DNA from: Verrucomicrobiota bacterium
Lineage (GTDB): Bacteria; Verrucomicrobiota; Verrucomicrobiia; Verrucomicrobiales; Akkermansiaceae
NCBI GenBank assembly: GCA_041179105.1
Contig: JBEGUC010000003.1
Span: forward strand, 1,732 to 65,731
DNA: 64,000 bases
Reading direction: 5' to 3'
The notes beneath the pieces are model-generated. The model was not told where the DNA came from. It did not search any database and worked only from the letters and a program-made list of their open reading frames with translations. This document shows, in pieces, positions 1-64,000 of the stretch; position 1 is the stretch's first letter; every line of letters begins with the position of its first letter. A program made the position numbers and the translations under genes.

Positions 1-30
1 ACTGTCCTGCCCGGAAAGAAACCCGGGATT

Positions 31-789
31 TCATGGTGGCAGCAATCGCACCTCGTCGGCTTGGATGAGGCGCTCGAGGCCGTGTTCACTGCGGAGCAGG
101 AGTTCGCCGCCCGCCGCGATGCCCTCGACGATTCCGATTCTCGGTCCGCTGGCGGTGGTGAGGCTCACCCGTTTTCCTGTCAAAACGCAGCGCAGTCGCA
201 CTGCGGGGAGCAATTCCTCGAATTCCTCGCTGATCTGGCGGCGGCGGAGGGCGAATTTTCGGATGATCGCGCCTAAGACATCGGCGCGGGAAAAGGCCTG
301 CGAGGTTTCGAGCCGGAGCGAGGTCGCGATGTCTGCAACTTCGGGTGGAAAGCAGGTGGTGTTCACGTTCAGGCCGATGCCGACGACCGCGAAATCAGAT
401 CCGGCTTCGACAAGGATTCCGGCGGCTTTCCGGTCTCCGATCCAGACGTCGTTGGGCCATTTGATACCGGCTTGCGGGCCGAAGGTTTCTACGGCCTCTG
501 CCACAGCGAGTCCTGCGGCGAGCGCGAGCCTCGGCCACAGGGATTTAGGCTCCTCTGGGCGGATGAGAATTGAAAAGGCGAGTGATTCCCCGGTGGGTGA
601 AAACCAGGTGGCTCCACGCCTTCCTCGGCCGGCGCTCTGGCTCTCGGCAAGGACGATAAGCCCGTCCGCGGCTCCCGCTTGGGCGAGTGAGCGGATTTCG
701 TCATTGGTGGATTCCACCGATTCGCGGACGAGTAGGCGGAACGGCTCGGGGAACTCCGCGGCGGCTGTGTGAAAATCTTCGGAAGTCAT
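31..789 (-). CDS. birA: Biotin--[acetyl-CoA-carboxylase] ligase (group I, no HTH)
   Basis: STN, QSAGRGRRG and KWPND motifs, GILVE, GIGLNVN; no N-terminal DNA-binding domain. Confidence 0.95.
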   Translation of the reverse strand: MTSEDFHTAAAEFPEPFRLLVRESVESTNDEIRSLAQAGAADGLIVLAESQSAGRGRRGATWFSPTGESLAFSILIRPEEPKSLWPRLALAAGLAVAEAVETFGPQAGIKWPNDVWIGDRKAAGILVEAGSDFAVVGIGLNVNTTCFPPEVADIATSLRLETSQAFSRADVLGAIIRKFALRRRQISEEFEELLPAVRLRCVLTGKRVSLTTASGPRIGIVEGIAAGGELLLRSEHGLERLIQADEVRLLPP

Positions 790-792
790 CGG

Positions 793-1641
793 CTAGAGGG
801 ATTCAAAGTCCAAGCCGACATCGAGCGCTGGTGCTGAGTGGGTAAGAGCACCTACGGAAATGAAATCTACTCCAGTATCGGCGATTTCACGCAGCGTTTC
901 CAGAGTGACGCCGCCGCTGGCTTCGAGCTGGGGCTTGCTCCGCTCGCCGCGCATTTCCACGGCTGTGCGCAGTTCCTCCAGACTCATGTTATCTAGGAGG
1001 ATGAAATCCACGCCATCCAGCGCGAGGAAGGCTCGCGCTTGCTCAAGATTGTCCGCTTCCAGCTCGACATCGACTCCAGGCTGATCTGATTCGAGTTGGT
1101 AGATCGCTGCTTGGATCGCATCGGTCCCGCCCTCGGCCGCGAGGTGGTTGTCCTTCACCATCGCTCGATCATAGAGACCGAGCCGGTGATTGGTGCCGCC
1201 GCCATCGAGCACGGCTTGTTTTTCAAGTAAGCGGTAGCTGGGCGTGGTTTTCCGTGTGTCGAGAATCTGAGCACGGGTGCCCTTCACCTGCTCCACGTAG
1301 CGGGCAGTCAGTGTGGCCACGCCGCTCAGGTGTTGGAGGAAATTCAAAGCCGTCCGTTCGGCGGTTAAAATGGACCGCGCGGAGCCTTCCACGCGGATCA
1401 GCAGTGCTCCGGCGGCCACTCGGCTGCCGTCGGATATCAGGATTTCAACGACTAAGGTGGGATCAACCTTGCTGAAAACTCGCGCCGCCAGCTCGACTCC
1501 GGACACCACGCCGTCCTTGCGCACCGCCACGAATGCGCAGGCCCGCCGCTCTTCTGGGATGAAATAACGAGAAGTGACATCGCCGCTGCCGAGGTCTTCG
1601 GCGAGCGCGAGGTCGATGAGAATGGCGGAATGGTCGTTCAT
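793..1641 (-). CDS. nadC: Nicotinate-nucleotide diphosphorylase (quinolinate phosphoribosyltransferase)
   Basis: ED..GDVTS, ERTALNFLQHLSG, DTRKTTP, NHRLGLYD, KDNH, LLDNM, EASGG motifs. Confidence 0.97.
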   Translation of the reverse strand: MNDHSAILIDLALAEDLGSGDVTSRYFIPEERRACAFVAVRKDGVVSGVELAARVFSKVDPTLVVEILISDGSRVAAGALLIRVEGSARSILTAERTALNFLQHLSGVATLTARYVEQVKGTRAQILDTRKTTPSYRLLEKQAVLDGGGTNHRLGLYDRAMVKDNHLAAEGGTDAIQAAIYQLESDQPGVDVELEADNLEQARAFLALDGVDFILLDNMSLEELRTAVEMRGERSKPQLEASGGVTLETLREIADTGVDFISVGALTHSAPALDVGLDFESL

Positions 1642-1672
1642 TACAGCGGCATTAAATGACAGCGCGGCCGGA

Positions 1673-2626
1673 TCATGGCAACAAGGCTTTCAGCCCGATC
1701 CACGCGCTCCCCCAAGTGATGATCCACGGCAGCGTGAGAAGGCTGAGCACAGTCGTCGCGATCACGATTTGCACCGCCACCGCAGGCCGCCCGCCATACA
1801 TCCGGGCGAGGAGAATCGACGACATCCCTGCCGGCATCGCCGCTTGCACCACCAGCACCTGCCGCAGCTCCATCGGCAGCGGGAGAAATTTCGCAGCTGC
1901 CAGAATCGCCATCGGTGCCAAAATCAGCCGCACCAGCGCGCCACCCACGAGCACCCGCCAACTCGGTTTTTCCGTGCCGGCTAGATCCATCATCGAGCAA
2001 CCCGTGATCAGAATCGCGAGCGGAAACGCCCCCACACCGATCATCGAAATGACTTTCCTTCCCGGCCCCGTCACCTGGTCGTCCAGCCCGAGCGCGACCA
2101 AAGTCAAGCCGATCACCACCGCAATGATCGGGCCGTTCATCAGCCGCCGCCACGGAATTCCGGGCTCGCCGCTCATCAGCATAATACCCACCGACCAAAT
2201 CGCGATTTCCACGCCGATGTTGTGCACAAAAAGCAAAGCCAACGCGCCCGTGCCCCATAAAATTTCAAGCACCGGAGCCGCCGTGAATCCGAAATTCTGG
2301 CACCCCGCGCTCAAGGCAAACGTCCGCATTCCTGTCCCGCGCTCCAACCCGATCAAGCGCCCCACCGCGAGGCCAATCCCGATTCCCACCATGATCAGCC
2401 CGAACCCCAGCGTGATCGCCCACAGCACGACTGAGCCGCTCTGCAGCACCGCGCTTCCCAAGATTTTATCCAAGATGAAACATGGCAGCATCACCGTGTA
2501 AACCAAGCGCATCACCCCGGCATCATGCTCCGTGCGGAGCACACCCGTCCGGCGTAAAACCGCTCCTGCGACGATCAATAAATACACCGGCAGGACCGAT
2601 GCGATAACGGCACCGGGCGAAATCAC
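1673..2626 (-). CDS. AEC (auxin efflux carrier) family transporter
   Basis: About 10 hydrophobic segments; LP..I, NFGF, P.I.A, QAAMP motifs; GTG start at 2626 chosen because the track's longer N-terminus overlaps guaB. Confidence 0.85.
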   Translation of the reverse strand: MISPGAVIASVLPVYLLIVAGAVLRRTGVLRTEHDAGVMRLVYTVMLPCFILDKILGSAVLQSGSVVLWAITLGFGLIMVGIGIGLAVGRLIGLERGTGMRTFALSAGCQNFGFTAAPVLEILWGTGALALLFVHNIGVEIAIWSVGIMLMSGEPGIPWRRLMNGPIIAVVIGLTLVALGLDDQVTGPGRKVISMIGVGAFPLAILITGCSMMDLAGTEKPSWRVLVGGALVRLILAPMAILAAAKFLPLPMELRQVLVVQAAMPAGMSSILLARMYGGRPAVAVQIVIATTVLSLLTLPWIITWGSAWIGLKALLP

Positions 2627-2726
2627 ACTGCCAAACTCCCGCCCCCGCCGCGCCCGTGCAAGCCCATAATTTCGCGCTTTTTGGATTCGGACTTGCGCCC
2701 GGAAAAGCGCTTCTATTGACTCCGCC

Positions 2727-4181
2727 ATGGCAGAGATTTCTCTCGGACTTTCATTTGACGACGTGCTTCTGGTGCCCGCTTTAAGCGCGGTTTTACCTGG
2801 TGAGGCAGACCTTTCCACCCACGTCACGGCAGGGATTCCTTTATTTCTTCCGGTCGTCTCGGCGGCGATGGACACGGTTTCTGAACACGATTTAGCGATT
2901 GCCCTAGCCCGGGAAGGCGGCATGGGCGTCATTCACCGCGCCTGCCCGATCGACGAGCAGGCGGCGATGGTTTACCGGGTGAAGCGTTCAGAAAACGCTG
3001 TCATCCAAAAGCCCCACACCGTCCGCAAGGAGGACACCGTGGACCACGTCCGCGCCATAATGGCTAAAAATGGCTTCTCCGGATTTCCCGTGATCGATGC
3101 CGACGGTCACCTCGAAGGCATGGTCACCGGTCGCGATGTCCGCTACCTTGACCGCCTCGACGCGGTCGTCGCTGATGTGATGACTCCGCGCGAGAAACTC
3201 ATCACCGCGCCCGGCAACACGAGCCTCGAAGAAGCCCGCCGCATTCTCTATCAAAACCGGATTGAAAAACTCCCGCTCATTGATGCCAATGGCCGTCTAG
3301 TGGGACTCATCACTGGCTCCGACATCGAAAAACGGATCACCTTCACCAACGCCGCCAAGGACGCAAATGGCCAGCTCCGCTGCGGTGCTGCCGTGGGCGT
3401 CGGGCCGGATTGCATCGATCGCGGCCGGGTGTTGATCGACGCCGGCGCAGACGCGCTTTTCATCGATGCCGCCACTGGCCACACCCGCCACGTCATGGAA
3501 GTGATCGGAAAACTCCGTGCGCTATCAAACATACCAGTCGTCGCCGGTAACGTCGTCACCGAGCAAGGCGCGCGCGATTTAGTGGCCGCCGGAGCCAGCG
3601 CCGTGAAAGTCGGCGTCGGACCGGGGTCCATCTGCACCACTCGCGTCATTTCTGGAGTCGGCATGCCACAGTTCACCGCTATTCAAAATGTCGCCGGCGT
3701 CTGCCGCGAACATGGCGTGAAGGTCATCGCCGACGGCGGGATCCGCTACTCAGGTGACATCGTCAAAGCCCTCGCCGCCGGTGCGGATCTCGTCATGCTC
3801 GGCTCGCTCTTGGCTGGCACACGCGAAAGCCCCGGCCAGACGGTGCAATCCCAAGGCCGCCGCTTCAAAACCTACCGCGGCATGGGTTCTATCGGCGCCA
3901 TGCAAAAAGGCGCAGGCGATCGCTACGGCCAGAATAGCTCCGGCAAACTCGTCGCCGAGGGCGTCGAAGGCCGAGTCCCTTACAAAGGCCCGCTCTCCGA
4001 CGTGATTTTCCAACTCATGGGCGGCCTCAAATCCGGCATGGGTTACATCGGAGCCTCCACAATCACAGAGCTTCGCGAGCGTGCCAACTTCGTCCGAGTC
4101 ACCGCCGGCGGCCTCCGCGAAAGCCACGTCCATGACATCGTCATGACCGAGGAACCCACGAACTATCAACCGCTGAGTTGA
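2727..4181 (+). CDS. guaB: IMP dehydrogenase
   Basis: [20 protein letters not shown] pair, catalytic [21 protein letters not shown]. Confidence 0.98.
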
Positions 4182-4184
4182 TTG

Positions 4185-4269
4185 AAGTTAAAGGTTATTG
4201 GTTAAAAATTATTAGGAGCCTCTCTTCTGATTTTTCCCCCAATAACAAATAACTCATAACAAATAACTT
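4185..4269. repeat. Imperfect inverted repeat built of 7-nt periodic units (GTTA.../...TAAC)
   Basis: Left arm aagtta-aaggtta-ttggtta-aaaatta-ttagg (4185-4216); right arm cccaataacaaataactcataacaaataactt (4238-4269); the GTTA/TAAC cores pair in register; fills the guaB-guaA gap. Confidence 0.75.
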
Positions 4270-4274
4270 TTCCC

Positions 4275-5798
4275 ATGCACGATTCCAACCACGTCGCCGT
4301 CCTCGATTTCGGCTCGCAATACACTCAGCTCATCGTCCGCCGTGTGCGCGAGCTCGGCTATTTCGCCAAGCTCTACGCCATCGAAGATTTTCCTGAAATC
4401 GGCAAACCCGGCGCGATCATTCTCTCTGGTGGTCCGAAAAGCACCAGCGAGGCAGATGCGCCTGATTTGGATTTTGAGGCGCTTAAAGCATTCAACGTCC
4501 CCGTGCTCGGCGTCTGCTACGGCATGCAGCTTCTCAATATCAAATTCGGCGGCAGCGTAGAGGCCAGCGACCGTCGCGAATACGGCCCGGCGAATTTGTT
4601 CCCTGCAGAAAGCGCCGGACTCTACGAAGGGATTTCCGCTTGCTCGCAAGTCTGGATGAGCCACTCAGACACGGTGAAAATCCTGCCGGAAGGCGCCAAG
4701 GTCATCGCTTCCAATCAGCACGGCACGCCGGTTTCGCTTCAGTGGGACGAGCTTTTTTTCGGCATTCAATACCACCCGGAAGTCACGCACAGCCACGAAG
4801 GCTTGCAGATCCTGAAAAATTTCCTCGATCACGCCAGCGACCTGCTGCCTTTCCACATCGACGATTTCAAACGCGAAATGATCGACAACATCCGCGAGAC
4901 CGTAGGCGCCCGGCAAGTCGTCTGCGGAGTTTCTGGCGGCGTGGACAGCACAGTTCTAGCGGTTTTACTCCAGCACGCTGGAGTGAAGGTGCGGGCGATT
5001 TTTGTAGATAACGGCCTCCTCCGTAAAGACGAGGCGGCAGTGGTGCAGGCGAACTTCAAGCGCATCGGCGTGGCCATCGAAACCGTGGATGCTTCCGAGA
5101 AATTTCTCACCGCGCTTGCTGGCGAGGGCGATCCTGAAAAAAAGCGCAAAATCATCGGCAACATGTTCATCGAAGTCTTCTGGGACACCGTGGGCGATGC
5201 CGAAATGCTCGCGCAAGGCACTCTCTATCCGGACGTGATCGAAAGCGCGTCAAACGCGAAATCCAAAGCTTCCGTCATCAAAACCCATCACAATCGGGTT
5301 CCAAAAATCCTCGAACTCCAAGCTCAGGGGAAAGTGCTCGAACCACTCGCCGAGCTCTTCAAGGACGAAGTCCGCGAGCTCGGAACGGCCCTCGGGATTC
5401 CCGAAGACATTCTCCAACGCCACCCGTTTCCCGGCCCCGGCCTCTCAGTCCGCTGCCCCGGAATCGTGGACAAAGAGCGGCTCGACATCATCCGCGAGTG
5501 CGATGCGATCTTCATCGGCAAGCTCAAGGAACACGGCTGGTATGACAAAGTCTGGCAGGCCTATGCAGGCCTCATTCCGGTGAAAACCGTGGGAGTCAAA
5601 GGCGACGAACGCAGCTACGAATGGGCCACAAACCTTCGTGCCGTCGTCTCCGAAGATGCCATGACCGCAGATTGGGTGGAGTTGCCATCCATCATCCTCC
5701 GTGAGACAAGCCACAAAATTCTCAACGAAGTCAAAGGCATCAACCGCGTGCTCTACGATATTTCCACCAAGCCGCCAGCCAGCATCGAGTGGGAATAA
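4275..5798 (+). CDS. guaA: GMP synthase (glutamine-hydrolysing)
   Basis: LDFGSQY, GVCYGMQ, HPEV triad, SGGVDS, QGTLYPDVIES, IKTHHN, HPFPGPGL, KPPASIEWE. Confidence 0.98.
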   Translation: MHDSNHVAVLDFGSQYTQLIVRRVRELGYFAKLYAIEDFPEIGKPGAIILSGGPKSTSEADAPDLDFEALKAFNVPVLGVCYGMQLLNIKFGGSVEASDRREYGPANLFPAESAGLYEGISACSQVWMSHSDTVKILPEGAKVIASNQHGTPVSLQWDELFFGIQYHPEVTHSHEGLQILKNFLDHASDLLPFHIDDFKREMIDNIRETVGARQVVCGVSGGVDSTVLAVLLQHAGVKVRAIFVDNGLLRKDEAAVVQANFKRIGVAIETVDASEKFLTALAGEGDPEKKRKIIGNMFIEVFWDTVGDAEMLAQGTLYPDVIESASNAKSKASVIKTHHNRVPKILELQAQGKVLEPLAELFKDEVRELGTALGIPEDILQRHPFPGPGLSVRCPGIVDKERLDIIRECDAIFIGKLKEHGWYDKVWQAYAGLIPVKTVGVKGDERSYEWATNLRAVVSEDAMTADWVELPSIILRETSHKILNEVKGINRVLYDISTKPPASIEWE

Positions 5799-5890
5799 GG
5801 AAAATTCCCTCACAAGTCTGACCCGCTGCGAAGCGTCGCCACAATCCCGCCTTGAAATGCGGGAAACGCCGTGCATCCTGCCGCCCGCCC

Positions 5891-7186
5891 ATGGCAGGAC
5901 CTACTTTCCAAGCACTTCCCGGATTCCGCGACTTCACTCCCCGTGAATGCGCGGTTCGCAATTATTTGTTCGAGACTTGGCGCGGCGTGGCCCGCCGTTG
6001 CGGCTATGTCGAATACGAAACGCCCATCTTGGAGGACACCGGACTCTATTTGAAAAAGTCAGGCGGTGAGCTTTCGTCACAGCTTTTCCGTTTCGAGGAC
6101 CAAGGCGGCCGCGATGTCACGCTCCGCCCGGAAGTGACCGCCTCACTCGCCCGGATCGTCGCCCAGCATCAACGAGATTTCCCGAAACCGCTCAAGTGGT
6201 TCGAGATCGGTCAATGTTTCCGCTACGAAAAACCGCAGAAGGGCAGGGGACGCGAGTTCCATCAATTCAACGTCGATATCCTCGGCGAAGGCGGCCCGGC
6301 TGCTGACGCGGAACTCATTTCTCTCGCCATCGAGACGATGCTCTCCTTCGGCTTCCTCGCTGGCGACTTCATTGTCCGCGTCTCGGATCGCAAAGCCTGG
6401 ATCGATTTTGCTGCCGCCAATGAAATCACCGAAGACCGCATCCCGGATTTCCTCGGTATTATCGACAAGATCGAGCGCGAGAAACCCGAAGTGCTCGAAC
6501 AAAAACTCGCCGCTTTTTCCCTCACACCCGATGTCGTCCGCGCCTTCATCGCGGATCCTGCCAACGCTTCCGCCGCTTACCTTGCGATCCGTCAAGATTT
6601 GAGCGCCCGTGGATTCGCGAATTTCGTCGAGCTGGACCTCTCCATCGTCCGCGGCCTCGCTTATTATACCGGCGTGGTTTTCGAGGTCTTCGATGCGAAA
6701 AAATCCATGCGCGCCGTCGCCGGTGGCGGTCGCTACGACACCTTGATTTCCACCATATCCGACGGAGCCGTGGACATGCCCGCGACCGGCTTTGCCATGG
6801 GCGACTACGTCATCCGCAACCTCATCGAGGAAACGACGCACACCGCCATGCAGATGGAAGTCTGGCTCCAGCGCAACGCCGCCGCCTGCGACATCTACGT
6901 CGTCGTCGCGGATGAAACGAAGCGTGCCGAATCACTTAAACTCGTCACCAGCCTCCGGCGTGCGGGCATCTCCGCAGACCTTCCTATGGGCTGCCCCAAG
7001 GTCGCCAAACAATTCCAAAGCGCCGAGAAATCTGGCGCTCGCTTCGCCCTCGTCGTCGGAACCGAATATCCCGCGCTCAAGCTCAAGATTCTCGCCAGCC
7101 GCACCGAAGAATCCGGCCACGTCGAAACCGCCATCGACTGGCTCACCGACCGCCTCCTCCAGCCCGACGGGCCGTTGCTGGCATAG
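5891..7186 (+). CDS. hisS: Histidine--tRNA ligase
   Basis: GFRDF, LRPEVT, FRYEKPQKGR.REF.Q, RGLAYYTG, GGGRYD, C-terminal anticodon domain; ATG at 5891 chosen. Confidence 0.96.
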   Translation: MAGPTFQALPGFRDFTPRECAVRNYLFETWRGVARRCGYVEYETPILEDTGLYLKKSGGELSSQLFRFEDQGGRDVTLRPEVTASLARIVAQHQRDFPKPLKWFEIGQCFRYEKPQKGRGREFHQFNVDILGEGGPAADAELISLAIETMLSFGFLAGDFIVRVSDRKAWIDFAAANEITEDRIPDFLGIIDKIEREKPEVLEQKLAAFSLTPDVVRAFIADPANASAAYLAIRQDLSARGFANFVELDLSIVRGLAYYTGVVFEVFDAKKSMRAVAGGGRYDTLISTISDGAVDMPATGFAMGDYVIRNLIEETTHTAMQMEVWLQRNAAACDIYVVVADETKRAESLKLVTSLRRAGISADLPMGCPKVAKQFQSAEKSGARFALVVGTEYPALKLKILASRTEESGHVETAIDWLTDRLLQPDGPLLA

Positions 7187-7199
7187 AGAGGGAAGAGAA

Positions 7200-7228
7200 A
7201 TTTAACCGCAGATGAACGCAGATGGACG
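7200..7228 (+). repeat. Left arm of perfect 29-bp inverted repeat flanking the GxxExxY gene (10-nt period, CGCAGAT core)
   Basis: atttaaccgcagatgaacgcagatggacg is the exact reverse complement of 7646-7674; CGCAGAT at 7207, 7217 and 7227. Confidence 0.95.
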
Positions 7229-7629
7229 CAGATTTTTCATTTAAGAAAGAGACCGACGCCATTATTGGCTCTGCGTTTGATGTGCTGAATGAAATCGGTC
7301 ACGGTTTTCATGAGAAGCCTTATGAGAATTCTTTGGTGGTAGAGTTCGGGCACAAGAATATCCCGTTTCTCCAGCAGCCCCGCTATCCGCTCATTTACCG
7401 TGGAGTCCAGGTTTCAGAATATGTTCCTGATTTGATCGCCTTCGGACTTGTGATCGTGGATACCAAAGTCATCGAGCGCATCACCGACCATGAGATTGGG
7501 CAAATGCTCAATTACTTGAGAATCACAGGACTTCCCGTCGGCCTGATCCTCAATTTCAAAAACTCCAAACTCGAGTTTCGTCGTGTCATCGCGACCACCC
7601 AGAATTTCATCCGCCGCAAAGCCCCTTAA
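7222..7629 (+). CDS. GxxExxY protein (PD-(D/E)XK nuclease-like)
   Basis: 135 aa; GFHEKPY = GxxExxY; PDL....VDTK catalytic-type motif; QMLNYL, GLILNF; more AT-rich than its neighbours. Confidence 0.93.
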   Translation: MDADFSFKKETDAIIGSAFDVLNEIGHGFHEKPYENSLVVEFGHKNIPFLQQPRYPLIYRGVQVSEYVPDLIAFGLVIVDTKVIERITDHEIGQMLNYLRITGLPVGLILNFKNSKLEFRRVIATTQNFIRRKAP

Positions 7630-7645
7630 ATCTTCCTCTTATTAA

Positions 7646-7674
7646 CGTCCATCTGCGTTCATCTGCGGTTAAAT
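7646..7674 (-). repeat. Right arm of perfect 29-bp inverted repeat flanking the GxxExxY gene
   Basis: cgtccatctgcgttcatctgcggttaaat. Confidence 0.95.
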
Positions 7675-7696
7675 AAATCTTCAATTTCTCTCCATC

Positions 7697-9496
7697 ATGC
7701 GCACTCATCATTGCAACGAACTCCGCGACTCTCACATCGATCAATCCGTCACGCTCATCGGCTGGGTGAACTCCGCCCGCGATCACGGCGGCGTCATTTT
7801 CATCGACTTGCGTGACCGCGAAGGGCTGACCCAGTGCGTCTTCCATCCGGAGGAAAACCCCGAGGTTTCGGCTCTATCGCACACCCTGCGCGAGGAAGAT
7901 GTCGTGCAAGTCACAGGCCGGGTTTCCAAGCGTCTTGAAGGTTCGGGAAATGCCAAGATCAGCACCGGCGCGATCGAAATCGTCGCCACCGGACTCACCA
8001 TCGTCAACAAGGCCGACGTATTGCCGTTCCAACTCGACAAGGATCTATCCAACGAAGATCTGCGGATGAAATACCGCTATCTCGACCTGCGCCGCCCGCG
8101 TATGAACAAGAACATCCGCCAGCGCAGCGTGATCACCTCCGCCGCCCGCCGCTATCTCGATGACTCCGGTTTCTATGAAATCGAAACGCCGATTCTATCG
8201 AATCCAACACCGGAAGGCGCCCGCGATTTCCTCGTGCCATCGCGGCTCAATCCCGGCCGTTTCTACGCCCTGCCGCAAGCCCCGCAGCAATACAAACAAC
8301 TGCTGATGGTCGCCGGTATGGAAAAGTATTTCCAGATCGCCCGCTGTTTCCGCGATGAGGATCTGCGCGCCGACCGCCAACCGGAGTTCACCCAGATCGA
8401 CATCGAAGCCAGCTTCGTCAATCAAGACGACATCATCGGGCTGGTCGAAGGGCTGCTAGGCTCGATGTTCAAGGCCGGCCTCGGCATCGAAGTCCCGGCT
8501 AATTTCCCGCGCATGACCTATGCGGATGCGATGGACATCTACGGCTCGGACAAGCCGGACACCCGCTTCGGCATGGAAATCACCGACCTTGGCGACGTCT
8601 TCGCGGCCACTGAGTTTAAGATTTTCCGCAGTATTCTTGATGGCGGTGGCGTGGTTCGCGCCATCAATGCCAAAGGCTTCGCCACCATCACCACCGGCCA
8701 GATGAACCGCCTCAACGAGATTGCCGTGCAAGCCGGCCTTCCCGTGAAAAACCTCGCCTTCATCAAACTCGAAAACGGCGAATACAAGAGCCCGCTCTGG
8801 AAAATCTTCACCGAAACTGAGAAGGCGGCCGTCCTGGTTAAACTCGATCTGGCAGAAGGCGATATCGTCTTCTTCGCGGCTGGCTCGCGTGACAGCGTCA
8901 GCACCATCCTCGGTCGCGTGCGTTCGGAATGCGCCGTGATGATGGATCTCAATAACGATCCTACGAAGTTCAACTTCCTCTGGGTTGTTGATTTCCCACT
9001 GCTTGCCCACGACGAGGAAACTGGCCACTGGGCCGCCGTCCACCATCCTTTCACCCGGCCACATCCGGATGACATCGCGCTGCTGGAAGCCGGCGATTAC
9101 GCCAATGTCCGCGCCGTCGCCTATGACGTCGTGCTCAACGGTTACGAACTCGGCGGTGGCTCGATCCGGATTCACGAAAAGGACCTCCAAGCGAAAATGT
9201 TCAGCGTGCTCGGCGTCGGCCCGGAAGAGCAGCAAATCAAGTTCGGCCATCTTCTCGACGCCTTCCGCTTCGGTGCCCCACCGCATGGTGGACTGGCTCT
9301 CGGTCTCGACCGCATCGCCATGTTAGTTGCTGGCGAGGAGAGCATCCGCGAGGTCATCGCCTTCCCGAAAAACAACAAGGGTGCCGACCTCATGGCCCAG
9401 AGTCCGTGCCAAATCGAGCACAAGCTGCTGCGTGAAGTTTACGTCCAGTCCACCTACAAGGATCCAAAACTCAGCGCGGAAAAGGCGATTTTATAA
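7697..9496 (+). CDS. aspS: Aspartate--tRNA ligase (probably non-discriminating Asp/Asn type)
   Basis: MRTH.C.EL, FIDLRD, TPEGARDFLVP, FRDEDLRADRQPEFTQ, GAD insert, HHPFT, GGGSIRIH, GAPPHGG. Confidence 0.98.
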   Translation: MRTHHCNELRDSHIDQSVTLIGWVNSARDHGGVIFIDLRDREGLTQCVFHPEENPEVSALSHTLREEDVVQVTGRVSKRLEGSGNAKISTGAIEIVATGLTIVNKADVLPFQLDKDLSNEDLRMKYRYLDLRRPRMNKNIRQRSVITSAARRYLDDSGFYEIETPILSNPTPEGARDFLVPSRLNPGRFYALPQAPQQYKQLLMVAGMEKYFQIARCFRDEDLRADRQPEFTQIDIEASFVNQDDIIGLVEGLLGSMFKAGLGIEVPANFPRMTYADAMDIYGSDKPDTRFGMEITDLGDVFAATEFKIFRSILDGGGVVRAINAKGFATITTGQMNRLNEIAVQAGLPVKNLAFIKLENGEYKSPLWKIFTETEKAAVLVKLDLAEGDIVFFAAGSRDSVSTILGRVRSECAVMMDLNNDPTKFNFLWVVDFPLLAHDEETGHWAAVHHPFTRPHPDDIALLEAGDYANVRAVAYDVVLNGYELGGGSIRIHEKDLQAKMFSVLGVGPEEQQIKFGHLLDAFRFGAPPHGGLALGLDRIAMLVAGEESIREVIAFPKNNKGADLMAQSPCQIEHKLLREVYVQSTYKDPKLSAEKAIL

Positions 9497-9574
9497 GAGG
9501 GCGTGCGCGGCGGATGTGGATAGGTTACCGCGAGTGAGAGCAGTCCTCTTTCTATATCTCAGCATTTACCCCGA

Positions 9575-10354
9575 GTGTCGCCCGACTCCATCCCACAAAT
9601 CAGCCTCGGCAGCGCCGCGCTCGTCATCTTCGCGGTGTGCGCCGGCTTCGTGCTGTTGCGCGGGATGACCCGGATGATCGTCGGCACCGTCGTCCTCAGC
9701 CTCAGCGCATGGATCGGCTTCCGCGTCTGGCAGCAGGCGCCCACGCTTTCCATCGAGTGGACCGGGCAATCAATCGCCTGGATCACGACCGGCCTGCCCG
9801 TCGCCTCCTTCCTCGCCGCTTTTTTCCTCATTCGGAAGATCATCCGCCCCTTCGGGAAATCCCCCACTGAGGAAAAACCGCGCTCCATCATCAAGTTGGC
9901 GTTTCTCCTCCTGCTCGCCCTCATCCCCACCTCGCTCCTCTGCATCATCGGTGCCACGCTCGTCCATCACAACGGCTCCATCGCCGAGGTCCGCGCCTAC
10001 TCGGAAAAATCCAACGGCACCCACGAGGCGGGATCGGTAGGCTTCAGCCAGAAACTCAAATCCACCATCGAGGCCGCGATCCCCGCCAGCTGGCTCAAAG
10101 CCCTCGATCCACTCGCCTCGCCTTCCCGCCTCGCCCTGGCCAAACTCATCGCCGCTCAAGCCGACTCACCGCTCACCCCCGTCATCAATCCCCAGACGGG
10201 CAAGCCCATCCCGCGCGCCGTCATCGTCAACGACCCGGACCTCCAAAACCTTGCCCGCGATGGAAATTACGGCACACTCCTGCGCCATCCCCTGCTCACC
10301 CAAGCCCTCGCCGATCCCAAACTGAAAAAACTCCTCAAAGATTTCAGCTTCTAA
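9575..10354 (+). CDS. Hypothetical membrane protein (CvpA-like N-terminal TM region plus soluble C-terminus)
   Basis: Four hydrophobic segments followed by a hydrophilic domain; codon style matches the host; family assignment tentative. Confidence 0.6.
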   Translation: MSPDSIPQISLGSAALVIFAVCAGFVLLRGMTRMIVGTVVLSLSAWIGFRVWQQAPTLSIEWTGQSIAWITTGLPVASFLAAFFLIRKIIRPFGKSPTEEKPRSIIKLAFLLLLALIPTSLLCIIGATLVHHNGSIAEVRAYSEKSNGTHEAGSVGFSQKLKSTIEAAIPASWLKALDPLASPSRLALAKLIAAQADSPLTPVINPQTGKPIPRAVIVNDPDLQNLARDGNYGTLLRHPLLTQALADPKLKKLLKDFSF

Positions 10355-10367
10355 ACTGGATTTCATC

Positions 10368-10452
10368 TGAACCGCCAAGACGCCAAGAACGCCAAGTTTT
10401 CATAAATTACAAAATCAATCTTCCTTGGCGACCTTAGCGTCTTGGCGGTTCA
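10368..10452. repeat. Gene-less inverted repeat of CGCCAAG units (8-9 nt period), 29-bp arms
   Basis: tgaaccgccaagacgccaagaacgccaag (10368-10396) versus cttggcgaccttagcgtcttggcggttca (10424-10452): 26/29 complementary, 27-nt AT-rich loop. Confidence 0.9.
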
Positions 10453-10476
10453 AAATAACCATCTCAAATTTCTCTC

Positions 10477-11928
10477 ATGTCCTATCTCGTCACCATCGGC
10501 CTCGAAGTCCACTGCCAGGTCAACACGCAGACCAAGATGTTCTGCGCCTGCCGCACCTCCTTCGGCGACACGCCGAACACCCACACCTGCCCCGTCTGCC
10601 TCGGCCTGCCCGGCGCGCTGCCCGTGCTCAACCGCGAGGCCATCGAGAAGACCCTCCTCACCGGGCTGATGATCGGTTGCGGCTCGCCGGAAATTTCGAA
10701 ATGGGATCGGAAGAACTATTTCTATCCGGACATGCCGAAAAACTACCAGACCACTCAGATGGACCTCCCCCTCTGCATCGGTGGCGGCGTCCCGCTTTAC
10801 GAACACTGCTACCCGACTGATGTTAGGAAAAGCATCGCCAACCCCGATAAAATCGTCCGCCTCAACCGCATCCACCTTGAGGAAGACGTCGCGAAATCCA
10901 CCCACCTTGGAAGCTCCTCACTCATCGACTTCAACCGCGCCGGGACTCCGCTGATGGAAATCGTCACCGAGCCCGACCTCGAGTCCGGCGAGGAAGCTTT
11001 CGCCTACGTCCGTTCGCTCCAGATGATCCTCCAACAAGGCGGCGTCTCGGATGCTGATATGGAAAAGGGCCAGCTCCGCTGCGACGTGAACATCTCGCTC
11101 CGCAAGAACGCCGCCGACCCGCTTGGCCAGAAAGTGGAGCTCAAAAACCTCAACTCCATCTCCGCCATCCGCCGCGCCATTCATTTCGAAATCATGCGCC
11201 AGACCGAGGAACTTAACCGTGGCATTCCGCAAATCCAGTCCACCCGGCGTTGGGACGACGACCGCGGCGAAACCCAGATGATGCGCACCAAGGAAGACGC
11301 GCACGATTACCGCTACTTCTCCTGCCCGGACCTCCTGCCCATCGAAACCGCGCCCCTTCTCGCCAAAGTCCGCCCGCTCGTCCCCGCGCTCCCGCACGAG
11401 CTCGCCGCGCGTTTCGAGCACCAGCTCGGCGTCACCGCCTACGATGCCGCCGTGCTCTCCTCGGACAAGCACCTCGCCGCCTATTTCGAGGCCGTCACCG
11501 ACCCCGCCATCCCCGGTAAGAAAGTCGCTAACTTCATCATCAATAACCTGCTAGGCACTCTCAACGAGCGCGCCCTCGGCATCCGCGAATGCCCGGTCGC
11601 CCCGGAAAAACTCCGCGGCCTCCTGCTCCTGATGGAAAACGGCACCCTCGCCGCGAACCAAGCCAAGGACGTCTTCACTGTGCTCTTCGAAAGCCCGGAA
11701 AAAGACCCCGCCGCCATCGCCGACAGCCTCGGTTTCAAACCCGCCGCCGCCGGCGAGCTCGAAGGTCTCTGCGACCAAGTCATCGCCAACAACCCGGCCG
11801 AAGTCGCCGCCGTCAAAGCTGGCAACGAGAAGCTGCTCAACTTCCTAACCGGCCAAGTCATGAAAGCCGCCGCCACCAAGCCCAACCCGAAGCAAGTCAC
11901 CGAGCTGCTGCGGGCAAGGTTATTATAA
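10477..11928 (+). CDS. gatB: Asp/Glu-tRNA amidotransferase subunit B
   Basis: IGLEVHCQ..T.TKMFC, CPVCLGLPGALP, RKNYFYPD, RIHLEED, DFNRAGTPLMEIVTEPD, RCDVN, KEDAHDYRYF. Confidence 0.98.
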   Translation: MSYLVTIGLEVHCQVNTQTKMFCACRTSFGDTPNTHTCPVCLGLPGALPVLNREAIEKTLLTGLMIGCGSPEISKWDRKNYFYPDMPKNYQTTQMDLPLCIGGGVPLYEHCYPTDVRKSIANPDKIVRLNRIHLEEDVAKSTHLGSSSLIDFNRAGTPLMEIVTEPDLESGEEAFAYVRSLQMILQQGGVSDADMEKGQLRCDVNISLRKNAADPLGQKVELKNLNSISAIRRAIHFEIMRQTEELNRGIPQIQSTRRWDDDRGETQMMRTKEDAHDYRYFSCPDLLPIETAPLLAKVRPLVPALPHELAARFEHQLGVTAYDAAVLSSDKHLAAYFEAVTDPAIPGKKVANFIINNLLGTLNERALGIRECPVAPEKLRGLLLLMENGTLAANQAKDVFTVLFESPEKDPAAIADSLGFKPAAAGELEGLCDQVIANNPAEVAAVKAGNEKLLNFLTGQVMKAAATKPNPKQVTELLRARLL

Positions 11929-11963
11929 CCCTTTCCAGTCAGATAGGCCCACGGCGTAAATTC

Positions 11964-12743
11964 CTATCTGGAAAACGCCGCCGCCAGCGACGATAGATCC
12001 GCCGGACCCGCGCGGTCGGCGGTGAGGATCGCCGCTTTCTGCAGCGAGATGATTTCCGAGACTCCCTTGCGCGAGAGTTCGAGCATCGCGGTCATTTCCT
12101 CCGAGGAAAAAACCGCCTCCTCGCCGCTGCCTTGGATTTCCACGAAGTCGAGCGTCTCGGTCATCACCACGTTGAAATCGACTGAAGCCGCCTTGTCCTC
12201 CGGGTAGTTCAAGTCGAGCACCGGCACGCCCTGATAGACGCCAGCGGAGACCGCTGCGACGAGTTTCTTGATTGGGAAATCCCTGAGCTTGCCTTGGGAC
12301 ATCAGCTTGTTGAGCGCGATGGCCATCGCCACGCAGCCGCCAGTGATCGAGGCGGTGCGGGTGCCGCCGTCGGCTTGCAGGACGTCGCAATCGATCCAAA
12401 TCGTGCGCTGCCCGACTTTTTTTAAATCCACGCAAGCTCGGAGTGCGCGGCCGATGAGGCGCTGGATTTCCGACGAGCGACCGTCGATTTTACCGCGGGA
12501 AATGTCGCGCGATTTCCGCTCCAGCGTCGAGTAAGGCAGCATCGAGTATTCGGCGGTGAGCCAGCCGCCTTCGACCCGCTGGGCGCGCATCCAGCGCGGC
12601 ACGTCTTCCTCGATGCTCGCCGAGCAAATCACGCGGGTGTCGCCGAAGGAAACGAGCACCGAGCCGCTGGCGTAGGGTGCCACGTTCGGGATGAAGGAAA
12701 TCGGGCGGAGTTGGTCATTTTGGCGGCCGTCGGGACGAGTCAT
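11964..12743 (-). CDS. rph: Ribonuclease PH
   Basis: RPDGR..DQLR, GSVLVSFGDTRVIC, GWLTAEYSMLP, EIQRLIGR, DVLQADGGTRTA. Confidence 0.97.
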   Translation of the reverse strand: MTRPDGRQNDQLRPISFIPNVAPYASGSVLVSFGDTRVICSASIEEDVPRWMRAQRVEGGWLTAEYSMLPYSTLERKSRDISRGKIDGRSSEIQRLIGRALRACVDLKKVGQRTIWIDCDVLQADGGTRTASITGGCVAMAIALNKLMSQGKLRDFPIKKLVAAVSAGVYQGVPVLDLNYPEDKAASVDFNVVMTETLDFVEIQGSGEEAVFSSEEMTAMLELSRKGVSEIISLQKAAILTADRAGPADLSSLAAAFSR

Positions 12744-12788
12744 GCGCGGAGTGAAATCCACCCGCCCGCCTGCCGCAAGCGTGAAGCT

Positions 12789-14510
12789 CTAGCGGTCCTT
12801 ATTGGGGCGGAGATCCTGGATTCTCCGGTCGGTCTCGGCGGCTTCATTGGGGAGATTGGCCTTCTCGTAGGAAGTCTTGAGGCCGAGGAGCGCGTTCATG
12901 TCGTTAGGGAAAGCTGTGAGCGCGCGTTGATAGGCCTCGATGGCTTCCTTGGGTTGGTTGACGGCGAGGTAATATTCGCCAAGGCGGGCAGCCATGGGAC
13001 TGAGAATCATGGGCGGAAACATCATGGCGGCGGGGAGTTGGCGGTCGGTCGCCGAGGCGAACCAGTTGTAGGCGGTGCCAACTCCGAATTTGGGGCCTGC
13101 TAGGGCGAGGCGACCGCGTAAATCGCTGGCGAGGACTTCGAGCGCGCGAAAGGCGCGAGTCCATGCGGAGCGCTCGCCGATGGCACCCGCCTCGGCCTGG
13201 GTCTTGCTCATGGCCTCGCCGTGAAGGGTGAAGGCGGCGACGACTTGTTGGGCCTCGCTGAATTTTCCGTCGTCTAGCAGGCGGCCGGCCTCGAGGGCGA
13301 AGCGGAGGCCATCGATCCACCAGTAGGCGAGGGATTTTTCATGGGTTTTTTTGAGTTCGGCGGCCTTGGGCATGGAGAGGAGCGCCTCGGCGGCGTTGCC
13401 ACGCAAGCCGCGGTGAAGGAGGATGCGGGCGGGCAATGTTTTGGCCTCCCATAGCAGGTTGCGGACTCCGGGCGAGGCGGTGCGTTTTTCGGAAAATCGG
13501 GTGGCGGCGATCTTGCGGGCGGCGGCGGTGGCGGTGGCGAAGTCGCCCTGCGACGCGAGCGCGACGATCCGGTAGCACTCGGCTTTCACCCATTCGGGGC
13601 TGTCGGCGACGGTGGCTTTGTTTTCCTTCATCCATCTCTGGAAGAAGGAGGAGGCGTGGCCAAAGGCGGAAGCGGCTTTGCCGTGCTGGCCGGAGCGCCA
13701 TTCGTAATGGCCTAGCAGATGGAGATACGGGCCGTAGTCGGGGGACATCTCGCAGAGCTTGCGGGCGAGCTCGGCGGACGGGGCGAGGTCGGGGGCATCC
13801 GCGCGGATGGTGAGCAAGGCGTTGAGCGGCAGCGGGCTGTGGGGGTGCTTTGCGATCAGTGCGAGCAGGCTTTTTTCGGCGGCCTCTTGGTCGGGAGTGG
13901 CGGTGCCGGATGAGTCGTAGCCGCCGCGGCCAAAAAGGGCGGCGAAGATACCGGCTTGAAGCTCGTTAGGAAATTTCTCGGCGACCTTGCGAAACGTGCC
14001 CGCCGCTCCAGCAGGGCCTTCCTCTAGGTATTTGACTAATCCAAATGCATAGCCGCGCTCGAGTTCGCTGCCGTTGCCTCGACCGATTAGGTAAAGCAGG
14101 CGTTGGGTGGCGGCATGGCGCGCGGCGGTTGTTTCCGGCGAGGGGGTGAGCAGCGACATCACCATCCCCCAGTGGGCGAGCAAGCAGTCCGGGTCCTCAC
14201 GCATCGCGGCGGCGAAGTGGCGGCTCGCCTCGAATTCCCAGCCGCCGTGCAGGTGGTTGATGCCTTGGTTGACGTGGGACTGGGCTTTTTCGGTGGCAGC
14301 GGTCACGGCGGTTTCGAGCCCGCCGGGGAGGCTCATCATCGCCGGTTCGGCCAGGGCTTTGACGGAATCGGGAATGGCATCCTCCACCTCCGGCAGCAGG
14401 ACGACTGCCTGCGGCTTGTCGTCATGACTTGCAGGCACCGCGAGCTTGGCTTCCTCGCAGATCGCGAAGGTGGAAATGAGGAGCTGCACCGCGATCAACC
14501 GTATTTTCAT
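12789..14510 (-). CDS. Secreted tetratricopeptide-repeat protein
   Basis: Signal-peptide-like N-terminus; AQ..VNQG....HG.W..EA.R.F..A...DP.C..AHWG motif; several TPR-like helices. Confidence 0.75.
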   Translation of the reverse strand: MKIRLIAVQLLISTFAICEEAKLAVPASHDDKPQAVVLLPEVEDAIPDSVKALAEPAMMSLPGGLETAVTAATEKAQSHVNQGINHLHGGWEFEASRHFAAAMREDPDCLLAHWGMVMSLLTPSPETTAARHAATQRLLYLIGRGNGSELERGYAFGLVKYLEEGPAGAAGTFRKVAEKFPNELQAGIFAALFGRGGYDSSGTATPDQEAAEKSLLALIAKHPHSPLPLNALLTIRADAPDLAPSAELARKLCEMSPDYGPYLHLLGHYEWRSGQHGKAASAFGHASSFFQRWMKENKATVADSPEWVKAECYRIVALASQGDFATATAAARKIAATRFSEKRTASPGVRNLLWEAKTLPARILLHRGLRGNAAEALLSMPKAAELKKTHEKSLAYWWIDGLRFALEAGRLLDDGKFSEAQQVVAAFTLHGEAMSKTQAEAGAIGERSAWTRAFRALEVLASDLRGRLALAGPKFGVGTAYNWFASATDRQLPAAMMFPPMILSPMAARLGEYYLAVNQPKEAIEAYQRALTAFPNDMNALLGLKTSYEKANLPNEAAETDRRIQDLRPNKDR

Positions 14511-14594
14511 GCCGGGAAGATGGCCATGCAATGCCCCTGCCACCAAGTAAAATGACGCTGGCGTGCGCCGCCGCCGCCCGCTTAGTCTCCGGCC

Positions 14595-15398
14595 ATGAAG
14601 CTTGGAATTATTGGATGCGGGAAAATGGGCACAGCATTGATTCAAGGCGCCATCCGTGCGGGTGTGGTCACGGCGGGGGATGTGACGGGCTCGGATCCTT
14701 ACGAGAAATCCCGTGAATCATTCGCGGCGGCGACCGGTGCCAAAGTCGCGGCTAGCGTCGCCGAGTTGGCCGCCAGTTGTGAGGTGATTCTCCTTTGCAC
14801 CAAGCCGCTGGACATCGCGGCCGCTCTGGCAGACGCCGCGCAAATGGCCGCCGGCGCGCCGCGTTTGGTCATTTCTATCGCGGCGGGCGTGACACTTGCC
14901 GCGCTCGAGGACGCAGTTTCAGAAAATTTCCGGATCATCCGCGCCATGCCGAACACCCCGGCGCTCGTCGGCCATGGTGCCGCCGGATATTGCCTCGGCA
15001 CCCGCGCGACTCCGGCAGATGCCGCGACCGCGCAAGCGCTTCTCGGCGCGGTCGGGCTGGCGATCCAAGTTCCCGAGCGGCTGATGGATGCGGTCACCGG
15101 GCTTTCCGGCAGCGGCCCCGCTTACATCTATCTGGTCATCGAGGCCCTGGCCGATGGCGGCGTGCGGGCCGGAATCCCGCGGGTGGACGCGCTGCGCCTC
15201 GCCGCGCAGACAGTGCTCGGATCTGCTGCGATGGTGCTCGAGACCGGCGAACATCCCGCCGTGCTCAAGGACATGGTGACCTCGCCCGGAGGCACCACCA
15301 TCGCCGGTCTGGCAACCCTCGAAAGACACGGTGTGCGCTCGGCACTGATCGAGGCGGTCACTGTCGCCGCTGAGCGAGCGGCGGAACTTGGCAAGTGA
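14595..15398 (+). CDS. proC: Pyrroline-5-carboxylate reductase
   Basis: IGCGKMG, SIAAG, RAMPNTP, TGLSGSGPAY, VTSPGGTT. Confidence 0.97.
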   Translation: MKLGIIGCGKMGTALIQGAIRAGVVTAGDVTGSDPYEKSRESFAAATGAKVAASVAELAASCEVILLCTKPLDIAAALADAAQMAAGAPRLVISIAAGVTLAALEDAVSENFRIIRAMPNTPALVGHGAAGYCLGTRATPADAATAQALLGAVGLAIQVPERLMDAVTGLSGSGPAYIYLVIEALADGGVRAGIPRVDALRLAAQTVLGSAAMVLETGEHPAVLKDMVTSPGGTTIAGLATLERHGVRSALIEAVTVAAERAAELGK

Positions 15399-15445
15399 GC
15401 TATTTTGCGCTTTCCCCACCCCTCCGGCCCCCTATGCTCCGCGCC

Positions 15446-16375
15446 ATGACATCCCGGCTCATTGCCTGCGCGCTGCTTTCGGCCTTTCTCCTCTCTTCCT
15501 GCGGCTCGGACTCCGACATGCCCATCATGGCCGGGAACACCCAGGCCGCCGCAAGCGAGGGCGAGGCTCTCTATCAAAAAGCAAAGGGTGCCGACGACGC
15601 CGGCAACAGCGGCAAGGCGATCAAACTCTACGATCAGACGGCGACGCGTTTTCCCTTCGCGCTCTCTGCCCCGCAGGCCCGTTTCCGCCAGGCCCAGCTG
15701 CTGGAGCAACAGGGCGAGGTGGTGAAAGCCTTCAATGTGTATGATCAATTTCTCGTGCGCTTCCAAGGCAGCGGCCTCTACACCACCGCCCTCAATCGCC
15801 AGGCTGCGATGGCCCAGGCCGCTGCGGACGGAGATGTGAAATCCAGCATGATGGGGATTAAAACCAAGCTCTCGCTCGAGAAGACCGTGGAGATGCTTGG
15901 AAAAGTCCGCGATAACGCGCCCAAGTCCGCCACCGCCGCCAAGGCGCAATACACCATCGGCCAGCTTTACGAGACCAAGAAAAAGTCACGGGAAGCGATC
16001 GCCGCCTACCGCCAGCTCGTCCGCGACCAACCCGCAAGCGCCCAAGCTCCCGAGGCGCTGTTCAGGGTCGGTGTGATTCTAACCGCCGAGGCGGACCGCG
16101 GTAACCAGAACCAAGCGAACCTCGATCTCGCCCGTGAGGCTTTCAACGACTATCTGATTCAATACCCCGGCGACTCCCGCAACGCCGAGGCCCGCAGGCT
16201 GGTGGACAACCTCGGAGGCCGGGATCTCCAGCGCTCTTACGACATCGCCGAGTTCTATCAAAAAACCGGTAAGACCGAGTCCGCCAAGGTTTACTACCGC
16301 GACATCATGAGTCGCGCGAAGTCCGGCCCCTACTACGACAAGGCCCGCGCCCGGCTCAAGGAACTCGGTGAATAA
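15446..16375 (+). CDS. bamD: Outer membrane protein assembly factor BamD-like TPR lipoprotein
   Basis: Lipobox LSSC; TPR helices; F......YP.S....EA and IAEFY.K......A..YY C-terminal pattern; adjacent to lptE. Confidence 0.7.
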   Translation: MTSRLIACALLSAFLLSSCGSDSDMPIMAGNTQAAASEGEALYQKAKGADDAGNSGKAIKLYDQTATRFPFALSAPQARFRQAQLLEQQGEVVKAFNVYDQFLVRFQGSGLYTTALNRQAAMAQAAADGDVKSSMMGIKTKLSLEKTVEMLGKVRDNAPKSATAAKAQYTIGQLYETKKKSREAIAAYRQLVRDQPASAQAPEALFRVGVILTAEADRGNQNQANLDLAREAFNDYLIQYPGDSRNAEARRLVDNLGGRDLQRSYDIAEFYQKTGKTESAKVYYRDIMSRAKSGPYYDKARARLKELGE

Positions 16376-16397
16376 GCTCCGCACCATCCCCGGAACC

Positions 16398-16904
16398 ATG
16401 AAATTTCTCATCCTGCTAGCTCCCGCGCTGCTGCTGGTCTCCTGCACCAGCTATCACCTTGGTGAGACCAAGCCGCAATCCTTGGCACGGGTGAAAACCA
16501 TCGCCGTGCCGATGTTTTCGAACTCCACCTTATTTCCCCGCGCCGAGGCGGTCGCCACCTCCGCCGTGGCCGAGGCCATCGTCCAAGACGGCACCTATCG
16601 GATCGCCAAATCCGACAAGGCCGACGCGATCCTCCAAGGCGATATCAGAAGTATCACCTACAAAAATCTTCGTGGAAACCGCTTCGACGTCTTCCGGCCG
16701 GAGAATCTCGGAAACACTGTGTCGATCGACTGGCAGCTCCGCGACGCGAAGGACCCGACCAAGGTGCTCGCCTCGGGCAAATCGCAGGGCAGCAGCGAGT
16801 TTTTCGCAGCGTCCAATCTCCAGACTGCGCGGAACAACGCGCTGCCCGATGCCTTCCAGCGTGCCGGCGTCGCCTTGGTCTCGCGCTTGGCTGACGGCTA
16901 TTGA
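16398..16904 (+). CDS. lptE: LPS assembly lipoprotein LptE family
   Basis: Lipobox LVSC followed by Y.LG; TIAVPMF.N.T; ADAIL.G.I. Confidence 0.7.
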   Translation: MKFLILLAPALLLVSCTSYHLGETKPQSLARVKTIAVPMFSNSTLFPRAEAVATSAVAEAIVQDGTYRIAKSDKADAILQGDIRSITYKNLRGNRFDVFRPENLGNTVSIDWQLRDAKDPTKVLASGKSQGSSEFFAASNLQTARNNALPDAFQRAGVALVSRLADGY

Positions 16905-16935
16905 GCGCCTGTTCGGAAATTCGGGCAATCTTTGC

Positions 16936-16964
16936 TTGATTCCATACCGTTTGGTTGGTATGGC
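16936..16964 (+). promoter_or_regulatory. Putative tetR promoter with overlapping operator palindrome
   Basis: TTGATT-N17-TATGGC; inverted repeat CCATACC-N8-GGTATGG (16942-16963) fills the spacer; ATG 6 nt after the -10 box. Confidence 0.65.
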
Positions 16965-16970
16965 TTTTTC

Positions 16971-17576
16971 ATGAAGCCACGCAAGAAGCAGCCAGTGCAA
17001 ACCCGGCAAGCCATTTTGGACGCGGCGGACGCGGAGTTCTCCCTTCACGGCTATTGCGGCACCGGCATCGGCGGCATCGTGATTCGGGCGGAATTGACCA
17101 AAGGCGCGCTGTTCCATCATTTCCCGGACAAGCGGGCACTGGCCGTCGCGTGGGTCGGCGAGCGGCTGGGCGCGGGGATCGAGCAAGATTGGATCGCGCC
17201 GTTGGAAGGGGCCGCCTCGCTCGACGCGCTGCGGGACCTTTGTCGGCTGCGCGGCAAAGATCTCCGGGCGGACGACGCGACCTCGGCGCTCGTCGCGGTC
17301 GCCGCAGAGACCGCCGCGCGGGACGAGCCGCTGGCCGAGGCTTTGGAAGGGGTTTTTGGCGCGTGGCGCGCTGCCCTCGCTGGGTTTTTCGAGCGCGGCA
17401 AGGCGGCGGGTTGGCTCTATCCGGCGATCCATCCCGAGGCCGAGGCGGTGATGTTCGTCTCCGCCTTCTCTGGTTTCACGGTGGCCATGAAAACCTCGCG
17501 GAACCCGCAGGCGCGGCAACTTTTCCTCACCGCTTTCGAGGGCTATCTGGAAACGTTGCGCGGCCAGCAAGGTTGA
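16971..17576 (+). CDS. TetR/AcrR family transcriptional regulator
   Basis: TRQAILDAA...F...GY.GT....I...A.LTKGALFHHFPDK HTH signature. Confidence 0.93.
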   Translation: MKPRKKQPVQTRQAILDAADAEFSLHGYCGTGIGGIVIRAELTKGALFHHFPDKRALAVAWVGERLGAGIEQDWIAPLEGAASLDALRDLCRLRGKDLRADDATSALVAVAAETAARDEPLAEALEGVFGAWRAALAGFFERGKAAGWLYPAIHPEAEAVMFVSAFSGFTVAMKTSRNPQARQLFLTAFEGYLETLRGQQG

Positions 17577-17652
17577 GCGACCGGTTTTCAAGATCTTCCG
17601 CTTGAAATGTTTGAGTTTTCGCGGCGTAGTCGAGTTCTCAGCCCATCCTGCC

Positions 17653-18585
17653 ATGCCCGCACTTTCCAAAATTTCCCGTCCCTTGGTCCTTCCGCTCGCC
17701 TGCATCCTCGTCATCCTCGCTGGCATGATGACAATCACCCGCGGCGAACCGAAATCCGTCGGGTTGGCGAAGAAAAAAATCGTCTTTGTCGCCGGTAAGC
17801 CAAGCCACGGCCCCGGCCAGCACGAGCACCGCGCCGGTTGCATGCTGCTTGCCGACCAGTTGAACAAGAGCGGTCTGCCTATCGACGCGGTGGTCACCAC
17901 CAACGGTTGGCCGGAGGACAAGTCGGTCTTCGACGGTGCTTCAGCCGTGGTCATTTACTCCGACGGCGGTCCCGGGCACCCGGCCATAAACCAGCTCGCA
18001 GATATGAAAAAAATGGCGGATTCCGGCGTCGGCATCGGTTGCATTCATTACGCCGTGGAAATCCCCAAAGGCGAACCCGGCAACGCATTCCTCAACCTCA
18101 TCGGCGGCTATTTCGAAACCGACTGGTCGGTCAATCCGCACTGGGACGCCTCGTTCAAGCTACCCAAGCACGCCATTACCCGCGGCATCCGGGATTTTAA
18201 GATGCGCGACGAGTGGTATTACCACATGCGTTTTCGCGAGAACATGGAAGGCGTGACCCCGATTCTGAGTGATCTGCCGCCCGCAGACACCCTGTCCCGC
18301 AAGGACGGTCCGCACGAAGGAAATCCGGCAGTCCGCGCCGCCGTCTTGGAGCGCAAAGAACCCCAGCACATGATGTGGGCTTACGAGCGCCCCGCGACTC
18401 TCGGCGGCGGGCGCGCCTTCGGATTCACCGGCGGCCATTTCCACAAGAACTGGCAGCAGGACGACCACCGTCGCGTGGTGCTCAATGCCATCGCTTGGAT
18501 CGCCAATTTCAAAGTTCCCGAAACCGGCGTGCCCGCCCCGACTCCCACCGACGAGGAAATGGCGGCGAATTTGGACAAGAAATAG
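17653..18585 (+). CDS. Secreted ThuA-like (class I glutamine amidotransferase fold) domain protein
   Basis: Signal/TM segment; KKIVFVAG.PSHG.G.HE, G.GCIHYA, H.ITRG......DEWY, GRAFG.T.GH. Confidence 0.8.
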   Translation: MPALSKISRPLVLPLACILVILAGMMTITRGEPKSVGLAKKKIVFVAGKPSHGPGQHEHRAGCMLLADQLNKSGLPIDAVVTTNGWPEDKSVFDGASAVVIYSDGGPGHPAINQLADMKKMADSGVGIGCIHYAVEIPKGEPGNAFLNLIGGYFETDWSVNPHWDASFKLPKHAITRGIRDFKMRDEWYYHMRFRENMEGVTPILSDLPPADTLSRKDGPHEGNPAVRAAVLERKEPQHMMWAYERPATLGGGRAFGFTGGHFHKNWQQDDHRRVVLNAIAWIANFKVPETGVPAPTPTDEEMAANLDKK

Positions 18586-18754
18586 TGAGTCTCCCTCACT
18601 CGCCGGAGCAGCAGGACCCGCATTCGTGGAAACAATCCACGCACCAGCCTTTGCCGTCGATCACCGTCACGGCCTCCCTCCCGCAGCCCTCGCAAGTCGG
18701 CGGCGGGGCGAGGGTGTCTATCGAGATTTCAGCGACGCTCATGAGCACCGCATT

Positions 18755-20206
18755 TCAGTTCCCTGCCGGCACCAGCCGCACGAGGCGGTCGGGGCTGTTG
18801 AGAATCACGTAGATCAAGCCGTCCGGCCCCATGGCGACGTCGCGCACGCGGCCGATGTTTTTGAGGATGATTTCCTGGGAGGCGACTTTCTTGTCCACGA
18901 TGCGGAGACGGCGGACTTCCTGTTGGGCGAGTGCGCCGACTAGCAAGTCGTTCTTCCATTTCGGGAATTTGTCACCGTTGTAGAAATCCAAACCGCAAAC
19001 CGCGATGGATGGCAGCCAGTAAGTAACAGGTTGTTCGATACCTTTCTTTTCGGTGAGTGATAGCATCTCCTTTCCGTCGGGTCCGGGGTAGCTCATCGGC
19101 ATGCCGCTGTAGTTCATGCCGAGAGTGACGACTGGCCAGCCGTAGTTTCTCCCGGGAAGGACGAGGTTCAACTCGTCGCCGCCGCGCGGGCCGTGCTCTG
19201 TATTATAAAGCGAGCCGTCGCGGGGATCCATCGCGAGGCCCTGCGGGTTGCGGTGGCCGTAGGACCAGATGCTGGCAATCGCATCCTTGGTTTTCACAAA
19301 TGGGTTATCCTCCGGCACTCGGCCGTCGTCGTGCAAACGGTGGATTTTCCCGTTAGGTAGCGAAAGATTTTGCACTTCCATCAAGCCACCACGCTCGCCG
19401 ATGACGAAATAGATATAGCCATTTGCGAACACAAAACGGGTTCCGAAGTGGACGCCGGCGCCCGAGCGGAATTTAGGATCGGGACGGTAGATCCATTGTT
19501 GGTCGGTCCATTGGTGGTCTTTGATTTTACCGCGGACGACTGCGGTGATGCAGCGGACGTCTTCTTTTCCATCTGCGTTTTTCTCCCGCGTGCCGTCGGA
19601 AAATCCGAGGTAAACCCAGCCGTTTTCCGCGTAATCCGGATGCACCGCCACCTCCATCAGGCCGCCTTGGCCGTGGTCGATGACCGGTGGAATTCCCCGG
19701 ATGATCTTGGGGTCAAGTTTCCCGTCGGCGGTGATGAAACGGAGCTTGCCGGATTTTTCAGTCACGAGCTTGCGGCCGTCTGGAAGGAAGGCGATCGCCC
19801 ACGGGTTTTTTAGCCCGTTTTCTACAAGCGTCTCGATGCGGTAATCGTGTAGTTCGGTTTGGGTGACCTGGTCGGGCGAAGGTTTCGGGAAACTCATCCC
19901 TTTGGCCAGATTCTCTTTTTCATTTTCGCGGAGGAAAATCACCAGCGAACGAATTTGGTCGGTGGTGAGAACGCCCTCCCACGGAGTCATGCCTAACTGG
20001 ATATTTCCCTTGGCGATGGATTTGAAAATGTCCGCATCGTTGCTGCCGTGCTTCCACGCGCCATCGACGAGCGAGCCACCTTGGCCACCCTCGAACTTCG
20101 CGCCGTGACAGCCCGAGCAGTTTTTGGCGTAAAGTTCCTCTACCTTGATTTTCTGAGCAGAGGCGATGCCAGCGAGGCAAAGCAGCATGGGTAGGAACGT
20201 GCGCAT
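18755..20206 (-). CDS. Cytochrome c fused to PQQ-dependent sugar dehydrogenase (GSDH/YliI type)
   Basis: Signal peptide; CSGCH heme motif with MTPW ligand region; GL..PW, GQGGL, GHRNPQG, EHGPRGGDELN, NYGWP, RVRDV..GPDG. Confidence 0.9.
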   Translation of the reverse strand: MRTFLPMLLCLAGIASAQKIKVEELYAKNCSGCHGAKFEGGQGGSLVDGAWKHGSNDADIFKSIAKGNIQLGMTPWEGVLTTDQIRSLVIFLRENEKENLAKGMSFPKPSPDQVTQTELHDYRIETLVENGLKNPWAIAFLPDGRKLVTEKSGKLRFITADGKLDPKIIRGIPPVIDHGQGGLMEVAVHPDYAENGWVYLGFSDGTREKNADGKEDVRCITAVVRGKIKDHQWTDQQWIYRPDPKFRSGAGVHFGTRFVFANGYIYFVIGERGGLMEVQNLSLPNGKIHRLHDDGRVPEDNPFVKTKDAIASIWSYGHRNPQGLAMDPRDGSLYNTEHGPRGGDELNLVLPGRNYGWPVVTLGMNYSGMPMSYPGPDGKEMLSLTEKKGIEQPVTYWLPSIAVCGLDFYNGDKFPKWKNDLLVGALAQQEVRRLRIVDKKVASQEIILKNIGRVRDVAMGPDGLIYVILNSPDRLVRLVPAGN

Positions 20207-20268
20207 CGCGGGAAGAGTCATGAATTCGCGTTGAAACGCAATCCGAGAGTGATTTCTGTCGCGACGTC

Positions 20269-22338
20269 TCAAAATCCCCACTCCGCACCGACCCACAGCG
20301 AGCGTGGCGCAGCGAAGGTGCGAATTCCTTCGCCGCTCAAGCCGGTCTGGATTTCCTCGTCGAAGAGGTTCTCGATCCTGATTTGATAGATCGCGCCCGC
20401 CACTTGCCACGACGCGCCGATCCGCACGCTGGTGAAATCCGAAATCACGCGGCTGGCCAGCGCGTCATCGTATTGCGAGGCACCGTATTCGCAGCCCGCG
20501 AATAGCGAAATTTGCTCCGTCGCCCGCCACTCGGCGGTGGCGATCAAGCGCAGGTCGGGTGACTGCGGGAAGGGCTTGCCGTCTAGCAGTGGTTGGCCTG
20601 GCGACTCGCGGAACTCGGTGTGCGACCACAGGGCGTTGAGTCCGAGAGTCACCGCATCCGCTGTTAGCCACTCGATTTTCCCCTCGATCCCGCTCACCTG
20701 CGCCTGCTCCACATTTTGGCGCTGTGAGCCGGTGCCGCCCGGTGGGATGGTCCCGAAAATCTCCCTGATTTGTGCGGGATCAGTCACCGGCACGTTGGCG
20801 ATGGCGTCGGAAATCCAGTGCTGGAAGACAGCAACGCTCATTTTGAAGGATTCTGCCGGTTTCCAATCGAGCCCGGCCTCGACGCTAAAAAAGCGCTCGG
20901 CGTCCAGCTCTGGATTTGCCTCGACGATGTCGTTGCGGACGCGGAACGGGCGGTGCAACTCGTTCAATGTCGGAAGCCGGAAAGCCGTGCCTGCCGAAAT
21001 TTTTGCCGACAAATCGTCCTGGAGCTGGCGCGTCAGCTCGACTGACGCGGATGGCTCGATGCCGTCCCGGTCGTCTTGCTCATCCGCCCGCAGCGCTGCT
21101 CCGGTCGAGAGCGAGGTTTCGTTCCGGTGTCCGTCCGTGAGCTGCCAGCTGTCGAGCCGGACGCTGGCATCGACGCGGGTCCGCTCGTTCGCCTGATAGG
21201 CGGCTGCACCGAAAATCCCGGCGAATGCTTGGTCACCGCCTGCTTCTCGCGTTCGAAAAGTGCCGACGGTTTCGTTCGTCTCACCGGATAAAAACCGAGT
21301 GTCCGCGCCGCCGCTCAAAGTCCATGCTCCACCGCCGTCCCAGCGCGTGGTGAGTGCCGCGCCGGTGCCGCGTCCGGGCACGTCGAACTGGTCGAGCGCA
21401 AGCGTTTCCGCCGTCCGGTTCGCGTTCACCGAGCTGAACACGGACTCAAATTCCCGCCGTTGGTGCCAGCCAATGGCCTGCCACGAGAAGTCCCTGTCAG
21501 CGGAGGTGACGCGCAATGCAAGGTCGAGCGCCTCGGTGGAGTTTGCCGTTAGTGGCGTGCCGTTGCCGCGGTCTTCTTGATACCACGAGAGCATCGGCTC
21601 CACCGTCAGGGCGGGTGCGGCGAGCCAGGCAAATTTTAAATTTGCCCCTGTCAGCTCCGTGTCCAGCTTGCGATCAATCGGTCCGCGCTGTGAAGAATCG
21701 ACCGCGTAAAACCCGTCGCTATGCAGGCCGAAGGCTGAAAATGACACTGCCTGCGTGTTTTCCGCGTTGGTCATCTGATGGGACGTCGAGCCGCTGAACG
21801 TCCCTTGGCTGCCGCCGCCGAGCTTGAGCAAGTGGCGGTTTTCAAAAGGCGCGTGTCCATTCATCTGGATCACGCCCGCCGGGCTTTGGTTTCCCCACAC
21901 CGCTGCGCGTGCTGCGGGGACGATGCGGATCGAGTCGAGCGCTGCGGCATCGTAGCGAGCCCAGTAAACCCAGCCGCCGAATGGGTCGTTCTGCGGAATT
22001 CCGTCCAACAGAACCAAGGTCCGCGAGGCGGCGGTTGCGCCTGTGTTGCGGAGGCTAACCCCAGCGGATGTCGGATTTCCAAAGATCGATGACTGCCGCC
22101 GATAGAGTGAAAACGACGGCTCCCTGGCCAGCAACTCATCGATGGTGCGTGGTGCGGTCTTTCGCAAATCTTCGTGGCTCCACTCCGCCAGCGGGGTGGA
22201 CGAGTCCTCACCAAGCCGCCGCTCAGCCAAAACCACCATCGGGGTTAACAGTTCGGGCGATTGACCGAAAGCCTGAAGCACCGCGAGGCCGCTGAGCGTT
22301 GGTAAAATCCAGGTGTCGAAAATACAAATGTGGCCCAT
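20269..22338 (-). CDS. TonB-dependent receptor
   Basis: Plug motifs RTLVLLDGIPQND and I.IV....AAVWG....GVI; FRLPTLNEL, NPEL.AE, IENLFDE; C-terminal Phe (WGF). Confidence 0.9.
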   Translation of the reverse strand: MGHICIFDTWILPTLSGLAVLQAFGQSPELLTPMVVLAERRLGEDSSTPLAEWSHEDLRKTAPRTIDELLAREPSFSLYRRQSSIFGNPTSAGVSLRNTGATAASRTLVLLDGIPQNDPFGGWVYWARYDAAALDSIRIVPAARAAVWGNQSPAGVIQMNGHAPFENRHLLKLGGGSQGTFSGSTSHQMTNAENTQAVSFSAFGLHSDGFYAVDSSQRGPIDRKLDTELTGANLKFAWLAAPALTVEPMLSWYQEDRGNGTPLTANSTEALDLALRVTSADRDFSWQAIGWHQRREFESVFSSVNANRTAETLALDQFDVPGRGTGAALTTRWDGGGAWTLSGGADTRFLSGETNETVGTFRTREAGGDQAFAGIFGAAAYQANERTRVDASVRLDSWQLTDGHRNETSLSTGAALRADEQDDRDGIEPSASVELTRQLQDDLSAKISAGTAFRLPTLNELHRPFRVRNDIVEANPELDAERFFSVEAGLDWKPAESFKMSVAVFQHWISDAIANVPVTDPAQIREIFGTIPPGGTGSQRQNVEQAQVSGIEGKIEWLTADAVTLGLNALWSHTEFRESPGQPLLDGKPFPQSPDLRLIATAEWRATEQISLFAGCEYGASQYDDALASRVISDFTSVRIGASWQVAGAIYQIRIENLFDEEIQTGLSGEGIRTFAAPRSLWVGAEWGF

Positions 22339-22492
22339 GAATCGACTGGTTTCGGCGTTCAGCATTTACAGTTTTCTGCCGCGAGGCAAGGCCTGTTGAT
22401 CAACTCCGCTTCGGCCCGAATCGATCTCGCGCACTCGCGAACGCCTTGCTGCCGATCAGCGCACCATCGGTGAACCTAAAGAGGAAAATAGG

Positions 22493-22639
22493 GACCACTG
22501 ATTTCACTGATTTCACTGATTTCACTGATTTTTAAGAAGTTTGTACAAAGCTCTTACTCACCCAAAAGGTGACGGCTAATTCGGCCAGTTGATTTTCACA
22601 ACTCTCTTAAAATCTGTGAAATCAGTGAAATCTGTGGTT
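22493..22639. repeat. Gene-less inverted repeat of 9-nt CACTGATTT tandem units
   Basis: (cactgattt)x4 at 22496-22531 then ttaaga; right arm tcttaaaatctgtgaaatcagtgaaatctgtggtt (22605-22639) carries three reverse-complement units. Confidence 0.9.
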
Positions 22640-22689
22640 AAAAATCTCCCCTTCATTTTCCCATTTAGGGTGAAATACGGAATCCGGCA

Positions 22690-22890
22690 GCGCAACATCT
22701 TCGCGATTCCCAGATCCTTCAAAACTGTTTCGTTGTCTTCGCTCTCCAGCAGTTCCGCCGTGTTCTGGGTCACTGTAGCGGCGGTCTGCGAGCGTCGCTG
22801 AATCTCTGCCCGCCCGGGTTTCCGACTGACCGCGAGGCTCATTAAGCGTCATTCCGCCAACCATCGCGCTCATCTCATGGACAAGAACTG
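22690..22890 (-). pseudogene. Possible degraded Ser/Thr kinase fragment
   Basis: Across frameshifts the minus strand reads FLSM..V.GMTL.E, then tac-agt-gac (near HRD codons), then LL and DLGIAK (cf. DFGIAK). Confidence 0.3.
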
Positions 22891-22964
22891 CCGGGGGCTG
22901 GGGAAAATTGAAAGAAGGCTTTGATTAAAGGCCCGTCCATTCGTCATGGTGTAAGGAGTGACGA

Positions 22965-22982
22965 GTGACGAAATTGTGACAA
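22965..22982 (-). promoter_or_regulatory. Pho-box-like direct repeat
   Basis: Minus strand TTGTCAC-AATT-TCGTCAC with 11-bp periodicity, matching the CTGTCAT-N4-CTGTCAY consensus. Confidence 0.45.
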
Positions 22983-23031
22983 GGATTCACTTCTTGAAGT
23001 AGGTTAGATAAGCAGAATTTCTTCAGAAATT

Positions 23032-25548
23032 ATGAAAGCTTCCGAAGCGAACTTCGCCACTGATACATTATCTGAACGTTACCAAATTCTTCACTTGCTT
23101 GGCTCGGGGGGCAGCGGTGATGCCTATTTGGCATGGGATACGAGCCTCCGCCGACAAATCGTGGTCAAGCGTGTCCGGACGAACTTGGGTGACGAAGATG
23201 CGGTGCAGTGGATTCTCGAGGAGGCGGGCAAGATGGCAGCATTGAAACATCCAAACATTGTAGCGGTCCATGACGTCGCGCTGAGTGAGGGAGTGCCTTG
23301 CATTGTGATGGAGCATGTGATTGGTCATAATTTGGATGAGTTAGTTTCCGCCTCGGGGCCTCTCCGTTTGGATGTATTTGTCGAGTTAGCGCAGCAGACA
23401 CTGGATGCGCTTTATACGGCGCATCAAACCGGGATAATTCATCGGGACCTGAAGCCGTCTAACGTGATGATTTCGGATCTTCCGAGTGGGTCAATTCAGT
23501 CTAAGTTACTTGATTTTGGTCTCGCAAAGTTCATTGATACTCAGGCTCCCTCACCGCAAACAGTGTCGATTGATGGTTCGATTCATGGAACCACGCATTA
23601 CATCTCTCCCGAACAATTAAGTCGTGAACCAGTCGGGGTTTACAGCGATTTGTACTCTCTCGGGTGCACGCTTTATTTTGGATTGACAGGTCATCCTCCA
23701 TTTGGAGGGGCAAACGTTTCTGAGGTAATTACCTCGCATTTGAGTCATCTGGTAGTCACTCCTGCTAAGCTGCGACCCGATCTTCCTTTGGATCTCTGCG
23801 TGTGGTTAATGCAAATGATTGAGCGCCACCCCAACGACCGATTTGTCAATGCTCTCGTCGCATTGCAGGCCCTGCGCGAAGCGGCTTTCTCCGCTCGGAT
23901 TTTATCAAGAACGACGGGTTCAATTCCCGTGACTACGGGTGATGTAGTGTTGCCGATTGTCGGACCGGAGCTGGCGGTGGCCACTCCGGAGTTCAAGGAG
24001 GTTCATCGCCGTCGTTGGATGCAGTTTGCACTTGGGCTTGGCCTCGCTGCCGCCTTGGCTTTGGGTGGATTTGTTGGGTCATCCAGTTTTAGAGCGGGTG
24101 GAGCAAAAGCTCAATCGGCTCCTGTCGAGCTTGCCTCATTGAACCCGGTTCAAAGCCCTGTTCTGGCAGTTAAAGATTTGGAGCCGCTCCTTAAATCTGT
24201 GGCAGTGGTGACACCTGAAGTGCAAGCTGTCCTACCGCCGCCTCCGCCGGTGATTTCTGCTCCTGTGATGCCCGTAGCATCATCTGAGCCAAAAATCATC
24301 TTCCGGGTGGCTGGTTCAAACACCATCGGTGCAGAGCTTTTACCTGCATTGATAGAAAAATTTCTAGCAAAAATGGATGCGAAAAATATACGTCGCGAAC
24401 AGCTACGTGCATATGAAACGGTGATGTCCTTTGATCTAATAGGTTCCTCTGGCCGTCAGGCGGTTTTAATTCAGGCTCACGGTTCTTCGACTGCATTTCA
24501 AGCTCTCCAAAAAGATGCCTGTGAGATTGGAATTTCCTCGAGGCCGATCAAGCCAGCCGAGGTTGATGCACTTCGGTTTTTGGGAGACATGCTTTCTCCT
24601 TCTTGTGAGCATATCGTCGGACTTGACGGTTTGGCGATGATTGTGAATCGGAGTAATCCTGTCCAATCTTTGAATTTACAGCAAATCGCTCGGATTTTTT
24701 CTGGGGAAATTCGTGATTGGTCCGAGGTTGGAGGTGCCCCGGGATCGATTCATCTTTATGCGCGTGATGACCAATCCGGAACTTATGACTCCTTTCGCGC
24801 GATGGTTTTGGGCGATCGGGTTTTGCTAAATGATGCCAAGCGCTATGAGGATTCTTCGGCTCTTTCAGATGCTGTATCGAGTGATGCTGCTGGCATTGGC
24901 TTCATCGGCTTACCTTATGTTCGGAGCTCAAAAGCCTTGGCGGTGTCTGAAGTAGGCGCACAGGCATTGTTGCCGAATTCCTTTAGTGTGGCGACTGAGG
25001 ACTATGTGCTTTCACGGCGACTTTTTCTCTACACTTCGATTATACCTAGTCACCCATGGACGACAGCTTTTACGGAATTTGCTCTCTCTGATGAAGGCCA
25101 AAAACTGGTTGATGAGTCCGGCTTTATTTCCCAACAAGTGGGGATCGAGACGGTATTAACAAGCGATAAGATGCCAGAGCGTTATCAAGAAATCACAAAA
25201 ACTGCTGAAGGACGGCTAAGTTTGAGTTTCCGTTTTAGGTCTGGGAAAACTCAGATGGATGCTAAGGCCGCTCGGGATCTGGAGCGGGTGGTGAGGCTTT
25301 TGGCTAAGCCTGAGAATCGGCGCAAACAGGTTTGTTTGTTGGGTTTTTCGGATCAGTCGGGAAATCGTTCCTCCAACCTCAAACTCTCGGAGGAGCGAGC
25401 CAAAGAGATATCAGCCCAATTGGCCTTGAGAGGGGTGCCTGTCGCTGAGGTTTTAGCAATGGGTTCGGAAATGCCGGTGGCCTCCAATGACACCAAAAGT
25501 GGGCAAGAAAAAAACCGACGGGTGGAAATCTGGGTCGGCTCTTTGTAG
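23032..25548 (+). CDS. Ser/Thr protein kinase - TM - PstS-like phosphate-binding domain - OmpA-like domain fusion
   Basis: Kinase motifs GSGGSG, VVK, HRDLKPSN, DFG, YISPE, SDLYSLG; one TM after RRRW; Pro-rich linker; PBP motifs GSNT, HGSS, SSR, RDDQSGT, Y.LSRRLFLY; OmpA motifs GFSD, NL.LSEERA, NRRVEI. Confidence 0.9.
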   Translation: MKASEANFATDTLSERYQILHLLGSGGSGDAYLAWDTSLRRQIVVKRVRTNLGDEDAVQWILEEAGKMAALKHPNIVAVHDVALSEGVPCIVMEHVIGHNLDELVSASGPLRLDVFVELAQQTLDALYTAHQTGIIHRDLKPSNVMISDLPSGSIQSKLLDFGLAKFIDTQAPSPQTVSIDGSIHGTTHYISPEQLSREPVGVYSDLYSLGCTLYFGLTGHPPFGGANVSEVITSHLSHLVVTPAKLRPDLPLDLCVWLMQMIERHPNDRFVNALVALQALREAAFSARILSRTTGSIPVTTGDVVLPIVGPELAVATPEFKEVHRRRWMQFALGLGLAAALALGGFVGSSSFRAGGAKAQSAPVELASLNPVQSPVLAVKDLEPLLKSVAVVTPEVQAVLPPPPPVISAPVMPVASSEPKIIFRVAGSNTIGAELLPALIEKFLAKMDAKNIRREQLRAYETVMSFDLIGSSGRQAVLIQAHGSSTAFQALQKDACEIGISSRPIKPAEVDALRFLGDMLSPSCEHIVGLDGLAMIVNRSNPVQSLNLQQIARIFSGEIRDWSEVGGAPGSIHLYARDDQSGTYDSFRAMVLGDRVLLNDAKRYEDSSALSDAVSSDAAGIGFIGLPYVRSSKALAVSEVGAQALLPNSFSVATEDYVLSRRLFLYTSIIPSHPWTTAFTEFALSDEGQKLVDESGFISQQVGIETVLTSDKMPERYQEITKTAEGRLSLSFRFRSGKTQMDAKAARDLERVVRLLAKPENRRKQVCLLGFSDQSGNRSSNLKLSEERAKEISAQLALRGVPVAEVLAMGSEMPVASNDTKSGQEKNRRVEIWVGSL

Positions 25549-25665
25549 GCGAATTTGTCCCGAGCCTGACCCTGATCTGTTTGCCTTCTAGGATAAAAGG
25601 TCTTTCCCTTAGTCGTCGTTAGGCGACAGGGTTCAGTCTAAGCGAACGCAGGCGCGAGGCCGCGT

Positions 25666-26388
25666 TCAGCGGGGAGGCTCAAACTCGGCCAGCCGCGAGA
25701 TCGCGGTCCTGAGCAAGCCGCAGTCCCACTGGCCGGGGGCTGTCGCGGTGGTGCCGAGGTAGCCGTAATTGAGCAAACTGCCACATTGTGCGCACAGCAG
25801 TCGCGAGACCGGAGCCAGCGGCCCCATGCCCATGGTCGCTACCGGGAGCCCGTGATCTGCCAGTTGGAAATCTGCCAGCCGCGCGAGATCCGCCGGGGAA
25901 TCGAGTTTGGCGGCGGCCTTGAAAACCGCCGCTCCGGCAGCCCGCGCCTGGCTTGCGGCAGCTTCCAGGACGCCCGTTTCGGGGAGCTTGCCGAAATCGT
26001 GATAAGAGGCGATCCACGGGATTTCCCGCGCAGCGAGCTCCTCCAGGAGGTCGCCCATTTCGGGGATGCTCGCCACCTCGATGTCGATCCACGCCGCCTG
26101 ATCCAACGCGCTTCGCAGCAAATTCATCCGCACGTCTGGGGCGAGCGCGAGCGCGCCGCCTTCCTCAAGCCGCCGCGCGGTGAATAACAGCGGAATTTCT
26201 GCCAAATGGCTCCAACGTGAGGCGTCGATTTCTCCGTCCTCGGCGCTTAACAGATCCAGCCGGATTTCCACGATATCACAGCCTTCCCGGGCCGACGCAA
26301 CGCAGGTTTCGCGCAGATCCCGCGAGCGACCAAGGCTTCCGACGACTTTCGGGTGCGAGTCGTTCAGCAGAAATTTATCATGCGCCAT
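25666..26388 (-). CDS. aroD: 3-dehydroquinate dehydratase type I
   Basis: DIVEIRLD, PLLFT.R...EGG, IDIE, SYHDF, K.A, MGMG....SR. Confidence 0.92.
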   Translation of the reverse strand: MAHDKFLLNDSHPKVVGSLGRSRDLRETCVASAREGCDIVEIRLDLLSAEDGEIDASRWSHLAEIPLLFTARRLEEGGALALAPDVRMNLLRSALDQAAWIDIEVASIPEMGDLLEELAAREIPWIASYHDFGKLPETGVLEAAASQARAAGAAVFKAAAKLDSPADLARLADFQLADHGLPVATMGMGPLAPVSRLLCAQCGSLLNYGYLGTTATAPGQWDCGLLRTAISRLAEFEPPR

Positions 26389-26544
26389 GGCGGAGTGATG
26401 CCCGGCAAAGCGCGACTCGTCAATCGCTTGTGCCTGCCACAAGCCGCAAATGTGTTTACAGTGGCCGATGTTTTATCGGAAATTCGAAATTTTCTCTCGT
26501 CAACCCGAAAGGCGAATTCCTAGGTTCTTTCAAACCCAAATCGC

Positions 26545-27171
26545 ATGAACGTTCTTTTCCACAAATCTTTCTCGATCACCGCTTCCGCATTCATCGCCGC
26601 GCTCTCGATCGGAAGCGCCTCCGGACAGGCCGCCAAGGCCGTGATCGAAAAGCCCGCGTTCGACGATCTGCCCTCCCCAGAATTTCCAGGAGGTAAAAGC
26701 AAGGCTTTCAAGCCCAAGGATTGGCTCGAAATCGAGACCAAACTCAATCTCTCGCTCAGCCCAGAACCTGCCAGCAAGACTTGTGATAAAGTCATCGTGA
26801 AGTGGTATGTCGCGGTCAAGAACCCCGAAAAAGTGGGCACTTTTCTTCTGATTACCAAGGACATCGAATACGTGAACGTGCCATTATCGGAAGACGTTTA
26901 CTGCTCGGTCTATCTCTCGCCGTCCTCGATCAAGCGCCTCACCGGTTTCGACCGTGCCGGCAAGGGGGCCGTCGAATACGTCGGCTTCGAGGTCCTCATC
27001 AACGGCGAGAAAGTCGCCCAAGAAACCAGCAAGGGCAAAGTCGGCTGGTGGAGCGCGGCTTCCGACAAGATTTCCCGCACCGAAAAAGTGCCACTTCTGA
27101 ATAAGGCCGAAACTCCCTTCGCCCCGATGTGGTGGGACCGCTATGCGGAAGTCAGCGCGGAACGTCGCTGA
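26545..27171 (+). CDS. Amuc_1102-like secreted pilus-cluster protein
   Basis: Signal peptide; SP......K.FKPK.WLE.E, SVYLSP, LLNK.ETPF...W.DRY; first gene of the PilM-secretin cluster. Confidence 0.7.
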   Translation: MNVLFHKSFSITASAFIAALSIGSASGQAAKAVIEKPAFDDLPSPEFPGGKSKAFKPKDWLEIETKLNLSLSPEPASKTCDKVIVKWYVAVKNPEKVGTFLLITKDIEYVNVPLSEDVYCSVYLSPSSIKRLTGFDRAGKGAVEYVGFEVLINGEKVAQETSKGKVGWWSAASDKISRTEKVPLLNKAETPFAPMWWDRYAEVSAERR

Positions 27172-27214
27172 CAGGGTTTTCTTCCGTCCTCCTTTCTCCA
27201 ATCTTTACCGAATC

Positions 27215-29104
27215 ATGGCTGACAATCAGACGACCGTCGCACTCAACATCGGCTCCCAGCGCATCAGCATGGCCGTTTTCGAAGTCTCGAAAAGTGGCGG
27301 CTTGGCACTCACCGCTTATGGCTCGGAGACCATCGTCGCGGATCCCGCGCTGGATGCCTCCAAAATCTCCCAGAGCCGGGTCGCCATCGCCGATCTCGCC
27401 AAGCGCCTCAAAGTCGGTAAGGTCAAGACCCGCTATGCTATTTCCGGCCAGTCGGTTTTCACCCGCTTCGTCAAGCTCCCGCCGCTGCAAGACGACAACA
27501 TCGAGCAGTTGGTCACTTTCGAGGCACAGCAGCATGTGCCTTTCCCGTTACAGGAAGTCGTTTGGGATTACGAACTCATCGAAGGCGCGACCGAGAAAGA
27601 AGCCGTCATCGTCGCCATCAAAGCCGACGCGCTCGATGAAATCAACGCAGCCGTCAACGACAGCGGCCTCGGCACCTCGGAGGTGGATGTCGCCCCGATG
27701 GCGATTTATAACGCTTTCCGCGCCACCTACGGGAACCCCGAAGAGCCGATTCTGCTCATCGATATCGGGGCAAAAACAAGCAATCTTCTCTATATCGAAG
27801 GTCGGCGCTTCTTCACTCGCGGCATCGCCATCGGCGGAGCGGCGGTCACGGCAGCCATCGCCAAGGAATACGGCATTCCCTTCATGGAGGCCGAGCACCA
27901 GAAAATCACCAACGGTCTCGTCGCCCTCAGCGGCGGCCACACCGAGCAATTGGACGAAGCGGTCGCAGCACTCGCCATGGTCATCCGCAACGCGCTGACC
28001 CGGCTTCCTGCGGAAATTGCTCGCACCACCAATTATTACCGCAGCCAACACGGCGGTAGCGCTCCCCGGCGGGTGCTGCTGGCAGGCGGTGGTGCCAATC
28101 TTCCTTACACCCTCGAGTTTTTCAATGAGAAGCTCAACCTCCCGGTCGAGTATTTCAACCCGGTCCGGAACCTCACCATCGGCAAGAATGTCGATCCGGC
28201 AGACGTCCAAAGAGAAGGTCACCTGATGGGCGAACTCGTCGGCCTCGGCCTCCGTGGCATCGGCAAATCCGCCATCAACATCGATTTGGTGCCTCAAGTC
28301 GTCGAGCAATCGAGGGCGGCGGACCGGCGCAAGCCATTCCTCATCGCCGCCGCCGCCGTCTTGCTGGGCGGGATGGCATTGTGGGCCACCTTCGAAAACA
28401 TCGCCGCCTCCAAAGCCGCAGAAGAGACGAAGACGATGGAGGACTCGCACGAGGCACTTGCCCTTCTCAAAGCGGAGATTGAGCCGCTTTTGAAAAAGGA
28501 AGATAGCCTCCGCCAGATTGCGACCGGCTACACCGACGCGGAATCCGCCCACGTGTTTTGGATCGATCTGTTGGCTGAAGTCCGTGGTGCCTTGGCCAGC
28601 GATGCCGTTTGGGTGAGCGACTTGGAACCCCTTCAGGGCTACATTCCACCACCGCCAGGAGTGAAAATCGCCAGCGGAAAGTCGGAGAACGCCAAGGATC
28701 AGAACGACAAGGACTCGAGTGGCAAATCCATCATAAAATCTGACTTCCTGACCGCCCCCTACGGCAGCTCGTCGCTGGTGGAGCTCAAGATCGAAGCCCC
28801 CGTCCAAGGCAAAAAACCGAGGTCCGCCGCCGCCGCCGCCACCACCACGGCGACCGCCAACGCCGTCCGGATCAATGGCTTCTGGCGGGAAAATCCAAAA
28901 AGCCAGAACGTCGTTTCTGAGCTTTTAAAAAACCTGCGCGACAAGTCCACCGCCTTCCGTTTCAAGGTCAAGGACGCCAAAGGCGCGGAGATCATTCTCA
29001 ACGACGATCAAATCCTCAACAACACCGTGGTCGGCAAGGCCGGCGAGTTGGGCCTGCCCTTTGAAATCACTCTGCCTTTGACCCGCGAAGTCGCGATCAA
29101 GTAA
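27215..29104 (+). CDS. PilM-PilN fusion (Amuc_1101-like)
   Basis: Actin-like PilM motifs (ALNIGS, FEAQQHVPFP, IDIGAKTSN, LAGGGA), then a PilN-type INIDLVP motif, a TM helix and W..LL.E....L...VW. Confidence 0.85.
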   Translation: MADNQTTVALNIGSQRISMAVFEVSKSGGLALTAYGSETIVADPALDASKISQSRVAIADLAKRLKVGKVKTRYAISGQSVFTRFVKLPPLQDDNIEQLVTFEAQQHVPFPLQEVVWDYELIEGATEKEAVIVAIKADALDEINAAVNDSGLGTSEVDVAPMAIYNAFRATYGNPEEPILLIDIGAKTSNLLYIEGRRFFTRGIAIGGAAVTAAIAKEYGIPFMEAEHQKITNGLVALSGGHTEQLDEAVAALAMVIRNALTRLPAEIARTTNYYRSQHGGSAPRRVLLAGGGANLPYTLEFFNEKLNLPVEYFNPVRNLTIGKNVDPADVQREGHLMGELVGLGLRGIGKSAINIDLVPQVVEQSRAADRRKPFLIAAAAVLLGGMALWATFENIAASKAAEETKTMEDSHEALALLKAEIEPLLKKEDSLRQIATGYTDAESAHVFWIDLLAEVRGALASDAVWVSDLEPLQGYIPPPPGVKIASGKSENAKDQNDKDSSGKSIIKSDFLTAPYGSSSLVELKIEAPVQGKKPRSAAAAATTTATANAVRINGFWRENPKSQNVVSELLKNLRDKSTAFRFKVKDAKGAEIILNDDQILNNTVVGKAGELGLPFEITLPLTREVAIK

Positions 29105-29132
29105 GATTCGTCAACAATTTGCCATCTGAAAT

Positions 29133-30098
29133 ATGAGTTGGATTAAGGATAACAAGTTCATCGCCTCCCTCGGGGGAGGGACCCTCGTGGGAGCCATCCT
29201 GCTGTTTTTCGTCGGCTTCCAAGGGGCCGGTCGCTACGCGCAAGCGAAGGAAAAATTCGAAGTCGCCGCCGCTGAGGCCGCTGAGTTTGAAAAACTCGCG
29301 CTCTATCCGCAAGCCGCCAACCGCGATGCCAAGCGCAAGGCGCTTGAAGGCTACCGCCAATCGGTGGAATCCTTGCAAACCGCCTTCGCCCCATTCCGGC
29401 CCAGCGCAATCACCAACATCACTCCCCAAGAATTCACCACCCGCCTATTGGCCGCCAACACGGAAGTTCGGAAAGCCTTCGAGGATGGCGGGGCCACCGT
29501 TCCTGAGGCGTTTTTTGTCGGCTTCGAGGGTTATAAAACCGTCCTGGCTCCCGCCAAAACCACCGGCGTGCTCGACTACCAACTCGCGTCCATCAAGAAG
29601 CTCATGCTGGATCTCGCCAAGGCAAAACCCGCCGAGCTGAAGAACCTCCATCGCCCCGCCCTGTCCGAAGAAGAGGGGAAAGACTACGTGCCCACCGCCA
29701 CCGCAGCCGCGCGCCCGTTCCCTCTGGAAATTACCTTCGTCGGGCCGGAGAAATCGGTGCGCGACTTCCTTTCCTCCATCACCCGGCCGGAGAGCCAATA
29801 CGTCGTGATCCGCTCGCTACGAATCACCAACGATAAAAAGGATCCGCCGCGCACCACCGACGCCAAGTTTGACAAGCCCGCCGAAGCTAAGGCCGCCACC
29901 GCAGACGTCCTTGGCGGAGGATTCGTGCTCCCGGGCGATGAAGCCGCTGCCCCGGCCCCGGTCACCGCTCCGGCGGCAGAAGCTCCCAAAGCCGCTGATT
30001 CCAGCCGGATTCTCGCGCAAGTGCTTGGCAACGAGCAAGTCCAAGTGTTTCTCCGGCTCGACGTCCTCCAATTTCTTCCCGCGAAGAATCTTCCTTAA
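29133..30098 (+). CDS. Amuc_1100-like pilus protein (PilO position)
   Basis: MSWIK.NKF, single TM, coiled region, F..GFE.Y, PLEITF.G.E.SVR.FL, Y.VIRSLRI.N, VLG.E.V.V...LD; position in cluster. Confidence 0.75.
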   Translation: MSWIKDNKFIASLGGGTLVGAILLFFVGFQGAGRYAQAKEKFEVAAAEAAEFEKLALYPQAANRDAKRKALEGYRQSVESLQTAFAPFRPSAITNITPQEFTTRLLAANTEVRKAFEDGGATVPEAFFVGFEGYKTVLAPAKTTGVLDYQLASIKKLMLDLAKAKPAELKNLHRPALSEEEGKDYVPTATAAARPFPLEITFVGPEKSVRDFLSSITRPESQYVVIRSLRITNDKKDPPRTTDAKFDKPAEAKAATADVLGGGFVLPGDEAAAPAPVTAPAAEAPKAADSSRILAQVLGNEQVQVFLRLDVLQFLPAKNLP

Positions 30099-30124
30099 CC
30101 CTGACAACCGCCCATCTCCCAACC

Positions 30125-31177
30125 ATGTCCTGGTTTGCAAAGAATTACGAAAAAGCCGCACTCGGCGGAACCGTGGCCGCCGCACTCGGCCTCGCCTTCA
30201 TGGGTTACTCCAAGTTCGCGGGTGTCGAGCAAGACTTCGGTGCCGACCTCAAGGGGCAGGGGAGTAACAACGCCGCAGTCCGCGACGCCGACCTCATTCC
30301 CAAGACGCTGGCCTCTCTCAAGCTCGACCGTGCTTGGAATCAAGCGCTCGATGGAGAACGCCAGGTGGACCTCTTCACCGGCATCCCGCTGTTTCTCTCC
30401 AGCCTCGCGCCGGAAAAGCCCCTCGACCTCCTGAAAGGCGAGCCCGTCCATCCGCCCATTCCCAACGTCTGGTGGATCGGAAATCGCCTCGACCCCGGAT
30501 TCGCGGATTCGCCAAGCCGGGATCCGGATCAGGATGGATTCTCCAATCTCGAGGAATTCACCTCCAAGACCGACCCCAACAACCCCGATTCGCTGCCTTC
30601 CTTGATCGCGAAGTTGATGTACGTGAAGGACGAAAGCCTCACTTGGGTCCTCCGTCCGGGATACGGTTCGGATGGCAGTTTTCCCTTCAATTATCAGGAC
30701 ACCAAAGGCGGCGTCAACAAGACCGGCGCGGCTGACATGATCGCTCCCGGCGGGCTCTTCTTTCCAAAACCTCCGATGAAGGACCGCTTCAAGCTTCTCA
30801 GCTCGGAAGTCCGCAAGGAACTCAACAAGAAGATCAATATCGAGATGGAAGTCACCATCGTGCGGATTGAAGACCAGCGCCCGAACAAAAAGGGCGTCAT
30901 CTATGAAATCCCATCGCCACTCTCGGAAGATCGCAAGAACGATCACCTGAAATACGACCGCACGGCCGTCTTCTCGCTCGAAGCGCTCGGCCTCAATGGC
31001 AAGGAGTTCCGAGTGGAGGAAAATACCAAGTTTGCACTTCCTCCGGACAGCCCCAAAAAGGACTACCTCGCCAAGATCGTCACTCCCGAATCGGTGACCG
31101 TCGAATACACCAACCCCGCCGGAGAGATTAAAACCTTCAAGATTGCCAAGGGCGGCCTCCCTTCCGCGGCAGAATAG
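30125..31177 (+). CDS. Amuc_1099-like pilus-system protein
   Basis: MSW..KNYEK, N-terminal TM, VHPPIPN.WW, DPDQDGFSNLEEF...TDP motif; directly upstream of the secretin. Confidence 0.7.
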   Translation: MSWFAKNYEKAALGGTVAAALGLAFMGYSKFAGVEQDFGADLKGQGSNNAAVRDADLIPKTLASLKLDRAWNQALDGERQVDLFTGIPLFLSSLAPEKPLDLLKGEPVHPPIPNVWWIGNRLDPGFADSPSRDPDQDGFSNLEEFTSKTDPNNPDSLPSLIAKLMYVKDESLTWVLRPGYGSDGSFPFNYQDTKGGVNKTGAADMIAPGGLFFPKPPMKDRFKLLSSEVRKELNKKINIEMEVTIVRIEDQRPNKKGVIYEIPSPLSEDRKNDHLKYDRTAVFSLEALGLNGKEFRVEENTKFALPPDSPKKDYLAKIVTPESVTVEYTNPAGEIKTFKIAKGGLPSAAE

Positions 31178-31237
31178 AATCTCTCAATAAATCGCTTTCC
31201 AAACCTCGAAAACATCGCCAGAAAACTCCATCTCACC

Positions 31238-33874
31238 ATGCAAAAAACGCCAATTTCCCGCTCCAGTCACACCGCCCTCGTGTTGATGGCCGTGGCATCT
31301 TCCATGCCCGTCACCGTTACGGTTGCCACTGCCGGCGAAGGCAGCTCGGGTCTCAGTGGTCTTGCCCAGCGCGAAATGATTCGCCGCCAAGATGCTGTTG
31401 CTCAAGGCGATGCGCTCTTGAATGAAGGCCGCGAGGCTTATGCCAAAGGTGACTATCAGCAGGCGGTTGACAAATACCGGCAAGGGCTTGATAGCCTTCC
31501 TGACGCGCCGATGTTGTCGGATCGCCGTAAGAGCTACATCGCGCATTTGAGCGACGCCAGCATCGCCCTCGCCATGCAGCACCGCAAAGTCGGCAAATAC
31601 CCGGAAGCCCGCACCCTGCTCGAAGGCGTCCTCGCCATGGATCCGGACAATGCTGCCGCCAAGCAGGAACTCGGGTATCTCGACGATCCGATCCGCACCA
31701 ACCCCGGTCTCACTTACGAGCACACTCAGAACATCGACAAGGTGCGCCGCGGCCTTTACACCGCAGAGGGGAATTACAACCTGGGCAAATATGACGACGC
31801 CAAGCGCGAATACAACAGCGTCCTGCGCTTGGACGCCTACAACTCCGCCGCCCGCCGCGGATTGGAGAAAATTGCCTCCGCCAAGTCCGATTACTACCGC
31901 GCCGCTTACGACCACACTCGCGCCGAGCTTCTCGGCCAGGTGGACGCCGCTTGGGAACTCTCCGTCCCCGCAGAAGCGCCTCTCGCGGACCAAACCGCTT
32001 TCGGCTCCGAGAGCGTCAGCACGGGAGTCGTTTACATCACCGAAAAGCTCAAGCGCATCATCATTCCGCGGATTGATTTCGAGGACACCACCGTCGAGGA
32101 AGCCATTGATTTTCTCCGTCTGCGGGCCGCCGAGCTCGACACCACTGAGCTCGATCCCGCCCGCAAAGGCGTGAACTTCGTCATCCGTCGTCCGCGCGCT
32201 GCCGCCGCTGCGGCGGCCCCTGCCGTCGATGCCGGGTTGCCAGCGGGAGGCGGTGACGCGCTCCCACTTGCCGCCGCAGATCCAGGCACGCTCCGGGTTC
32301 GCGAACTCCGGATTCGCAACGTGCCGCTCGCTGTGGCGCTCAAGTACATCTGTGACCAAACCAAGCTCCGCACCAAGGTCGATGACTTTGCTGTCACGCT
32401 CGTGCCACTCACCGAAGGCGGTGAGGACAACTTCACCCGCACCTTCCGCGTCCCGCCGGACTTCAACACCGCGCTCGACAGCAGCGGTGGCGGAAGCGAA
32501 GGCGGCGATGCCGCTGCCGATCCCTTCGCCGAGACCAAGACGGGTGCAGCCACTTTGACGGCGCGCAAGCCAATTCTCGACCTCCTCAAGGCCGCTGGCA
32601 TCAACTTCGGTGACGGCAGCTCCGCCACCTTGAGCAGCTCCGGTGTCCTCCTCGTCACCAACACTCCCACCGAGCTCGATAAACTCGAGCAACTCGTCCA
32701 AACGATCAGCAACACCAAGCCCAAGCAGGTCAAGATCACCACCAAGTTCATCGAAATCTCCCAGGAGAATAACGAGGAGCTCGGCTTCGACTGGATCGTC
32801 GGCCCCTTTGGCAATCCTGACGGCAATGTCTTCGGCAGTGGCGGCACCGTCGGTAATGGTGCGCCCCGCACTTCGGGAGACTTCATCAACCCGGTCAACT
32901 ACACGACCATTCCTGGAATTCCTGTTTCCCCGACGCAGGCAGTTTCAAACATCGTCACCAGCGGATTGCGATCCGGTGACTCTGCGGTGGACCGCAATTC
33001 GATCGATGCCATTCTGAACAATCCAAGGCGGACCGCGACGCAGGCCAATGTCGCGCCCGGCATCATGTCGCTCACCGGCCTCTTTTCGGAAGGCCAAGTG
33101 CAAATGATGATGCGCGGACTTTCTCAGAAAAAAGGTGCCGACCTGATGACGGCACCTTCGGTGACCGCCAAGTCTGGCCAGAAGGCCACCATCGAGATCA
33201 TTCGTGAGTTTATCTACCCGACCGAATACGAACCCCCAGAACTTCCACAGTCTGTCGGTGGTGGCAGCACGTTTAGCTCTGGCCTCGGCGGCGGCCTCGG
33301 CGGTCTGAGCGGCAGCTCGTCCGGCAGCTTCCCAGTCACTCCCGCCACGCCGACCGCGTTTGAAACCCGCAACACCGGCATCACCTTGGAAATCGAGCCG
33401 ACCATCGGCGAAAACGACTTCGTTATCGACTTACGCTTCGTGCCCGAAATCGTCGAATTCGAAGGATTTATCAACTACGGCAGCCCAATTCAAACTTCTG
33501 GCAGCGATATTTTTGGAAATCCAATCACCACGGTGATCACCGAGAATCGCATTGAAATGCCGGTATTCTCGGTCCGCCGCGTCAATACCTCGCTCACGAT
33601 TTATGACGGATACACGGTGGCCGTCGGTGGTCTGATGCGTGAAGACGTCCAAAATGTGGAAGACAAGGTGCCGATTCTGGGTGACATTCCGATCATCGGT
33701 CGCCTTTTCCAGTCCAAGGGCGAAAACCGCATCAAGAGTAACCTCATCATCTTCGTGACGGCACAAATTATCGACGCGACAGGTCGTCCGCTCCGTGGAG
33801 CGGATGCCGGCCAATCGCTGCCGGCTGCTGGCGGTGCCGAACAAATCGGTGACGGCGTGCTTCCGCCGCTGTGA
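31238..33874 (+). CDS. Secretin with N-terminal TPRs (Amuc_1098-like PilQ/GspD)
   Basis: TPR region, N-domains, QVKI..KF.EI, ELGFDW, AP.VTAKSGQ.A.I, G..LE..P.I, DG.TV..GGL, KVPILGDIPIIGRLF. Confidence 0.93.
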   Translation: MQKTPISRSSHTALVLMAVASSMPVTVTVATAGEGSSGLSGLAQREMIRRQDAVAQGDALLNEGREAYAKGDYQQAVDKYRQGLDSLPDAPMLSDRRKSYIAHLSDASIALAMQHRKVGKYPEARTLLEGVLAMDPDNAAAKQELGYLDDPIRTNPGLTYEHTQNIDKVRRGLYTAEGNYNLGKYDDAKREYNSVLRLDAYNSAARRGLEKIASAKSDYYRAAYDHTRAELLGQVDAAWELSVPAEAPLADQTAFGSESVSTGVVYITEKLKRIIIPRIDFEDTTVEEAIDFLRLRAAELDTTELDPARKGVNFVIRRPRAAAAAAAPAVDAGLPAGGGDALPLAAADPGTLRVRELRIRNVPLAVALKYICDQTKLRTKVDDFAVTLVPLTEGGEDNFTRTFRVPPDFNTALDSSGGGSEGGDAAADPFAETKTGAATLTARKPILDLLKAAGINFGDGSSATLSSSGVLLVTNTPTELDKLEQLVQTISNTKPKQVKITTKFIEISQENNEELGFDWIVGPFGNPDGNVFGSGGTVGNGAPRTSGDFINPVNYTTIPGIPVSPTQAVSNIVTSGLRSGDSAVDRNSIDAILNNPRRTATQANVAPGIMSLTGLFSEGQVQMMMRGLSQKKGADLMTAPSVTAKSGQKATIEIIREFIYPTEYEPPELPQSVGGGSTFSSGLGGGLGGLSGSSSGSFPVTPATPTAFETRNTGITLEIEPTIGENDFVIDLRFVPEIVEFEGFINYGSPIQTSGSDIFGNPITTVITENRIEMPVFSVRRVNTSLTIYDGYTVAVGGLMREDVQNVEDKVPILGDIPIIGRLFQSKGENRIKSNLIIFVTAQIIDATGRPLRGADAGQSLPAAGGAEQIGDGVLPPL

Positions 33875-33917
33875 AATTTCCGAGTGCAGATCCCTTGATC
33901 GTATAAACCTACTTAAG

Positions 33918-36900
33918 ATGAAACATTACGCCACCCAGTGTGTGAAGGGATTCTTTGCGCCCATGCTCGCTGTAAAGCTGCTCTTGGTTTCGCTTGGATT
34001 GACCCTCAATGCCTTTGCTCAGTATCCTGGGCAGCCTGAAAATGCTGATTTGTGGCGCGAATGGATGTCTATCCGGCAGCGGGAGCCGAGCATGATCAGT
34101 GGGCCGCGAATGTATCTGATGACGGATCGGGAGATTCTTCAAACCAGCCCGGATAGTGCCTCATTCCAGAATGGCGGCTATCGAATGATTCTGGCGGATG
34201 GCAGTGTCCCGGATACCGATGGCGATGTGGATGGCTACACGGATGTGTTTGAGTTTGGGCCTCCGTATAAATCAAATCAAAATAGTCCGTCAAGTATTCC
34301 CCGTGATGGCGATGGCAATCCACTTCTGACAGATGCATTTTCTATTCTGATGGCGGATGGGTCGGTTTTGGGGGTTGCGGATAGCACCCTGTTTTCAAGT
34401 ACCCAAGCGACTCTGGTGAAGAACGGCTCCGGCTCTGCCGTGCGTGTGATCGCCGCACCAGCCTCGGAATTCGTGCGTCCCGTTCCGTTCCGAGATTTCT
34501 CCAGTCTGTTTTATTATTATTTTAAAAACCCGGGCCAAACGACGGGGACCTACATTAAATATCCACTTTCACTGTACACGTTGCAGAAGGATTATCCGAA
34601 TCCTCAGGACTGCAACACTCTCGAAACCACTATAGTTCCCGGGGAATACAAGGTGGAGTTTCCAACCATCTTAAATGCGCCCCTCGGCAAGTCGAATGCA
34701 TCGGCGTTTCATCGACTGGTTCCCAATGGCTCCCTGACCCGCAGCTTGAAAAAGCCAACTTGGCTGATCCGTTCACTCACCTCCATTGAGAAGGAAAATA
34801 CTCTTCCCGTCGCCCAAAAATGGGTGAATGGGAAATTGAAATTCGATTCTTATCTGCCATTGACCCTCAACTGGGATAATCTCGTCAACGGTGGCCTTGC
34901 AACGGGCAATGACTACATTGAGGTCACGATCGAGGATGAAACCCTCGGCCAAGTCAGCTACACATTCCGGGTGAACGCGGTCACGTCCTCCTTAGATCTC
35001 AGTTTGATTGATGCGACGAATCTTGTTTACGGCACCATTGCTCAGCGTATTGCTGGCGCCGATCTTAACTCTGATCCTACAGATCCAGTAAGGCTGGCTC
35101 GCCCGCTCCATGAGTCGATCAAGGGCCATATTGTGATGAAATACCTTCGGTATGCCAATCGGCAGGCTTCAGCCGATCTTTCCTCCGTCACCGTCCGCGT
35201 TCCGATTGAGATGGCGGTGACTTACAACTCATGGAGAAAGCAGCTTTTCCCCTCGAATTCAACGAATGATTCCATTTCCGGTCCAAATGCGGACCCCGAC
35301 GGCGACGGTCTGACCAATCAACAGGAATTTAACCAAGCCTCGGACCCCAAGGTGGCGACCATCGTCATCGACACGCCCACCCGGACGGACATCACCTTCA
35401 ATTCCGCAACATTGGGTGGAACGGTTAAAATTGATCCGTCCTCCGCCAACGTCATTACCGAACGGGGTGTGGTTTATTCGGTGTCATCAACCAATCCCTT
35501 CCCGATCATCGGCGGAGCCGGAGTCAACAAGGCGGTGTGGTTAGGAAATAATCCAGCCCCCGACCCCACCCCCGCTCCAGCCCCCGCCCCGTCAGATGAT
35601 ACCGATCAGGACAAACTTTCCGACAAATGGGAGCGATTATTTTTCGATAATCTAGCGCAAGTAGGCACAGGTGATCGTGATGCTGATGGTCTTAGTAATG
35701 AGGTTGAAGAGACGATTGGCTCCAATCCGACAAGTGTGGATAATGATGTCGATCAGGACCAACTTTACGACACATGGGAGCGATTCTATTTCGGCAATCT
35801 AAGGCAATCAGGTACAGGTGATCTGGATGATGACGGTCATAGTAATGAGGTTGAAGAAACGGCTGGCACCAATCCGAAAGTCATCAATGGCTTCGAGGTC
35901 GATGTCACCGGTCTCACGCCGGGCACCACCTACACTTTCAAGGCTTACGTGACTAGCACGGTCGGTACTAAATACACCACGGTAAGCACCTTTACAACGT
36001 TGCGGACACCATTAAAGAACCCAACTGTCACAGCTGTCACCTCGAATGCAGCCACTCTAGGCGCGACGGTAACTGGAAGCGGTTTTACGATCTATGAACG
36101 CGGTGTGGTTTATTCTGAGTCCTTGACCAATCCCTTCCCGACCGTCGATGGGCCTGGAGTGGACAGGGCGGTCTGGACACAAAAAGCTCCAGCTGCCGAT
36201 CCTGTCCCGGCGGATGATATTGATACAGACAAGCTTTCCGATATATGGGAAAAGCTGTACTTCGTAGATCTGAACCAATTAGGCACGGGTGATTTTGATG
36301 GTGACGGTCAAAGTAATGAAGTTGAAGAGACGAATGGCTCGAATCCCACAAAAAGCGGTGATTTCGTAGTCAGTGTCGCAAGTCTGGCTTCAGGCACTCG
36401 GTACTCCTTCAGTGGCTATGTGATTACCGATCTGGGCACCTTCTACACTGAGCCAGTATCGACCTTCACGACTTTCCCCGCATCCTCCGTCACGCCTCCG
36501 GTCGTGACCACACCAACCAGTAGCGGAATCAGCAGCGTTTCCGTCACTTTAGGCGGGAATGTGACCAGCGCAGGAAATTCAGCCATCACCGAAAGAGGCG
36601 TGGTTTACTCGCCCATCATTGATAATGAGGACCCATTCCTCGGCGACTCGGGAGTGCTCCAAAAAGCCGCACCCGGAACGACGACGGGTGTGTTCACCGT
36701 CAGTGTCATCGGACTTTTGCCTAACACTGCGTATGCCTTCAGGGCTTATGCAATCAACGCCGTTGGCACTGCTCACACCCTAGACATGGGGACTTTCACC
36801 ACTGCGAGCGCGCCGCTCATCACTTCTCCTACGGCGACGAACATCACCTCGTTGTCTGCCACTCTTGGTGGTGACGTGACCGATAGTGGCGGATCTCCGG

Positions 36901-39665
36901 TGATTCAGTGTGGCGTGGTGTTTTCGCTCACGAGTGTCAACCCCGATCCCCTTATGGGAGGTACAGGTGTCGTGGCATTTGGCGCCACGACCACCGGGAC
37001 CGGAGTGTTCACCTCCAATGCCACCGGTCTTTCCCCTAGTAAGAATTATTCCTTCAAAGCCTATGCGATCAATGCGATTGGGACGTCATACACGACGGTA
37101 GGCACCTTCACCACGGCGCCAGCGGTGCCCACCGTGACGGCGCTGACCCTTGCCAATGTCACCTCAAGTTCAGCTACCTTGGGCGCGAACGTGACGAATG
37201 ATGGCGCTCCTGCAATCCTTGAGCGGGGCTTCATTTACTCCCAGGCATCGGTCAACGGGAATCCTCTCATCGGCGGCCCGGGCGTGATCAAAGTGATCGT
37301 CTCTGGAACGACAGGTGTGATGAATTCCAGTATCTCGGGGCTTCTAGCCGAAACCGGATATGTCTTTAAGGGCTACGCCATCAATGCCGTGGGTGTCGGC
37401 TACAGCTCGTCGTTTCCTTTCACCACCCGGCAGATTACCGTTTCGAATCCCACCGCAGCTTCAATCACTGTCAATTCGGCTGTTTTGGGAGGCACTGTGT
37501 CAGGCCCTGCAACAGCAAGCCTCATTGAAAGAGGAGTCGTCTATTCCGTGTTTGCCCTCAATCCATCTCCAGTGATCGATGGTGCGGGTGTAAGCCGATT
37601 GAAAAATACGGCGATCAACGCCCTTGGTGTATTCACCGTTCCAGTGCCGGGACTCGTGGCTGCGACGAAATACGCTTACAGCGCCTATGTGATTACTACG
37701 GCAGGGACGTTTTATAGCTCACCCGCGTCGAACTTCACCACTCTCACGCAGCCTCCTGTGACACTTGCTTCCGTGAACACTCTGACCAGCAGCGTCATCA
37801 CTGGCACATCAGCGACTTTGGGCGGGAATGTGAGCAGTGACGGCGACTCGCCGATCACTGAAAGAGGCGTGGTTTACTCGGTCACCAGCGCGAACGACAA
37901 CCCCTTCATCGGAGGTGCCGGAGTGACTAAAAAGACTAGTATAGGAACGACGGGTGTATTCACGGTCAGCGCTACCCCTCTAGTTGCCAATACCACTTAT
38001 TCATTCCGGGCTTACGCCATCAACAGTCTCGGCACGAGTTACACCTCGACGATTGGAACATTCAACACTTCCACCTCGCCGACGATTGTTTCGCCGACGG
38101 TTGCGTCCGTGACAGTCAATTCAGCCGTTTTGGGAGCCAATCTGACCCAGGATGGCAATTCGCCCATCACCGAGAGAGGGGTGGTGTATTCCCTGACGAG
38201 TGTGAACGGCACTCCTCAGATCAACGGGACGGGTGTGATGAAGGTTCTCGTTCCTGGCACAATCACGGGAGTATTTTCAACCACCGTCACCGGACTGACT
38301 GCGAATAAGGCTTACTCCTTCAGTGGGTATGCCATCAACGCGATCGGCACGAGCTACACGACTGCGATCGGGACATTCACGACTGCCGCGACACCGACCA
38401 TTGTTTCTCCGACGTCTGCGAACATCACCTCCACGTCCGCCACGCTTGGTGGAAATATCACGTCGGATGGTGGCGCGCCAATCGTCCAGCGCGGAGTGGT
38501 ATTCTCGCTCAGCTCACTCAACGGCAACCCGATCATTGGAGGCCTCAATGTCACAGCCATCGTCACCCCGACTCCGGCGATCGGTGTATTCACAGTCGAT
38601 GCGAGCGGCCTCACACCCGGTAAGGCCTATTCTTACAAGGCATACGCGATCAATGGGGGAGTGACATCCTACACCGCATTGAGTGGTTTCACCACCGCAG
38701 GAGCTCTGGCGACGATTACGAGTCCCACTCTCTCAAGCGTCACCTCAAATTCGGCCACCTTGGGGGCGAATGTGACCAGTGACGGAGCGGCGACGATCAC
38801 GCAACGTGGATTCATCTACTCCCAGACATCGATTAACAATGACCCAACCGTTGGCGGCCTAGGCGTGACTGCATTGGTGGTGCCGGGAACGACGGGTATC
38901 ATGTCAGGCGCGATCACGGGACTGCTCGCCAATACGGGTTATACCTTTAAGGCCTACGCCATTAATAGTGCGGGCACCGCCTATGCAGCTCCGTTTGCCT
39001 TCTTCACGACCTTCCCGCCACTCACGGTCTCATCGCCTACCTTTGCCGACGTCACCGTCACGACGGCGACTTTGGGTGGCACCGTGGTCAGCGATGGCGG
39101 CACCACCGTCAGTGGACGGGGTGTGGTTTTGACCCTTGACTCGAATATTCCTCCGGTCATCGGCGGGGCAGGGGTGATCAACGTGGTTGGCTCCGGAACC
39201 ATGGGGCCCTTCACGGTTCCTGTGACGGGACTCAATTCGGGTAGCGACTACTACTTCCGGGCCTATGCGACCAATGCCACAGGCACCAGCTACAGCAGTA
39301 TTTCCACCTTCACAACTCTGCCGCTGTTGCTTCTGGGTCAGGCTCAAATGCAATGGGCGCCCGTGCCGCAGCCAGCTCAGATGCAGGCGTTTTCACTGCA
39401 AGATCCTCAGATGCAACAGGCAGCGGCCATCGAGGCTCCTGCCCAAGCGGTTCCTCAGTTCACCTATCTCAAAGCCAGCTCCGAAACGTCCAATCAAATG
39501 ACCTGGAACATTGAAATCAGCTCGGATAATAGGGAATGGTTACCGATCAATACCAATGCATGGCTCGTCACCGAGACCACCGACGAGGTCAAGGCTGTCT
39601 GGAATTCAACCACCAGCACTCCACCAACTCGCCTGTTCTTCAGGATCAAAGGCCGATTGAACTGA
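33918..39665 (+). CDS. Large secreted repetitive protein (putative adhesin): N-domain, DxDxDG motifs, 11 FN3-like repeats, C-terminal beta domain
   Basis: Signal peptide ending AFA|Q; 11 repeats of ~105 aa (SATLGG.V..DG...I.ERGVVYS ... GL...T.Y...AYA.N..GT.Y....FTT); C-terminal IEISSD..W ... RLFFR. Confidence 0.85.
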   Translation: MKHYATQCVKGFFAPMLAVKLLLVSLGLTLNAFAQYPGQPENADLWREWMSIRQREPSMISGPRMYLMTDREILQTSPDSASFQNGGYRMILADGSVPDTDGDVDGYTDVFEFGPPYKSNQNSPSSIPRDGDGNPLLTDAFSILMADGSVLGVADSTLFSSTQATLVKNGSGSAVRVIAAPASEFVRPVPFRDFSSLFYYYFKNPGQTTGTYIKYPLSLYTLQKDYPNPQDCNTLETTIVPGEYKVEFPTILNAPLGKSNASAFHRLVPNGSLTRSLKKPTWLIRSLTSIEKENTLPVAQKWVNGKLKFDSYLPLTLNWDNLVNGGLATGNDYIEVTIEDETLGQVSYTFRVNAVTSSLDLSLIDATNLVYGTIAQRIAGADLNSDPTDPVRLARPLHESIKGHIVMKYLRYANRQASADLSSVTVRVPIEMAVTYNSWRKQLFPSNSTNDSISGPNADPDGDGLTNQQEFNQASDPKVATIVIDTPTRTDITFNSATLGGTVKIDPSSANVITERGVVYSVSSTNPFPIIGGAGVNKAVWLGNNPAPDPTPAPAPAPSDDTDQDKLSDKWERLFFDNLAQVGTGDRDADGLSNEVEETIGSNPTSVDNDVDQDQLYDTWERFYFGNLRQSGTGDLDDDGHSNEVEETAGTNPKVINGFEVDVTGLTPGTTYTFKAYVTSTVGTKYTTVSTFTTLRTPLKNPTVTAVTSNAATLGATVTGSGFTIYERGVVYSESLTNPFPTVDGPGVDRAVWTQKAPAADPVPADDIDTDKLSDIWEKLYFVDLNQLGTGDFDGDGQSNEVEETNGSNPTKSGDFVVSVASLASGTRYSFSGYVITDLGTFYTEPVSTFTTFPASSVTPPVVTTPTSSGISSVSVTLGGNVTSAGNSAITERGVVYSPIIDNEDPFLGDSGVLQKAAPGTTTGVFTVSVIGLLPNTAYAFRAYAINAVGTAHTLDMGTFTTASAPLITSPTATNITSLSATLGGDVTDSGGSPVIQCGVVFSLTSVNPDPLMGGTGVVAFGATTTGTGVFTSNATGLSPSKNYSFKAYAINAIGTSYTTVGTFTTAPAVPTVTALTLANVTSSSATLGANVTNDGAPAILERGFIYSQASVNGNPLIGGPGVIKVIVSGTTGVMNSSISGLLAETGYVFKGYAINAVGVGYSSSFPFTTRQITVSNPTAASITVNSAVLGGTVSGPATASLIERGVVYSVFALNPSPVIDGAGVSRLKNTAINALGVFTVPVPGLVAATKYAYSAYVITTAGTFYSSPASNFTTLTQPPVTLASVNTLTSSVITGTSATLGGNVSSDGDSPITERGVVYSVTSANDNPFIGGAGVTKKTSIGTTGVFTVSATPLVANTTYSFRAYAINSLGTSYTSTIGTFNTSTSPTIVSPTVASVTVNSAVLGANLTQDGNSPITERGVVYSLTSVNGTPQINGTGVMKVLVPGTITGVFSTTVTGLTANKAYSFSGYAINAIGTSYTTAIGTFTTAATPTIVSPTSANITSTSATLGGNITSDGGAPIVQRGVVFSLSSLNGNPIIGGLNVTAIVTPTPAIGVFTVDASGLTPGKAYSYKAYAINGGVTSYTALSGFTTAGALATITSPTLSSVTSNSATLGANVTSDGAATITQRGFIYSQTSINNDPTVGGLGVTALVVPGTTGIMSGAITGLLANTGYTFKAYAINSAGTAYAAPFAFFTTFPPLTVSSPTFADVTVTTATLGGTVVSDGGTTVSGRGVVLTLDSNIPPVIGGAGVINVVGSGTMGPFTVPVTGLNSGSDYYFRAYATNATGTSYSSISTFTTLPLLLLGQAQMQWAPVPQPAQMQAFSLQDPQMQQAAAIEAPAQAVPQFTYLKASSETSNQMTWNIEISSDNREWLPINTNAWLVTETTDEVKAVWNSTTSTPPTRLFFRIKGRLN

Positions 39666-39798
39666 GTGCGACCTGAAGCGCGTATCAAGCTCGGGCCAGT
39701 CCTTCCAAGGTCTTTCCCGCGCCTGATATCGCTGGCTTCGCTCGTTCCCATCGAGCATCGGTTTGCATATGCTGCCGCGCATCAGGATTTGTGAAATA

Positions 39799-39870
39799 GG
39801 GAGGAGGGACCTTATTGTCCCTCTCTTCCTCGTTCTCCAGAGAAGAGGCGACAATAAGGTCGCCACTCCT
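39799..39870. repeat. REP-like doublet hairpin
   Basis: gaccttattgtc (39808-39819) and gacaataaggtc (39850-39861) are perfect reverse complements; each arm is itself a small palindrome (gggac-cttatt-gtccc; ggcgac-aataag-gtcgcc). Confidence 0.65.
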
Positions 39871-40220
39871 TAGCCCGCAAAACCCAAATCTTCATGCGCG
39901 GCAGTATAGCGCGAGTTCGCCTCACGCACCGCAGTCCTCGTCACCGCAGATGCAGCGAGCTGCATCTGGAAATCCGCAAGCGGGGTCTGTAGCGTCGTCT
40001 GAAGATTCTGGAGGTTCAGGCATCATTCGAGCAGGGTGGAAGAAGGCGGAGCAAGATCTGCTCGATGCAATCGTGTAGTAGCCCTGAGACGGAGCAAACG
40101 CCGAACTTGCCGGCGAGATGGTGGCGCTTTTCCGTCGGGAAATGGTTCTTGACGCATGCGGCCTGGGTTTCTGTTCTCTTGCTTTTCCTTTGCCAATCCA
40201 ACTCTGCCGCCTTTTACCCA

Positions 40221-40535
40221 ATGTCTCAAAAACCGCCTGAAGAAACCGATTTCATCCACAGCGAGGAATTCCTCCACGGCTTGATTAGAAACCAGCTCAA
40301 ACTCTCCATCTCGTGTGCTGCGGCGTTTCTGCTGCTGTTATTCGGGATGCCGTTGCTCAACTACTTCGCGCCAGAACTCATGGCGCACCGCGTCGGCGGC
40401 TTCACCGTTAGCTGGCTGATGCTGGGCGTGTTGTTCTTTCCCTACGTCTGGATCATCGCCCGCATCTTCATCACCCGCTCGATGGCCTTGGAAGACGCAG
40501 AGGTCCGCAACGCGGCCGAGGGGAACAAGCGCTAA
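40221..40535 (+). CDS. DUF485 family small membrane protein
   Basis: S.EF..L.R.Q......, two TMs, ..G......W ...LE; immediately upstream of an ActP-type symporter as is typical. Confidence 0.8.
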   Translation: MSQKPPEETDFIHSEEFLHGLIRNQLKLSISCAAAFLLLLFGMPLLNYFAPELMAHRVGGFTVSWLMLGVLFFPYVWIIARIFITRSMALEDAEVRNAAEGNKR

Positions 40536-40555
40536 TCCTGACATTTTTCTGACTC

Positions 40556-42367
40556 ATGAATTTTTCACAAATTGATCCCTGGATTCTCGCCTTCGCCGGC
40601 ATCACCGTCGTCGTCACGCTGTGGATGGGATTTCGTTCCTCAAAGAGTTCGAAGTCCGCCTCGGACTTTTTCGTCGCCGGTCGCTCGGTCTCCGTCGGCT
40701 GGAACGCGTCCGCGATCTCCGGTGAGTATCTCAGCGCCGCGAGCTTCATGGGCATCGCCGGGATGGTGATGTCCTCCGGCTACGACGCGCTGTGGTATCC
40801 GGTCTGTTATGCATGCGGCTATCTGTTTCTGCTGTTATTCATCGCCGGGCCGCTGCGGAGATTCGGTGCTTATACGATCCCGGATTTCGCCGAAGGGCGC
40901 TTCGACTCGCCCCTATTCCGCCGCATCGCAGTGTGCTTCGTGCTCTTCATCGGCTTCTTCTACACCATGCCGCAGATGAAAGGCGCTGGCACGGCGCTCT
41001 CCTACATTCTGCCAGGTCTGCCGTATTGGGTCGGCGTGGTCGTCGTCGGTGCGGTGATCACGTTGAATGTCGCTCTCGGCGGGATGAAGGGCATCACCTT
41101 GATTCAAGCGGTCCAGTATTGGATCAAAATGTTCGCTATATCCGCGCCCGTGTTCGTTCTTCTATCCGTCTATGGTGGTTACGGGAAAAATCTCTCGCTG
41201 AACCGATCCGCCGCCGAAGCCGCCGCGCGACCCGCCATCGTCCAGCCCGCCGATCCGATCGAAATGCAACGCAAGGCGCTGCCGGAAAAGGCCCCCAAGG
41301 ACGACGCCTGGCTCGCGCCCTTCGGCCCGCTCACCACCAAGGCCGTGAAGTCCGCCGCCGGCGCGCTCCCGCTCGGAGAACGGGCGGCTTTCATTGCCAA
41401 AAACGAGAAACCGTTTTCGCTCATCTATACTTTCTCACTCATCGTCGCGCTCGTCTGCGGCACCGCCGGTCTACCGCACATCCTCGTAAGATTCTATACC
41501 AATCCGGACGGCGTCGCCGCCAAAAAAACGACCATGTGGGTGATGATTCTCATCGGCGTGTTCTATGTTTTCCCGCCGATCTTCGGCGTTCTGGGTAGAA
41601 ACCTGATGCCCGAGCTCTACACCGGACTCGCCGGCGTCAAAGGCACCGACGCGGTGGTCCTCCGCCTTCCCACCTTGATCTCCCAGAAATACGGCGTCCT
41701 CGGCTCGATCCTCAGCGGCATCACCTGCGCGGGTGCCTTTGCCGCCTTCATGAGCACCTTTTCGGGCTTGCTGGTTTCCATGACCGGCGCGCTTGCTCAC
41801 GACGTTTACGGCCGGATGCTCCGCCCTAATTCCACGCCCGCCCAGCGCATGAGGATGTTCAAATGGTGCGCCGTCCTCATCGGCAGCATTTCCGTGATCC
41901 TCGGCTGCTTCGTCGAGCCGTTGGAAATCAACTTCATGGTCGGCCAAGCATTCGCCATCGCCGCCGCCAGTTATTTCCCGCTGTTATTCATGAGCGTCTG
42001 GTGGCGCGGCATGACCATGAAAGGTGCGGCTGCTGGTATGCTAACCGGCGGACTCTGCGCGCTCTTCGCGGCCACCGCCACGAACGTCAGCAACCTCTCG
42101 CTCGACAAGGGCACGATGGGCAAGATTTTCTCCGGTTTTGCTCCGCTCAATGATTTTTGGGCCGCCCATCCGTTGCTGCGCATCCTCTGCGAACAGCCAG
42201 CAATCTGGACCGTGCCGCTGGCGATCTTCCTCATGGTCGTCGTCTCCAAAGCCACCCGCGCCAGCGTGCCGAAGGACGTGCGGATGAAGATGCTCGTGCT
42301 CCATGCCCCCGAGGCGCTTGGGCTCAAGCAGGAATACATCCAAGAGCACCAAGGCCCAGCGCATTGA
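40556..42367 (+). CDS. actP: Cation/acetate symporter (ActP-like, sodium:solute symporter family)
   Basis: DFFVAGR, NASAISGEYLSAASF.G, G.YTIPDF...RF, GGMKG.T, GTAGLPHILVRFYT.PDG, AFAAF.ST..GL. Confidence 0.85.
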   Translation: MNFSQIDPWILAFAGITVVVTLWMGFRSSKSSKSASDFFVAGRSVSVGWNASAISGEYLSAASFMGIAGMVMSSGYDALWYPVCYACGYLFLLLFIAGPLRRFGAYTIPDFAEGRFDSPLFRRIAVCFVLFIGFFYTMPQMKGAGTALSYILPGLPYWVGVVVVGAVITLNVALGGMKGITLIQAVQYWIKMFAISAPVFVLLSVYGGYGKNLSLNRSAAEAAARPAIVQPADPIEMQRKALPEKAPKDDAWLAPFGPLTTKAVKSAAGALPLGERAAFIAKNEKPFSLIYTFSLIVALVCGTAGLPHILVRFYTNPDGVAAKKTTMWVMILIGVFYVFPPIFGVLGRNLMPELYTGLAGVKGTDAVVLRLPTLISQKYGVLGSILSGITCAGAFAAFMSTFSGLLVSMTGALAHDVYGRMLRPNSTPAQRMRMFKWCAVLIGSISVILGCFVEPLEINFMVGQAFAIAAASYFPLLFMSVWWRGMTMKGAAAGMLTGGLCALFAATATNVSNLSLDKGTMGKIFSGFAPLNDFWAAHPLLRILCEQPAIWTVPLAIFLMVVVSKATRASVPKDVRMKMLVLHAPEALGLKQEYIQEHQGPAH

Positions 42368-42389
42368 AATTCTAATCCATTATAAAGAG

Positions 42390-42429
42390 TAACTATTCAG
42401 GTGTGAAATCGACTGGATGCTCAGCGAAG
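42390..42429 (+). repeat. Dispersed direct repeat, copy 1
   Basis: taactattcaggtgtgaaatcgactgg is identical (27 bp) to 51943-51969; 37/40 identity over the extended match. Confidence 0.9.
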
Positions 42430-42494
42430 TGAGCAGGAATGCCTGTGTCACTTTTTCGCTTCGCGAGACGACTCGAACAGGCCAGCTTTCGCGC

Positions 42495-43382
42495 GTGAAT
42501 CCGAATCGTTCAGGCGTGCTGGCAGCTCTGGCTGCGTTTTTCCTGTGGGGGATTCTGCCGATTTTCTGGAAGCTGTTGGAGTTCCTGCCGCCGCCCTCAA
42601 TCGTGGCGCAGCGGACACTGTGGTCGTTGTTACTGGTGCTTTGCGTGCTGTGGTGGCGGGGCGAGGGCATGCTTTTACTATCGGGATTGAGAAGTCGGCG
42701 AGTGCTTGGCTGGCACCTACTTTCTGGCTGCCTGCTAGCATCTAACTGGCTTCTCTACGTTTGGGCGACGCTCCATGGCCGGATCATTGAGGCGGCGCTC
42801 GGGTATTATCTCAATCCGTTTTTCAACATGTTGTTCGGCGCGCTGTGGTTCGGCGACAAGAACAGCCGCTGGCAGCTCGCGGCCATCGCGCTGGCGCTCG
42901 GCGGAGTCGCGCAGCAAGTATCCGCGGTAGGGCATTTCCCGTGGATCGCACTGGTGCTGGCGCTGACATTTTCGCTCTATGCGGTGGTGAGGAAGCAGGC
43001 ACCGCTCGGCTCGTTAGTCGGACTGGCGGCGGAAACCAGCCTGCTGGCACCATTCGCGTTGGTCTGGTTGCTCTGCGCCAATACAAGCCCGGCTGCGGCA
43101 TTTGGCGGCTCTTGGGCGCATGCGGGGTTACTCGTCGGGACAGGCTTGGCCACAGCGCTGCCGCTGCTTTTCTTCGGCCACGCCACACGAACGCTGCGCC
43201 TGACCACGCTCGGCATCCTGCAATTCCTCGGGCCGACGATCCAGTTTCTCATCGGCTGGAAAATTTACGCCGAGCCAATGACCGGTGCGCGACTGCTGTC
43301 CTTCGGGTTGATCTGGCTGGCGGTCGGGATTTACGCGGCGGATGCGCTGAGAAGAAATGGAACAGTGAACTTCGAACGCTAA
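42495..43382 (+). CDS. rarD: EamA family transporter RarD
   Basis: G...A..A..LWG..P..WK, R..WS, NW..YVWA, EAALGY..NP, FSLY..VRK, TALPL..F, LG.LQF..PT.QF; GTG start at 42495. Confidence 0.92.
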   Translation: MNPNRSGVLAALAAFFLWGILPIFWKLLEFLPPPSIVAQRTLWSLLLVLCVLWWRGEGMLLLSGLRSRRVLGWHLLSGCLLASNWLLYVWATLHGRIIEAALGYYLNPFFNMLFGALWFGDKNSRWQLAAIALALGGVAQQVSAVGHFPWIALVLALTFSLYAVVRKQAPLGSLVGLAAETSLLAPFALVWLLCANTSPAAAFGGSWAHAGLLVGTGLATALPLLFFGHATRTLRLTTLGILQFLGPTIQFLIGWKIYAEPMTGARLLSFGLIWLAVGIYAADALRRNGTVNFER

Positions 43383-43442
43383 ACATCCACATCGAAGCGA
43401 AGAGAGCTTGCCGGGCAGGGCCGGGCGGTTTACCCAACGCGC

Positions 43443-44147
43443 ATGCAAGATGAAGTTCGTGCGCTGTTGATCCTCCAAGACCGTGACCGCCGCCTTCTGG
43501 CCTTGGCCAAGGATTTGGCAAAACTCCCCCAAGACGAAGTCCGGGCGAAGGCGAAACTGGCCGGCGACGAAAGCGCCCTGGCGAAAGCCCACCACGCGCT
43601 GCTCGACTGCGAGCTGCGCGTGAAAAAAATCGAACTCGACGCCGAGACCCGCCGCACGACGATCAAGCGCCTTAAATTGCAGCAATTTGAAACCCGAAAA
43701 AACGAAGAATTCGTGGCACTCGGTCACGAAATCGTGCGGTACGAAAAGGACTTAGACAATTTCGAAACCACCGAACTCGAAGCGATGGACGAAGTGGACC
43801 GCCTGCGCGCCGCGCAAAAGGCGGCGGAAGCCGCACTCGTCCACACTCGCAAGCTGGTGGATGAAGACCTAGCTTCCATCGCCACTCGTCACGCACGGAT
43901 GGAGGCGGACCGCATCGAAATCCTCGCCGAGCGCGAGAAACTGCTAGCCAATGTGCCCGAGGGCGTCATCCCGCTTTATAACAGACTTATGAAAACCAAG
44001 GACGGCCTCGCGATCGCACCGCTACGCGATGGCAAGTGTGAAGGTTGCCACATGAAGCTCATCGCCTCCACGGTGATGAAGGTGCAGACCGGCAAGGAAA
44101 TCGCCCAGTGCGAGGATTGCGGCCGGATTCTTTACGTCGAAGAGTAA
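43443..44147 (+). CDS. Coiled-coil protein with C-terminal C4 zinc ribbon (CT398/DUF164 family)
   Basis: L..LQ..D start, long coiled coil, Y.R......G, CEGCHM...CEDCGRILY. Confidence 0.9.
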   Translation: MQDEVRALLILQDRDRRLLALAKDLAKLPQDEVRAKAKLAGDESALAKAHHALLDCELRVKKIELDAETRRTTIKRLKLQQFETRKNEEFVALGHEIVRYEKDLDNFETTELEAMDEVDRLRAAQKAAEAALVHTRKLVDEDLASIATRHARMEADRIEILAEREKLLANVPEGVIPLYNRLMKTKDGLAIAPLRDGKCEGCHMKLIASTVMKVQTGKEIAQCEDCGRILYVEE

Positions 44148-44155
44148 GCTCCTTT

Positions 44156-46381
44156 TCAGTAGTTGACGAACTCCCTGCGAAGTTCTTCGAGGACGACCAG
44201 CCAGTTCATCATGGTGATGGGGGGCAATTGCGTCGGGTGTTTAATCGGACTCAGGTTGATGGTAATTTGGCTGGGGTTGAATGCGGTGCCGTTAACGTTT
44301 TTCGAGTCTAGCGGACGGACGGCAGTCGTAACTGCATCACTGGCGAGCGAGCCGACTTGGCCGCGGAGATCGACGAACAAGGTATTTTCATCAACTCCGT
44401 AGCGCTTCTCTGGCGAGAATAGCGAACAGGGAGGAAAATAACTGCCGGAGGGATTGGCCGCAGTGACGGGCGGCGTGTAGCCGGAGGGCGCGGGGATGGC
44501 GACATAGTTGAAATCGTCAGCTATATAGAGCCGCAAGTTAGTAACGAGCGAGAAGCCTTTGGTGAATTGGCTCAAATCCTTACACTCCCTGAGAATCGCG
44601 CCGTAATCGCTATGATCCGCATCACCGGGCAAACGGTCATCAAAACGACAGGGAATGACTGGCTTGTATTTGCGGGGGTTGTTAAGCCCGGTCAAAGAAT
44701 AGTCCACGTTGACGACCAGTGAGTTGTTGACCGCCGGGCCGGCGGCGCCCATCACAGCAAGCAGAGCGGGGATGCGCTCCGGATAAACGGTGATGCATTT
44801 TTGTTTGTTGTTGAGTGTTTCGACTTTCCAAGGCCCCTGCGGTCGCCAGTAGCCAGCCCTTGAAGCTGTGACCCCGGACTTGGGGTCGCCAAAGTTGTCG
44901 CTGTTGAAGGTGATCGGCCCGGAAAGGCCCTGCCGGAATTTGAAATCACCGCTCACGCCGTAGGCCAAGTCCACCGGAGAGTTGAAGGTATGGCTTTCGT
45001 TCTCACCACACACTCTAACGTAGCCCGCAGGTAAGGTCTCGTTTTGGGTGAGCGGGATCGGCAAGGAGATACGGGTGCCGTCGGTCTGAAGGCAGGTGAA
45101 ACGCAGCATCGTCGGCGTCATGTCTGTGGCACTCACGACATCGGTGATGTCCAGCTGCATCGCGCATTGGAGCGCGCCGATGGAATAGTTGTTCCAGCTC
45201 GTGGTGGATAATGTGTCGGATTCTTCGGTTTGGGAAAAACGGTCGAAGAATTCCGCCCCGCGGTTGATCGAGATAAAGGCGGAGCGACCGCTCTCGGAGG
45301 CGAGGGACACTGGGAAGAATGTCTCATCCGTCTTCTGATAATCTTCGCGCCCGCCAGGCGCGAATGGTCGGTCTAAATCCTTTTCTGAAAGCGCTTTTGC
45401 ACCGCCAATCTTCGCATTAGGCGATAAAGTCATACTCCGGCGGCTTGCTAAACTAGCAAGCGGAGTATTGCCCAATACCTCTGACCTACCGGCGAAGACG
45501 CCGCCGTCGATTGTGACATTTTGCCAAGCTGAACCAGAAGCGTATTGACCAAGAGACATGAAAGATGAGGCCGAAATCGACAACTGCGAGGGGATTTCAT
45601 AAATCGAAAGCACGAAGTTTCGTTTGGAGGTGGCGAGCTTTGTGGTGAGGCTGTCATTACCTCCAACGTCCACCGAAAAGGTCCACCAGTTGCGCTTCGC
45701 GACAAAATCATCACCAGGCCTTGCGTAGCCAAAGTTGATTTTTGGATATTGGAGTAAATTGAACTTCTGGCGGTTTTCAAATAGAGGGCCTGAGCCGCCG
45801 GTGGCGAGCGCGTCATATTTATGATCTGAAATAATCGGATAAATCACATCGCGGCTTGTTGTTGTCACATCCGTCGAAGTCAGCGGCCTGGGATACCCGA
45901 TAATACTCCGGTTGATGCCCGAAGAAATGTAACCTCGGTCCGGGGGGATCGCAGCAAAGATACTGCCAACGGAGGTCAAGGCGGAGTCTCCCGAGTTTCC
46001 TCGCGTGAGGTTGGCGATGCTCAAGGAGGATTCTAAGGTGGTTTGGACTGCGCTGGAAATCGATGTTCCGGCATTGGCAAGGACCAAAGATTCAGTGAAA
46101 ATCGTTTCCCAGCTCAGCGACTCCCTCGTCCCAGTGAGGTCCGAGTCGGACTGCATCGCACGGATTGCACGATTCGGTGTGATCGCAACGATTGAGCGCA
46201 GGATCGTCTCCTCTTTCTCGCTGTAATCGACGCGCAACTGGACTTGAGAAGTGACTGCATGGGCTGCCATCGCGCTGCGGTATGCGTAAATTGTCAGCAG
46301 CGAGAGTATAGCTCCTGTAGAGAGAACCATGAGAAAAGATACATAACCGGCTTGCCGTTTGTTGGAAGAAGTGGCTTTCAT
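44156..46381 (-). CDS. Large PilX/GspK-like pseudopilin-type protein
   Basis: Basic leader MKATSSNKRQAG|YVSFLMVL then a hydrophobic helix, no Glu at +5; ATGA overlap with the upstream gene. Confidence 0.65.
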   Translation of the reverse strand: MKATSSNKRQAGYVSFLMVLSTGAILSLLTIYAYRSAMAAHAVTSQVQLRVDYSEKEETILRSIVAITPNRAIRAMQSDSDLTGTRESLSWETIFTESLVLANAGTSISSAVQTTLESSLSIANLTRGNSGDSALTSVGSIFAAIPPDRGYISSGINRSIIGYPRPLTSTDVTTTSRDVIYPIISDHKYDALATGGSGPLFENRQKFNLLQYPKINFGYARPGDDFVAKRNWWTFSVDVGGNDSLTTKLATSKRNFVLSIYEIPSQLSISASSFMSLGQYASGSAWQNVTIDGGVFAGRSEVLGNTPLASLASRRSMTLSPNAKIGGAKALSEKDLDRPFAPGGREDYQKTDETFFPVSLASESGRSAFISINRGAEFFDRFSQTEESDTLSTTSWNNYSIGALQCAMQLDITDVVSATDMTPTMLRFTCLQTDGTRISLPIPLTQNETLPAGYVRVCGENESHTFNSPVDLAYGVSGDFKFRQGLSGPITFNSDNFGDPKSGVTASRAGYWRPQGPWKVETLNNKQKCITVYPERIPALLAVMGAAGPAVNNSLVVNVDYSLTGLNNPRKYKPVIPCRFDDRLPGDADHSDYGAILRECKDLSQFTKGFSLVTNLRLYIADDFNYVAIPAPSGYTPPVTAANPSGSYFPPCSLFSPEKRYGVDENTLFVDLRGQVGSLASDAVTTAVRPLDSKNVNGTAFNPSQITINLSPIKHPTQLPPITMMNWLVVLEELRREFVNY

Positions 46382-46926
46382 TGCTGCATGGTTCCAGAGT
46401 AAGTAATTTGTTCCCTTTTGGGACCGGTGAGAGTCATCCGAAGAATCCCGTTTTCTATTCCAAACGAGACGTTTGTCGGAGCTTTGCTGATCGCCCACTG
46501 GGGATCTCCCAGCACTCCGCTGGTGGGGACGACGTAATAATAAAGTCCGTTCCGACCACCACGATTTTCAAACGACATGATGGTCTTTCGATTCGTGCCA
46601 TCCACTTGCCGAAAAACTAGCGCGACCACCCTCGGTAACGGTGTCAGCGATGAATCACCCATCCTAGATTTTTTCTCCGAAAACGCATCATCGACGGTAT
46701 CATAAAGGCCAAAGCGGTCGGCTTTTCCTATCAATCGGCTCACGTTCATACTGATGATCGGAGCCTCGTCGGTGAGAAAATTCTGGCTTTTATAGAGTTT
46801 AAGAAACGCAAGCTGTTGGTTAAACAGGGCCATCAGCATGCTACCTGTTGCCAAACCCAGCATCATGGCGATGGATAATTCAATCAGGGTAAATCCTCGG
46901 CGCAGGTGTGAATAAGGGGATTTCAT
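46378..46926 (-). CDS. Prepilin-type N-terminal cleavage/methylation protein (PilW/GspJ-like)
   Basis: LRRG|FTLIELSIAM class III signal; ATGA overlaps at both ends. Confidence 0.85.
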   Translation of the reverse strand: MKSPYSHLRRGFTLIELSIAMMLGLATGSMLMALFNQQLAFLKLYKSQNFLTDEAPIISMNVSRLIGKADRFGLYDTVDDAFSEKKSRMGDSSLTPLPRVVALVFRQVDGTNRKTIMSFENRGGRNGLYYYVVPTSGVLGDPQWAISKAPTNVSFGIENGILRMTLTGPKREQITYSGTMQQ

Positions 46927-47468
46927 TGGGAGCGGAGGACAGTTCGGGATTTCGCGTAGGTTTTGGTACCAATTTTGTAGGTCAGTACGCTTTGGGCTTT
47001 CCATACTTTCATAGCGGCTGGATTGGTTTCCAAGGTGCCGGTGCCGCCGTCATCCGGATAGTTCCCCGCGTCAGCCTCACGGAAGCGTGTCAAAGTGCCA
47101 GTGATCGGGACACCGCCCGGGAGGCTCCCAATTGGCACGTTCGAAATCGTGCTAGTTTCTGGAAAGACAGGCCAGCAAGGAATATCACTTGGTGTAAGAT
47201 TGGAATTACCCGTGGCAGCCAGCAAGCTTTCGAAAGGAACTCGCTCGGCCAAGGATCGCTCGTAACTCATGTAAGCGTCCGTCACCGTTTGGCGGAGCAT
47301 CCATTGGCGCGGTGCGAGGATGTTAAGCGAGAGCTTGAGCAGGACGAGTCCCAGCACGGTGAGGATGGAAAGCGAGATCATCGCCTCTATCAAAACAAAG
47401 CCGCCGCGGAGTGATCGCGGCTTGCAGAGCGGGCGAAATATCCTGAAACTCGCGCCATGGGCAGGCAT
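46923..47468 (-). CDS. Prepilin-type protein (PilV/GspI-like)
   Basis: LRGG|FVLIEAMISL class III signal; start uncertain (ATG at 47468 overlaps the divergent gene by 12 bp). Confidence 0.75.
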   Translation of the reverse strand: MPAHGASFRIFRPLCKPRSLRGGFVLIEAMISLSILTVLGLVLLKLSLNILAPRQWMLRQTVTDAYMSYERSLAERVPFESLLAATGNSNLTPSDIPCWPVFPETSTISNVPIGSLPGGVPITGTLTRFREADAGNYPDDGGTGTLETNPAAMKVWKAQSVLTYKIGTKTYAKSRTVLRSQ

Positions 47469-48050
47469 TTCCGCAGTTGGATATTTGGCAGCATTCTCTT
47501 GCTGGCCGCCGGACAAGCGCTGGCGCAAGCCTTGCTGGAGCCTCCTTACGGCCTGCGCTGGGGCGACTCTCCGGAAAAATTGATTGCTTGGGCATCCCGA
47601 CATTTCTTGAGTGTTACAATTTCTTTGCCCGGAGATCAACCCGCAATACGCATCGTCAGAATTGAGCCGAAAAAGGGCTTCTTGCCGGAAACCCAAGCGG
47701 GCGCGGTGGAGGGGCGCTTCCTCACCGGCAAGCTTTACGAGCTGACCGTCCACTACTTCGATCCTGATGCCTCTGCCGACCTCATGCAGACTCGCTTCGA
47801 TGCCTTGCGCAAGCAAATCGCCTTGGAGCACGGCGCGTTGCTGACCAACCAACAGCAAAGGAAGGTGGCGGACCAGTTCGTGACTCGGACTCAATCGTTT
47901 CATCGGGAGCCGGTGAAGGGCTTGTTCCTCCTGTTGGCTTTCACCGAGCTGGAGGATTTATTGCGGAAATCTAAGGAGGCGAGGTTTTCCCTGATCTATC
48001 GAAATGATAATTTCAGAAACGAGTTGCTGAATGCGCTGAAGGCACCGTAA
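47457..48050 (+). CDS. Hypothetical secreted protein
   Basis: Signal peptide ending ALA|Q; PYGLRWG motif; host-like codon usage. Confidence 0.7.
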   Translation: MGRHFRSWIFGSILLLAAGQALAQALLEPPYGLRWGDSPEKLIAWASRHFLSVTISLPGDQPAIRIVRIEPKKGFLPETQAGAVEGRFLTGKLYELTVHYFDPDASADLMQTRFDALRKQIALEHGALLTNQQQRKVADQFVTRTQSFHREPVKGLFLLLAFTELEDLLRKSKEARFSLIYRNDNFRNELLNALKAP

Positions 48051-48051
48051 C

Positions 48052-49107
48052 TCACTCGATAGTGGTCACGGTACTATTTACATTGATCGTTTTGTCCAAA
48101 TCGAAACTTAGAACAGCGGGGCTTCCCGATGGAGTTTGTAAACGCTCAGGACCGAAAGGAGTGACTGTATTGAGTTCTATCGTCCAACGGCCGTCGCTGG
48201 TAAAAACGCTGCCGTAATCGGTAATCGATAACGATTTTTCAGTAGTTGAGGGATCAACAATGAACTGTGATGCCGCAATTTTTGTTCCTTCGGTGCCCAG
48301 CACTGGATCTCCTTTGTAAACTTGAGCATAGATGGCTGATTTTGGATACAAGTCATTGAATGTCAATGTTAATGGTGGTAGATTGGACTTAATCACGTCG
48401 TTATTCGAAATTCCAGAAATGGTCGCATCGGCGATTGGCAAAATCTCAATATATTGCGAAGCGAGTTGCATCTCCGGGGCCTGATAGTCAGCGAGCGAAA
48501 ACACCGAAAATCTCTCTTCCCCCTTAACTTTTGAGCGGTCCGCGCCGGGAACTGAAGTATAGGCAAAAGTAAGTTTTTGTTGCCCGTTGCTACTGATAGC
48601 AGATTGGCTGATCAATATCGCTTGAGTCCGATCGATTCCGATTGCGCTACCTCCAACACCGTAGGATTGCGCATGGTGAAGCAACTTCACGCTTTTAGAA
48701 GCCGCAGGATCTGTTAATCCAGTTCTCAATCCACTGATTGTGACGTCAACATAAAAAGGGATATCTACCCGAGTCCTCGGAATTACACCAGTCATATCTT
48801 CTGAACGGATGGAAATCGTCGCAACCGGAACATAGGTACCAACGTAACTCGTATCGAGCAGATAAGATGTAAGACCGGATAGTGAGGATGATTTGATGGT
48901 ATGTAGGTCTAAGCGAGCCCCACCTTCTTGGATCGCAAGGTTTGAAAACTGGCTGCCGTTTGGAGGCACCTCAGATGAGGCGTCCCAGGAAAGGCCGGAA
49001 GGCATCTGGTACTGTCGAATGTAGTTGCTGTAGCTAATAGTTTCGAGCGCGGAACCAAGTTCGGACGAGAGAGATGAGAAGAGAAGGCTATATACGAGTG
49101 TTTTCAT
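48052..49107 (-). CDS. Hypothetical secreted beta-rich protein (AT-rich gene)
   Basis: 351-aa ORF, N-terminal signal-like segment, Ser/Thr-rich; ATGA overlap with the upstream gene. Confidence 0.75.
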   Translation of the reverse strand: MKTLVYSLLFSSLSSELGSALETISYSNYIRQYQMPSGLSWDASSEVPPNGSQFSNLAIQEGGARLDLHTIKSSSLSGLTSYLLDTSYVGTYVPVATISIRSEDMTGVIPRTRVDIPFYVDVTISGLRTGLTDPAASKSVKLLHHAQSYGVGGSAIGIDRTQAILISQSAISSNGQQKLTFAYTSVPGADRSKVKGEERFSVFSLADYQAPEMQLASQYIEILPIADATISGISNNDVIKSNLPPLTLTFNDLYPKSAIYAQVYKGDPVLGTEGTKIAASQFIVDPSTTEKSLSITDYGSVFTSDGRWTIELNTVTPFGPERLQTPSGSPAVLSFDLDKTINVNSTVTTIE

Positions 49108-49652
49108 AATTTTGGATTTTGGGTGGTTTTCTCAGGAGAAACTTTAAGCGGAAGAACGGAAATCGGCCCTGATTGATAAGTGGCCACGATTAGATTTCCA
49201 GATTTGACCATTTGTTGTTGAGTTCCTTCGGGAATCGGACTGTTTCCTTCAGCCTGAATCCGTGAAACTTCCACAGTGGTAATCCAGCCTCGGTTGAGCG
49301 CGTAAAAATTTGCCCAGCTCATCAATTTTGCTCCTTTTTGATATTTGAATCGATCTTCTAAATTTTTGGGGATTTGCAGAATTGCCCTTTTGGGCACTAA
49401 AGTCACAGCACCATTGAAGCAAATCACATCAGACTCGCTGATCAAGTCTTTGGGCTGATTGACAAGCGAAGGATCTGGACCTTTTGCCAGAGATAGCTTA
49501 CGCATCAGATTTTCCAACGAGGCTTGGCGAGATTTTATTGCAAGTTCCTCCCTCGTGATGGTATCACGCATAGGGCGATTATCTTTCGATTCTGCCCATA
49601 AGTGTATGGTGCTGATGGAGGTGACGAAAGAAATCAAAATGAAAGATTTCAT
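49104..49652 (-). CDS. Hypothetical secreted protein (AT-rich gene)
   Basis: Signal peptide; TLVPK.AIL..P, W..FY..N.GWI motif. Confidence 0.75.
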   Translation of the reverse strand: MKSFILISFVTSISTIHLWAESKDNRPMRDTITREELAIKSRQASLENLMRKLSLAKGPDPSLVNQPKDLISESDVICFNGAVTLVPKRAILQIPKNLEDRFKYQKGAKLMSWANFYALNRGWITTVEVSRIQAEGNSPIPEGTQQQMVKSGNLIVATYQSGPISVLPLKVSPEKTTQNPKL

Positions 49653-49669
49653 GGCTAAAAAGTATTTAT

Positions 49670-50536
49670 TTACTTGATTTCGTCATCAATTCCAGCGGAA
49701 GGATCAACCATGCCATTGGGGCCGCCATGGCCATTGCCTGGGTTCGATGAATCTACGCCATCCAAGTTATTTCCATGGCCATTGTTAGGGTGTCTTGTAG
49801 AAAAAGTTACAAGAAGGACCATATCTTGATAGTCGAAACATGAAAAATCTCGGTTCGTTTGACCCAACTCCATCAAAACGATCGCACTCAGGGCACCGAT
49901 CTTAATTTTGCCGGTAGAATCTATGTAAGGTCTCAAGTGGCTTGCCAGATTCGATGTTTGGTAAAGCGGTAAGCTGGTGGGGATTGTGTCTCCATTAACC
50001 AATGTTACGACTTGGAAATTCGTGCTTTTGGTAGTAAATAATGAACTCCAAGTTCCATCTTTTTTCACATAACGTCCAGAAAAATTAAGATAGGCTCCAA
50101 CACCTAATTTTTTGATGTAAAGCGAATAAGCCGAATTAACGTCAGCTTGGACGCCGTAAAAAAGCTGTGAATAACTGGCGCCATTGACACTCATTCGCGC
50201 ATCCACTTTGAGAGGTGTGGTCCCTTGGGAGGCATCGCATGCAGTGATTCCAGTTCCGATGGGTTGGACGGATACATAGGTATTTTTTTTGGTAATGGTG
50301 ATCGTGCCCGGAGGCGTGATCGTCGCCAAGTCACTCACCACACTCGGATAAAGAATATTCCAAGTGAGAGTGGGTTTTGTGCCGGTTTGAACGATCGTCG
50401 GAAAAGCACTCAACGTTCCTATTGGAGCGGGTGGTATCATTGCGGGGGCCGCAAGGGCAGGTGCTGGTACAAGAGTACCCACAATCATTGATATTGTAGA
50501 GACTGCCGAGAAGGTAGCGAGTTGTTTAGTTTTCAT
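49670..50536 (-). CDS. Secreted protein with DUF4114-like motif and NNGHGNN tail
   Basis: Signal peptide ending ALA; MELG.......DYQDMVLLV; C-terminal NNGHGNNLDGVDSSNPG. Confidence 0.7.
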   Translation of the reverse strand: MKTKQLATFSAVSTISMIVGTLVPAPALAAPAMIPPAPIGTLSAFPTIVQTGTKPTLTWNILYPSVVSDLATITPPGTITITKKNTYVSVQPIGTGITACDASQGTTPLKVDARMSVNGASYSQLFYGVQADVNSAYSLYIKKLGVGAYLNFSGRYVKKDGTWSSLFTTKSTNFQVVTLVNGDTIPTSLPLYQTSNLASHLRPYIDSTGKIKIGALSAIVLMELGQTNRDFSCFDYQDMVLLVTFSTRHPNNGHGNNLDGVDSSNPGNGHGGPNGMVDPSAGIDDEIK

Positions 50537-50766
50537 AGCGGTTTTTGGTTTTGGGTTTAAGGAAATTTTTTAAAAATCGTTCGTTCTGAGCGCATGCTAT
50601 TTAAATGATTTTACACAATAAAAATTTAAATCATGATATTGATTGTTATTAGCTTGAGGCTAATAATTGTTAGCAATTCATTTAAAATGATGTAATTAAA
50701 ATTGAAACGGCACGTGATATTTTCTGATTTCAGGATTAGATCGAACTCAATGATTTGTTATAATAG

Positions 50767-51564
50767 TTATTTTGAGCGGTCCACGAATACAGGCTTGCGA
50801 GACCAGTTTTTCCAAGGACCGTTCGGCACTTCTTGATCGTCTGCGAAGCGCCACTCGACGGTGGCTCCGCTGCGGAGTTTCAGGAAGTCTCGGACGGCGG
50901 GGCTCAGATCGATGCCCGCCGCGTGATTGCGGTTCGTTCGGGCCGACTCCTTGCCGAAAACGTATTGCCAGTGATCAACCTCGAACGGACCGACATCCTC
51001 CCACTGTGCGAAGCAAACTTTTCCCTCGTGGTGAATGGCAACCCAGCGGCCTTTGCAAACTGAAATCCCGTCGCCACGGTAGCTTTCCCAGAACCAAGGA
51101 ATCACTTGGGACGCCTCGGGCCGATGCACACCACCTTTGTCCACATCATTGTAAGGAAGGGCGACGTAAAACGGATTGAGCGCTGGGATGAACCCCGCAG
51201 GAAGATAGCCTTCGCGGCGGTCTGGCTGGTCATATCCGCCGAAATTCGCCTGCCAGTTCTGATCCCACGCACTCATTGTGTTGGGAGTTGGGTTGTTCTC
51301 CGTTGGCAGCTCGCCAACCCAGAAGACGGTGGCAACCACATTGCGCTTCCACGAGGACGCGGTCCGGAAATGATCCTGCGACTGCTCCGCCACCACACGC
51401 GCCGCTGCCGGCACGCCAAACGGATCGCTCAACAAAGGCAGAACCACGCGGCGGTTTTCGAGAAAGCCTTCATGGACATTCGACAAGCGGTCCGACAAGC
51501 TTGCCCCGGCGGACCCAATCAGGCTAGCGCTGGCAATTCCGGCTGTGGTCCACAGGTTTTTCAT
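50767..51564 (-). CDS. Secreted protein with RlpA/double-psi beta-barrel-like motifs
   Basis: Signal peptide; ATVFW, YVALP, AQWEDVGP, GIDLSPAV resemble the DPBB D.GP...IDLS signature. Confidence 0.55.
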   Translation of the reverse strand: MKNLWTTAGIASASLIGSAGASLSDRLSNVHEGFLENRRVVLPLLSDPFGVPAAARVVAEQSQDHFRTASSWKRNVVATVFWVGELPTENNPTPNTMSAWDQNWQANFGGYDQPDRREGYLPAGFIPALNPFYVALPYNDVDKGGVHRPEASQVIPWFWESYRGDGISVCKGRWVAIHHEGKVCFAQWEDVGPFEVDHWQYVFGKESARTNRNHAAGIDLSPAVRDFLKLRSGATVEWRFADDQEVPNGPWKNWSRKPVFVDRSK

Positions 51565-51760
51565 CTCTTCTGAAGGATAAACTAAAGCTCTTGATGATTT
51601 GAAACTGCCTACACCATAAAAATTTTATGAACCTTGACAAGGAAAAGCTTTGCCGATTTTTGAACGATTGACAAACTAAGCGAAATGTAGTGCCAGAGCC
51701 GACCTCCAAATGATGTGAATTATTTAATATCAGATCCTTAATATCTTGAGTGTTAAAGAT

Positions 51761-51890
51761 AGTCTGAAGGGGCGACCCAGTCCGTCCGCCGCCACCCGAT
51801 GGCCCGCCCTTTCAGGACTCAATGGAAACGGAATCCAAAACCCAGGGCGATGCCCTGGGCTGGTATGGGTCGCGCCGTTGGTGCTGAAGA
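51761..51890. repeat. REP-like composite palindromic element
   Basis: ctgaaggggcg (51764) pairs with cgccctttcag (51805); cccagggc-gat-gccctggg hairpin at 51841-51859; GC-rich island in an AT-rich intergenic region. Confidence 0.7.
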
Positions 51891-51942
51891 CTCGGAGCGC
51901 GTCCATCGCCAGCCACACCTTGCCAACTCAAATCGCCGGAGA

Positions 51943-51982
51943 TAACTATTCAGGTGTGAAATCGACTGGGTGGCCAGCGAAG
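51943..51982 (+). repeat. Dispersed direct repeat, copy 2
   Basis: Matches 42390-42429. Confidence 0.9.
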
Positions 51983-52077
51983 GCGGATTTGACCTGATTC
52001 CATCAGGTTCATGCAGGCCGTTTGCGTTCGGTGTTTTTGGGTCGCTGGGATTTGCTATCAACATTCTCAGCCCCGCT

Positions 52078-52106
52078 TTGACAAGCCACGGGCCGGAGGC
52101 TATCCC
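52078..52106 (+). promoter_or_regulatory. Putative sigma70 promoter of asnS (leaderless geometry)
   Basis: TTGACA-N17-TATCCC-N6-ATG. Confidence 0.55.
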
Positions 52107-52112
52107 AAGCGC

Positions 52113-53474
<1,362 letters not shown>

Positions 53475-53480
53475 CAGAAC

Positions 53481-54449
53481 ATGATTCTCATCGAACAAAA
53501 GCCGCTCATCTCTCGCTACCGCCTCAAGGCGCGTGGCTTTCTGAATTCCATTTCCAACAGAAGCAGCTTCGAAGGCGCGCTGATTCAGATCGACGGCGGC
53601 TACGGCTGCATTCATCCGTGGCCCGAGCTGGGAGATCCCACGCTGGAAAAATGCCTCGTCGATCTGGCCGGAGCCCGCCGCTGGCCCATCGTCCGCCGCG
53701 CGATCCGCTGCGCGGAATACGACCGCGAGGCACGCGCGTTTGAGAACTCGTTGTTCGAGGAAATGGAAGTGCCCGTGAGCCACGCCACGCTCGCCAAGGC
53801 GGACGCTGCGGAAGTGGCGCGCGCCGTGGAGGCGGGATTCACCACGGTGAAACTCAAGGCCGGCCGCGATCTATCCGCAGAGATGAAATTCCTCGAAGCG
53901 ATGGCGCTCGAATTTCCGGCGCTCCAGTGGCGGCTAGATTTCAACGAAGCGCTGAGCTCCGAACAAGCCGCCGAATTCCTGCTAGCGCTCAGCGAGAAAA
54001 CCCGCGGCACCATCGATTTTGTGGAAGACCCCTGCCCGTTTTCCGAAGCCTCTTGGGCCGAGCTGCGCCGCAAGACCCGCGTCAAACTCGCGGTGGACCG
54101 CGAGGCCACGCCTCTGTCCGCTGCCGCGCAGATCATGGTGATCAAGCCGGCGGTGGACGAGCCGTTTCTGCTAGGCGAGGCCGCCATCGCCCACAGCCAG
54201 CGCGTGGTGATGACCAGCTACATGGACCACCCGGTCGGGCAGGCCTTCGCCGCATGGGAAGCCGCTCGGCTCGAGCTGCAATTCCCTGGCTTGGTCGGCA
54301 TGTGCGGATTGCAAACGCACCATCTTTTCGAACCGAATGAATTCGCCGAAGCGCTCGGCCCATGGTCGCCTGCATTCAAGGTGCCCGACGGCCTCGGCTT
54401 GGGCTTCGACGATCTTCTCGCCGCCCAGCCATGGACGCGTCTTTACTAA
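53481..54449 (+). CDS. menC: o-Succinylbenzoate synthase-like enolase superfamily protein
   Basis: HPWPELGD, GF..VKLK, RLDFN, FVEDP, A.D.E, IKP; adjacent to a MenE-like gene. Confidence 0.75.
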   Translation: MILIEQKPLISRYRLKARGFLNSISNRSSFEGALIQIDGGYGCIHPWPELGDPTLEKCLVDLAGARRWPIVRRAIRCAEYDREARAFENSLFEEMEVPVSHATLAKADAAEVARAVEAGFTTVKLKAGRDLSAEMKFLEAMALEFPALQWRLDFNEALSSEQAAEFLLALSEKTRGTIDFVEDPCPFSEASWAELRRKTRVKLAVDREATPLSAAAQIMVIKPAVDEPFLLGEAAIAHSQRVVMTSYMDHPVGQAFAAWEAARLELQFPGLVGMCGLQTHHLFEPNEFAEALGPWSPAFKVPDGLGLGFDDLLAAQPWTRLY

Positions 54450-55522
54450 CCAGTGCCGCCTTCTGGGACGACCCGACACCCGCGTTGCCCGGAATCCCCG
54501 AGCTCGCCGGGCACGTGCTTTTCGAAACATCTGGCAGCACCGGCGATCCGAAGTGGGTCGCGATTTCGAAACAAGCCTTGCTCGTTTCCGCCGCGGCGGT
54601 GAACCGGCATTTGGGCGTCACCGAAAAATCCTGTTGGGGACTCGCCTTGCCGCTGCACCACGTCGGCGGCTTCGGCGTGGCCGCCCGCGCGTATGAGGCA
54701 GGCTGCGGATTCCAGAACTTCGGTCGGTCGTGGGAGGCCGCCGCGTTTCGCGAGTGGCTTGCACTCCACCCAATCACCCACACCTCGCTGGTGCCCACGC
54801 AGGTTCACGATCTCGTCAAAGCTGAACTAACCGTCCCCGCATCACTCGTTGCAATCGTCGTAGGCGGCGGGCATCTCGATGCTTCCACCGGACAAGCCGC
54901 CCGCGACCTCGGCTGGCCGGTGCTCGCGAGCTACGGGATGACCGAAGCCGCATCGCAAATCGCCACCCAGGAACCCGGCCAATTGAAAGCGATCTATCAA
55001 CCCGCGCCGATTCCTTTACTTCCTATTTGGGATGCTAGGGTTTCCTCCGAAAGTATCCTCTCCATTGCCGGGGCCGCGCTATTTTCAGGCTACGTTTCCG
55101 GTGGGAAATTCACTCCGCGCAAAACTGATTGGCACACGACCTCGGACCGGGTGATTCTTGAAAATAAGACGATCACCCCGCTTGGTCGGGCGGATACGCT
55201 CGTCAAAATCCTCGGTGAACTCGTCGATCCGGAGGCCGTCGAGCGCGAGCTCGTTACGATTTCCGAAGGGCGGCTCACCCGCGACACTTTCGCCATCATC
55301 GCCATCCCGGACGAGCGGGTCGGCAGCTTACTTGTCCCAGTCTTTGAATCCTCCGTGAACTCCGAAGTCACGGAAGCCGCTCTATCAATTTACCAAAACC
55401 AAGCGCCCGGTTTCCGGAGATTGGGGCCTTTAGCGGTTGTAAAGAAACTGCCTCGCAGCGAACTCGGCAAGCTGCGACGGAACGAGCTGGTGGCTATTTA
55501 TCTAAATCAAATCGCTCGCTGA
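54431..55522 (+). CDS. menE: o-Succinylbenzoate--CoA ligase-like AMP-binding protein (short form)
   Basis: TSGSTG.PK, LPLHHVGG, SLVPTQ, VGGG, SYGMTE.ASQ, T.D, GRAD...K..GE, LPR...GK. Confidence 0.8.
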   Translation: MDASLLTSAAFWDDPTPALPGIPELAGHVLFETSGSTGDPKWVAISKQALLVSAAAVNRHLGVTEKSCWGLALPLHHVGGFGVAARAYEAGCGFQNFGRSWEAAAFREWLALHPITHTSLVPTQVHDLVKAELTVPASLVAIVVGGGHLDASTGQAARDLGWPVLASYGMTEAASQIATQEPGQLKAIYQPAPIPLLPIWDARVSSESILSIAGAALFSGYVSGGKFTPRKTDWHTTSDRVILENKTITPLGRADTLVKILGELVDPEAVERELVTISEGRLTRDTFAIIAIPDERVGSLLVPVFESSVNSEVTEAALSIYQNQAPGFRRLGPLAVVKKLPRSELGKLRRNELVAIYLNQIAR

Positions 55523-57748
55523 TCACAGCGCGCCCCGCTCGGCACGCTTGAGGAGAAGTTCATAGCGTTTTTCCAGCATCGCGGCGCGTTGCTCGTCACC
55601 CGTAGCGCGGTAGTAGCTGCAGATCATTTGTTGAATCGAGGCTTCCGTCTTGGCACGGAACCAATCCTTAGTCCCGGTTTCTACAACACGCTTGAACGCT
55701 AACTCGATATCGCGGACGGCTTTTTTGGCGAGTTCGGGATCCTCTTTGAGGTAACCAAAGTAATCTTCAGCCATCATTTTGAATCCCGTGATGCTGCCGC
55801 CGTATTTTCGCAGGGCACTATCATAGAGCTTGCTGATCTCGTTCTTCGCCTGCGGACCGCCACGTTTGAAGATTAGGTCGGCCTCGCGCTTGAGCGACTC
55901 TGCGATGAGATCTTTTTGTTCGCCGGAATTCCTCTCGATCCTGCGGCGTTCACGTCCGAGTGTCCCTGAAGCATCGCCCTCATCGCCATAGGGGAAGATA
56001 TATTCGCTCTCCGCGTTTGCTGCCAGCGCGGCCATCCGTGGGTTATTCTTGAACTCCTGGCGCATCGCTTTGGCAAATGACTTCCATTCCTCTAGATTGC
56101 TAGGTTTTTCCGGATCGCCGGTGAGTTTCATTTGCTTCTGAAGCAACGCATACAAAGCCGCCCAAGTCTCGGTGAACGAGGGGCCGAGTTGATTCGCAAG
56201 CCGCACGGTCCCGGCGTGATGCGCGTCCTTGCCGGTGGTCTGAAAGTAGTCAGCTAACCACAGATGGCGCATTACCGATAGAGTCTTCACCGGACTCTGT
56301 TGGGCGCGGTCGCTCCAATGCTGGATCTCTTGCTCCGTGATGGAAGCACCGGTCTGCGGGTGATCGGCCATCCCCTTGGAGACTCCGCCGACTCGACCGA
56401 CGCCGGTGCTCCACTCCTTCGCATCAACTTTAATCCCCACCCAAGCGTGGCCACCGAGATCGGTTTCCCCAGTTAAAATCATGGCAGGAATCCCTTGGGC
56501 GCGCGCTGTATTGGCGCAGAAATAAGATTGGTCACCGCAGATGCCGCCTTCCTTGAGAATCTCTGAAAATGAATATTCCTTGTAAGGATTGAGACCTTTA
56601 ACGGCGCGTTCCATGAGGTATTCAATCATGCCATAAGCACTCCCCCAGTTTTTGCGGCTAATATGCATTTTGTCCAGCGACCAGTCCAGCTCGGAGGTGG
56701 AAACCGGCGCGCAAACGACCCAGACTAAGTCACGCGCGGAACTGTGATGCACTGGCGCGGCCAACTGGCCTTTCTCGTTCTTCTCGATGAACCACATGTA
56801 GCGTGGCAAGGGCTCTACGGCGACTTGCCCGGAGTAGGGCCCGGCGACAGGATTGGAAATCGCAATCTCCCGGTCGAACACCACGGCGCAGGCCAGCGCG
56901 AGTGGAAAATATTTTTCCATCATCCCGGTGGTGTTAGACCAGGCGTCGATGAGGAATTTCAAGACCTTGGCACCGTCATCCTCGGGTTTGATGGTCAGCA
57001 GGAATTCCTCCATCGCCTGGGTGTTATAACAAAGCCAGGTGAGCATCTCGCCGGAGTAGGTGTCGGTGACGTGCTCTGTGATTTCCTTCTCTGAGAGGCG
57101 GCCAAGCAGTTGCCAGCGCAGTAAGGCTTGGTAGAAAACCGGTTCTTTCCAGACCGCGTCGAACCGATTCAATTCTTGGTCCTTCGCCAGCAACCCCATC
57201 CCGGGATCGATGGACTTCGCGAGCAGTCTGCGGTAGGCATCCCATGCCTTGCCCTCGATGGCCCGCCTGAAGAGATCCTTGTCGCGTAGGAGCGCGTTTT
57301 CCCGCCGGGAATCCAGACCGGTGAGAACGAGGCAAGGCTCCTTTTCCAGTTGCTCGGCCACGGTTGCATCTGAGACGACGGCTTCTTGGGGCGCGGAAGG
57401 CGTGATCTGCGCTGGAATGATCGCTTCGGGCAGCACTTTCGCGGTTTCAGGAATCACCTGTTCTCCCACTTGCGGCGGAGTTGTCGTTTCAACTTTGTTA
57501 GCGAGTTTCGGTGTCGTTTCTTCAGGCACCGCAGCAGCCGGTGCTTGTGGCGCTTGGCGCGATACTACCAAGGCCACGAAAACCGCGCCGATGATAACCA
57601 CGCCGATGACTATCGATCGCCAATGGCTCGGCTTTTTCTTCCTGCGCTGCGACTGGATCGTCCTCGATTGACTGCGAACCACCGGAATCGGGGTCGGGCG
57701 TTTGGCCGGAACGGACGGTTTCTCAACCGAATGAAAATCTCGCTTCAT
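55523..57748 (-). CDS. Membrane-anchored protein with transglutaminase-like (Cys-His) domain
   Basis: N-terminal basic stretch plus one TM and a Pro/Glu linker; GGICGDQ...A.A.GIPA......GHAWV. Confidence 0.65.
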   Translation of the reverse strand: MKRDFHSVEKPSVPAKRPTPIPVVRSQSRTIQSQRRKKKPSHWRSIVIGVVIIGAVFVALVVSRQAPQAPAAAVPEETTPKLANKVETTTPPQVGEQVIPETAKVLPEAIIPAQITPSAPQEAVVSDATVAEQLEKEPCLVLTGLDSRRENALLRDKDLFRRAIEGKAWDAYRRLLAKSIDPGMGLLAKDQELNRFDAVWKEPVFYQALLRWQLLGRLSEKEITEHVTDTYSGEMLTWLCYNTQAMEEFLLTIKPEDDGAKVLKFLIDAWSNTTGMMEKYFPLALACAVVFDREIAISNPVAGPYSGQVAVEPLPRYMWFIEKNEKGQLAAPVHHSSARDLVWVVCAPVSTSELDWSLDKMHISRKNWGSAYGMIEYLMERAVKGLNPYKEYSFSEILKEGGICGDQSYFCANTARAQGIPAMILTGETDLGGHAWVGIKVDAKEWSTGVGRVGGVSKGMADHPQTGASITEQEIQHWSDRAQQSPVKTLSVMRHLWLADYFQTTGKDAHHAGTVRLANQLGPSFTETWAALYALLQKQMKLTGDPEKPSNLEEWKSFAKAMRQEFKNNPRMAALAANAESEYIFPYGDEGDASGTLGRERRRIERNSGEQKDLIAESLKREADLIFKRGGPQAKNEISKLYDSALRKYGGSITGFKMMAEDYFGYLKEDPELAKKAVRDIELAFKRVVETGTKDWFRAKTEASIQQMICSYYRATGDEQRAAMLEKRYELLLKRAERGAL

Positions 57749-58039
57749 GATAAGATCGGATAATGATGTTGCCGCCGTAGTTTGACGTCTTGCCCGTGAT
57801 AAATAGGGCCGAGTTAGCCATTATGCAATTCCGTTTACGCCAGGGATCGTTGGTTATTTCATCCAGTGGAAATTCTCAAATTGAGGGTTGTCATCCCACA
57901 GCGCATGAGGATAGTAAGCGTATCTTGATTAAAGCGATCAAAGTTTCGATGCCACGATTTGGCACTGCGGATGCTGGTGACGGGCCAGGATCTCCCTCCC
58001 TGCCACCCGTCAAAACATCCCGCAAAGTCACCCACAACG

Positions 58040-59572
58040 ATGATTCATCGCACCGAGGAAGGTCAGTCCGCATTGTTTGAAGAAATTCCAGAAAACGGAG
58101 GCGGCACCCGAAAGAAACGAGCGGGCGGCACTTCTTCCATTGCCAGCGATTTCGGCCTCACGGCGCCCTCGCAGGTGGTGAAAAACTACGTGCTCGACAC
58201 CAATGTCCTCCTCCACGACCCGGCGTCCCTTGAACGCTTCAAGGAAAACCACCTTTGCATCCTCGTCGATGTGCTGGCCGAGCTCGACAAATTCAAGTCC
58301 GAGCAAACCGAGCGGGGCGCCAACGCTCGCCGCGTTCACCGCCGCCTAACCGACATGTTTTCATCTTCGGAGCAAGTCACCCACGGCGTGACCACCGAAG
58401 GCGGCGGCACTGTGCGGCTCGTCATTTACGATCCAGCAAGCTGCCCGAAAAGCTCGGACCAGCTCAACCGCTTCCACCGGATTTTCCCCGACCGCGAGCG
58501 CGTCGATCACCGGATTCTAGCTGCCTGTCTGCTGCTCATGCAGTATAATAAGGCTCCCGTCGTCCTCGTCACCAAGGACATCAACATGCAGCTCAAGGCC
58601 CGCGCCGTCGGGATCGAATGCCAAGACTATCTCAACGACAAAGTTGATGCCCGCGAGGTTTCAAACTACGAGGTGCGTTGTGTCGAAGTCGATCCGAGCG
58701 AACTCCACCGCTTTGCCAGCACGGGTGATCTCCCGATCTCGGAAGACCGCATCCAAGGCGTGGCGGTGAACGAGTATGTTTTGTTAGGCGCAGGTGAGAA
58801 GCAAACGATCCCCGCCCGGCTCTCCGCAGATGGACGCTTCGTTCGACTCAATATCCCAGAGGTTTTAAAAATCCCCGACGGCCAGTCGCTCAAGCCGCTC
58901 AACCTCGGCCAGCGCTGCCTCATCGACGCGCTTCTCAATCCGGACATCTCCCTTGTCACCTGTTACGGTCACGCCGGCACCGGCAAGACTCTGGTCGCCG
59001 TCGCCGCCGGTCTGCACGAGATGTTTAACCGCAAATACAACGGCATCACCGTGAGTCGGCCCGTCGTTTCGATGGGCGATCAACTGGGTTTCCTGCCCGG
59101 CTCGCTCGACGAGAAAATGCGTCCCTGGCTCCAGCCGATCCATGACGCGCTCGACCTCCTGATGCGGCCCACCACGCCGCTAGGCCCGCGCCGTAAGCAA
59201 CAGAATCCGACAAGTTCCGCGCCAGCGACTATCAAAAAGCCTTACGAAATTCTCATGGAACAAGGTATTCTGGAAATCGAAGCGCTCTGTTATATCCGCG
59301 GCCGTTCGATTCCTAACCGCTTCTTCATCCTCGACGAGGCCCAACAGCTCACGCCGCAGGAAGCCAAGACCATCGTCACCCGCATGTCGCGCGACTCCAA
59401 GCTCGTGCTCGTCGGAGATCCCGCGCAGATCGACAATCCTTACGTGGACAGCCGGAGCAACGGACTCGTTTATACGCGGAACCGCCTCAAGGGCCAGCCC
59501 TTCGTCGCTCACGTCGCGCTGAACCGCGGCGAGCGCTCCGAGCTGGCGGAGGCCGGCGCGCAGTTGATGTGA
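58040..59572 (+). CDS. PIN-domain PhoH family protein (PhoH2/YlaK type)
   Basis: YVLDTNVLLHDP, ELD..K, D.RIL, LVTKD.N...KA (PIN domain); GHAGTGKT, GFLPG...EKM.PW, YIRGRS, DEAQ, GDP.QID (PhoH domain). Confidence 0.92.
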   Translation: MIHRTEEGQSALFEEIPENGGGTRKKRAGGTSSIASDFGLTAPSQVVKNYVLDTNVLLHDPASLERFKENHLCILVDVLAELDKFKSEQTERGANARRVHRRLTDMFSSSEQVTHGVTTEGGGTVRLVIYDPASCPKSSDQLNRFHRIFPDRERVDHRILAACLLLMQYNKAPVVLVTKDINMQLKARAVGIECQDYLNDKVDAREVSNYEVRCVEVDPSELHRFASTGDLPISEDRIQGVAVNEYVLLGAGEKQTIPARLSADGRFVRLNIPEVLKIPDGQSLKPLNLGQRCLIDALLNPDISLVTCYGHAGTGKTLVAVAAGLHEMFNRKYNGITVSRPVVSMGDQLGFLPGSLDEKMRPWLQPIHDALDLLMRPTTPLGPRRKQQNPTSSAPATIKKPYEILMEQGILEIEALCYIRGRSIPNRFFILDEAQQLTPQEAKTIVTRMSRDSKLVLVGDPAQIDNPYVDSRSNGLVYTRNRLKGQPFVAHVALNRGERSELAEAGAQLM

Positions 59573-59581
59573 CCGGCGCGA

Positions 59582-60883
59582 CTAAACGCCGCGAGAGGCG
59601 ATGGCGGCGAACTTGTCGTCGATGAACTTGAGGACGAGTTCCTCGACTTCGTCGTTCTTCAAGCGCTCGACGACATCCACGGAGAATCCGCGGGCGATGA
59701 GTTGGCGAGCGTTCACGGGATCGATGCCGCGGGCGCGGAGGTAGAAGATTTCCTCGTCGCTGATCTGAGAAGAAGTGCTGCCGTGCGAGCACTTCACTTG
59801 GTCGGCGTTGATTTCGAGGCCGGGCATCGAGTTGGCCTCGCAGGTGTCGCTCATGAGGAGATTGCGGCAGGTCTGATAGGCGTCGGTGTGGTGCGCGTTT
59901 TCATCCACGAAGATGAGCCCGGAGAAAATCGTGCGGGAGTTGTCATACAGCGAGTTTTTGTAGAGCAAGTCCGAGTAGGCGCCTTCGGATACGTGATGCT
60001 GGAAGGTGCGCTGGTCGTATTCTTGCTCGTAGGCGGGAATGGAAACCGAGAGCATGTCCGAGCGCGAGGCCGGGCCTTCGAGGCGTGAAAGCGTCTCGTT
60101 GCGCGCCCATGAAGCGCCGGTGTTGAGGATGAATCCGGTGGCCGAGGCATCGCGGAAGGCGGAGGTCTCATTGATCTGGATAACTCGCGTCACTTCGTTG
60201 AAGGCCTGGATCGCGATGTAATCGAGCTTCGAATTCTGACCGACGGATAGATCGTTGAAGGCGATGGCAAGGCCGGGTTGGACGTCGTCCGCCGAGCGGA
60301 AAATATCGACGACGCGGACTTTGGAGCTCTTGCCGGTGACGACCAGCGTGTGTGGGAAAATGACGGTGTTTTCTCCGACGATCCAGTGATGGACCTCGAT
60401 GGTTCCTTCGATTTCGACTTTGTCGGAAACATGGACGAACAAGCCGTTTGTCAGCGAGGCCTCGTGGAGCGCGGCGAATTTGGCGGAGCCGAGACGCGTT
60501 TCCTGCTTCATGAAATGTGCCTGCACTAGATCGCTGTGAGAGACGAGCGCCTCGGCGAGCGGCAGGCAGATAACGCCTTCAGGCAGGTGGGATTCCACGT
60601 GAACGAGCTCGTCGTTCACGAAAATCAACTTCGCAGCCGGCGCTGCGAGGCCGGTGGAGCGGGCGATTAAATCATTCGCACCGCTCACTGCATTTTTCTG
60701 AAAGTTAGAAAAATTGAGCTGCTTGATGCTGGAGAATCGCCAAGTTTCATCGCCGCGTTTCGGCGCGGGAGTGGCGAGAAAGCGCTGCCAAGCGGACTGC
60801 TGGCGGGCGGCAAACCAAGCGGGTAGATAAGCCGGGGTTTCAGGTGCGGAGTCGAGGAGAGATGGCATTTCGAGAGTGGTCAT
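59582..60883 (-). CDS. sufD: Fe-S cluster assembly protein SufD
   Basis: P....E.WRF, F.G.I.V, QTCRNLL, PGLEI.AD.VKCSHG, FYLRARGI. Confidence 0.95.
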   Translation of the reverse strand: MTTLEMPSLLDSAPETPAYLPAWFAARQQSAWQRFLATPAPKRGDETWRFSSIKQLNFSNFQKNAVSGANDLIARSTGLAAPAAKLIFVNDELVHVESHLPEGVICLPLAEALVSHSDLVQAHFMKQETRLGSAKFAALHEASLTNGLFVHVSDKVEIEGTIEVHHWIVGENTVIFPHTLVVTGKSSKVRVVDIFRSADDVQPGLAIAFNDLSVGQNSKLDYIAIQAFNEVTRVIQINETSAFRDASATGFILNTGASWARNETLSRLEGPASRSDMLSVSIPAYEQEYDQRTFQHHVSEGAYSDLLYKNSLYDNSRTIFSGLIFVDENAHHTDAYQTCRNLLMSDTCEANSMPGLEINADQVKCSHGSTSSQISDEEIFYLRARGIDPVNARQLIARGFSVDVVERLKNDEVEELVLKFIDDKFAAIASRGV

Positions 60884-60906
60884 TGGGGCGGGGAATGTTT
60901 TTTTTG

Positions 60907-62343
60907 TTAGCCTACTGAGCCTTCCATTTCCAGATCGATCAGGCGCTTGAGTTCGACGGAATATTCCATTGGGAACTCGCGGACGAGGTCGTTGATGAAG
61001 CCGTTGACCGCGAGTGACATGGCTTGACCTTGGTTGAGGCCGCGCTGTTGCATGTAGAAAAGCATGTCTTCGGAAACTTGACTCACCGACGCCTCGTGCT
61101 GCGTGGCGTGCTGATTTCCCTTCACGGTGATGGCCGGATAGGTGTCAGTGCGGCTGTGACTGTTGATGAGCAGGGCGTCGCACTCGGTGTTGTTTTTGCA
61201 ACCCTTGAGATGCTTCGGAATGAAGACTTGGCCGCGATAGGTGGATCGCCCTTCGCCGACGGAGATGGACTTGGAAACGACGTTGGAAGTCGTGTCATCG
61301 GCGGCGTGGATCATTTTTGCGCCGGTGTCCTGATGTTGGCCGGTGTTGGCGAGGGCGATGGAAATGACTTCGCCGCGGGCGCGCTTGCCCTTCATGACCA
61401 CGCCGGGGTATTTCATGGTTAGGCGGGAGCCGATATTGCAGTCGATCCACCTAACTTCCGCGTCTTCCATCGCGATGCCGCGCTTGGTGACGAGGTTGAA
61501 GACGTTGGACGACCAGTTTTGAACAGTCACGTATTGAATCTTCGCGCCCTTGAGTGCGACGAGTTCGACGACAGCGGAGTGCAGCGTGGCAGTCTCGAAT
61601 TTCGGCGCGGTGCAGCCTTCCATATACATCAGCTCCGCGCCTTCGTCTGCGATGATGAGCGTGCGCTCGAACTGGCCGAAGTTTTCCGAGTTGATACGGA
61701 AATAGGCTTGGAGCGGTTGCTTCAGCTTGAGGCCTTTTGGAATGTAGATGAACGAGCCTCCGGAGAAAACCGCGCTGTTGAGCGCGGAAAATTTGTTGTC
61801 GCCAGTCGGGATGACTTTGCCGAACCACGGCCGGAAAATTTCCTCGTGCTCCTTGAGTCCTTCTGCGGAGTTGCAGAAGATGACACCTTGTTTGGTGAGC
61901 TCTTCTTTCACGTTGGAGTAGGCGGCTTCCGAGTCGAATTGGGCTTCTACGCCGGCGAGGAATGCGCGTTCTTGTTGGGGAATGCCGAGGCGCTCGAAGG
62001 TTTCCAAAACGTCGGCAGGCACGTCGTCCCATGAGCGCTTGGGCTTCTCGCCGTCGGATAGATAATAGCGGATGACGTCGAAGTCGATGGCGTCCAAGTC
62101 CTTGGTCGCCCAGTTGGTGGGCATCGGCTTTTCCAAGAACGTCTTGAGCGCCTTGTGGCGGAACTCGCGGACCCAGTCCGGATCGTTCTTCACGTCGGAA
62201 ATGTAATCAACGGTCGCCGAGGTTAGGCCGCGGCCGGCGTCGAATTTATTGCGCTCCGGGAAGGTGAAGTCGCCCTTTGTGCGGTCGATGTCGATCGCCT
62301 CGCGGGTTTCATGGTCGAGAACGTCTGTGGTGTCGTAGGACAT
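60907..62343 (-). CDS. sufB: Fe-S cluster assembly protein SufB
   Basis: [63 protein letters not shown]. Confidence 0.98.
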
Positions 62344-62361
62344 GATGATGAATGTTAGTTC

Positions 62362-63114
62362 TCAGGCGAGGGCTGGCTCCTTGAGGAATTCGTAGCCGTC
62401 TTTTTCAAGTTCGTGGGCGAGCTCGGGACCGCCGGAGCGGACGATTCGGCCTTCCGCCATGACGTGGACGTGGTCCGGCTTGATGTAGTCGAGGAGGCGC
62501 TGATAGTGAGTGATCAGGAGCATTCCGCGATCCAGGGAGCGCATGGCGTTGACGCCCTTGGCGACGATCTTGAGAGCGTCGATGTCGAGGCCGGAGTCGG
62601 TTTCGTCGAGGATGCAGTATTCGGGTTCGAGCATCATCATTTGCAGGATCTCGTTGCGCTTCTTTTCGCCGCCGGAGAAACCTTCGTTCACGGCGCGGGC
62701 GGTGAATTTGCGGTCCATTTCCAGCAGATCCATTTTCGAATAGAGGTTCTTATAATAGGCGACCGCATCGATGTCCTCGCCCTTCGGCAAGCGGGCCTGG
62801 AGGGCAGCGCGGATGAAGTTGGCATTCGAGACGCCGGGAACTTCCGACGGGTATTGGAACGCCAAAAAAATGCCGCCGCGCGAGCGCTCGTCCACGGATT
62901 TGGTGAGGATTTCCTCGCCGTCCTGTGTTACGGAACCGGAAGTTACGACGTAGCTTTCATGACCGGCGATCACCTTGGAGAGGGTGGATTTTCCGGAGCC
63001 GTTAGGCCCCATGATGGCGTGGACTTCACCCTTCGGGATGTCGAGGGTGACGCCTTTGAGGATTTCGGTGCCGTCTTCGAGAGTGGCGTGTAGGTCTTGG
63101 ATGTGCAGGCTCAT
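62362..63114 (-). CDS. sufC: Fe-S cluster assembly ATPase SufC
   Basis: [49 protein letters not shown]. Confidence 0.98.
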
Positions 63115-63153
63115 GTGTTGGAAAATTTGAGATCTAAGAGATGAAATTTGAGA

Positions 63154-63582
63154 TTAAATGCTGGCGAGTTTGCCGCGGAGGGTGATTTCGACGTCTTCGA
63201 TGACGGCTCCGGGCGGGAGGTTGAGGACGTCGGCGAGGTTGACGCCGGGTTTGAAGTCCACGTCGTGGATGACGCCGGTGGTCGCGTCGTGGAAATGGCC
63301 GTGCTCGCTGAGATTCGGGCAATAGCGCGATGATTCGCGCTCGAAATTCACCTGCCGGATGATGCCGTGTTGGACGAGCGCTTCGAGGCAGTTGTAAACG
63401 GTGGCCAGCGAGATATTCGGCAGGCGGTCCTTCACCCGCATGAACACCTCATTGGCGGTCGGGTGGTTTCGCTCCTGCTGGAGGAGGCGATAAACCTCGC
63501 GGCGCTGGGCCGTCATTCGCAAACCGGAGATCTCGTCGGGGATCTCAATGTCGGAGGAAATTTCTGGGGCTTTGCTGACCAT
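63154..63582 (-). CDS. Fur family transcriptional regulator (Irr-like)
   Basis: GLRMTAQR, HPTA, ISLATVYN.L, RYCPN...HGHF.D..TG.I.D; lacks the C-terminal CxxC pairs. Confidence 0.9.
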   Translation of the reverse strand: MVSKAPEISSDIEIPDEISGLRMTAQRREVYRLLQQERNHPTANEVFMRVKDRLPNISLATVYNCLEALVQHGIIRQVNFERESSRYCPNLSEHGHFHDATTGVIHDVDFKPGVNLADVLNLPPGAVIEDVEITLRGKLASI

Positions 63583-63592
63583 CGCGGCGGGA

Positions 63593-63641
63593 AACTAGAG
63601 GTGGGTCCGGCGATATCAAGAACTATTCCAATTATAATTGG
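63593..63641 (-). promoter_or_regulatory. fur-suf promoter with ICE-like box and 14-bp palindrome
   Basis: Minus strand TTGATA-N16-TAGTTT; TCAAGAACTATTCCAAT (63616-63632) matches TTTRGAAYNRTTCYAAA at 14/17; CCAATTATAATTGG perfect palindrome (63628-63641). Confidence 0.6.
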
Positions 63642-63795
63642 GGGGGATTTTCAGCCGGAAATCGCTTCTGTGGCTGCGGGCGGAAGCTGACGCCAAAAAG
63701 GCGCGGGCCGCGCTCGATCTGGAAACGTCCTTTCGTGAAGGTGGAGGCGCATCCTCCTCGTGTCTCTGGCCTGTTTTTTTAGCCAAAAAAAGGGG

Positions 63796-63825
63796 TTGCA
63801 TCCGGAGGCCGGCCCGTCCTAGTTT
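63796..63825 (+). promoter_or_regulatory. Putative tRNA promoter
   Basis: TTGCAT-N18-TAGTTT preceded by an A-tract and followed by a GC-rich discriminator. Confidence 0.5.
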
Positions 63826-63852
63826 CGCCCGCCCTTAGCGGGCGTCATCTTT

Positions 63853-63927
63853 GCGCGGTTAGCTCAGTGGTAGAGCACCTCCCTGACACGGAGGGGGTCA
63901 CTGGTTCGAACCCAGTATCGCGCACCA
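63853..63927 (+). tRNA. tRNA-Val (GAC)
   Basis: Acceptor stem GCGCGGT/ATCGCGC, D arm AGCTCAGTGGTAGAGC, anticodon arm CCTCC-CTGACAC-GGAGG, GGTTCGAACCC T arm, encoded CCA. Confidence 0.97.
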
Positions 63928-64000
63928 TTTCAAAGGCTTCTGTGCTAAATGCACTGTGTTAAATCGCCCGATTTGGCGGCCTGTTCGAGAATGTTCCCAA

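Follow-up and report, generated by a model that had tools for sequence, protein, structure and literature searches.

Several known systems resemble the small gene in hairpin repeats analyzed here. The closest in anatomy are the ORF-bearing intervening sequences (IVS) of 23S rRNA, present in Coxiella burnetii (helix 45), Leptospira and others. The Coxiella IVS is an element of 428-444 nt with a 28-bp terminal stem, an AGAAGA box, three tandem GACAGAT heptamers before the ORF for the four-helix S23p protein (PF05635) and lower GC than the genome, and it is cut by RNase III in mid-stem; the origin and function of IVSs are stated to remain unclear (PMC4990558). Another analogue is provided by the Ssn nucleases, small single-domain GIY-YIG proteins whose genes are flanked on both sides by cognate NTS/SRM hairpin repeats of 20-50 nt, at which they cleave ssDNA site-specifically, with an effect on transformation; these repeats are also dispersed in intergenic DNA and co-vary with their nuclease, a layout that its authors note looks like a mobile element (PMC11893778). 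A third is the REPIN/RAYT system, in which the gene for an HUH Y1 (IS200/IS605-like) transposase, usually single-copy, is flanked by inverted copies of a repeat that also exists as many gene-less doublets in intergenic spacers (PMC3116915; PMC3337134). Finally, free-standing homing endonuclease genes occupy specific intergenic sites with presence/absence polymorphism, frequent pseudogenization and phylogenies conflicting with those of their hosts.

The locus analyzed here lies in a stretch of 64,000 nucleotides, hereafter the window, from contig JBEGUC010000003.1 of a verrucomicrobial metagenome assembly (GCA_041179105.1; 63% complete, 140 contigs), probably a Luteolibacter, since the best-matching loci for the protein discussed below (up to 83% identity) come from Luteolibacter records. 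It shares with the Coxiella IVS a similar size (about 475-507 nt), a terminal stem of about 28 bp, an AG-rich box followed by three tandem heptamers (CGCAGAT instead of GACAGAT) just before the start of an ORF of about 120-135 aa, lower GC than the host and a sporadic distribution with signs of horizontal transfer, the comparison being with the published description and not with the Coxiella sequence itself. It differs in lying between two protein-coding genes rather than in an rRNA helix and in carrying a GxxExxY gene (PF13366) of predicted PD-(D/E)XK fold instead of S23p; neither gene-less dispersed copies nor the operon-spacer habitat are described in the IVS literature. In contrast to the Ssn system, the fold is not GIY-YIG and the two flanks pair with each other and are built of three phased units, whereas each NTS is itself a small hairpin. 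With respect to REPIN/RAYT, the gene also has its own repeat type, which recurs in gene-less doublets, persistence in a lineage is long and copies cluster like BIMEs (on contig C68), but the protein is not a Y1 transposase, it has six paralogues and its arms are phased tandem units rather than a single REP hairpin. The polymorphism and phylogenetic conflict of homing genes are found here too, but homing genes are not packaged in long inverted repeats and have no gene-less dispersed derivatives, and no cleavage of the empty allele is known.

Anatomy of the hisS-aspS cassette

The initial annotation reported a 135-aa, more AT-rich GxxExxY gene within a perfect 29-bp inverted repeat of 10-nt units between hisS and aspS, with its ATG inside the left arm and without transposase or obvious target-site duplication, and our analysis confirms this observation in every detail. 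The features of the locus are the following.

5852-7186 (+): hisS, the upstream host gene (TIGR00442, 1.1e-92; PF13393), with its stop codon directly before the outer box of the cassette.
7185-7199 (+): purine-rich outer box, the imperfect outer part of the inverted repeat, pairing with 7675-7689.
7200-7228 (+): left arm of the perfect 29-bp inverted repeat, starting with the TTAACC terminus and continuing into the phased units.
7207-7233 (+): three phased units of period 10, each a 7-nt core CGCAGAT, with 3-nt spacers (GAA, then GGA); the third core is only partly matched in the right arm.
7222-7629 (+): GxxExxY gene of predicted PD-(D/E)XK fold, 135 aa, with its start ATG inside the left arm.
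7646-7674 (+): right arm, the reverse complement of 7200-7228.
7675-7691 (+): pyrimidine-rich outer box, pairing imperfectly with 7185-7199 and forming the leader of aspS.
7697-9496 (+): aspS, the downstream host gene (NF001750, 3.2e-244).

A repeat search delimits the perfect repeat at 7201-7228 / 7646-7673, to which the A7200-T7674 pair adds the 29th bp, while an imperfect extension runs 7185-7228 / 7646-7689 (44 nt, 86% complementary), so that the cassette with its outer boxes fills the whole spacer. The left arm begins with AACCGC and its units are CGCAGATGAA at 7207-7216, CGCAGATGGA at 7217-7226 and CGCAGAT at 7227-7233; AG-rich boxes also precede the arms of the other copies considered below. 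The ATG at 7222 is the only canonical in-frame start, because an in-frame TGA lies at 7213. GC falls from about 0.60 to 0.46-0.49 across the cassette, which contains no transposase gene; no sigma-70-like promoter was found in 6900-7900, and a permissive Rfam search of 6500-8500 returned no family. A target-site duplication (TTAA) was considered and rejected, since the bases next to AACC co-vary between alleles as an inverted and not as a direct repeat. A perfect inverted repeat of 29 bp is far beyond chance: among 273 displaced control positions the best arm score was 38 and the median 16, whereas this class scores 40-77. In the minimum-free-energy fold of the transcript the long stem closes the cassette (z = -7.1) and the outer boxes are paired.

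The encoded protein matches PF13366 PDDEXK_3 (1.3e-30) and TIGR04256 GxxExxY (1.5e-33) well above the curated cut-offs (for TIGR04256, PF13366: 115.6 bits against a cut-off of 35, and 106.6 bits against a cut-off of 22), PF13366 being the only Pfam family found. G28, E31, Y34, D70, D80 and K82 are present, and the catalytic E31, D70, D/E80 and K82 are each conserved in 59-64 of 66 aligned sequences, the query included. Its AF2 model (pLDDT 92.8) shows a restriction-endonuclease-like PD-(D/E)XK fold, for which structural comparison with Foldseek and VIA-align gave only generic neighbours, namely Cas4 SSO0001 (Z 8.0), the restriction-enzyme-like protein 3ijm (7.7), Hjc (6.6) and tRNA-splicing endonuclease, with Z down to about 5, which say nothing about the substrate. 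A sequence search of the PDB gave only a chance hit (E = 0.03), PADLOC only a weak type II REase hit (E = 0.002) and PHROGs nothing; hence, the gene is not a listed defence or phage gene. The family is very large, with 7,835 clusters at 50% identity matching at E up to 0.001. Of eleven tandem two-domain fusions examined, ten retain the catalytic set in exactly one half, which can be either half (one fusion was modelled with pLDDT 86.9); this points to a dimeric working unit in which one active site is enough, in other words nicking.

Recurrence of the same build within and beyond the genome

The genome contains six GxxExxY genes, all lying between inverted arrays of short tandem units and each having its own unit: CGCAGAT at hisS-aspS, CGCGAAT at carA-purA, CGCCAAG at a junction read by eye as pheS-pheT, ACGGATTT at a junction likewise read by eye as nuoK-nuoL, a CGCAGAG type and one further type. 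Of the three genes scoring above the cut-off for the unrelated "23S rRNA IVS protein" (PF05635), two have the same packaging with other units (C23:163-628 and C8:46867-47187, C numbers denoting contigs of this assembly), while the third, on C28, shows a messier arrangement. A genome-wide scan found about 30 inverted pairs of periodic arrays, mostly gene-less, with loops of 24-100 nt and the same unit types as the gene-bearing copies, almost exclusively in intergenic spacers; gene-less hairpins of the CGCAGATG type, for instance, lie on C11, C24 and C95, with one further copy on C88 seen only in part. The commonest family, with core CACTGATTT, gives 26 arm hits; eight of nine aligned copies share a conserved 75-nt loop and conserved outer ends, and copies form tandem clusters on C68. 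This family occurs at only about two loci in G001 (one of the nearest relatives, 95% complete; G and L numbers denote related genomes), was not found in four other near-complete congeners and is present in another close relative, G004, so that it expanded only within this close group. No gene-bearing copy of it was found in the 63%-complete assembly, and the empty site of the CACTGATTT hairpin of the window could not be mapped in relatives because synteny breaks after the upstream gene.

Beyond this genome, a locus search with 12 relatively close sequences, which thus samples only the near subfamily (55-83% identity), yielded 80 loci encoding homologues, 70 of which have flanking inverted repeats above the 99th percentile of displaced controls. 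Their record titles name mostly Verrucomicrobiota but also Planctomycetota, Flavobacteriales, Desulfobacter and relatives, Nitrospirae, Hydrogenedentota and Mariprofundus, even if some MAG titles are implausible; a 72% identical homologue occurs in the cultured Luteolibacter pohnpeiensis KCTC 22041. Nearly all arms read AACC followed by three units of period 10 with core C-[G/A]-C-N-[G/A]-A-T, and among 90 related loci this three-unit grammar was found in 60 left and 51 right arms. In these 111 arms, core position 4 is the same in units 1 and 3 in 99 cases but agrees with the middle unit in only 64; similarly, the two arms of an element agree at unit 1 in 39 of 45, at unit 3 in 37 of 45 and at the middle unit in only 16 of 45, indicating that the middle unit is relaxed and often mismatched. 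Core type is clustered on the protein tree (22 changes against a shuffled mean of 36 and minimum of 30), yet it still changes often, each change appearing in several units of both arms, which is concerted evolution. The first in-frame ATG lies inside the arm in 45 of 57 loci and, between co-directional neighbours, the gene is co-oriented 47 times and anti-oriented twice, although the ORF calls used here are crude. Mismatches in 73 stems favour A-C over G-U on the sense strand (115 against 73, p = 0.003), the opposite of what an RNA stem would predict; since the sequences are related and the left arm is partly coding, we treat this as no support for selection on the sense RNA stem rather than as evidence against it.

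Turnover at two operon junctions

Among 29 congeneric genomes having both hisS and aspS, 11 carry a full-length cassette, including that of L010, which is 93% identical in nucleotides to ours and frameshifted by a 1-nt deletion. Four hold remnants: L016 has an internal deletion joining the start of the left arm to the 3' end of the gene, L009 keeps the left end and a gene fragment, L029 keeps a right-arm remnant and L019 is decayed. The remaining 14 lack the cassette, with other hairpins or a solo arm in three, a single TTTAGAAT-type array in four and a plain spacer of 14-46 nt in seven. The cassette state requires at least 10 changes on the aspS tree used for the hosts, and the clean spacer of L027 equals the flanks of filled L017 with exactly the inverted-repeat block missing and no duplication.

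The genes at this site form two lineages, A and B, with related but distinct arms, which both occur in all three host clades, and AU tests on the gene tree reject the host clades (p = 2e-5 and 9e-5). L028 (lineage A) and L030 (lineage B) have an aspS dS of only 0.39 while their cassette genes differ at dN 0.35 with saturated dS, so at least one replacement took place; the flanking hisS and aspS ends of L028 are no closer to the hosts of lineage A, showing that the cassette alone was exchanged. Among copies, dN/dS is 0.06-0.20 with dS saturated; the protein is under purifying selection.

The carA-purA copy of our genome nests within lineage A, and therefore the lineage has moved between junctions. 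This second site is filled in 13 of 41 congeners, clean in G063 (4-nt spacer) and G019, reduced to a solo left arm in G004 and G026, and occupied by a different hairpin in G032. In the filled and solo-arm alleles of the closest clade, the carA stop codon is the TAA of the TTAACC end of the cassette, and the last carA residues differ from those of the clean allele.

Interpretation of the cassette and its nuclease gene

We consider the locus as one copy of a hairpin-bounded gene cassette of the type known from ORF-bearing IVSs, lying in an mRNA operon spacer and carrying GxxExxY instead of S23p. The data presented above establish that it is a discrete block, exactly the inverted repeat and what it encloses, without target duplication or detectable promoter of its own and co-oriented with the operon; that it persists for long periods under purifying selection, kept by selection on both the protein and the arms, while being repeatedly lost, gutted or replaced by another lineage of the same cassette; that a related copy sits at a second junction of the same genome; and that gene-less hairpins with the same unit types multiply in this lineage. 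What follows is inferred, with about even confidence, and amounts to a selfish hairpin cassette carried on operon transcripts. In the hisS-GxxExxY-aspS transcript the arms would pair into a stem of at least 29 bp that loops out the cassette, buries its ATG and is a substrate for RNase III, by analogy with the Coxiella IVS, which would make the insertion tolerable; the fold, the orientation bias and the presence of RNase III in three near-complete congeners are in line with this step, but the mismatch spectrum does not support it. The putative dimeric nuclease would then recognize the phased heptamers of its own arms in folded or single-stranded DNA and nick or cut there, driving the copying of the cassette into new sites or the maintenance of its hairpin family, in parallel to what RAYT does for REPINs and to the way Ssn nucleases cut at their flanking repeats. 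This second step rests on lineage-specific arm sequences, concerted unit evolution and these precedents, but arm-protein covariation is also what linkage alone would give. Moreover, PF05635 cassettes have the same architecture without a nuclease, so the arms do not strictly need this protein; the most abundant gene-less family has no gene-bearing copy in the assembly; movement is deduced from comparison of alleles only, and no enzymology exists for any GxxExxY protein.

The interpretation of the initial annotation is thus supported in part. It proposed that arm-gene-arm is a self-contained unit entering conserved operons, which holds: the gene is neither fixed nor simply vertically inherited across congeners and most homologues do have periodic inverted-repeat flanks, two conditions that had been set beforehand as capable of refuting the proposal. 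Its idea of an RNA or ssDNA stem hiding the start codon is consistent, as an inference, with the transcript fold, with the position of the start codon and with the published Coxiella IVS, although the mismatch spectrum of the arms shows no G-U tolerance on the sense strand, whereas recognition of the arms or cutting of empty alleles by the nuclease remains an inference from sequence. Its statement that GxxExxY proteins have no established function stands: we found no functional study, the term occurs in three papers, none of them about this family, and PDDEXK_3 is listed with function unknown in the 2012 survey of the superfamily. We also found no paper describing this class of cassettes.

Among alternative explanations, the one that survives best, although we deem it rather unlikely, is that the arms exist only to form an RNase III stem excising the insert from the operon transcript, with GxxExxY, like S23p, being cargo of unrelated role and the cassettes being moved by recombination or by an unidentified trans-acting factor. 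The build shared with the RNase III-processed Coxiella IVS, the two unrelated cargo families, the co-transcriptional orientation (47 to 2), the start codon buried in 45 of 57 loci, the long-range fold and the presence of RNase III in the genus would all fit. However, arm sequence and not only pairing is conserved across phyla within a protein subfamily and differs between paralogues, which an RNase III stem does not require; the stems show no G-U excess on the sense strand, and neither the phased three-unit grammar nor the bursts of gene-less copies are explained. Somewhat more doubtful is a domesticated nuclease-repeat system serving the host in the manner of Ssn/NTS or REP, in which the nuclease would cut single-stranded DNA at its dispersed repeats, for example to limit recombination of incoming DNA, the hairpins would double as mRNA-stability or insulator elements and the flanks of the gene would be simply two more repeats. 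The Ssn precedent of a small single-domain nuclease with repeat-flanked genes, the strong purifying selection with saturated dS, the long-lived occupancy of two sites across a genus and the intergenic location of the repeats agree with it, but six paralogues with six different unit types in one small genome, frequent pseudogenes and gutted copies, patchy presence even among the closest relatives and the replacement of lineages look more like selfish turnover than like one host function. It is improbable that the cassette is a non-autonomous, MITE-like element with a passenger gene moved by a transposase encoded elsewhere: a Y1_Tnp gene is present at C67:8778-9119 (85.6 bits), gene-less copies multiply and insertion without target duplication is typical of HUH single-strand transposition, but this RAYT-like gene is flanked by its own GC-rich palindromes, unlike the periodic arms, and arm types follow the enclosed gene across phyla. 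An ordinary, vertically inherited resident gene with a chance or locally generated inverted repeat is refuted by the polymorphic site with its precise clean allele, the incongruent phylogeny and the same packaging around 70 of 80 homologues and all paralogues, even if the 93% identical copy of L010, at an aspS dS of 0.64 between the two genomes, is compatible with (without showing) vertical descent within the closest clade.

A more far-reaching reading, possible but less likely than not, is that GxxExxY nucleases are the working enzyme of a large, unnamed class of hairpin-cassette elements inserting without target duplication, in which each nuclease reads the phased heptamers of its own arms (outer and inner units being constrained and the middle unit relaxed) and nicks folded DNA to copy the cassette and to seed families of gene-less hairpins. 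The classical 23S rRNA IVSs would then be members of the same class that landed in rRNA, which would settle their origin after more than 30 years, and the heptamer-protein pairs would amount to a natural set of small sequence-specific nucleases with differing specificities.

The hisS-aspS and carA-purA loci supply natural allele series within one genus (full, frameshifted, gutted, solo-arm and clean), showing that the cassette is a discrete unit that turns over. Two cognate nuclease-arm pairs differing at two core positions (CGCAGAT and CGCGAAT) sit in the same genome, which makes specificity directly testable and, if the nucleases read their arms, they are small sequence- or structure-specific nucleases of possible practical use, as was argued for Ssn. 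For GxxExxY, a very large protein family with no known function, its packaging provides a tie to two old puzzles, namely where the 23S rRNA intervening sequences come from and what spreads intergenic hairpin repeats outside the REP/RAYT world.

Gene-less hairpins, solo arrays and compound elements

Besides the cassette between hisS and aspS, a gene-less hairpin element of the CACTGATTT family lies at window 22494-22638 (contig C3:24225-24369), with arms of period 9 and a loop of conserved 75 nt. The outer ends of this family run from CCTAAA to TTTAGG. The family gives 26 arm hits in the present genome, which is 63% complete, but sits at about 2 loci in relative G001 and was not found in four other congeners, whereas a further genome, G004, does hold copies.

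In the hisS-aspS spacers of five congeners (L008, L022, L024, L031 and L036), there is a single array of three or four TTTAGAAT-like units (period 7-8) with no inverted partner, which could be either a solo arm of another hairpin family or an independent motif. Compound hairpins, in which elements of one unit type sit inside or against the loops of another type, are present in the same genome as the window at C79:3679, C94:7831, C17:10847 and C97:7343, while contig C68 carries BIME-like tandem clusters. This situation suggests insertion into or next to existing hairpins.

Other genes associated with inverted repeats

Additional repeat-flanked genes lie in this genome outside the window:
C23:163-628 and C8:46867-47187, four-helix "23S rRNA IVS protein" genes (PF05635) in periodic inverted repeats with units GTTGATGG and CTTGATTCT, between ordinary co-oriented genes
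C67:8778-9119, a Y1/IS200-like (RAYT-like) gene flanked by GC-rich REP-like palindromes

The PF05635 genes are IVS-type cassettes outside rRNA, whereas the repeats of the RAYT-like gene constitute a separate system from the periodic hairpins.

Tandem GxxExxY fusions

Eleven of the GxxExxY proteins (P0052, P0054, P0056, P0060, P0080, P0087, P0088, P0111, P0127, P0134 and P0144) are tandem two-domain fusions of 250-290 aa. In 10 of 11, only one half retains the E-D-E-K catalytic set, and it can be either half, which makes them pseudo-dimers with a single active site, as judged from the residues retained.

Start and stop codons within the arms

When the core, ending in GAT, is followed by a spacer that starts with G, each unit of the left arm carries an ATG, as seen at window 7212, 7222 and in the third unit. 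Because the period is 10, the three ATGs fall in the three reading frames, so that one is always in frame with the enclosed ORF. In the left arms of 57 related loci, the first in-frame ATG is inside the arm in 45.

A host gene ending within the cassette is found at the carA-purA junction of this genome (contig C23) and at the orthologous sites of G001 and G004. Here the carA stop codon is supplied by the TAA of the cassette's TTAACC terminus, and the last residues of CarA differ from those of the clean allele in congener G063. The insertion has remodelled the end of a host gene.
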